The translations under genes and the position numbers were made by a program. A DNA stretch of 12,401 bases from a virus. Its lineage: Duplodnaviria; Heunggongvirae; Uroviricota; Caudoviricetes. Positions 1 to 12,401 of this stretch are shown one piece after another. The notes beneath the pieces are model-generated. The model ran no database searches. It was not told the origin of the DNA and saw only the letters and a program-made list of their open reading frames with translations. How positions within the stretch are numbered: the stretch's first letter is position 1; each line of letters begins with the position of its first letter. The DNA lies in IMG/VR virus record IMGVR_UViG_2597490253_000016. One strand, written 5' to 3'.

Positions 1-63
1 TCACTCCAACTCCCTATAGTAGCGCCCCGTTGCCACCTATGAGGTCTGGCAGCAAAACAATTT

Positions 64-151
64 GGTGAGGTGTCCGAGTGGCTGAAGGAGCACGCCTGGA
101 AAGTGTGTATACGGCAACGTATCCGGGGTTCGAATCCCCGCCTCACCGCCA
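64..151 (+). tRNA. serW: tRNA-Ser, anticodon GGA, with encoded CCA end
   Basis: 88-nt sequence GGTGAGGTGTCCGAG...CCTCACCGCCA with 7-bp acceptor stem, long variable arm typical of tRNA-Ser, and anticodon stem CACGC/GUGUG around loop CUGGAAA (anticodon GGA). Matches my recollection of E. coli serW/serX; the position next to clpA argues for serW. Confidence 0.93.
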
Positions 152-164
152 TCTTTAAAGAAGA

Positions 165-191
165 GCTCGTACGAAAGTACGGGCTTTTTTT
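165..191 (+). terminator. Rho-independent terminator downstream of tRNA-Ser
   Basis: 8-bp stem GCTCGTAC/GTACGGGC (one G-U pair) with GAAA tetraloop, followed by a run of seven T (185-191). Confidence 0.8.
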
Positions 192-213
192 GTATGCGGT
201 GGGCATGGCGCGC

Positions 214-242
214 ATAAAAAGGCCCAACCACATGGCCAGGCC
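214..242 (-). terminator. Putative intrinsic terminator of the cas operon, downstream of cas6f
   Basis: Minus-strand reading GGCCTGGCCATGTGGTTGGGCC can form a roughly 9-bp GC-rich stem (with G-U pairs) and tetraloop, followed by TTTTTAT; lies about 20 nt after the cas6f stop. Not folded computationally. Confidence 0.5.
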
Positions 243-261
243 TGTTAAAAATTGCAAAGCA

Positions 262-816
262 TCAAAACCAGGGAATAGTGGCGGTTGCGCTTAATCCATA
301 ACTACTAAATTCCCCTTTAACCGGTTCTTTGAGCAAATCACCATGACGGATAAACAACTTGAACAGTTGCTGACTCGACAAACTCTTCATATTGAGAAAA
401 GGTAAATCAGTCCGCTGTTCAGCCTGCGTCGCCAGTCGTTCAATTGCCTGTTCTTCAGTTAGCCAGCCTTTTTTCACTGAACGCCTTAACAGACGCTGAG
501 GGTTACTTTTAACCTGCACGCGGCTTACTACTCGCCAGCCTTTTATTTCTGGAACGGGAGTGACAGGTGAACATTGGCAATAGTCCGTTAGTCCTTTACG
601 CCACGTTGAGGCTTCAAGCGCCTGCAATGCCTGGGCGCTACCATGCAAGCGTAAACGCGCTCCAGGCATAACATTTACGTCAGGGAAACTCACGCCGATA
701 TCGCCTTGCCCTCTTGCACCTAATACCCGATGCAGTTTTGCAAATAACGCCGCCATCAACATTTCGCTCGAAAATTCAGGATCTGGCAGAACGCGGATCT
801 CAAGGTAGTGATCCAT
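262..816 (-). CDS. cas6f: Cas6f (Csy4) crRNA-processing endoribonuclease
   Basis: ORF-track protein contains MDHYLEIRVLPDPEF...GVSFPD...SRVQVKSNP...FKLFIRHG...YGLS...IPWF, co-linear with Csy4 as I recall it. I place the start at the second in-frame ATG (814-816) because it aligns with the Csy4 N-terminus and has an AAGGAG Shine-Dalgarno 6 nt upstream; the ORF-track start at 858 would add 14 residues. Stop TGA at 262-264. Confidence 0.9.
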   Translation of the reverse strand: MDHYLEIRVLPDPEFSSEMLMAALFAKLHRVLGARGQGDIGVSFPDVNVMPGARLRLHGSAQALQALEASTWRKGLTDYCQCSPVTPVPEIKGWRVVSRVQVKSNPQRLLRRSVKKGWLTEEQAIERLATQAEQRTDLPFLNMKSLSSQQLFKLFIRHGDLLKEPVKGEFSSYGLSATATIPWF

Positions 817-826
817 TGGCAGCTCC

Positions 827-1828
827 TTATTCCGATTTCTCACCAAAGACACCGCCACGGATCAGCACAGCCATCACGTAGTGCTGCTGCTCAACGTCTG
901 GTTTCATCCCTTTAGTCACCCAATTGTCCAGTAAGGTATAAAAGTCGAGTTTTTCTTTCGGTTGACGGCAGGCCACACCGCGACTGGTTACAGAACCGTA
1001 AGGTTCCACGGCTATAGCCCCCAATTCATCAACCTTTGGATGCCAGGTATCAATGGTACGTAAAGCATTGCCAATCTTCTGAGAGTGAATACCGGCAATG
1101 CCAGCCACCTGGTATAACACGCGACTTTTACTACTGTTGCTGTCGAGTACCAGCTCCTGCGACGGAAAAACTTCTTGCCCGGCACCAAGACGAACCTGCG
1201 CTTCAACGGTAAGCATCACCCACTCTTTTGCGCTTAATCCTTGCTCTATAATGGCCGCCAGCTGCGTGACCGCTGCCTGTCCCTGGTCAAATTGACGTAA
1301 AGAGAAGTCATGGCTGTTAAAAGTCCATGACGTCTCGTTAGCAGTCACTTTCACCTGGATCTGTTCGGCACCAATGCGGTTGCGCCACAGAAAACGACCA
1401 TTTGCCAGATTCAGCGCATAGCGAAGCGCCAGCTCTTTAAAGCCATGTTCGCTGATGTAACCTTCAATGACCCCGGAAAGCGCCTCCTGGTAAGCCATAT
1501 CATTACATACTGACGGTGTGGATAAATTACCCAGCACACGCAGCGTAAACACCACCTTTAACGTATCCGTATCTACCGGAAGCGAAGCCACATCCACCCG
1601 TTGCAGGTTGGCTTTTTGGATTTCAGCATCCAGTTTTGTGGGATCGCTGACAATGGCATTTTTCAGGCGATTAGAGATGGTTCCGCGGACCGCTTTCTCC
1701 TGAATCTCAATGGGTTGCCATTCATTTCCTTGCCAGTTACCTGCGTACATTACCGCGTCAGAGGTTGCCAGTTTGCGCTCAAATGCCAGTACCGACGCCG
1801 TTTTTATTGCTACAGGAGCCTTTGCCAT
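827..1828 (-). CDS. csy3: Csy3 / Cas7f, backbone subunit of the type I-F Csy (Cascade) complex
   Basis: 333-aa ORF with [94 protein letters not shown], recognisably Csy3-like. AAGGA Shine-Dalgarno upstream of ATG 1826-1828. Confidence 0.93.
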
Positions 1829-1838
1829 AATTATGTCC

Positions 1839-2762
1839 TTATTCTAAATCGTCATATTCATTAAAGGTAAAATCATCAACAACTGGCGTTGCCGAACAAT
1901 AGTAGCCAGTGTCCGTTGTGCGGTAACGCCACATCAGCGCTTGCAAGTCTGTAGTGCGATGTAATCCGCGCCATTCGCCAATGCCATATACCGCTTCAGC
2001 AAAGGCAAATGGCGTCACGGTGTCGCGCGCATTTTCAACTTCACCGGGTGCGTAAACAGGAGAAATGCGTTGGTAGCCACACATTAACGGTACCAGGAAA
2101 CCAGGTATTGGCTTCGGCTGGTATACCCATTTTGCGCTGTTGTCTTCAGCCGGAGATTCGGCCTGATATTTAATCGCGGCGAAATCAAGCCAGGCATCCA
2201 GCAACGAGATGTCGGGATGTTGTTGGTGATGTTCAGCCAGCCATTCACTGCGATCGTAAAGCGCATAACCCGGCATTAACCGCCAGACGATTTTACGCAG
2301 TTGCTTTTCATCTTCAGGCGCATGAAAAAGCTGCGGATCGCGCATACTGACAATGCTGCCGCCCGCCAGTTTGTGGCTCTGGCAAAGCATTTTCAGATAG
2401 TCACAAAGAACTTTTCTGCCATATTCACCATTGGTGATTTCGCCATTACATTCAATCAGTAGAGAAACCGTCAAGTGCATGCGGCCCTCTTCATTGAACG
2501 AGGCGGTTTTACCTTCTCTGGTTAATGGGTTACGGGTGAGAGCGAACTAAAAATCGCGCCCAGAGCTGTACGCCTGAATATGCTGTTCATGGCTTACTAC
2601 CGCACAACCATCAAAACTTACGCCAAATTCATCCACGACTTTGCGAGAAAGCGCATGGACATAACCGAGAAAATGGGTCATCGACGGGAATCCCCAGGTC
2701 AACCCGGAGACAGCGTTAGCGTTTTCGATGCGTATATGGGGTAACAAGAGCAGATAACTCAT
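1839..2762 (-). pseudogene. csy2: Csy2 / Cas5f interrupted by an in-frame amber (TAG) codon at 2547-2549
   Basis: Two ORF-track fragments (2547..2762, 71 aa; 1839..2480, 213 aa) are in the same frame. Translating the gap by hand gives ...[37 protein letters not shown]..., so Cas5f-like similarity runs straight through the stop (plus-strand cta at 2547-2549). Full length would be 307 codons. The ATG (2762-2760) overlaps the csy1 stop in an ATGA arrangement. A sequencing error or amber suppression cannot be excluded from sequence alone. Confidence 0.7.
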
Positions 2763-4066
2763 TTCAGCGCCTCCTGCAAAACAGCTTCCATTTCACGCAT
2801 CCGTTGAGCGAACAGAGACTGGCTGCGCCACTCTTTTTGTTCGACAGCGCCTACGTCAAAACTGGATTTTTTCAGGCGATAGTTCAGCCAGCGTGCGAAA
2901 TCATCGGCGACAGTTACTTGCCAGTCGTTTTTCTCACGCTCCTGTTTGAAAGTCTCATCTGAGAGGCTTCGCCACGGGTCCAGCCAAAGTTGTTGGTGGC
3001 GAGGTAAGTCTGGTGATTGTGCGGACCATCCCTGCCATTTTTCTTGCTGAAAAGCGGATGCCTGCATGAACAGCAAATCGATCAACTCATCAATATATTT
3101 CGCCCGCACAGTTCGGATATGGACATTATTTATGTCAACCTTCAGTAAGTAGGTCATCTGGGCGACAATGCCTGAAGCCGCCCGATTGAAATCGCCGCGT
3201 AGGGAAAAAATACTGCGCATGTTTTGTGGCGCGCGATCCAGCGTCGCCCAGGTGGGCGGCATTGACGGCAACAGCCAGACACGGCCACCCCGCACACTAT
3301 TGAGCAAAGAAATATTCTGCGGTTTTGTGCCGCCAAAATGCATTTCGGCAAGATTAGGAAACCAGATATCTGGCTGGGAGTGCCATTTTCCTGCTTTGCG
3401 GGCATCGCGAATGGCTTTCGACTCCTCACTAAAGCGCACGGCGGTTAGCTTTTCATACATCGCCTGCGCCAGTGAACTGGAAAACAGTGGGCATAACAGG
3501 TGATAACCATCCGCAACAGGGAAATAGATTTGTTTCGCCAGTTTATGGCTGGAAGGCCGTCCAGTAGTCCATGCCTGGCTAAACCCAGCTACCCACAGCT
3601 CCAGTTGCACTTTATCCTCTGCAAACGTACTTAATGCCTGATAATCACCACGCTTCAGGCTGGCAAGCAGTGAATCTCCGTTCACATCGGTTTGTAGCAA
3701 CTTTGCTACGTCAAGTGCAGCGGCGTTACCAATCGCGTCAGTAGCGACATTCGCCAACGATGCTGTGTTTAAATAGCTTTCGTTAGCGGAGGTTTCCAGA
3801 TAAAAGCTACTGGCTTTAGAATCACCATGACTGAATTTAGCGCCATGAGTGACTAATTTGATTTGCCCGGCACGCTTTGCCGCATCCGTTAACCAGTTAC
3901 GTGGCAAGTAGCGTGCTTCGAGTTCCTGCCGCTCCTGAGCGATAACGCTGGCGTCCTCGCCCTGTTCCACTCGCTTTGCGGCTTCTTTTTCAAAGGCATC
4001 GATTTTGGGTTGCCTTCGCGAAGCGATGTATTCAGTAATAAATTGTATTAGCGCCGTTTTTTCCAT
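2759..4066 (-). CDS. csy1: Csy1 / Cas8f, large subunit of the type I-F Csy complex
   Basis: 435-aa ORF immediately upstream of csy2 with ATGA overlap; size and operon position match Csy1 (about 434 aa in Pseudomonas aeruginosa). Strong AAGGAG Shine-Dalgarno 6 nt upstream of ATG 4064-4066. Confidence 0.9.
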   Translation of the reverse strand: MEKTALIQFITEYIASRRQPKIDAFEKEAAKRVEQGEDASVIAQERQELEARYLPRNWLTDAAKRAGQIKLVTHGAKFSHGDSKASSFYLETSANESYLNTASLANVATDAIGNAAALDVAKLLQTDVNGDSLLASLKRGDYQALSTFAEDKVQLELWVAGFSQAWTTGRPSSHKLAKQIYFPVADGYHLLCPLFSSSLAQAMYEKLTAVRFSEESKAIRDARKAGKWHSQPDIWFPNLAEMHFGGTKPQNISLLNSVRGGRVWLLPSMPPTWATLDRAPQNMRSIFSLRGDFNRAASGIVAQMTYLLKVDINNVHIRTVRAKYIDELIDLLFMQASAFQQEKWQGWSAQSPDLPRHQQLWLDPWRSLSDETFKQEREKNDWQVTVADDFARWLNYRLKKSSFDVGAVEQKEWRSQSLFAQRMREMEAVLQEALK

Positions 4067-4208
4067 ATCGGCTCCTTTTCGTTAATCCATCAAGTCGAAG
4101 TTGCTCCCTGATTTCACTGAAAAATCTCCGTAGCCCAACATGGCTTCAGTACAACTGACATACACAGCAAAAGGGACAACACCAGTGGTGATCACACAAA
4201 CAAACTCT

Positions 4209-4235
4209 CCTAGAGATATCTTCTAAAAGATATTA
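4209..4235. promoter_or_regulatory. Putative operator: CC-PAM-flanked partial protospacer matching the seed of the mini-array spacer, overlapping an inverted repeat
   Basis: Plus strand CC(4209-4210)-TAGAGaTATCTtC(4211-4223) is identical to mini-array spacer positions 1-13 except positions 6 and 12. Overlaps inverted repeat ATATCTT-N4-AAGATAT (4216-4233) in an AT-rich region about 145 bp upstream of the csy1 start. Confidence 0.4.
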
Positions 4236-4282
4236 TTAAATCTCATGTAATCACCATAGGTGATATTAAAGCAACTTAATAT

Positions 4283-4311
4283 TTGCCACGCAATAGTTGA
4301 AGCACTAACAT
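4283..4311 (+). promoter_or_regulatory. Candidate sigma70 promoter for the crRNA-like RNA
   Basis: TTGCCA (4283-4288, 5/6 match to TTGACA), 17-bp spacer, TAACAT (4306-4311, 4/6 match to TATAAT); predicted start near 4318, at the start of the first degenerate repeat. Motif match only. Confidence 0.25.
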
Positions 4312-4317
4312 ACCCAA

Positions 4318-4392
4318 ACTGCCTTGAGCAGCTTAGAAATAGAGGTATCTCCGGATACGGACTTGTAAACTGCCGTACAGGCAGCTCGCGCC
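4318..4392 (+). ncRNA. crRNA-like RNA gene: degenerate two-repeat mini-array (psiR1-psiS-psiR2), candidate CreR/CreA-type regulator
   Basis: psiR1 4318-4339 ACTGCC-TTGA-GCAGCTTAGAAA (last 12 nt identical to the repeat 3' end, including the 8-nt 5' handle CTTAGAAA). psiS 4340-4364 TAGAGGTATCTCCGGATACGGACTT (25 nt). psiR2 4365-4392 GTaaACTGCCGTACAGGCAGCTcgcgcc (20 of the first 22 positions match; Cas6f hairpin CTGCCGTACAGGCAG intact). Opposite strand to the main array and cas genes; ends 3 nt before the cas3 stop codon. Confidence 0.55.
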
Positions 4393-4395
4393 CCA

Positions 4396-7300
4396 TCACA
4401 TGTTGCGAAACACACCTAACCAGGGGTGATAACGCCAGTCATCGACCGCATCTTCTTCACTGACGGGTACTCTCACCTCCGCAAACTTTTCCCCAACGTT
4501 TGCTATCTCACAACTTTGCTTATCAGCTAAATTCAACAAAACGTGTTGGTAATCCATCACGCCCCAGCAAGCGACGCCGCTGGCGCATCTCACCTCTTCT
4601 CGCCTGAAATTCCCTTGCGCTTTACGCTCGTTGTCGCCCGTGCGGGAATAGAAACGCGCTTCGCTTTCTTCATCATCCATATGCAGAAAAAACACCGCCT
4701 CCGGCAAAGGGGAATAACGAAATGGCGTCTGGCGCTGCATCCAGCCGTTCCAGCTTAGCGGTGCACGCCACCATTGCGCCGCCACCACATGTTTGCTTTT
4801 ACTGCTCATCAATTCGGCGGATAAACGACTATGTTCTAGCTCCGCCAGTTTGTTGGCATTATTGGCAGACAGGATCCGCGGCAAGGCGTTAATCGTCCGG
4901 TAGTCCGCGATCGGAATCAGTTCGCAAATATCGTGGCTATTCAGCAAGTGTTCTTTTGTTTCGAAACCAGGCTTACAAAATGCGGGGGCTTTTTTCTGCA
5001 ATGATTTGATATTGCTACGCAAAATAACCAGATTCTCACTGGTCGGCACATTTCTACGGTGGCGCTGAATACGTCCGGCAAATTGAATTATCGAACGCAT
5101 GGAGCTTGGTTCGATAATTCCCCAGTCCGCATCCCAGTCACGCCCCACTTCTATAACCGATGTCCCCAACACCACAAACAGATGGTGCGATTCCGGACGG
5201 TTATGTAAGGCATCTGCGATATCTTCGTTGTTCCAGAAATCGAGTTCGTTATGACGAGTAAAAGCGCGATCCAGTCGCTTCTCAATATCTGAACGCACCG
5301 CCAGCGGATGTCGGGAGTGGTAAACACAGTAATGAATGCAGACATCTTCTGGTGAAGGAATGGCAATCAGGGCTTTGGTCACCGCAACCAGTGGATTGAT
5401 ATTCGCGAAGCGCACCAGGCCCAGCGAAACGGTTTTACCGCTTTCGTGTCGCTGGCGATGCGCCTGATGCAACTTCAGCATTTGCGTATGCACCGTCTGG
5501 GCCACACTTTCGGTAACATCTTGTATCGCGCCTGATGCTGATGAAACCGAAGCTACACGCCCGAAATGCAGTCGTTCTTTTTCAGCCAGCATTACCGCTC
5601 GTCGTGCAACAAATTTGGCATGAGCATCACGAAACCCAGGTCCGTCGTAAATTTGCGTGGCATCAGCATCTTTTTCATCAAACCAGGCGCAGCATATATT
5701 GACAGGCCTGCCGTTGATACCACAAGACGCCTGCCACATTTTTCGCCCAGCAAGATAAGCCGCGAACAGCGCCTGAATCAAACCTGGCGGTAACGTCGCG
5801 GAAGAAAGTAATACCCGCGTTCCCAGCATCCCGGCCCAGTTCATCAATCGACATACCGCATGAAGATCAGCAATATCAAAGTCATCAGGTTCGTCGAGCA
5901 CTAAATCGCTGGTTAACAGGCGCAACATCGCCGGAAGCTGTTTCCCGCCTCGCACGCCCTCGGTCGCGGAAATAAGATGATCAATCGTCGAGACCAGAAT
6001 CGGCGCGCTTACTAACTCCTTAAGTTTGCTGTCATCCTTCAACCATTTTTCCAGCGCCCCGGTATGCAGGCTGCCTTCGTACTTAACGAACTGTTGCTCC
6101 TCTGCCGGCGACTCTTGCGAAGCACTTCCGCAATCATTGTCTATTTTTTCCTGTTGCCACAGTTGATTAACTGCCGCCGAACCAATCAGTACCGCCAGCT
6201 CATCCTCACCCAGCCCAAGCCGACTGCGCAGAGCATCGCCGGTTTGTAAAGTCAGCGTGCGCAATCCCAGCGCAACGGTAAAGCGGCACCCTTCTCGCTC
6301 GTCGGCAAGTGCATACATAATGCGGGCGTTCGCAAAGGTTTTACCACACCCCGTCGAGGCCATATTGACGCCGAAAAATCCCTCTTCACGACTTCGTTCA
6401 CGTAACGCTCGCGCCACATCCCAGGCTTTATCTTGCCAGCGATAATTCACATCTGTAGCCCGCTGGCTAAAACCTTTATGTCGGGCAATTGCCGGAAGCG
6501 ATGCCCGTGTGTGCATCAGTTGCCGCCCAAGCAGATACGCATGATGCGCGACGCCCACAAGGTGTTCGTCTACCCGTTGTTTGAGCGTGCCGCTTTGGCG
6601 ATCGCTATTTGCCCAGACGATATAATCCGGGTCCTGCCATTTTTGCTGCGCATCGCTTGAGGAATAGTAATGATCGGCAAGCATCAGACAAAAACGCGCC
6701 ATATGTAAGGGGAACAACTGTTCCATCTGCCCATATGTCTTTAAACCGAGCGCGTTGCTTGCCCGGCGGGCTATCTGACGCGCTTTTTCCCGCCAGCTCG
6801 CGCTTTGAAGCGGCGTTCCTGATGGAAACTGCCAGACGTGCGCAAAATCCTGTTGTGACCAGTCATCTCTGCGGTGGTTAACGGCATTCCAGTCAGCATT
6901 AAGTTGCTTCTCCAGCCAACTTTCACACCCTTTACATGATTGTTCCGACTGTGGAGAAAGATTCTCCGGCATTCGATGATGGGAAAGGATCAGCCAGCCT
7001 ACCGTTTTGGCTAATGGTTGCAGCGAACTGAACGGGCTATTTGAAAATTGAGGAGTGTCTTTTTGCAGGCGCTCAAGAATCGCAGATTCATCATCTGCCG
7101 TGAGTTCGCCAAGCTTCGCCAGCCACACATCGTCGGGCCGCTCACCGACAAACGTCTGAAAGAGCCGCAGTGAAATCCATTCATGTCGGTAAGGTTGATA
7201 ACTGCGGGTATTCTTTTGAGTCAGGCTTTGCTGAAAGCTGCGTCCTGATTTACCAAAATCATGAAATAGCCCAGCGATAGCCGCCAGCAGTGCAATACTT

Positions 7301-7629
7301 TCCGCGCACTGCCAGCGATTTTCTTCTTTGTTCACCAGGCTGATTTGCGTTGTTCGATTTGTGGGAACGCGGCCTTGAGCATTAAAGCGACGAATATTGC
7401 CGACAATCCACATCAGCTCCGTTTGCCCATTCTTCTTCAGCCAGTGACAAGCCACTGCGGTATTTCGCCTGGCGGTTTTGCGCAGTAAACGGCGGAGTGT
7501 ATTAACGCCTTCCAGAGTAATCACCGTTTGCCATGCTGCGTCACCAGTGCGTTCGGCAAACTGATCAATAATACGGCAGCTTTCCACGCGAGCATTTTTC
7601 GTACAGCGTGAGATAATTAGGACATTCAT
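4396..7629 (-). CDS. cas3: Cas2-Cas3 fusion (type I-F Cas2/3): N-terminal Cas2 domain, HD nuclease, superfamily 2 helicase
   Basis: 1077-aa ORF. HD motif in LLAAIAGLFHDFGKS, Walker A in MASTGCGKT, DExD-like LVLDEPDDFD; N-terminus MNVLIISRCTKNARVE...RNTAVACHW resembles Cas2. Start ATG 7629-7627 overlaps the cas1 stop (ATGA). Length matches I-F Cas2/3 (about 1076 aa in P. aeruginosa). Confidence 0.93.
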   Translation of the reverse strand: MNVLIISRCTKNARVESCRIIDQFAERTGDAAWQTVITLEGVNTLRRLLRKTARRNTAVACHWLKKNGQTELMWIVGNIRRFNAQGRVPTNRTTQISLVNKEENRWQCAESIALLAAIAGLFHDFGKSGRSFQQSLTQKNTRSYQPYRHEWISLRLFQTFVGERPDDVWLAKLGELTADDESAILERLQKDTPQFSNSPFSSLQPLAKTVGWLILSHHRMPENLSPQSEQSCKGCESWLEKQLNADWNAVNHRRDDWSQQDFAHVWQFPSGTPLQSASWREKARQIARRASNALGLKTYGQMEQLFPLHMARFCLMLADHYYSSSDAQQKWQDPDYIVWANSDRQSGTLKQRVDEHLVGVAHHAYLLGRQLMHTRASLPAIARHKGFSQRATDVNYRWQDKAWDVARALRERSREEGFFGVNMASTGCGKTFANARIMYALADEREGCRFTVALGLRTLTLQTGDALRSRLGLGEDELAVLIGSAAVNQLWQQEKIDNDCGSASQESPAEEQQFVKYEGSLHTGALEKWLKDDSKLKELVSAPILVSTIDHLISATEGVRGGKQLPAMLRLLTSDLVLDEPDDFDIADLHAVCRLMNWAGMLGTRVLLSSATLPPGLIQALFAAYLAGRKMWQASCGINGRPVNICCAWFDEKDADATQIYDGPGFRDAHAKFVARRAVMLAEKERLHFGRVASVSSASGAIQDVTESVAQTVHTQMLKLHQAHRQRHESGKTVSLGLVRFANINPLVAVTKALIAIPSPEDVCIHYCVYHSRHPLAVRSDIEKRLDRAFTRHNELDFWNNEDIADALHNRPESHHLFVVLGTSVIEVGRDWDADWGIIEPSSMRSIIQFAGRIQRHRRNVPTSENLVILRSNIKSLQKKAPAFCKPGFETKEHLLNSHDICELIPIADYRTINALPRILSANNANKLAELEHSRLSAELMSSKSKHVVAAQWWRAPLSWNGWMQRQTPFRYSPLPEAVFFLHMDDEESEARFYSRTGDNERKAQGNFRREEVRCASGVACWGVMDYQHVLLNLADKQSCEIANVGEKFAEVRVPVSEEDAVDDWRYHPWLGVFRNM

Positions 7630-8609
7630 TGGTCAGCCTTAGCCAGTGCCTGGGCCGTTTCCTGCAGAGAGGTGATCATGACATCCAGCGCATCCGCTTG
7701 TTGAAAGATATTAACACAGCGTTGACGAAACTCCTGAGCATCTTCTCCCGCCATTGCGGCAATAAATGCTTGCGGCATAACAAGAGCATCTTTAATCAGA
7801 TCGGCAAGGTCAAAAACAAGCCCGCCGCGACGTGTCTTACCATGCATTACAGCTAAACCGTGCGGGATACCTGTTACCCACGCCGCCACTGCTGCCAGTC
7901 CATAAGCCAGATAATTCCCTTGATCGAGGAAGCGGTTGGCCATATCGATACCACCGCCCCGTTTTGCGCGAGTGAAATCGCCATACCCCACGGTTTGACT
8001 GACCATTTTGTATAACGCTTTAGTCAATTTGGCCTCAACGAGCATAAGCTGCGTATGGTTTTCTGCCGCGTCTATTTCTTCACAAGTACGATTCAGGAGG
8101 GTATGCAGCGCATTAACATCAGGTTGAAATGCGTGTTCACGCAGCATTTTCGAGCTGGACCAGTGCTTATCGATATGTGTCAGGCGGATTAACTGAAAAC
8201 GTTTCGCGGCAGCAAGTCGTTTGTCTTCAACAAACCAGAAAGAAACCCACTGCTGGAGATACTCTGTAGGGCGATATTCACTTTGTGGGCTGAGCCAGGA
8301 GACATCAACATCCACTTCATTTGCTGAATACAGCGGCGTGCCATCCGTACCACAAAAGCCTACCATCACCCCGGCATGAGCAAATTCACGCATCGCCGCC
8401 TGGGTAACGGAAGTTCCCATTCCCAGCATCAACGCCGTGGTATTCGCAATGGGGATATTCCAGTAGTACGACTCTTTACCTTCGCTGGTAACATACTCCA
8501 CCCGCCCACCATTCACCTGTACCCGGCATTTTTCCAGATAATAAATATTGGCGCGTTTGGAGTGGAGAATGGTTTTGAGATCGGAAGGCGTAAGGTAATT
8601 CGAAGACAT
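7626..8609 (-). CDS. cas1: Cas1 integrase (type I-F)
   Basis: Protein contains LKTILHSKRANIYYL, RVEYVT, YWNIPIANTTALMLG, FCGTDGTPL, SWLSPQSEYRPTEYLQQWV, NRFLDQGNYLAYGLAA, GIPHGLAVMHGKTRRGGLVFDLADLIKD, strongly Cas1(I-F)-like. Start placed at the second ATG (8609-8607), which has AGGA 5 nt upstream; the ORF-track start at 8615 (2 codons longer) is an equally possible annotation. Confidence 0.92.
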   Translation of the reverse strand: MSSNYLTPSDLKTILHSKRANIYYLEKCRVQVNGGRVEYVTSEGKESYYWNIPIANTTALMLGMGTSVTQAAMREFAHAGVMVGFCGTDGTPLYSANEVDVDVSWLSPQSEYRPTEYLQQWVSFWFVEDKRLAAAKRFQLIRLTHIDKHWSSSKMLREHAFQPDVNALHTLLNRTCEEIDAAENHTQLMLVEAKLTKALYKMVSQTVGYGDFTRAKRGGGIDMANRFLDQGNYLAYGLAAVAAWVTGIPHGLAVMHGKTRRGGLVFDLADLIKDALVMPQAFIAAMAGEDAQEFRQRCVNIFQQADALDVMITSLQETAQALAKADQ

Positions 8610-8781
8610 AAACACATCCTGTGATTATTTTATATTTGAAGGTATTGGGCTTAGTACAGCATTGATTTATGTGCTGAAAATTGATTTCCATCGCAATTAT
8701 TACGATTGTTATTGCGTGCTAACGCTAATGGTTTGAAGTTGAGAGTGTCATTGCACGACCAAACGTCTAACACTATCGTAG
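8610..8781 (-). promoter_or_regulatory. AT-rich region between the array's terminal repeat and cas1; probable cas operon promoter/regulatory region
   Basis: About 170 bp non-coding and AT-rich with short direct repeats (ATTGATTT twice, ATTATTACG/ATTGTTATTG). No confident -35/-10 assignment could be made by eye. Confidence 0.3.
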
Positions 8782-9289
8782 TGTGAATACTGCCTGTACG
8801 GCAGTGAACAAGGAGAGACGGTCGCACTCTTCAACGTTCAGTTTCTAAGCTGCCTGTACGGCAGTGAACTGGCGGCAGGAGGGAGGACTGCTGCGCCATC
8901 ATTTCTAAGCTGCCTGTACGGCAGTGAACGCAGAGATTGAGCCATTCCCCGCAGCCGTGCTTTTCTAAGCTGCCTGTACGGCAGTGAACCCGCGCGGCTG
9001 AAATTGAGAGCCTCCGGCTGATTTCTAAGCTGCCTGTACGGCAGTGAACCAATAAAATATCAAAGGCGGTTTTATGCTGGCTTTCTAAGCTGCCTGTACG
9101 GCAGTGAACTTGTGCCTGTTTTATGCGGGCGCTCTGGTTTCTTTCTAAGCTGCCTGTACGGCAGTGAACACGCTGCGCAGTACCCTGACCGGTGCGAACG
9201 TTTTCTAAGCTGCCTGTACGGCAGTGAACGGTTTCGCCTCAATGATCTGCATATGGCGTCATTTCTAAGCTGCCTGTACGGCAGTGAAC
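8782..9289 (-). CRISPR. Type I-F CRISPR array: 9 repeats (8 identical 28-bp plus 1 degenerate terminal) and 8 spacers of 32 bp
   Basis: Plus-strand unit TTTCTAAGCTGCCTGTACGGCAGTGAAC, i.e. minus-strand GTTCACTGCCGTACAGGCAGCTTAGAAA (canonical I-F repeat). Repeats at 8842-8869, 8902-8929, 8962-8989, 9022-9049, 9082-9109, 9142-9169, 9202-9229, 9262-9289. Terminal repeat 8782-8809 reads GTTCACTGCCGTACAGGCAGtATTcAcA in crRNA sense (degenerate 3' end), which fixes the orientation: leader at the high-coordinate end, transcription toward cas1. Confidence 0.97.
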
Positions 9290-9437
9290 TCAAATACTAC
9301 ACGTTTAGCCCGTTGTTAATAAAGCAAAACCATCTCAATCTCCTGCTGCCACCCTTTTTTATCCTTACCTACCCGCAGCACTAATTATCAATAACTTAGC
9401 ATCATCATTAAAAAAAGGGTCTGAACCTCCTCCCCCC
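9290..9437 (-). other. Putative CRISPR leader
   Basis: AT-rich non-coding stretch between the first (leader-proximal) repeat and the clpA terminator. Orientation inferred from the degenerate terminal repeat at the opposite end. Confidence 0.55.
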
Positions 9438-9478
9438 ATAAATAAAAAGTCCGTAACCCCTGACGAGATCACGGACTT
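9438..9478 (-). terminator. Putative Rho-independent terminator of clpA
   Basis: Minus-strand 8-bp stem AAGTCCGT/ACGGACTT (9471-9478 pairing with 9447-9454) with a 16-nt loop, followed by TTTATTTAT; 23 nt after the clpA stop. Loop is long; not folded computationally. Confidence 0.5.
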
Positions 9479-9501
9479 AACCAACCTACCTGACAATCAG
9501 A

Positions 9502-11778
9502 TTAATGCGCTGCTTCCGCCTTGTGCTTTTGTGCACTCTGGAATCCGTAAGTCAGCTCATTTTTCTCTTTATCCAGCGCGACGGTGACCTGACCGCCGTC
9601 CACCAGCGAACCAAACAGCAGTTCGTTGGCGAGCGGTTTTTTCAGGTTGTCCTGGATGACACGCGCCATCGGACGTGCGCCCATTGCCCGGTCGTAACCT
9701 TTCTCGGCCAGCCAGTTACGCGCTTCCTGGCTCACTTCCAGAGAAACACCTTTCTGATCCAACTGAACCTGCAACTCGACGATGAATTTATCCACCACCT
9801 GATGGATCACGTCGGTTGACAGATGATCGAACCAGATAATGTTGTCGAGACGGTTACGGAATTCCGGTGTAAAGATCTTCTTGATCTCTTCCATCGCATC
9901 GGTGCTGTTATCCTGGTGGATAAGACCAATGGATTTGCGCTCGGTTTCACGTACCCCCGCGTTAGTGGTCATCACCAGCACCACGTTACGGAAGTCCGCT
10001 TTGCGTCCGTTGTTATCGGTCAGTGTACCGTTGTCCATCACCTGCAAGAGGATGTTGAACACGTCCGGGTGCGCTTTCTCGATTTCGTCCAGCAGCAGCA
10101 CCGCATGTGGATGCTTGATGACCGCATCAGTCAGCAAACCGCCCTGATCAAAACCAACGTATCCCGGAGGCGCACCAATCAGACGGCTGACGGTATGGCG
10201 TTCCATATACTCGGACATATCAAAGCGCAGAAGCTCAATGCCCAACGCTTTCGAAAGCTGTACCGTCACCTCTGTTTTCCCGACCCCAGTAGGGCCGGCA
10301 AACAGGAACGAACCGACCGGTTTATGTTCGTGACCTAAACCTGCACGCGCCATCTTAATGGCTTCAGTCAGCGCCTCAATGGCTTTATCCTGACCGAAGA
10401 CCAGCATTTTCAGGCGATCGCCGAGGTTTTTCAGGGTATCGCGGTCACTCTGAGAAACACTCTTCTCTGGAATGCGTGCAATACGGGCCACCACGGATTC
10501 AATATCCGCCACATTAACGGTTTTCTTGCGTTTGCTTACCGGCATCAGACGTGCGCGAGCGCCCGCTTCGTCGATAACATCAATCGCTTTATCCGGCAGA
10601 TGACGATCGTTAATGTATTTCACCGCCAGCTCTACCGCCGCACGCACCGCTTTTGCGGTATAACGCACGTCGTGGTGCGCTTCATACTTCGGTTTCAGGC
10701 CATTGATGATTTGAACAGTTTCTTCGATTGACGGTTCAGTAATATCAATTTTCTGGAAGCGACGCGCCAGAGCACGGTCTTTCTCAAAAATGTTGCTGAA
10801 CTCCTGATAGGTTGTCGAACCAATTACGCGGATTTTACCGCTGGAGAGCAACGGTTTGATCAGGTTAGCCGCATCGACCTGGCCACCAGACGCTGCACCC
10901 GCACCGATAATGGTGTGGATCTCATCAATAAACAGGATGCTATTAGTGTCTTGCTCCAGCTGCTTGAGCAACGCTTTAAAACGTTTTTCAAAGTCGCCGC
11001 GATATTTTGTGCCCGCTAACAGAGAACCGATATCGAGAGAGTAAATCGTACAGTCAGCCATCACTTCCGGCACATCGCCCTGAACAATTCGCCATGCAAG
11101 CCCCTCCGCAATCGCGGTTTTACCGACACCAGACTCCCCCACCAGCAGCGGGTTGTTTTTACGGCGACGGCAGAGAACCTGAATAGCACGCTCCAGCTCC
11201 TTCTCACGACCAATCAGTGGGTCGATTCCGCCCACTCGCGCAAGCTGATTCAGGTTCGTCGTGAAATTCTCCATACGTTCCTCCCCACCAGCTTGTTCTT
11301 CGCTGTTTGGCTGGCTGCCAGGATCAGAAGACTGTGTCGGCTCGTCTTTACGCGTGCCATGAGAGATAAAGTTCACCACATCAAGACGGCTGACTTCATG
11401 TTTGCGCAACAGATATGCCGCCTGCGACTCCTGTTCGCTAAAGATAGCGACCAGAACGTTTGCACCGGTAACCTCATTGCGACCGGAGGACTGGACATGG
11501 AAGACCGCACGTTGCAGTACACGCTGAAAACTCAGCGTCGGCTGTGTGTCGCGCTCCTCTTCACTGGCAGGCAGAACGGGTGTGGTTTGTTCAATAAAGG
11601 CTTCCAGTTCCTGACGGAGCGCAACCAAATCCACAGAACACGCTTCCAGCGCCTCCCGGGCAGATGGGTTACTGAGCAGCGCCAGTAACAAGTGCTCGAC
11701 GGTCATAAACTCATGACGGTGCTCGCGCGCTCTGGCGAAAGCCATATTTAAACTGAGTTCCAGTTCTTGATTGAGCAT
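9502..11778 (-). CDS. clpA: ATP-dependent Clp protease ATP-binding subunit ClpA
   Basis: Protein [35 protein letters not shown]... with two AAA+ modules (GESGVGKT and GPTGVGKT Walker A motifs), matching E. coli ClpA (758 aa) as I recall it. Start placed at ATG 11778-11776 with GGAGG Shine-Dalgarno; the ORF-track TTG at 11793 adds 5 residues and is rejected. Stop TAA at 9502-9504. Confidence 0.97.
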
Positions 11779-11808
11779 AGGCACCTCCCCCAATTTTTAT
11801 GCCTGCAT

Positions 11809-12129
11809 TCAGGCTTTTTCTAGCGTACACAGCAATGGATGCTCATTCTCCCTCGCGTACTTGTTCACCATCGCCACTTTGGTTTCTGCAACCTCAGCGG
11901 TAAAGACTCCGCAAATGGCCTTCCCCTGGTAGTGAACAGCGAGCATCAATTGCGTTGCACGTTCTACATCATAAGAAAAGAATTTTTGTAACACGTCAAT
12001 AACAAACTCCATCGGAGTATAATCATCATTGACTAATATCACTTTATACATAGATGGCGGTTTTAGCGCGTCGCGAACTTTTTCTTCCGCCAGTTGATCA
12101 AAGTCCAGCCAGTCGTTCGTTTTACCCAT
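11809..12129 (-). CDS. clpS: ClpS, ClpA adaptor / N-end rule recognition protein
   Basis: 106-aa [54 protein letters not shown]..., matching E. coli ClpS; located 15 nt upstream of clpA in the conserved clpS-clpA operon arrangement. Confidence 0.96.
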
Positions 12130-12401
12130 TGTCAGTTATCATCTTCGGTTACGGTTATCGGCAGAACGCCCTGCCGCTGACAAGAGCTTATTTGCCTGAC
12201 CAATTTACTCCACATGATAGATAACTATCATCTATCGTTAGCATCAGCGACATCTGTCACATTCCTGTCAATAGCGTTAACTGCTTCAAATTTTTGATTC
12301 ATACCTGCCCCCTGGCCCCTGTCAAATGCTTGACGGCTCGCCCTAATTCTCTAAATTGTATTTCTAGAGTTGGCGAGGTTGTGAACAGCCCCCTCTCTGA
12401 C

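Follow-up and report, generated by a model that had tools for sequence, protein, structure and literature searches.

An amber codon at position 72 of csy2/cas5f in an Escherichia coli CRISPR-Cas locus of type I-F, shared across a UTI89/ST95-type lineage and predicted to abolish Csy function

Results

A type I-F locus between clpA and tRNA-Ser

The whole stretch of DNA analysed here (the window, 12.4 kb) is a chromosomal CRISPR-Cas locus of type I-F from Escherichia coli, phylogroup B2, extending from clpA to tRNA-Ser. Over its full length it matches many complete E. coli genomes at 2–4 mismatches, including MS8345, APEC O18, NCTC11151, NU14 and UTI89, the last of which belongs to phylogroup B2, ST95. 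The composition is that of a canonical type I-F system, with cas1, a cas2-3 fusion, csy1, csy2, csy3 and cas6f in this order and an array of 28-nt I-F repeats. The parts of the window are as follows.

9502-12129, order read on the minus strand: clpS-clpA
8782..9289, minus strand: type I-F CRISPR array, leader on the clpA side
7626..8609, minus strand: cas1f, intact (ORF list and UTI89 PGAP annotation)
4396..7629, minus strand: cas2-cas3 fusion (cas3f), intact 1077-aa ORF (ORF list and UTI89 PGAP annotation)
2759..4066, minus strand: csy1/cas8f, intact (WP_000415806.1 in both UTI89 and N1420)
1839..2762, minus strand: csy2/cas5f pseudogene, whole, 307 codons plus stop, with one interruption
827..1828, minus strand: csy3/cas7f, intact (WP_001029748.1 in both UTI89 and N1420)
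262..816, minus strand: cas6f/csy4, intact (WP_000350182.1 in both UTI89 and N1420)
64-151, plus strand: tRNA-Ser(GGA)

An earlier sequence-only reading of the window had described the operon as intact apart from csy2. This description held, as none of the other five cas genes is truncated and csy2 alone is flagged by PGAP in UTI89. A 329-bp gap between cas3f and csy1 (4067-4395) contains no long ORF and has the same length in all loci examined; the csy operon promoter presumably lies within it. At codon 61 of cas1f (position 8427), the window and N1420 have ATG (Met) and UTI89 has ATA (Ile), a difference that is a UTI89-side substitution and not a feature of the window.

An in-frame amber codon divides csy2

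The interruption of csy2 is a single amber codon, which separates the gene into two open reading frames and a short stretch belonging to neither.

2550..2762, minus strand: N-terminal fragment, 71 codons (TIGR02565 positions 1-65, 79.5 bits, below the 154.1-bit cut-off)
2547..2549, minus strand: amber TAG replacing Gln72 (CAG) of csy2/cas5f, C to T on the coding strand at 2549
2481..2546, minus strand: 22 orphaned in-frame codons between the TAG and Met94
1839..2480, minus strand: C-terminal 213-aa ORF, ATG = Met94 (TIGR02565 positions 95-295, 178.2 bits)

In single-frame translation, csy2 begins with the ATG at 2762 and runs for 71 codons to the TAG (codon 72), then for 22 further codons and into the ORF that starts at Met94; the ORF list contains the two pieces as 2547..2762 (minus strand, 71 aa, ATG) and 1839..2480 (minus strand, 213 aa, ATG). 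The in-frame TAG after 71 codons had been placed at 2547-2549 of the minus strand in the sequence-only reading, and the ORF list and translation agree with this in every detail. Its view of the lesion as a nonsense substitution, not a frameshift, is likewise borne out by the 22 codons that continue the same frame into the 213-aa ORF and by Csy2 homology on both sides of the stop. Both fragments derive from one gene, because the 71-aa piece aligns to positions 1-65 and the 213-aa piece to positions 95-295 of the same model, TIGR02565 (the NCBIfam Csy2 equivalog model, with a curated cut-off of 154.1 bits). With codon 72 read as Gln, the csy2 product comprises 307 aa and spans positions 1-295 of 296 at 310.6 bits (E 1e-92), making the repaired product a full-length member of the family above the cut-off. 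The frame itself is interrupted by the TAG at codon 72, and the gene is therefore classed as a csy2 pseudogene. PGAP annotates UTI89 in the same way, with csy2 a pseudogene ("internal stop") and cas1f, cas3f, csy1, csy3 and cas6f intact.

From the native start, the 71-codon fragment is the only product expected. The Met94 ORF could be translated by re-initiation to give a product without residues 1-93, and a GAGG motif is found 5 nt upstream of its ATG. This motif, together with the ability of the C-terminal ORF to exceed the Csy2 family cut-off by itself (178.2 versus 154.1 bits), might suggest a split gene in which the 71-aa peptide and the re-initiated 213-aa protein reassemble into working Cas5f. 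However, residues 72-93 are absent from both pieces and constitute the best-conserved Cas5f block in alignments to solved structures, near-identical to 9irf_A and strongly conserved with Pseudomonas aeruginosa Csy2. Each homologue examined is also a single chain of 307–310 aa or of 327 aa, none of them split at codon 72, and the frozen arrays and UTI89 self-target described below are the same signs of inactivity that argue against decoding of the amber codon. Reassembly of a working protein from two pieces is thus highly improbable. The sequence-only reading had itself raised the prospect that intact Cas5f proteins naturally end or restart at this point; in alignments to the model and to the structures, homologues span the site.

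The amber allele is widespread in one lineage

The TAG in csy2 of UTI89 has been reported before, in comparison with CAG in ED1a, NRG 857C and LF82 (Jiang, Maniv, Arain, Wang, Levin & Marraffini 2013, PLoS Genet 9:e1003844, Fig. S3A). The window carries this UTI89-type Q72* allele, with TAG where intact E. coli I-F loci have CAG. Searching 5,426 complete E. coli genomes with a 61-nt query centred on the stop located the locus in 238, and the exact 61-mer with TAG was present in 125 of these. Carriers include four separate UTI89 assemblies, S88, APEC O1, APEC O18, IHE3034, NU14 and UM146 as well as the species type strain (DSM 30083 = ATCC 11775), and their hosts are humans, chickens, ducks and turkeys from several countries.

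The csy2 genes of UTI89 and the window have the TAG in common and differ by one base, at position 1998, where the change is synonymous (Ala255, GCT in the window versus GCC in UTI89). On the coding strand, position 1998 is T in the window and C in each locus that was compared base by base; the 30 csy2 matches listed, of 239, are all one mismatch from the window. The T at 1998 appears, from these comparisons, to be private to the window's strain, which for this reason is probably absent from the 5,426 complete RefSeq genomes.

A single-base difference is the kind of error that assemblies can carry, and the window's strain falls outside the complete-genome set, with a best csy2 identity of 99.9%. 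A sequencing or assembly error that masks a sense codon nevertheless has a negligible probability. The sole csy2 difference from UTI89 is at 1998, away from the stop, the TAG recurs in 125 independently sequenced complete genomes (four UTI89 assemblies among them), and it was already reported from Sanger-era genomes in 2013 (Jiang et al. 2013). Since the TAG is fixed across a globally distributed lineage, a read error can be excluded without the reads.

The ancestral codon is glutamine

A comparison with csy2 of related strains had been proposed in the sequence-only reading as a means of identifying the ancestral codon, and it returned Gln (CAG or CAA) in every intact relative examined, about eight in number. 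Codon 72 is CAG in NC101, N24, an ST80 strain, N1420, MS1170, 82.0312 and VTB97074v; 503025, a more distant strain, has CAA. Gln was present in each of the seven genomes sampled among those in which the 61-mer was not exact (NC101, N24, the ST80 strain, N1420, 82.0312, MS1266 and 503025). CAG in MS1266 was established by exact match to a haplotype query consisting of nucleotides 150-700 of the window csy2 (551 nt) with T to C at the stop site as its sole change. Four genomes matched this query exactly (MS1170, MS1266, VTB97074v and N1420), and in the three of them that were fetched csy2 is annotated as intact by PGAP.

The closest intact relative is N1420, in which 9 of 8,354 operon bases differ from the window, including the stop site and the window-private SNP; its Csy1, Csy3 and Cas6f proteins are identical to those of UTI89. 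On this comparison, Q72* is young relative to the divergence of the locus, with no further decay visible. The earlier suggestion of recent inactivation therefore stands on the evolutionary scale, given the few differences from N1420, but not at the level of a strain, as the allele is fixed in a global lineage.

CRISPR arrays are invariant in carriers of the amber codon

The array at 8782-9289 consists of eight identical 28-nt repeats, GTTCACTGCCGTACAGGCAGCTTAGAAA, and eight spacers of 32 nt, with a degenerate terminal repeat at 8782-8809 beside cas1. The repeat GTTCACTGCCGTACAGGCAGCTTAGAAA corresponds to "Repeat2" of Touchon & Rocha (2010, PLoS One 5:e11126). The sequence-only reading had additionally supposed that Csy-dependent regulation by a mini-array would be disabled. 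A search of both strands of the window for the I-F repeat with up to five substitutions recovered only the nine repeats at 8782-9289, and that remark has no separate mini-array in the window to refer to.

The window array is identical in UTI89, and at least 40 complete genomes of the TAG lineage, isolated from varied hosts in various countries, align to the entire window with its array at no more than four mismatches. N1420, with intact csy2, shares spacers 3, 5, 6, 7 and 8 of the window array and all six spacers of the second array of UTI89, and possesses seven additional leader-proximal spacers (three in the first array and four in the second); its second array contains 17 spacers as compared to 6 in UTI89. 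Judged by spacer content, each UTI89 array resembles a subset of its N1420 counterpart that has either lost internal spacers or not been extended. In MS1170, also with intact csy2, the upstream array has 41 spacers versus 8 in the window, and only the oldest spacer is common to both. Neither naive nor primed adaptation takes place in type I-F systems unless the Csy complex is intact (Vorontsova et al. 2015, PMC4678832). Loss of Csy function through Q72* would predict static arrays in the TAG lineage and continued growth in intact relatives, and the arrays observed fit this prediction. In a 2026 preprint, a single conserved I-F spacer set is independently described for 145 genomes out of 161, most of them ST95; the csy2 stop goes unmentioned there.

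The clpA-side leader is conserved in nearly all E. coli. A query comprising the leader, spacer 1 and spacer 2 matched 5,387 genomes, and bands of identity and coverage did not separate genotypes among these matches. Many E. coli, ST131 among others, lack cas genes but retain the clpA-side leader with one I-F repeat. In MS15236, tRNA-Ser and infA come immediately after the leader, an arrangement that resembles the scar of a clean deletion removing the entire I-F locus. Strain 503025 has IS100 (istA/istB) between tRNA-Ser and the second array (9752-11553) in a locus that is about 92% identical and otherwise intact.

Spacers match resident and conjugative plasmids

Individual spacers were compared with pUTI89 by local BLAST. 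Within the window, one spacer matched.

8810..8841, minus strand: oldest spacer, sp8, matching a pUTI89 antirestriction gene at 31/32 (mismatch at position 6), with flank CT and not CC

Because its target is flanked by CT instead of the CC PAM, sp8 alone would not force inactivation. In the second array of UTI89, located outside the window beyond tRNA-Ser, spacer 4 matches the strain's own plasmid at 32/32 with a 5'-CC PAM, in the RepFIB initiator gene (pUTI89 46340-46371). The self-targeting argument for the window's strain is transferred from UTI89 and would apply by analogy. Spacers in CRISPR3/CRISPR4 that match the strain's own plasmids have been described for UTI89, APEC O1 and S88 (Touchon & Rocha 2010).

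A search with the anti-RepFIB spacer returned 1,176 matching records in 1,137 genomes. The spacer sequence is present at 121 sites on chromosomes, each annotated CRISPR among the matches listed, and its perfect target at 1,059 sites on plasmids. Spacer and target are found together in at most 39 genomes, an upper bound pooled over csy2 genotypes, which amounts to no more than 32% of spacer carriers versus approximately 19% of all genomes with the target. With the overlap taken as an upper bound, genomes that bear the spacer show no apparent depletion of the target, which is what an inactive system would lead one to expect. N1420, which serves as one natural control, carries the same two anti-pUTI89 spacers beside an intact csy2, and its only two plasmids are one of VirB type (48 kb) and an IncL OXA-48 plasmid of 63.6 kb; neither has F-type replication or transfer genes or a match to any N1420 spacer.

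Compared with a plasmid collection, the window array matched at least 5,000 records, mostly conjugative plasmids of Escherichia, Klebsiella and Salmonella; these whole-array matches are ranked by repeat-to-repeat matches to foreign I-F arrays and cannot be assigned to individual spacers. One plasmid, NZ_MN335639.1, is matched by spacers 7 and 8 at sites some 400 bp from each other, and spacer 8 falls in antirestriction genes. The spacers are therefore directed at genes of conjugative plasmids, those for antirestriction among them.

Discussion

Predicted consequence of the amber codon

The reading put forward, with a probability of approximately 0.9, is that Q72* is a genuine, vertically inherited cas5f allele, fixed in the UTI89/ST95-type B2 lineage, and that it causes loss of function, as judged from comparative patterns and from truncation at 23% of protein length. 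Beginning at the native start, translation would stop after 71 of 307 residues. Without Cas5f, the Csy (type I-F Cascade) complex would be unable to form around the crRNA 5' handle, and interference would be lost. Naive and primed spacer acquisition would be lost as well, because type I-F adaptation needs the whole Csy complex, and the remaining operon and arrays would persist as an unchanging relic. From its sequence, the I-F locus of this lineage is almost certainly inactive.

Among the stop codons, UAG permits read-through most easily in E. coli, and both near-cognate tRNA-Gln and the classical supE suppressor insert Gln at UAG. Traces of full-length Cas5f may thus be produced by Gln read-through. 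A stronger form of this idea, in which a suppressor tRNA or efficient read-through lets the amber codon serve as a sense codon and the resulting full-length Cas5f supports a working, perhaps attenuated, system, is very unlikely. The ancestral residue is Gln, so that a read-through product would be wild type, and all other cas genes are intact. However, the only tRNA in the window is tRNA-Ser(GGA), with no CUA-anticodon tRNA found there. Among complete genomes, for which the supE-type glnV alone was checked, glnV with a CUA anticodon occurs in 155; the 60 of these that were listed are all K-12-type or K-12-sized (about 4.5–4.8 Mb), and no TAG-allele strain was seen among them. UTI89 moreover stably maintains a plasmid that carries a perfect, CC-flanked match to one of its spacers, and the arrays of the lineage are invariant while the intact relative N1420 has added spacers. 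Loss of Csy function accordingly remains the preferred reading of the amber allele.

Plasmid tolerance and neutral decay

Jiang et al. (2013) described a spacer of UTI89 that matches pUTI89 together with the TAG in csy2, and offered the strain as a case of natural CRISPR inactivation permitting plasmid carriage. Under that published proposal, loss of the system was favoured by selection, or at the least tolerated, since beneficial IncF plasmids such as pUTI89 are targets of the array; this is plausible at slightly less than even odds. The same loss of function may also have arisen by neutral decay or by hitch-hiking in a clonal expansion, and not by selection for a self-targeted plasmid, a course of events with nearly an even chance of being correct. 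Decay of cas genes is frequent in Escherichia (Touchon & Rocha 2010), and in the present comparisons it takes several independent forms, with csy1 Q358* (CAA to TAA) in 82.0312, whose spacers have no pUTI89 match, internal stops in cas1 and cas3 of N24, and deletion of the whole operon in MS15236. Furthermore, no more than 32% of spacer carriers hold a perfect target, and most members of the lineage are not currently self-targeting. Against neutral loss stand the perfect, PAM-flanked self-target of UTI89, the closest intact relative, which has the same spacer and neither a spacer-matched plasmid nor F-type replication or transfer genes, and the finding that staphylococci under selection for a targeted plasmid yield cas mutants (Jiang et al. 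2013). These points are not decisive, because one lineage represents one evolutionary event.

Strain 82.0312 combines intact csy2 with a 114,231-bp, pUTI89-sized plasmid that contains the RepFIB protospacer, and its csy1 Q358* lies at 6113-7420 of its locus. None of its spacers matched pUTI89, and the anti-RepFIB spacer is absent from them. This strain neither contradicts nor clearly supports plasmid tolerance, and it shows that I-F decay in E. coli also occurs without a pUTI89 self-target. The stops in N24 are annotated by PGAP as "internal stop" in cas1f and cas3f (locus 970-5183) in a CM-prefixed whole-genome-shotgun record, and could be assembly errors.

Implications for typing and surveys

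The present analysis adds the scale of the allele (at least 125 complete genomes, the species type strain included), a nearest intact relative with longer arrays, and a gene fragment that passes the family cut-off. HMM-based cas typing would call csy2 "present" and the I-F system complete in this major ExPEC lineage, because the C-terminal fragment alone, at 178.2 bits, exceeds the 154.1-bit cut-off. In studies that relate I-F presence to plasmid content or antibiotic susceptibility, such genomes are best treated as I-F-null. The lineage also provides a clean natural example of CRISPR loss beside a self-targeted plasmid, with near-isogenic, intact N1420 for comparison.

A further and more tentative reading is that Q72* may be the direct reason for the invariant I-F spacer set, proposed as a typing marker, of the pandemic ST95 ExPEC lineage, and also a permissive step for acquiring and keeping self-targeted RepFIB/IncF virulence plasmids. 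It is compatible with the 125 genomes that carry the allele, their frozen arrays and the undepleted target, which do not amount to proof. If true, surveys that score ST95 as "type I-F positive" count a dead system. This lineage-level link is stated neither by the 2026 typing preprint nor by the single-strain report of 2013 (Jiang et al. 2013).

Relation to known systems

The mutation and its interpretation are already known, having been published for UTI89 in 2013, and PGAP flags the allele routinely. The window has the same gene, codon and base affected as the UTI89 allele of Jiang et al. (2013), with csy2 differing by one synonymous base and the upstream array identical. It differs in that the strain of the window has the private SNP at 1998, and in that one strain was considered there, as compared to at least 125 complete genomes and the nearest intact relative, N1420, with its longer arrays, here.

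The degraded loci of Escherichia, Shigella and Salmonella (Touchon & Rocha 2010) resemble the window in having pseudogenised cas genes beside retained arrays. In contrast to those loci, which are mostly type I-E with frameshifts, deletions and IS insertions, the window has a single clean nonsense substitution in a type I-F system in which every other gene is intact.

The Csy system of P. aeruginosa has the same operon order of cas1, cas2-3, csy1, csy2, csy3 and cas6f. Its Cas5f (Csy2; PDB 5UZ9 chain B, also 6B44 chain B) is homologous to the repaired product over residues 4-293 (E 3e-57 for 5UZ9), and 9IRF chain A is a closer homologue, over residues 1-292 (E 6.5e-99). The proteins in 5UZ9, 6B44 and 9IRF are full length and functional, whereas the gene in the window stops near the equivalent of P. 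aeruginosa residue 80.

Follow-up and report, generated by a model that had tools for sequence, protein, structure and literature searches.

Mini-arrays that lie between cas3 and cas8f and run opposite to cas3 have been described for type I-F1 loci, with matches flanked by a CC PAM and mismatched at positions 6 and 12, and the one of Pseudomonas aeruginosa YL84 represses a Cascade promoter with Cas3 being dispensable (Shmakov et al., 2023, PMC10120712). CreR autorepression was defined by Liu et al. (10.1101/2023.03.10.532045), the guides of bacterial type I-F CreA and CreR RNAs measure 23-27 nt, and CC is the type I-F PAM in the published work on the I-F regulatory mini-array, CreTA and CrePA. 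Based on the comparisons reported here, we propose that the cas2-3/csy1 gap of an E. coli type I-F locus probably houses a regulatory mini-CRISPR of this CreR/CreA type, through which the Csy complex would bind DNA without cleavage and exert negative feedback on an operon made up of a small ORF and the csy genes.

The window, by which we mean the whole 12,401-nt stretch of DNA that was analysed, is an E. coli type I-F locus adjoining clpA/clpS, and its features are collected in Table 1. The period of 60 nt in its bona fide CRISPR array gives canonical spacers of 32 nt. A gap of 329 bp (4067-4395) separates cas2-3 from csy1; it is carried by 239 of 5426 complete E. coli genomes, in every case as a single chromosomal copy, and its sequence is 100% identical in ATCC 11775, UTI89, S88, APEC O1 and LF82, among others. 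E. coli also has a second class of gap, with ~80% identity to that of the window.

Table 1. Coordinates of the features in the window (position 1 is its first nucleotide)
Feature	Position	Strand	Remarks
Cas6f	262-858	-	NCBIfam assignment
Csy3	827-1828	-	NCBIfam assignment
Csy2, two pieces	2547-2762 and 1839-2480	-	NCBIfam; split by in-frame stop
Csy1	2759-4066	-	NCBIfam assignment
csy1-csy2-csy3-cas6f effector operon	262-4066	-	presumed regulated genes; NCBIfam, translation, RefSeq annotation
Small ORF, 37 aa, GTG start (4195)	4082-4195	-	MITTGVVPFAVYVSCTEAMLGYGDFSVKSGSNFDLMD; stops 15 nt before csy1 ATG
PAM CC (type I-F, non-target strand)	4209-4210	+	read from sequence
Protospacer-like candidate operator	4211-4235	+	sequence match to psiS
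Candidate promoter of small ORF and csy operon	4265-4293	-	predicted by position-weight scan
Mini-array promoter-like site	4283-4311	+	promoter scan; TTGCCA 4283-4288, 17-nt spacer, TAACAT 4306-4311
psiR1, degenerate repeat	4314-4339	+	compared with array repeat
psiS, spacer-like guide, 25 nt	4340-4364	+	TAGAGGTATCTCCGGATACGGACTT; read from sequence; directly after handle
psiR2, degenerate repeat	4365-4392	+	GTAAA, then Cas6f hairpin, then CTCGCGCC replacing handle
cas2-3 (Cas3f)	4396-7629	-	NCBIfam; stop codon 3 nt from psiR2 end
Cas1f	7626-8615	-	NCBIfam assignment
Bona fide CRISPR array, nine repeats	~8783-9290		GTTCACTGCCGTACAGGCAGCTTAGAAA; period 60 = 28 + 32

The half of the gap next to cas2-3 has the anatomy of a CreR/CreA guide gene, namely two degenerate repeats around one spacer-like sequence, placed inside the cas locus and outside the arrays. 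The 8-nt 5' handle CTTAGAAA (4332-4339) is intact in psiR1, and a Cas6f hairpin is kept in both repeats, weakened in psiR1 (CTGCCTTGAGCAG, 4319-4331), where the stem has 4 bp in the window versus 5 bp in relatives, which retain the stem CTGCC/GGCAG with a variable loop. The psiR2 hairpin CTGCCGTACAGGCAG (4370-4384) matches the one in the array repeat exactly, and an Rfam search of the mini-array returned psiR2 only, as a partial sub-threshold match to CRISPR-DR4 (E 0.037). At 25 nt, the guide is shorter than the canonical 32 nt, as CreR/CreA guides are, and falls within the 23-27 nt of the bacterial I-F ones. Across four E. coli variants, TAACAT of the mini-array promoter is invariant and TTGCCA nearly so, and transcription is predicted to start at ~4318, which is the foot of the psiR1 hairpin.

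The target of this guide lies in the same gap, 142 nt upstream of the csy1 ATG, as a PAM-flanked and seed-limited match in the element's own locus like those of CreR/CreA guides. Comparing the target TAGAGaTATCTtC (4211-4223) with the spacer start TAGAGGTATCTCC (from 4340), positions 1-5, 7-11 and 13 are identical, and the only mismatches within the first 13 are at position 6 (G/A) and position 12 (C/T). Reading the sequence thus confirms the match and the adjoining CC as the initial annotation had reported them, with two of its counts corrected: beyond position 13 the recount gives 4 of 12 matches (positions 16, 18, 22 and 24 in the stretch 14-25), which is the chance level, rather than 5 of 12, and the distance from guide start to site start is 129 nt rather than ~100 bp. 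Its chance estimate of ~1e-5 for a 330-bp region is of the right order of magnitude for 13 specified bases. A search of both strands of the 12.4-kb window with the pattern CCTAGAGNTATCTNC, allowing at most one mismatch, gave 1 match against 0.01 expected, and by arithmetic estimate ~0.15 chance sites would be expected in a 5-Mb genome. The match is non-random.

The same features could be read as a decayed CRISPR remnant, that is, as functionless repeats left over from an array with a 13-nt similarity that is due to chance or history, and this reading would account for the degenerate repeats, for the unmatched distal spacer and for the persistence of the element in a clade that lacks a functional csy2 (see below). 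The expectation of 0.01 matches in the window argues against it, and so do the two comparisons that follow, within Escherichia and across genera.

Within Escherichia, the comparison covered E. coli variants, E. whittamii and Escherichia sp. E1V33. No variation occurs in the PAM CC or at positions 1-5, 7-11 and 13, apart from a joint change at position 5, amid heavy divergence on both flanks of the target site. Position 6 varies in both partners (spacer/target G/A, G/G, A/A, G/T and A/G), and at position 12 the spacer has C throughout and the target T, A or G; the distal halves of target and spacer are unrelated, that of the spacer being invariant. Position 5 has changed from G to T in spacer and target alike in the ~80% class, as read in six genomes (CFSAN064035, 2014C-3097, ETEC-2264, ATCC 43896, B7A and OkiPb01698), and this double change is compensatory. 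The whole pattern is exactly the footprint that would be expected from unread sixth positions and PAM-proximal pairing alone, and it fits the I-F rule, which the initial annotation invoked for type I complexes at large, that every sixth guide position is not read. The sixth-position pattern and the double change at position 5 stand against a functionless remnant.

This alignment also bears on the inverted repeat that overlaps the site (ATATCTT at 4216-4222, N4, AAGATAT at 4227-4233). The initial annotation had pointed to it; the repeat is indeed present at 4216-4233, and a role for it is unsupported, since it is not conserved among the other Escherichia variants and is probably lineage-specific and incidental. 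If it were the operator of a dimeric transcription factor that controls csy, with the spacer similarity being incidental, its presence within an AT-rich regulatory gap would be explained. However, other Escherichia conserve the seed half and not the right arm, one half of the repeat amounts to no more than the palindromic core of the seed, GATATC, and the targets of other genera are without such a repeat, so that we give this explanation very little credence.

Across genera, 51 Csy1 loci were fetched from species-representative genomes. In about one third of them, cas3 and csy1 are separated by a gap whose mini-array directly borders the cas3 stop codon (in Citrobacter, Scandinavium, Enterobacter, Atlantibacter, Leclercia, Stenoxybacter, Cedecea, Buttiauxella and Rahnella), a psiR2-like element adjoining the cas3 stop in ten genera besides Escherichia, and in the remaining loci cas3 lies directly next to csy1 with no gap. 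The spacers of these mini-arrays are mutually unrelated between genera, and yet 13 of 18 have, in their own gap, a site with a strict CC and all ten read seed positions, and for three further spacers there are CC-flanked sites that depart from the seed at one or two positions; in the other genera, the cognate sites are on the same strand, ~80-150 nt upstream. As a control, 918 non-cognate spacer/gap pairs gave 13 matches, all between relatives with a common seed, and no strict seed match in unrelated regions. Because cognate sites abound and non-cognate matches occur only between relatives of the same seed, chance or mere decay is excluded as an explanation, and a remnant without function, already disfavoured by these alignments and hard to reconcile with independent spacer/target pairs in many genera, appears most improbable. 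Spacer and target have co-evolved, as guides and targets of CreR/CreA elements do, both by the double change at position 5 and by distinct cognate pairs in each genus, and the two comparisons together indicate that the guide-target pair is under selection. They lend strong backing to the CreA/CreR-like guide with PAM and seed-limited pairing that had been proposed from the window sequence at the outset. That proposal also envisaged Csy binding without Cas3 cleavage, with the csy operon or a small toxin transcript as what would be repressed, and as a reading of the locus it is supported.

Starting from the anatomy, the non-random match and the co-evolution, we infer the RNA processing, the binding without cleavage, the promoter position and the repression as follows. 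First, the mini-array would be transcribed rightward from its own promoter (4283-4311), and Cas6f would cleave the transcript at both repeat hairpins, with processing at psiR1 being assumed, given its weakened 4-bp hairpin. The mature crRNA-like RNA would then be ~53 nt long (8-nt handle, 25-nt guide and 20-nt hairpin), is predicted to begin with CUUAGAAA (4332) and to end after the psiR2 hairpin (4384), and could assemble with Csy1-3 and Cas6f. Upon recognition of the CC at 4209-4210, this Csy complex would pair with 4211-4235 only at positions 1-5, 7-11 and 13, and Cas2-3 would not be licensed to cut because the R-loop cannot be completed, so that the bound complex would act as a repressor. 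Binding ~20-47 nt past the predicted start on the csy strand, over the ribosome-binding site of the small ORF, would lower transcription of the small ORF and of the effector operon alike, because the site lies in the 5' part of the transcript and csy1-cas6f follow the ORF without a terminator; a scan found no terminator-like site between operator and csy1. Such a negative feedback would sense the free Csy complex.

The mode of repression would depend on where csy transcription begins. The best weight-matrix match on the csy strand is a candidate promoter composed of TTGCGT (4293-4288), a 17-nt spacer and a TG-extended -10, TTTAAT (4270-4265), with a predicted start at ~4258 and a -35 that stands back to back with the -35 of the mini-array promoter. 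Its -10 has the same position in 5 of 5 Escherichia sequences scored, reading TGnTAATAT, TGnTAGTAT or TAATAT in the variants, and lies ~30 nt upstream of the target site; the promoter is the only promoter-like element conserved there in Escherichia and ends ~52-54 nt upstream of the PAM complement. A stricter promoter scan of the region listed the mini-array promoter and not this one. The target site would fall at about +20 to +47 of the predicted transcript, and the strand paired with the crRNA-like RNA would be the minus strand, the non-template one when csy is transcribed. In type I CRISPR interference, pairing of the guide with the non-template strand is the elongation-blocking orientation. 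Since the best candidate csy-strand promoter sits upstream of the site, a roadblock seems more likely in Escherichia than promoter occlusion. The Escherichia site has no overlap with a recognisable promoter, unlike the sites of several other genera: in Atlantibacter, Leclercia, Stenoxybacter and Rahnella the PAM complement GG is followed directly by a consensus promoter facing csy1 (TTGACA or TTGCAA, 16-17 nt, TAnnnT), and a bound complex there would occlude the -35. Read-through from cas1-cas2-3 may be a source of csy transcripts as well.

As a separate observation on the leader, RNAalifold drew a long-range stem with the target inside it and the ORF start paired; double changes occur in only 3 pairs, the covariation term is slightly unfavourable, and the single-sequence z-score is -2.5. 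A conserved leader RNA structure around the target is thus a tentative suggestion of the folding model.

Between the target site and csy1 lies the small ORF, and its relation to the site raises the question of what is chiefly regulated. In the window, its Shine-Dalgarno AGGAG (4211-4207) overlaps the PAM complement, at a long spacing from the GTG start. Five Escherichia variants have an ATG-started, hydrophobic version of 27 aa, MIITTGVVPFAVCVVVLKPGWATEIFQ, with the Shine-Dalgarno AGGTGA at 7 nt, and a 1-nt insertion has moved the window ORF into a second frame, which is open in all variants, yielding 37 residues. The distance from the PAM complement to the ORF start is 12-16 nt. Small hydrophobic ORFs also occupy this slot in other genera, and those of Cedecea, Buttiauxella and Leclercia include a conserved family of ~49 aa. 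Searches of the small ORFs against Pfam, NCBIfam and PADLOC gave no family match, and in GenBank the 37-aa product was deposited once, as a hypothetical protein, alongside a 104-aa overcall that runs antisense through the mini-array. Homology of the Escherichia ORF to the ~49-aa family was tried by tblastn and dropped, with no match at E up to 10. When the two are aligned, a common layout is hinted at, with a hydrophobic stretch, KP and an SGS-x-F motif.

One might therefore suppose that the locus is a CreTA/CrePA-like addiction module, wherein the small ORF encodes a hydrophobic peptide toxin and is the main regulated gene, Csy and the crRNA-like RNA form the antitoxin, and the toxin is set free once Csy is lost or inhibited. 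The supposition is compatible with autoregulation, because the ORF and csy1 are apparently co-transcribed. It draws on the placement just described, with the ORF start 12-16 nt past the PAM complement and a Shine-Dalgarno that overlaps it, on the hydrophobic ORFs in the same slot of other genera, including the ~49-aa family, and on the fact that toxins sit in precisely this slot of published I-F loci. It draws also on the retention of the ATG-started 27-aa ORF in five Escherichia variants, in which 6 of 10 substitutions are in the third position of a codon, each of the six being synonymous (binomial P ~0.08), a bias that is suggestive only as a sign of coding. Against it, the window ORF starts with GTG at a long distance from its Shine-Dalgarno and is frameshifted, two overlapping frames are open so that the coding frame is uncertain, ORFs of AT-rich gaps often appear hydrophobic, and homology to the toxin families of Pfam, NCBIfam and PADLOC is absent. 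The ORF sequences lack the marks of CreT as well, as they contain no conserved tandem rare codons, no Pro-Pro (single prolines only) and no hairpin; hence what defines a CreTA RNA toxin, a mini-ORF carrying rare or proline codons in tandem together with a stabilising hairpin, is missing, and so is a KilAC-domain protein of ~100 aa between target and csy1, as would be found in CrePA.

The state of the effector genes bears on the same issue. Codon 72 of csy2 in the window is an in-frame stop (2549-2547), as seen by translation and as annotated 'internal stop' by RefSeq in ATCC 11775. The nonsense codon is clade-wide, because ~26 of the 60 E. coli genomes sampled, UTI89 and APEC O1 among them, carry a csy operon 100% identical over its entire length to that of the window; in LF82, csy2 is intact and the gap is the same as in the window. 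Since the complex should not assemble without Cas5f (Csy2), the regulatory loop is probably open and inactive in the window's strain. The mini-array and target are nonetheless intact across this large csy2-pseudogene clade, in which they cannot be under current selection for a repression function. An addicted lineage should not tolerate the loss of its effector, and here the csy2 nonsense codon is fixed together with the same gap; as effector loss is tolerated with the window's version of the gap, a working addiction toxin in this lineage is argued against. In the lineage with the 27-aa ORF, by comparison, all cas genes are intact in 6 of 6 sampled E. coli loci, and in SZQ1 a single deletion took the cas3 C-terminus, the gap, csy1 and csy2, so that csy1-csy2 were lost together with the gap. 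Both observations speak for addiction and are compatible with a toxin, with the limit that the contrast in cas integrity amounts to about one evolutionary event per side. Weighing these points, we regard an addiction module, with the small ORF as its main regulated gene, as possible and rather unlikely.

A more specific form of the toxin idea, which we put forward only speculatively and would not bet on, is that the first gene controlled by crRNA-like RNA in Enterobacterales I-F loci encodes a membrane peptide of 27-49 aa, a protein toxin of type I-like kind with the Csy complex as its antitoxin. As parts of that one conjecture, and no firmer than it, the toxin would comprise both the ~49-aa family and the Escherichia 27-aa ORF, and in ST95/ATCC 11775 the 1-nt insertion and loss of the ATG would have remodelled the peptide and then allowed csy2 to decay.

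Returning to autoregulation by a CreR/CreA-type guide, its meaning would extend to a system in wide use, as the E. coli type I-F locus (LF82, UTI89, APEC and ETEC lineages) is much used as a natural system. If the circuit works as proposed, the Csy level would be set by negative feedback and respond to anti-CRISPRs or crRNA load, the retention of the cas2-3/csy1 gap would be explained, and the TAGAG and TAGAT seeds would constitute natural orthogonal guide/operator pairs within one species. The small ORFs conserved between operator and csy1 in many enterobacterial genera might encode a leader peptide or represent another sort of CRISPR-guarded toxin. Outside the chromosomal loci, a scan of viral contigs for the handle together with the seed turned up 118 stretches, all of them lacking an I-F hairpin in the vicinity, and BLAST returned nothing for the mini-array in phages or for the whole gap in plasmids. 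The texts of the literature that could be searched hold no mention of the E. coli I-F element.

Among described systems, the YL84 I-F1 mini-array and CreR come close, as they likewise lie between cas3 and csy1, opposite to cas3, with a seed-limited and PAM-flanked match upstream of cas8. Cascade autorepression without cleavage was proposed there and shown for YL84; the organism and the spacer differ, and E. coli has a conserved small ORF between target and csy1. CreTA1 and CreTA2 of P. aeruginosa (bioRxiv 10.64898/2026.06.02.729485) likewise have a crRNA-like gene in the cas2-3/csy1 gap, a psiR1 with the handle kept, a Cas6f hairpin in both repeats, a short guide (20-26 nt in theirs), a CC-flanked target with mismatches 6 and 12, and a small gene after the target, and CreTA1 uses a promoter common to the csy genes, as we propose for E. 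coli. However, they bear no sequence similarity to the E. coli element, the mini-ORF of the P. aeruginosa CreTA is 15 nt long with Pro-Pro and a GC hairpin as against an ORF of 27-37 codons, its target is ~30 bp upstream of the -35, where that of E. coli falls past the predicted start, and the E. coli lineage of the window evidently shows no addiction.

The Acinetobacter CreTA (WCHA45) and CrePA (A. baylyi ADP1) similarly occupy a cas3-csy1 gap of ~330-400 bp that is missing in close relatives with a continuous cas operon, and the E. coli element also has close Csy1 relatives without the gap, the three closest non-E. coli ones looked up having little or none. [quoted passage not shown] In the haloarchaeal type I-B CreTA, a degenerate mini-CRISPR also provides the guide by which Cascade represses a neighbouring promoter through PAM and seed pairing, in another subtype and domain of life, and the toxin is a rare-codon RNA sequestering tRNA. 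The E. coli element shares every sequence-level trait that marks CreR/CreA guides and not those of a CreT RNA or a KilAC-type CreP. The class of mechanism has already been published for the type I-F systems of Pseudomonas and Acinetobacter, and the E. coli element is a well-supported further member of it.

The Csy effector is probably dead across the whole clade that shares the csy operon of the window, as the operon, together with its in-frame csy2 stop, is 100% identical in about 26 of the 60 sampled E. coli genomes, including UTI89, APEC O1 and PMV-1. The annotation of ATCC 11775 marks this stop as an 'internal stop', and csy2 is intact in LF82. E. coli SZQ1 (L181, locus 6127-8244) has lost the C-terminal part of cas3, the entire gap with the mini-array and the small ORF, csy1 and csy2 in one deletion event, so that a truncated cas3f now adjoins csy3.

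Coordinates of features in the window and in comparison loci (L-numbers, each with its own coordinates)
Feature	Location	Strand	Remark
csy2 in-frame stop, codon 72	window 2547-2549	minus	splits csy2 into two ORFs
Small ORF directly after the operator	window 4082-4195	minus	frameshifted version
Small ORF, other Escherichia loci	L001/L002 346-429; L004 and L006 2371-2454; L007 2370-2453		
~49-aa family, other genera	L040 2332-2481; L039 2332-2481; L031 about 2340-2490; L037 2329-2478		
Adjacent CC-flanked sites	L019 about 2285-2310; L039 about 2210-2260		both in the gap that precedes csy1

The small ORF that directly follows the operator encodes a hydrophobic product of 27 aa in most Escherichia and a frameshifted 37 aa in the window. 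The 27-aa frame is a candidate coding frame, as a second, overlapping frame (…CTEAWLGYGDFSVKSGSNFNLMD) is likewise open in all variants, with two synonymous-type changes. On the minus-strand transcript, GGUGAUUACA is able to pair with UGUGAUCACC (window 4246-4255 with 4187-4198), and this predicted long-range stem encloses the operator and covers the start codon of the small ORF. An analogous stem of partly different sequence is predicted to be possible in other Escherichia. Covariation support for the stem is weak, with double changes at three pairs. In some variants a GC-rich hairpin, CGCGCCCC-GTGAA-GGGGCGCG, lies between the cas3 stop and psiR2, the second repeat of the mini-array (directly behind the cas3f stop codon in L001 and L003), and it could serve as a terminator of both convergent transcripts; its second arm is missing at window 4385-4400.

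At window 4224, protospacer position 14, a common variant of E. coli, present on 864 contigs, carries C where the window has T. The change abolishes a minus-strand TAG, and gene callers then report a 'hypothetical protein' of 104 aa whose frame crosses the mini-array in antisense; this prediction is in all likelihood an artefact of annotation. The RefSeq locus tags of L173, L175 and L003 leave out a number on going from csy1 to cas3f (e.g. RS16455 is followed by RS16465), a hint that a gap feature was formerly annotated and later dropped from these records.

In Buttiauxella, Cedecea and Leclercia, the interval from the mini-array target to csy1 codes for small proteins of about 49 aa that form a conserved family (e.g. 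MKPKQMLCVLCLLTSATLWVKPIAIQNNFYGQAPGMQISGSIFTINLGM); they begin with a basic N-terminus and contain a hydrophobic stretch as well as a KP motif. A search for a family match gave none, and the single database entry reads 'hypothetical protein'. Two neighbouring CC-flanked sites for the locus's own guide, spaced by about 21-23 bp, occur in the csy1-proximal gap of both Enterobacter sp. ECC-175 (L019; 0 and 1 seed mismatches) and Cedecea colo (L039; 1 and 1), and these paired sites may represent tandem operators.

Follow-up and report, generated by a model that had tools for sequence, protein, structure and literature searches.

What is the function of a lone repeat-spacer-repeat unit that lies inside a cas locus and faces away from all of its other components? 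Such a degenerate, stand-alone mini-array (PsiR1-PsiS-PsiR2) occupies plus-strand positions 4318-4392 of an E. coli type I-F cas locus in the window, i.e., the whole stretch of DNA analyzed (12.4 kb). The regulator class considered here has been known since 2021-2023 (Shmakov 2023, PMC10120712; Li laboratory), and members at exactly the cas3-csy1 position of I-F loci have been published since 2023 (PMC10120712; PMC10097628; 10.1101/2024.01.05.574328; 10.64898/2026.06.02.729485). Judged by its sequence, the E. coli unit belongs with the crRNA-like regulatory RNAs published as CreR/CreA. Its RNA very probably guides the CRISPR complex onto the control region of its own operon, and its role is most likely repression of the csy transcription unit. 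The best explanation, which we regard as fairly probable, is that 4318-4392 is the gene for a crRNA-like regulatory RNA (crlRNA/CreR/CreA) autoregulating the csy effector.

The mini-array and its predicted RNA

Pfam matches place the cas genes on the minus strand, namely cas6f (csy4; 262-858; Cas_Csy4, E = 3.3e-65), csy2 (cas5f; 1839-2762), in which codon 72 (2547-2549) is an in-frame amber, csy1 (cas8f; 2759-4066; Cas_Csy1, E = 1.6e-125) and cas2-3 (4396-7629; Cas3_I-F_Cas2 and Cas3 C-terminal domains). The main I-F CRISPR array (8772-9289; 9 repeats, 60-nt period), with the repeat GTTCACTGCCGTACAGGCAGCTTAGAAA on the minus strand, shares this strand with every cas gene; it is also the source of competing canonical crRNAs. 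The mini-array lies 4.4 kb from the main array, and its coordinates and strand agree with the initial description of a single plus-strand unit opposing the array and all cas genes. It is located in the cas2-3/csy1 intergenic region (4067-4395), previously put at about 330 bp and measured here at 329 bp, and is convergent with cas2-3, the stop codon of which is found 3 nt past PsiR2. Among 80 related I-F loci the spacing of these two genes is bimodal, being either ~9-36 bp (~30 loci) or ~290-500 bp or more. The 239 matching places are all chromosomal and correspond to the clpA-infA I-F locus of E. coli. Type I-F systems are present in ~4% of complete E. coli genomes, mostly in extraintestinal pathogenic lineages (e.g., UTI89, NRG 857C, and APEC).

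The sequence-only reading had described a first pseudo-repeat with an exact 12-nt end and 8-nt handle, a 25-nt spacer, and a second pseudo-repeat with an exact hairpin and a diverged 3' end, all of which was borne out on the sequence. Comparison with the array repeat defined PsiR1 (4318-4339; ACTGCCTTGAGCAGCTTAGAAA), the last 12 nt of which are identical to the end of that repeat. Outside the array there is no other occurrence of GCAGCTTAGAAA in the window, the chance expectation for matches with at most one mismatch being 0.08. PsiR1 forms the hairpin CUGC-CUUGA-GCAG (4319-4331) and ends in the 8-nt 5' handle CUUAGAAA (4332-4339), also given as CTTAGAAA, exactly as in the array repeat. The altered hairpin loop had been recognized earlier, while the shortening of the stem, which has 4 bp in the window lineage and 5 bp in sister lineages, had been missed. 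The loop differs among Escherichia lineages (TTGA, GTT, ATC, ATT), the lower stem and handle being retained. PsiS is a 25-nt spacer-like guide (4340-4364; TAGAGGTATCTCCGGATACGGACTT) with an internal hairpin, GUAUC-UCCG-GAUAC, at guide nt 6-19. Finally, PsiR2 (4365-4392; GTAAACTGCCGTACAGGCAGCTCGCGCC) retains GUAAA and the exact Cas6f hairpin CUGCCGUACAGGCAG (4370-4384), and its final 8 nt have diverged to CTCGCGCC in place of CTTAGAAA.

The product of cas6f is the endoribonuclease expected to cut both pseudo-repeats. Since Cas6f cleaves at the 3' base of the repeat stem, the mature crRNA-like RNA is predicted to span 4332-4384 (plus strand; 53 nt), comprising the 8-nt handle, the 25 nt of PsiS and a 20-nt part with the 3' hairpin. 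Processing at the 5' end of this RNA is not assured, given that the PsiR1 stem has 4 bp only. The minimum free energy structure of the whole unit pairs PsiR1 with PsiR2 and is not better than those of shuffled sequences (z = -0.9); this fold is uninformative because Cas6f reads local hairpins. In an Rfam scan of 4000-4500, PsiR2 matched CRISPR-DR4 below threshold (E = 0.033), and no other RNA family was detected. The unit was also considered as a canonical CRISPR array, a reading that was rejected because both repeats are degenerate, the spacer has 25 nt instead of 32, and PsiS is invariant across lineages instead of polymorphic.

It had been argued that exactly the parts ending up in a crRNA are selectively conserved, and the comparison of five Escherichia lineages agrees with this. 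The predicted mature RNA is the best-conserved stretch of the region, with 3 of its 53 columns variable, and its flanks vary at 57-70%. Variable columns amount to 37/60 in 4224-4282, 7/10 at the 3' end of PsiR2 (4385-4392) and 9/41 at the coding end of cas3. Within the mature RNA, 4365-4384 is invariant, and so is PsiS save for nt 5 and 6. Furthermore, a sigma70-like promoter is predicted directly before the unit (4283-4311, plus strand), consisting of a -35 TTGCCA (4283-4288), a 17-nt spacer and a -10 TAACAT (4306-4311). It is the sole sigma70-like match in 3900-4600 and has the top plus-strand PWM score, and the predicted start, at ~4318, coincides with the foot of the PsiR1 hairpin. The promoter is conserved as TTGCCA/TTGCAG/TTGCAA-17-TAACAT in the five lineages, in surroundings that are ~50-60% variable. 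In most loci of other genera, 7-10 nt separate the end of a -10 from the PsiR1 hairpin.

The guide target and the predicted promoters around it

Our analysis revealed a seed match of PsiS within the same intergenic region, 130 nt upstream of PsiS. It consists of a CC PAM (4209-4210) followed by the protospacer TAGAGATATCTTC (4211-4223), both on the plus strand, and pairs with the guide at nt 1-5, 7-11 and 13, the mismatches at nt 6 and 12 following a 6-nt periodic pattern. The sequence-only reading had named no target. A CC-PAM seed-matched site occurs only here in the 12.4-kb window, with 0.02 expected per window by chance. The target lies 142 nt upstream of the ATG of csy1, the first effector gene downstream of it. 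In the csy sense it is closely preceded by two -10 candidates, which are weak but conserved in position. In Escherichia lineages the PAM is invariant and positions 6 and 12 vary freely. In the divergent E. coli lineage L001, position 5 has changed from G to T in spacer and target alike, in a compensatory manner.

In addition, the same module was found in the I-F loci of 21 further species, where the guides are unrelated and each matches its own region. Three of the 24 loci in this sample come from Escherichia species, and 26 loci result when the window and L001 are included. A PAM and seed match with at most one mismatch was obtained for 24/26 own-locus pairings vs. 13/626 cross-locus pairings. 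Pairing of guide and target, taken position by position, is complete (100%) over nt 1-5 and drops to 50% at nt 6; it is again 80-100% over nt 7-11, but 20% at nt 12. In the loci compared, the strand of the target is always such that the guide pairs with the non-template strand of the csy unit. The proposal of the earlier reading, a CreA/CreR-type regulatory RNA that guides the Csy complex to a promoter without cleavage, gains support from the CC-PAM seed target in the unit's own region, the compensatory change, the own-locus guide matches and the conserved promoter before PsiR1.

These data also bear on whether the unit is simply without function, as the decaying remains of a former array or as two stray repeats, and resembles a mature crRNA by accident. 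Isolated repeats are known to appear now and then in numerous cas loci (PMC10120712), and csy2 is broken in the window strain. However, the part corresponding to the mature RNA is far better conserved than the flanks and the cas3 coding end, the promoter is conserved as well, the same architecture with different guides is present in many genera, and the covariation with a PAM-flanked target already contradicts such an origin, which we consider very improbable.

The promoter of the csy unit is weakly predicted in E. coli, with two minus-strand candidates (PWM 6-8). Candidate P2 (4227-4254; PWM 6.2) consists of a -35 GTGATT (4254-4249), a 16-nt spacer and a -10 TATCTT (4232-4227), and its predicted start, ~4220, falls inside the protospacer; at the place of its -10, a TAnnTT hexamer (TATCTT, TAGATT, TAAATT) is aligned in 5/5 Escherichia lineages. 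The alternative PWM prediction (4263-4293) has a -35 TTGCGT (4293-4288), a 19-nt spacer and a -10 TAATAT (4268-4263), and would place the target at about +33 to +45 from the start. This -10 is conserved as TAATAT/TAATGT/TAGTAT in 5/5 lineages and is preceded by TGn in 4/5. In E. coli the target is situated downstream of the candidate -10s, whereas in other genera it abuts a strong -35 facing csy1: in 14/20 non-Escherichia loci the best csy-sense -35 is 0-3 nt (once 10 nt) past the PAM complement. The PWM scan predicted no promoter between the small ORF that follows the target (see below) and csy1, and no terminator was found in 3900-4600.

The guide could instead control a plus-strand promoter, so that the mini-array limits its own synthesis, or a target elsewhere in the genome, and not csy. 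In three Escherichia lineages a plus-strand promoter, TTCACC-17-TAATCT, is indeed predicted with a score of 8.7, similar to that of the minus-strand candidate, with the PAM in its -35 and the protospacer as its spacer. Moreover, conservation extends over the full 25 nt of the guide, yet only 13 are involved at the local target, which may point to a further constraint or to another target. On the other hand, the window lineage lacks this promoter (CTCTCC for TTCACC; best score 4.3), the promoter adjoining the target in other genera clearly faces csy1, and the 12.4-kb window contains no second target site. Taken together, control of something other than csy seems improbable.

If csy is the regulated unit, the circuit may operate as follows. 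Transcription would begin at the foot of PsiR1 from the conserved TTGCCA-17-TAACAT promoter (4283-4311). Considering the conserved hairpins and the known chemistry of Cas6f, the enzyme would cut after both hairpins and release the 53-nt RNA, in which the 25-nt guide is flanked by a 5' handle (CUUAGAAA) and a 3' hairpin, both canonical. By analogy with CreA2 of P. aeruginosa, this RNA could assemble a Csy complex with probably one Cas7f fewer than usual. The complex would then bind the CC-flanked site at 4209-4223 by pairing at guide nt 1-5, 7-11 and 13, as the covariation suggests, presumably without cleavage, since so short a pairing would not suffice to complete the R-loop and recruit Cas2-3. 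The target appears to be flanked by the candidate csy-sense -10s on one side and by the ribosome-binding site that serves the first reading frame on the other, with pairing to the non-template strand; owing to this position and strand, transcription through the small ORF into csy1-csy2-csy3-cas6f would be blocked. The outcome would be negative autoregulation of the effector, lifted when crRNAs or anti-CRISPRs titrate the Csy proteins.

Comparison with known crRNA-like regulators

Experiments on P. aeruginosa and Acinetobacter I-F loci of the same arrangement have demonstrated repression without cleavage that depends on Csy and on the guide (PMC10120712 among the sources). The I-F1 regulatory mini-array described by Shmakov et al. 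(2023; PMC10120712), and shown in P. aeruginosa YL84 to repress without cleavage, resembles the E. coli unit in several respects: the position between cas3 and cas8f, the orientation opposite to cas3, a seed-side pseudo-repeat with an intact 5' handle, a shortened spacer, and a CC-PAM target between mini-array and cas8f with mismatches at 6 and 12. The E. coli unit differs in its host and in its guide, which is unrelated. Furthermore, its target lies past the candidate -10s and reaches the ribosome-binding site in front of a small ORF, whereas theirs adjoins the -35. The E. coli locus may already be included in the lists of that survey.

CreR (Liu et al., 2023; 10.1101/2023.03.10.532045) is likewise a degenerate mini-CRISPR with a 5' handle from PsiR1 and a 3' handle from PsiR2, partially complementary on the PAM-proximal side to the control region of the effector operon, and with no obvious toxin. 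CreR was tested for types I-B, I-E and V-A, and I-F examples appear only in a supplementary figure (10.1101/2023.03.10.532045). In contrast to CreR, the E. coli unit has a small ORF between target and csy1.

The CreTA/CrePA modules of I-F loci that were compared are those of Acinetobacter WCHA45 (PMC10097628), CreP of A. baylyi (10.1101/2024.01.05.574328), and CreTA1 and CreTA2 of P. aeruginosa (10.64898/2026.06.02.729485). They also occupy the cas3-csy1 region, with creA divergent from an SD-preceded ORF downstream of a CC-flanked target, and the E. coli unit fits their size range (guides of 20-30 nt, mature RNAs of 48-54 nt), for which CreA1 (48 nt) and CreA2 (54 nt) of P. aeruginosa are examples (10.64898/2026.06.02.729485). 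Their toxins, namely an RNA with a 33-bp mini-ORF, a 15-nt proline-codon mini-ORF with a GC hairpin, and a 103-aa KilA-C protein, are all absent from the E. coli module.

The Racr/Cracr RNAs of phages are small and derived from repeats as well, with Cas6f and Csy proteins as their partners (PMC10651486; 10.1101/2024.10.29.618823). However, their carriers are phages or plasmids and their action is directed at the host, while the E. coli unit is inside the cas operon and chromosomal in all 239 places. No copy of the mini-array was found in phage and plasmid collections (blastn) or in IMG/VR, where fifteen pattern matches all lacked the repeat hairpin and were dismissed as chance matches in AT-rich DNA. 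Membership in the Racr/Cracr group was rejected on these grounds.

Autoregulation of this kind would add the second CRISPR system of E. coli (I-F) to those self-regulated by a crRNA-like RNA. It would also make available a defined RNA of 53 nt and an operator of 15 bp in a host with convenient genetics. The circuit would affect the response of I-F expression to anti-CRISPR phages, and a compact repressor built on Csy could be derived from it. As an example of its class the E. coli copy is solid and unsurprising, and it leaves the current view of CRISPR regulation unchanged.

The small reading frame and the csy2 amber codon

Between the target and csy1, the window contains a minus-strand ORF of 37 aa (4082-4195; VITTGVVPFAVYVSCTEAMLGYGDFSVKSGSNFDLMD) with a GTG start at 4195, whose SD-like AGGAG (4211-4207) takes in the PAM complement. 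A ribosome-binding site and small ORF directly past the target form the layout of a CreTA/CrePA toxin module, an observation that counts against an autoregulator. Four other Escherichia lineages carry at this place an intact 27-aa hydrophobic ORF with an ATG start and a good SD (MIITTGVVPFAVCVVVLKPGWATEIFQ), and other Enterobacterales have a hydrophobic ORF of 45-55 aa at the equivalent position. Comparison of the Cedecea and Buttiauxella ORFs yielded 15 synonymous vs. 6 non-synonymous codon differences, indicating purifying selection. The E. coli ORF may be a degenerate relative of these longer ORFs.

The mini-array might instead be the CreA antitoxin of a live CRISPR-repressed toxin-antitoxin pair, with the ORF or RNA at 4195-4082 as the toxin. 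In that case, loss or inhibition of Csy would free the toxin, leading to growth stop, addiction to the effector and abortion of infections by anti-CRISPR phages. The layout of the Acinetobacter CreTA/CrePA and P. aeruginosa CreTA modules, with creA divergent from an SD-preceded ORF in the cas3-csy1 region, speaks for such a pair, as do the selected ORF of other Enterobacterales, the intact 27-aa ORF, and an inverted repeat that could sequester the ORF start in the manner of type I toxin mRNAs. Yet in the window lineage the ATG is gone and an insertion of 1 nt has put the ORF out of frame with that of the other Escherichia lineages, and the substitution pattern of the 27-aa ORF gives no clear coding signal. 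Scans of ten small ORFs against Pfam and NCBIfam returned no match and no toxin family, the E. coli ORF has no similarity to known CreT or CreP, and the features of P. aeruginosa CreT (SD, 15-nt proline mini-ORF, GC hairpin) are absent from the E. coli region by inspection. A protein database search with a 49-aa ORF retrieved only one homologue, because such ORFs are rarely called.

The csy2 amber codon also argues against addiction. The exact 61 nt around it are common to 125/238 I-F-positive complete E. coli genomes, and the intergenic segment of the window is carried by 195/201. ATCC 11775, whose csy2 is annotated as a pseudogene, combines the same amber codon with an intergenic region identical to that of the window. 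Since amber-csy2 genomes keep the same intergenic segment, release from repression appears to be tolerated; the module is unchanged in genomes with a broken csy2, and this genomic comparison, although indirect, gives no sign that effector loss is lethal or strongly deleterious, as it is in CreTA/CrePA. On present genome comparisons, an active toxin partner in the E. coli lineage is unlikely, and the antitoxin reading is unlikely with it.

A combination of both roles is also conceivable, although doubtful: the cas3-csy1 module of Enterobacterales may represent a third type of CRISPR-repressed toxin, decay of which turned the E. coli module into an autoregulator, with the guide hairpin sequestering the seed. 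The cargo would then be an unannotated family of 45-55-aa proteins whose N-terminus is hydrophobic and which share a VKP motif and, at the C-terminus, a SIFTFNF-like strand; in size and layout they resemble Hok-type membrane toxins. The 27-aa form, the frameshifted form and csy2 loss would form a series of toxin decay in which a CreA antitoxin becomes a plain autoregulator. Moreover, a selected seed-sequestering hairpin in the guide could handicap its loading vs. true crRNAs and in this way set the sensitivity of the circuit.

With regard to autoregulation of csy, the Csy complex is probably not made in the window strain, given the csy2 amber codon. As csy2 is broken, the circuit is probably inert in this genome and the loop left open. 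Natural controls are available, namely strains that share the control region and differ in whether csy2 is intact or amber, and a sister lineage in which guide and target have changed in a compensatory manner. NRG 857C, in which csy2 is intact, has an intergenic region identical to that of the window.

The I-F locus and its mini-array

[quoted passage not shown] All cas genes identified with Pfam lie on the minus strand, namely cas6f (262-858), csy3 (827-1828), csy2 (1839-2762), csy1 (2759-4066), cas2-3 (4396-7629) and cas1 (7626-8615). The main CRISPR array (8772-9289) comprises nine repeats, reading GTTCACTGCCGTACAGGCAGCTTAGAAA on the minus strand. Its repeat closest to cas1 (8772-8809) is degenerate (63% identity), which places the leader on the clpA side (~9290-9500), so that array and cas genes are read the same way.

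The sequence-only reading had described a degenerate repeat-spacer-repeat unit on the plus strand between cas2-3 and csy1, and every feature of that description was found in the sequence where it had been placed. The first pseudo-repeat, PsiR1 (4318-4339, ACTGCCTTGAGCAGCTTAGAAA), retains the final 12 nt of the repeat unaltered, the spacer or guide (4340-4364) is 25 nt long, and the second pseudo-repeat, PsiR2 (4365-4392, GTAAACTGCCGTACAGGCAGCTCGCGCC), preserves the Cas6f hairpin exactly but has diverged at its 3' end. The PsiR1 stem of the window lineage has 4 bp (CUGC/GCAG) and a 5-nt loop. Array aside, the 12-mer GCAGCTTAGAAA has no second site, the chance expectation being 0.08 matches at one mismatch or fewer. 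A canonical array and a phage-borne mimic were both rejected as explanations; no copy of the mini-array was found in phage, plasmid or IMG/VR collections.

The 329-bp intergenic region (4067-4395) had been considered unusually long, and the gap between cas3 and csy1 is indeed bimodal across 80 I-F loci retrieved via Csy1, measuring ~9-36 bp in ~30 of them and ~290-500 bp or more in ~30 others. The region is 100% identical in the window, ATCC 11775, NRG 857C and many other strains. It is present in 239 of 5426 complete E. coli genomes, chromosomal in every case and annotated in none; 201 copies are at least 95% identical, 37 are ~80% identical and one falls in the 80-90% band. Between the window and L001, the locus of the divergent E. 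coli strain 503829, nucleotide identity is 83% in csy1 and ~80% in the intergenic region, compared with 94-95% in cas2-3, csy2 and csy3, a pattern that points to recombination, or to diversifying selection, with its focus on Cas8f and its control region.

Directly 3' of PsiR2, a GC-rich hairpin of the type CGCGCCCTC-NNNN-GAGGGCGCG was observed in 12 of the loci fetched for comparison (L015, L016, L018, L021, L030, L033, L036, L038, L039, L043, L048 and L059). In the one example examined, GTG TTT CGC GCC CTC GAT TGA on the cas3 strand, its loop contains the cas2-3 stop codon. Escherichia keeps just the 5' half (CTCGCGCC), which accounts for the odd 3' end of its PsiR2.

Predicted guide-target pairing in Escherichia and other genera

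On the mini-array strand, 130 nt upstream of the spacer, CC is followed by TAGAGATATCTTC (PAM 4209-4210, protospacer 4211-4223), which agrees with the guide at positions 1-5, 7-11 and 13 but not at 6 and 12. Every sixth base of a type I-F guide is flipped out, and the two mismatches are thus the pattern expected for such a guide. The target is unique of its kind in the window, with a chance expectation of 0.02.

Five lineages were compared, namely the window, L001 and three loci from a Csy1 scan: L003 (E. whittamii), L005 (Escherichia sp. E1V33) and L006 (E. coli SCPM-O-B-8794). Selective conservation of the parts that would end up in a Csy-loaded RNA, as previously proposed, was borne out, since the predicted mature RNA (4332-4384) varies in only 3 of 53 columns (handle position 3, guide positions 5 and 6), while variable columns amount to 37 of 60 in 4224-4282, 4 of 7 in 4312-4318, 7 of 10 in the PsiR2 3' end and 9 of 41 in the cas3 coding end. 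The PsiR1 loop differs by lineage (TTGA, GTT, ATC, ATT), and the lower stem and handle are kept. Within the PAM and protospacer, variation is confined to positions 5, 6 and 12. Position 5 is T in both guide and target of L001 and G in both for the other four lineages, which, judging from the sequences, is a compensatory change. Guide and target change independently of each other at position 6 (G/A and A/G/T, respectively), and position 12 is mismatched in every lineage. Conservation and covariation together bear the sequence signature of selection on a processed, Csy-loaded guide pairing with the target, and they exclude a decaying array fragment.

Long intergenic regions were also searched for the repeat hairpin and handle. 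Of the fetched loci, 24 hold the mini-array unit in unchanged orientation. Escherichia accounts for three of these and other bacteria for 21, including Enterobacter, Atlantibacter, Leclercia, Cedecea, Buttiauxella, Mixta, Dickeya, Rahnella, Photorhabdus, Aeromonas, Stenoxybacter, Azonexus and several metagenome-assembled genomes; several additional loci hold more degenerate copies. The guides are 10-33 nt in length and unrelated from genus to genus. With the window and L001 counted, 24 of 26 loci contain in their own region a CC-flanked site that fits the guide at positions 1-5 and 7-11 with no more than one mismatch, compared with only 13 of 626 pairings when a guide is set against the region of another locus under the same criterion. 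Except in L036, the match lies on the mini-array strand between mini-array and csy1, ~55-135 nt upstream of the PsiR1 hairpin. Guide positions 1-5 pair in 100% of 20 non-redundant loci, position 6 in 50%, positions 7-11 in 80-100%, position 12 in 20%, positions 13-17 in 55-90% and position 18 in 35%, with background levels beyond. In L046 (Erwinia sp. P6884), ~11 canonical repeats oriented opposite to the cas genes replace the mini-array, the final unit being PsiR2-like and diverged at its 3' end, in agreement with reports that mini-arrays and long arrays alternate at the cas3-csy1 site.

Predicted promoters, small ORFs and probable effector loss

All promoter assignments in this work are predictions. 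Directly upstream of PsiR1, the plus strand carries a sigma70-like promoter (TTGCCA-17-TAACAT, 4283-4311), the sole sigma70-like match in 3900-4600 and the top plus-strand PWM match, which is kept in all five Escherichia lineages amid variable sequence. The predicted start (~4318) falls at the foot of the PsiR1 hairpin, hence the decay of the 5' part of PsiR1. In most loci of other genera, the -10 ends 7-10 nt ahead of this hairpin.

Regarding the csy-sense direction, the best promoter of the region in other genera (e.g., TTGACA-17-TAAGAT, TTGACA-17-TAGATT, TTGACA-17-TATATT) has its -35 0-3 nt (once 10) past the PAM complement in 14 of 20 loci, so that the -35 would be covered once a Csy complex is bound. 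In Escherichia, by contrast, a ribosome-binding site and a small ORF directly follow the PAM complement. Two weak -10 candidates of conserved position lie upstream of the target on the minus strand, TATCTT/TAGATT/TAAATT (4232-4227) and TAATAT (4268-4263, TG-extended in four of five lineages), so that the target would be located at the predicted transcription start or ~35 nt downstream. The G+C content of 4200-4289 is 27-28%. The strand of the csy unit that is complementary to the guide is the non-template one in all loci but L036, and in Cascade-based silencing this orientation makes an effective roadblock.

What the targeted promoter drives leaves some room for the main, though less favoured, rival explanation, according to which it controls a live toxin and the mini-array RNA is the antitoxin. 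In many Enterobacterales loci the promoter is followed by an unannotated ORF of 45-55 aa, hydrophobic at its N-terminus, with a VKP motif and, towards the C-terminus, a SIFTFNF-like one. ORFs of 45-65 aa with such an N-terminus were noted just upstream of csy1 in L021, L030, L033, L036, L038, L039, L050, L056, L059, L061, L065 and L100 (4001-4150), several of them bearing both motifs. The Cedecea and Buttiauxella copies differ by 15 synonymous versus 6 non-synonymous codon changes, and a metagenome contig carries a homologue between cas2-3 and csy1. No Pfam or NCBIfam model matched the ORF, which is a candidate new CRISPR-repressed small protein. The four Escherichia lineages other than the window's have a 27-aa ATG-start ORF (MIITTGVVPFAVCVVVLKPGWATEIFQ) after the target, the ribosome-binding site of which (AGGTGA) takes in the PAM complement. 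The window lineage has lost this ATG and carries a 1-nt insertion near 4144 that alters the frame; what is left is a 37-aa ORF with a GTG start behind AGGAG (4195-4082, minus strand). In two Azonexus loci (L067, L069) and in L082, a strong SD (AAGGAGG), a ~15-codon mini-ORF and a GC-rich hairpin lie past the targeted promoter, an arrangement resembling published CreT RNA toxins.

However, codon 72 of csy2 (2547-2549, minus strand) is an in-frame amber TAG in the window, while it is CAA in strain 503829. ATCC 11775 has the same amber codon, its csy2 being annotated as a pseudogene, together with an intergenic region identical to that of the window. Exactly the same 61 nt surround the codon in 125 of 238 complete genomes that are I-F-positive, including that of UTI89, and about half of E. 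coli I-F systems may thus be without a working effector. Intact csy2 accompanies the same intergenic region in NRG 857C and one differing by a single base in JA0266; across 4125-4215, 195 of the 201 genomes with the window-type region are identical. With an amber csy2 and an unchanged control region, effector loss is evidently tolerated, which favours a CreR-type autoregulator of the cas genes, perhaps derived from a module that once carried a toxin. The sequenced strain probably makes no Csy complex, in which case the RNA, although it may still be transcribed and cleaved, would be unable to act.

Proposed mechanism, known systems and local folding

Given the conserved promoter, transcription would begin from 4283-4311, and Cas6f, from its known chemistry and the conservation boundaries, would release a 53-nt RNA (4332-4384). 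By analogy with the 54-nt CreA2, this RNA may assemble a Csy complex with one Cas7f fewer, which would bind 4209-4223 via 11-12 base pairs, a step supported by the covariation. Following the established I-F mechanism, Cas2-3 would not be recruited because the R-loop is incomplete, and for P. aeruginosa YL84 this was demonstrated (PMC10120712). The small-ORF-csy1-4 unit would be repressed, with relief when Csy proteins are titrated.

Regulatory mini-arrays in the I-F cas3-csy1 region that aim at the cas8f promoter are known and validated for YL84 (PMC10120712). The same region houses CreTA pairs with small RNA toxins in Acinetobacter (PMC10097628) and P. aeruginosa (10.64898/2026.06.02.729485), as well as CrePA with a KilA-C protein toxin (10.1101/2024.01.05.574328). 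The E. coli mini-array has the structure of the CreR/CreA class, and is probably a further member of this already known class. In the sole test of CreTA/CrePA addiction made on genomes, the E. coli module did not behave as addictive. No description of the E. coli I-F copy was found in the literature searched, and the supplementary lists of two surveys may include it. Specific to E. coli are a target at the predicted transcript start rather than at the -35 as in other genera, a degenerate small ORF, and natural csy2-null strains with an unchanged control region.

Three further observations are regarded as leads from small and partly related samples: an inverted repeat around the target, guide conservation beyond pairing, and guide hairpins. 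The two arms of an imperfect 17-nt inverted repeat (82% complementary; 4180-4196 and 4246-4262) enclose the PAM, protospacer, SD and one -10 candidate, and the GTG with which the small ORF opens falls within the left arm; the repeat may form a structure in the mRNA leader or serve as an operator for a protein. A comparable bracket, of different sequence, is seen in sister lineages. A perfect palindrome in the AT-rich promoter zone (ATCACC-ATA-GGTGAT, 4250-4264) is present in the window lineage alone. The E. coli guide is conserved over its 25 nt, yet just 13 pair with the target. Mini-array guides tend to hold an internal hairpin with its 5' arm in the seed, a trait for which no description was found in the mini-array literature examined; in the window it is GUAUC-UCCG-GAUAC (4345-4358, -5.9 kcal/mol). 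The mean z-score versus shuffles is -1.9 for 18 guides (window and 17 other loci) and -0.5 for ordinary spacers. In the paired set of 17 guides, the one-sample Wilcoxon test against zero gave P = 0.0002, and folding was more stable for the guides than for the respective DNA targets (P = 0.008, paired Wilcoxon). Loci with the common seed TATATAAAGC differ in their 3' halves, each of which pairs with the seed.

Follow-up and report, generated by a model that had tools for sequence, protein, structure and literature searches.

What does the CRISPR array in this stretch of DNA remember, and can it still act on that memory? The window, by which we mean the whole stretch analysed (12,401 nucleotides, filed in IMG/VR as virus record IMGVR_UViG_2597490253_000016), carries an array that, together with its flanks, is 100% identical to DNA of uropathogenic Escherichia coli UTI89 and of many other ExPEC genomes, among them IHE3034, NU14, UM146, APEC O18, and PMV-1. 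Array and flanks at 99% identity or more were found in 88 records, and in UTI89 a RefSeq "CRISPR" feature has exactly the coordinates of the array. The UTI89-type strains are presumably ST95, phylogroup B2. Judging from the sequence, we consider it very likely that this is the known UTI89 type I-F array, an anti-plasmid memory whose interference is probably disabled by a stop codon in csy2.

Anatomy, orientation, and context of the array

Direct reading, a repeat finder, and a script all placed nine 28-nt repeats between 8782 and 9289 at a period of exactly 60 nt (Table 1). Eight of them (8842-9289) are identical and read TTTCTAAGCTGCCTGTACGGCAGTGAAC on the plus strand, which corresponds to GTTCACTGCCGTACAGGCAGCTTAGAAA in the crRNA sense. 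The ninth, at 8782-8809, shows 5 differences from the full repeat, all inside its last 8 nt in the crRNA sense. The identical full repeats and the degenerate terminal repeat described in the original prediction were thus confirmed by all three approaches, and the script bore out the leader-distal position of the degenerate repeat. The eight spacers are all different and 32 nt each; the script reproduced exactly both this length and the spacer strings reported earlier, and, as had been claimed, it detected no match to any spacer elsewhere in the window with up to 11 mismatches. Single 33-nt spacers occur in the array of strain NC101 (14603-14635 of its segment) and in a second array of UTI89 (1046-1078 of its segment), consistent with a frequency of about 12% reported for 33-nt acquisitions in type I-F systems. 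We also observed that S5 and S6 have in common a 13-nt block, GTTTTATGC(T/G)GGC, with 12/13 identity (chance probability of ∼0.007 over all spacer pairs, as a rough estimate), and these two spacers may derive from homologous sites in two related elements.

The assignment to type I-F made in the original prediction was upheld by the Rfam family CRISPR-DR4 (RF01317, "Ypest" subtype), which matched each of the eight full repeats in the minus-strand sense with 50.1 bits (gathering score, 35), and by the adjacent cas1f, cas2-3f, csy1, csy2, csy3, and cas6f genes. All six genes match type I-F NCBIfam equivalogs far above cut-off, csy2 being split by an internal stop. The strand of the Rfam match, the co-orientation of the cas operon, and the location of the leader on the high-coordinate side agree with the minus-strand crRNA sense proposed earlier. 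Repeats, spacing, cas set, leader with degenerate repeat, and PAM are all those of a type I-F array. The hairpin CUGCC-GUACA-GGCAG, which is the Cas6f stem-loop, was predicted in the typical and the terminal repeat alike. Since the terminal repeat keeps this hairpin and is altered in its 3' 8 nt alone, processing of the S1 crRNA would stay normal. Touchon & Rocha name the array CRISPR3, whereas the Mojica group uses CRISPR4.1/4.2. We rejected its classification as an orphan "anti-cas" CRISPR4 array, as cas-F genes are present and no spacer matches the I-F cas genes in the window. A type I-F3 transposon-associated (CAST) array was also rejected, as cas1f and cas2-3f are full length and the interval from clpA to tRNA-Ser contains no transposition genes.

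Table 1. Coordinates of the array and its neighbors in the window
Feature	Position	Strand	Basis or comment
cas6f (csy4), intact; endoribonuclease cutting the repeat hairpin	262..816	-	NCBIfam, RefSeq
csy3 (cas7f), intact	827..1828	-	NCBIfam, RefSeq
csy2 (cas5f) pseudogene	1839..2762	-	Codon 72 is TAG at 2549-2547; RefSeq internal stop
csy1 (cas8f), intact	2759..4066	-	NCBIfam, RefSeq
cas2-3f (Cas3f fusion), intact	4396..7629	-	NCBIfam, RefSeq
cas1f, intact	7626..8609	-	NCBIfam, RefSeq
Type I-F CRISPR array, 9 repeats and 8 spacers	8782..9289	-	Repeat finder, script, Rfam, RefSeq
Degenerate leader-distal terminal repeat, GTTCACTGCCGTACAGGCAGTATTCACA	8782..8809	-	Same sequence in Touchon & Rocha Table S5
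Spacer S1, oldest	8810..8841	-	Target: klcA/ardB-type antirestriction gene, plasmid leading region
Spacer S2	8870..8901	-	Target: upstream of ssb in IncI-complex/IncK-type conjugative plasmids, CC PAM
Spacer S3	8930..8961	-	No credible protospacer in phage, plasmid, E. coli, IMG/VR, and GTDB searches
Spacer S4	8990..9021	-	Target: Rac-type lambdoid prophage, strain STEC379
Spacer S5	9050..9081	-	No protospacer found in phage, plasmid, E. coli, and IMG/VR searches
Spacer S6	9110..9141	-	No protospacer found in phage, plasmid, E. coli, and IMG/VR searches
Spacer S7	9170..9201	-	No protospacer found in phage, plasmid, E. coli, IMG/VR, and JGI metagenome searches
Spacer S8, leader-proximal	9230..9261	-	No protospacer found in phage, plasmid, E. 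coli, IMG/VR, and GTDB searches
Leader	9290..9446	-	A+T content; block conserved with the leader of the second array
IHF-consensus motif TATCAATAACTTA	9386..9398	+	Inside the conserved leader block
Intrinsic-terminator-like hairpin and T-run after clpA	9447..9478	-	Separates clpA transcription from the leader
clpA, core-genome boundary of the locus	9502..11778	-	Annotation and profile match

On the minus strand the genes and elements follow in the order clpS, clpA, terminator-like hairpin, A+T-rich leader stretch, array, cas1f, cas2-3f, csy1, csy2, csy3, cas6f, and a tRNA-Ser(GGA), the sole tRNA in the window, closes the locus. The A+T content is 58.5% over 9290-9501 versus 49.7% for the whole window. 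A conserved block of the leader also occurs in the leader of the second UTI89 array, at an equal distance from the first repeat, and holds there a matching IHF motif in the same register (about 1200-1240 of that segment). In both leaders, the distance from the IHF-consensus motif to the first repeat downstream is about 97-132 nt; the window as a whole contains 3 such motifs versus 0.55 expected by chance. A simple sigma-70 scan of the minus strand of the leader returned no promoter match.

Plasmid and prophage targets of the spacers

The original prediction left the origin of the spacers to database searches. Phages, plasmids, and genomes were searched, and targets were obtained for S1, S2, and S4 and none for S3 and S5 to S8. 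S1 and S2 together matched at least 5,000 plasmid records, mostly conjugative, from Escherichia, Klebsiella, Salmonella, and Shigella. The S1 target covers codons 9-19 of a klcA/ardB-type "antirestriction protein" gene that lies beside ssb and psiB; it is perfect in F, and S1 has matches in about 1,900 plasmids. S1 also occurs on 200 chromosomes, to be compared with 238 I-F genomes, indicating that most E. coli I-F arrays have S1 as their conserved leader-distal anchor. Moreover, S1 is the sole spacer common to the UTI89-type and NC101 arrays.

In all plasmids the S1 protospacer is flanked by A-G-T (CT on the crRNA-identical strand) versus the consensus GG/CC. A query edited to carry the consensus PAM was matched exactly by none of 1,862 plasmid hits, and the context of the protospacer ruled out a slip of ±1 nt as the source of this flank. 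Of the PAMs anticipated earlier as CC, those of S2 (CC) and S4 (GGG) held, and S1 is an exception that keeps the G at position 2. AGC and GGC flanks are equally effective for interference by the native I-F system of E. coli LF82, and G at PAM position 2 alone is sufficient in E. coli I-F (Almendros et al. 2012, PMC3506596). Given this result with an A-G flank, we counted S1 as interference proficient, provided that the complex is intact. We rejected the idea that S1, with CT as its PAM, would do no harm to F-type plasmids, as A-G flanks support interference (PMC3506596).

S2 targets an unannotated, hairpin-forming, non-coding stretch just upstream of ssb. In the IncK2/Z plasmid that we examined, this site is ∼400 bp from the S1 target on the same strand; the S2 target was found neither in the examined segment of the F leading region nor in pUTI89. 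Among complete E. coli genomes, S2 had 431 plasmid places. In plasmid pSFE059, a 361-nt element (5700-6060) forms, as single-stranded DNA, one long and imperfect hairpin with a dG of -102.6 kcal/mol (z = -8.5), and the S2 protospacer is located in its 3' arm. From its like architecture, this element is probably an Frpo/ssi single-strand promoter. The 556 S2 records were distributed over 533 E. coli genomes, hence up to ∼23 genomes have an S2-like sequence on more than one replicon and possibly hold the array and a target plasmid in one cell.

S4 matched, at 31/32 positions, a helix-turn-helix gene in repressor position within a lambdoid prophage beside ttcA in strain STEC379, with the single mismatch at seed position 2. 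The recE-type exonuclease VIII of this prophage indicates that it is Rac-like. No phage origin emerged for the eight spacers, as none of them was matched at E ≤ 1 in a set of 50,697 phage records, and S3 to S8 had no match in 72,556 plasmids. In IMG/VR, scanned with every sixth base masked, S3, S5, S6, S7, and S8 were unmatched at full length, and S5 and S6 were likewise unmatched as 26-nt PAM-proximal patterns. S8 had no match in GTDB species genomes, and the four matches of S7 in JGI metagenomes were each a copy of the array. As a 26-nt pattern, S3 had one match among GTDB genomes, an ABC-permease gene in a metagenome-assembled genome of Subdoligranulum (a Firmicute), which we dismissed as chance: it agrees at 23/32 positions, and the entire distal end is mismatched. 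A chromosomal match, which according to the original prediction would indicate self-targeting, was absent. Indeed, S3 to S8 occurred at one place per E. coli genome, always the array, so that chromosomal self-targeting was rejected. That no target was identified for five of the eight spacers counts against reading the array as an anti-plasmid memory.

The csy2 stop codon, the resident plasmid, and the history of the array

Translation of csy2 revealed a single in-frame stop, at codon 72 of 307, where the window has TAG and both NC101 and strain 09A19CPO009 have CAG (Gln). Relative to NC101, one transition, at window position 2549, accounts for this change from Gln72 to amber. None of the other five cas genes contains a stop, and RefSeq marks csy2 of UTI89 as a pseudogene with an internal stop. 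The csy2 gene is carried by 238 of 5,426 complete E. coli genomes, and an 81-mer containing the TAG codon was present, as an exact match, in 125 of these 238. Csy2 (Cas5f) belongs to the core subunits of the Csy surveillance complex. Given this role, a protein cut at residue 72 of 307 is predicted to support neither interference nor priming, and the array is probably a non-functional record because of the stop. The stop (2547-2549) was absent from the original prediction, yet it decides whether the array can work. Read-through of the amber codon, or a suppressor tRNA elsewhere in the genome, may count against this loss of function; a suppressor tRNA inside the window was ruled out, the only tRNA being Ser(GGA). 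Naive spacer acquisition might continue, as Cas1 and Cas2-3 are intact.

The organization of the locus suggests how the system would operate. Minus-strand transcription out of the leader of the array would yield a precursor RNA, to be cleaved by Cas6f at the base of every repeat hairpin, and the resulting crRNAs would load into a Csy1-Csy2-Csy3-Cas6f complex able to recruit Cas2-3 to matching DNA with a G at PAM position 2. The spacers record past encounters with an antirestriction gene (S1), a probable single-strand-promoter hairpin (S2), and the repressor of a Rac-type prophage (S4). The targets of S1 and S2 belong to the leading region, the first to enter in conjugation of F-like and IncI-complex plasmids. 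With csy2 truncated, the surveillance complex should not assemble, interference and priming would be lost, and pUTI89, the resident plasmid of UTI89, would be kept.

We scanned the whole of pUTI89, allowing up to 7 mismatches, with the eight spacers of the array, the six spacers of the second UTI89 array (outside the window, next to infA, at 718-1106 of its segment), and seven extra spacers of the related array of 09A19CPO009. Three sites in total were obtained, matching S1, B3 (the third spacer of the second array), and X7 (one of the extra spacers). The S1 site has a CT flank and one mismatch, at position 6, which is synonymous (AAC to AAT). This imperfect site, together with the intactness of every cas gene but csy2, is what could be said for a system that is still active and tolerates pUTI89 only on account of that mismatch and the non-consensus PAM. 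We regard such a system as highly improbable. Type I complexes leave position 6 unpaired, and the mismatch in pUTI89 is tolerated. Furthermore, the A-G flank supported interference by an E. coli I-F system, and csy2 is truncated at codon 72. Finally, B3 matches the RepFIB replication-initiator gene (pUTI89 46340-46371) at 32/32 positions with a CC PAM, and an active system could not coexist with such a target. Working interference is incompatible with a replication gene that carries a perfect target and a PAM; the B3 site thus supports the loss of function of csy2. The marks of an active immune system would be a complete, intact effector complex and demonstrated interference; here, csy2 has an amber codon, and the B3 target persists on pUTI89. 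We infer that the strain keeps pUTI89 because the truncation of csy2 disables interference.

The array of 09A19CPO009 (NZ_CM148343.1; 7340-8300 of its segment) contains S1 to S7, seven further spacers (X1 to X7), and then S8, next to an intact csy2 (Gln72). In view of this 15-spacer relative, the UTI89-type array is most simply explained by an internal deletion of 7 units. The leader-proximal position of S8 given in the original prediction stands, but its adjacency to S7 is secondary, as seven spacers intervene in the relative. X7 matched at least 5,000 plasmids, at least 2,206 of them perfectly, and was the only one of X1 to X7 among the 40 plasmid matches listed. In pUTI89 its site has a CC PAM and is perfect from position 1 to 24, with mismatches at 25 and 28 only; X7 would have been lost from the UTI89-type array through the 7-unit deletion. 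Other arrays are shorter still: those of the APEC O1 type lack S3 to S5, and one metagenome variant has S7 joined directly to S2.

These variants bear on the idea that interference is dead and the array is nonetheless live, serving naive adaptation, crRNAs supplied in trans (for example, to an incoming I-F system), or regulation, a role of crRNAs on which Touchon & Rocha speculated. The intact cas1f, cas2-3f, and cas6f genes, the perfectly conserved repeats, and a leader that retains the conserved block with its IHF-like motif are in keeping with a live array. Against it, the examined members of the 88 near-identical genomes had no new leader-proximal spacer, and the variants observed were deletions. 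Moreover, all eight spacers are present in the relative with an intact csy2, so that none of them needs to postdate the csy2 mutation. We therefore consider a live array unlikely, and the UTI89-type array is best understood as the fossil of an anti-plasmid immune memory, frozen, partly deleted, and eroding. More tentatively, the ST95/UTI89 lineage might have lost its anti-plasmid immunity in two independent steps, the deletion of X7 and the csy2 amber mutation, as a precondition for the carriage of pUTI89/ColV-type virulence plasmids. If so, S1 would act as a permanent sentinel, or as a primer, directed at the leading region with which F-like plasmids enter first.

Comparison with known systems

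The locus in the window is that of UTI89 described in earlier work (PMC3506596, PMC3903273, PMC3784566), without any difference in sequence. Touchon & Rocha (2010) listed 9 repeats for this UTI89 array and a terminal repeat identical to the one here; they described plasmid matches of E. coli I-F arrays (antirestriction protein, methyltransferase, RepA, and transfer genes), including matches to the strain's own plasmid in UTI89, APEC O1, and S88, and they scored csy2 as present, with no pseudogene flag. Jiang et al. (2013, PMC3784566) reported that a UTI89 I-F spacer matches the resident pUTI89 and that csy2 has a premature TAG where ED1a, NRG857C, and LF82 have CAG, and cited UTI89 as a case in which CRISPR inactivation allows a plasmid to be carried. 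For UTI89, the published work therefore already covers the array, its plasmid-matching spacers, the match to the strain's own plasmid, and the csy2 mutation. In the literature on this locus, we did not find the invariant A-G flank of S1, the origin from a 15-spacer array and the accompanying loss of a spacer against pUTI89, the hairpin element that S2 matches, or the Rac-type prophage repressor targeted by S4. UTI89 is a textbook case of the cost of CRISPR immunity, in which a beneficial conjugative plasmid is kept beside a broken system that targets it. Our additions sharpen a testable hypothesis on how ST95 became permissive for F-type virulence plasmids and offer a natural comparison for asking whether ST95 became open to virulence and resistance plasmids because it lost I-F immunity.

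The I-F systems of Pectobacterium atrosepticum and Pseudomonas aeruginosa PA14 have the same 28-nt repeat family (CRISPR-DR4), 32-nt spacers, a GG/CC PAM, and Cas6f processing, and we take the P. atrosepticum repeat to be identical to that of the present array. A clustering of protospacers that is consistent with priming is a further feature in common (Richter 2014, PMC4117759). In contrast, Csy2 is truncated here, and interference and priming are predicted to be absent; E. coli I-F systems also accept a G at PAM position 2 alone. A preferential targeting of plasmid leading regions by CRISPR is described in the portion of Westra et al. (2013, PMC3737333) that we searched, where neither UTI89 nor type I-F is mentioned. 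The result given there is a statistical trend, whereas ours concerns a single array, in which the targets of S1 and S2, like that of X7 in the relative, lie within ∼1.5 kb of each other in the leading region, by ssb, psiB, and klcA.
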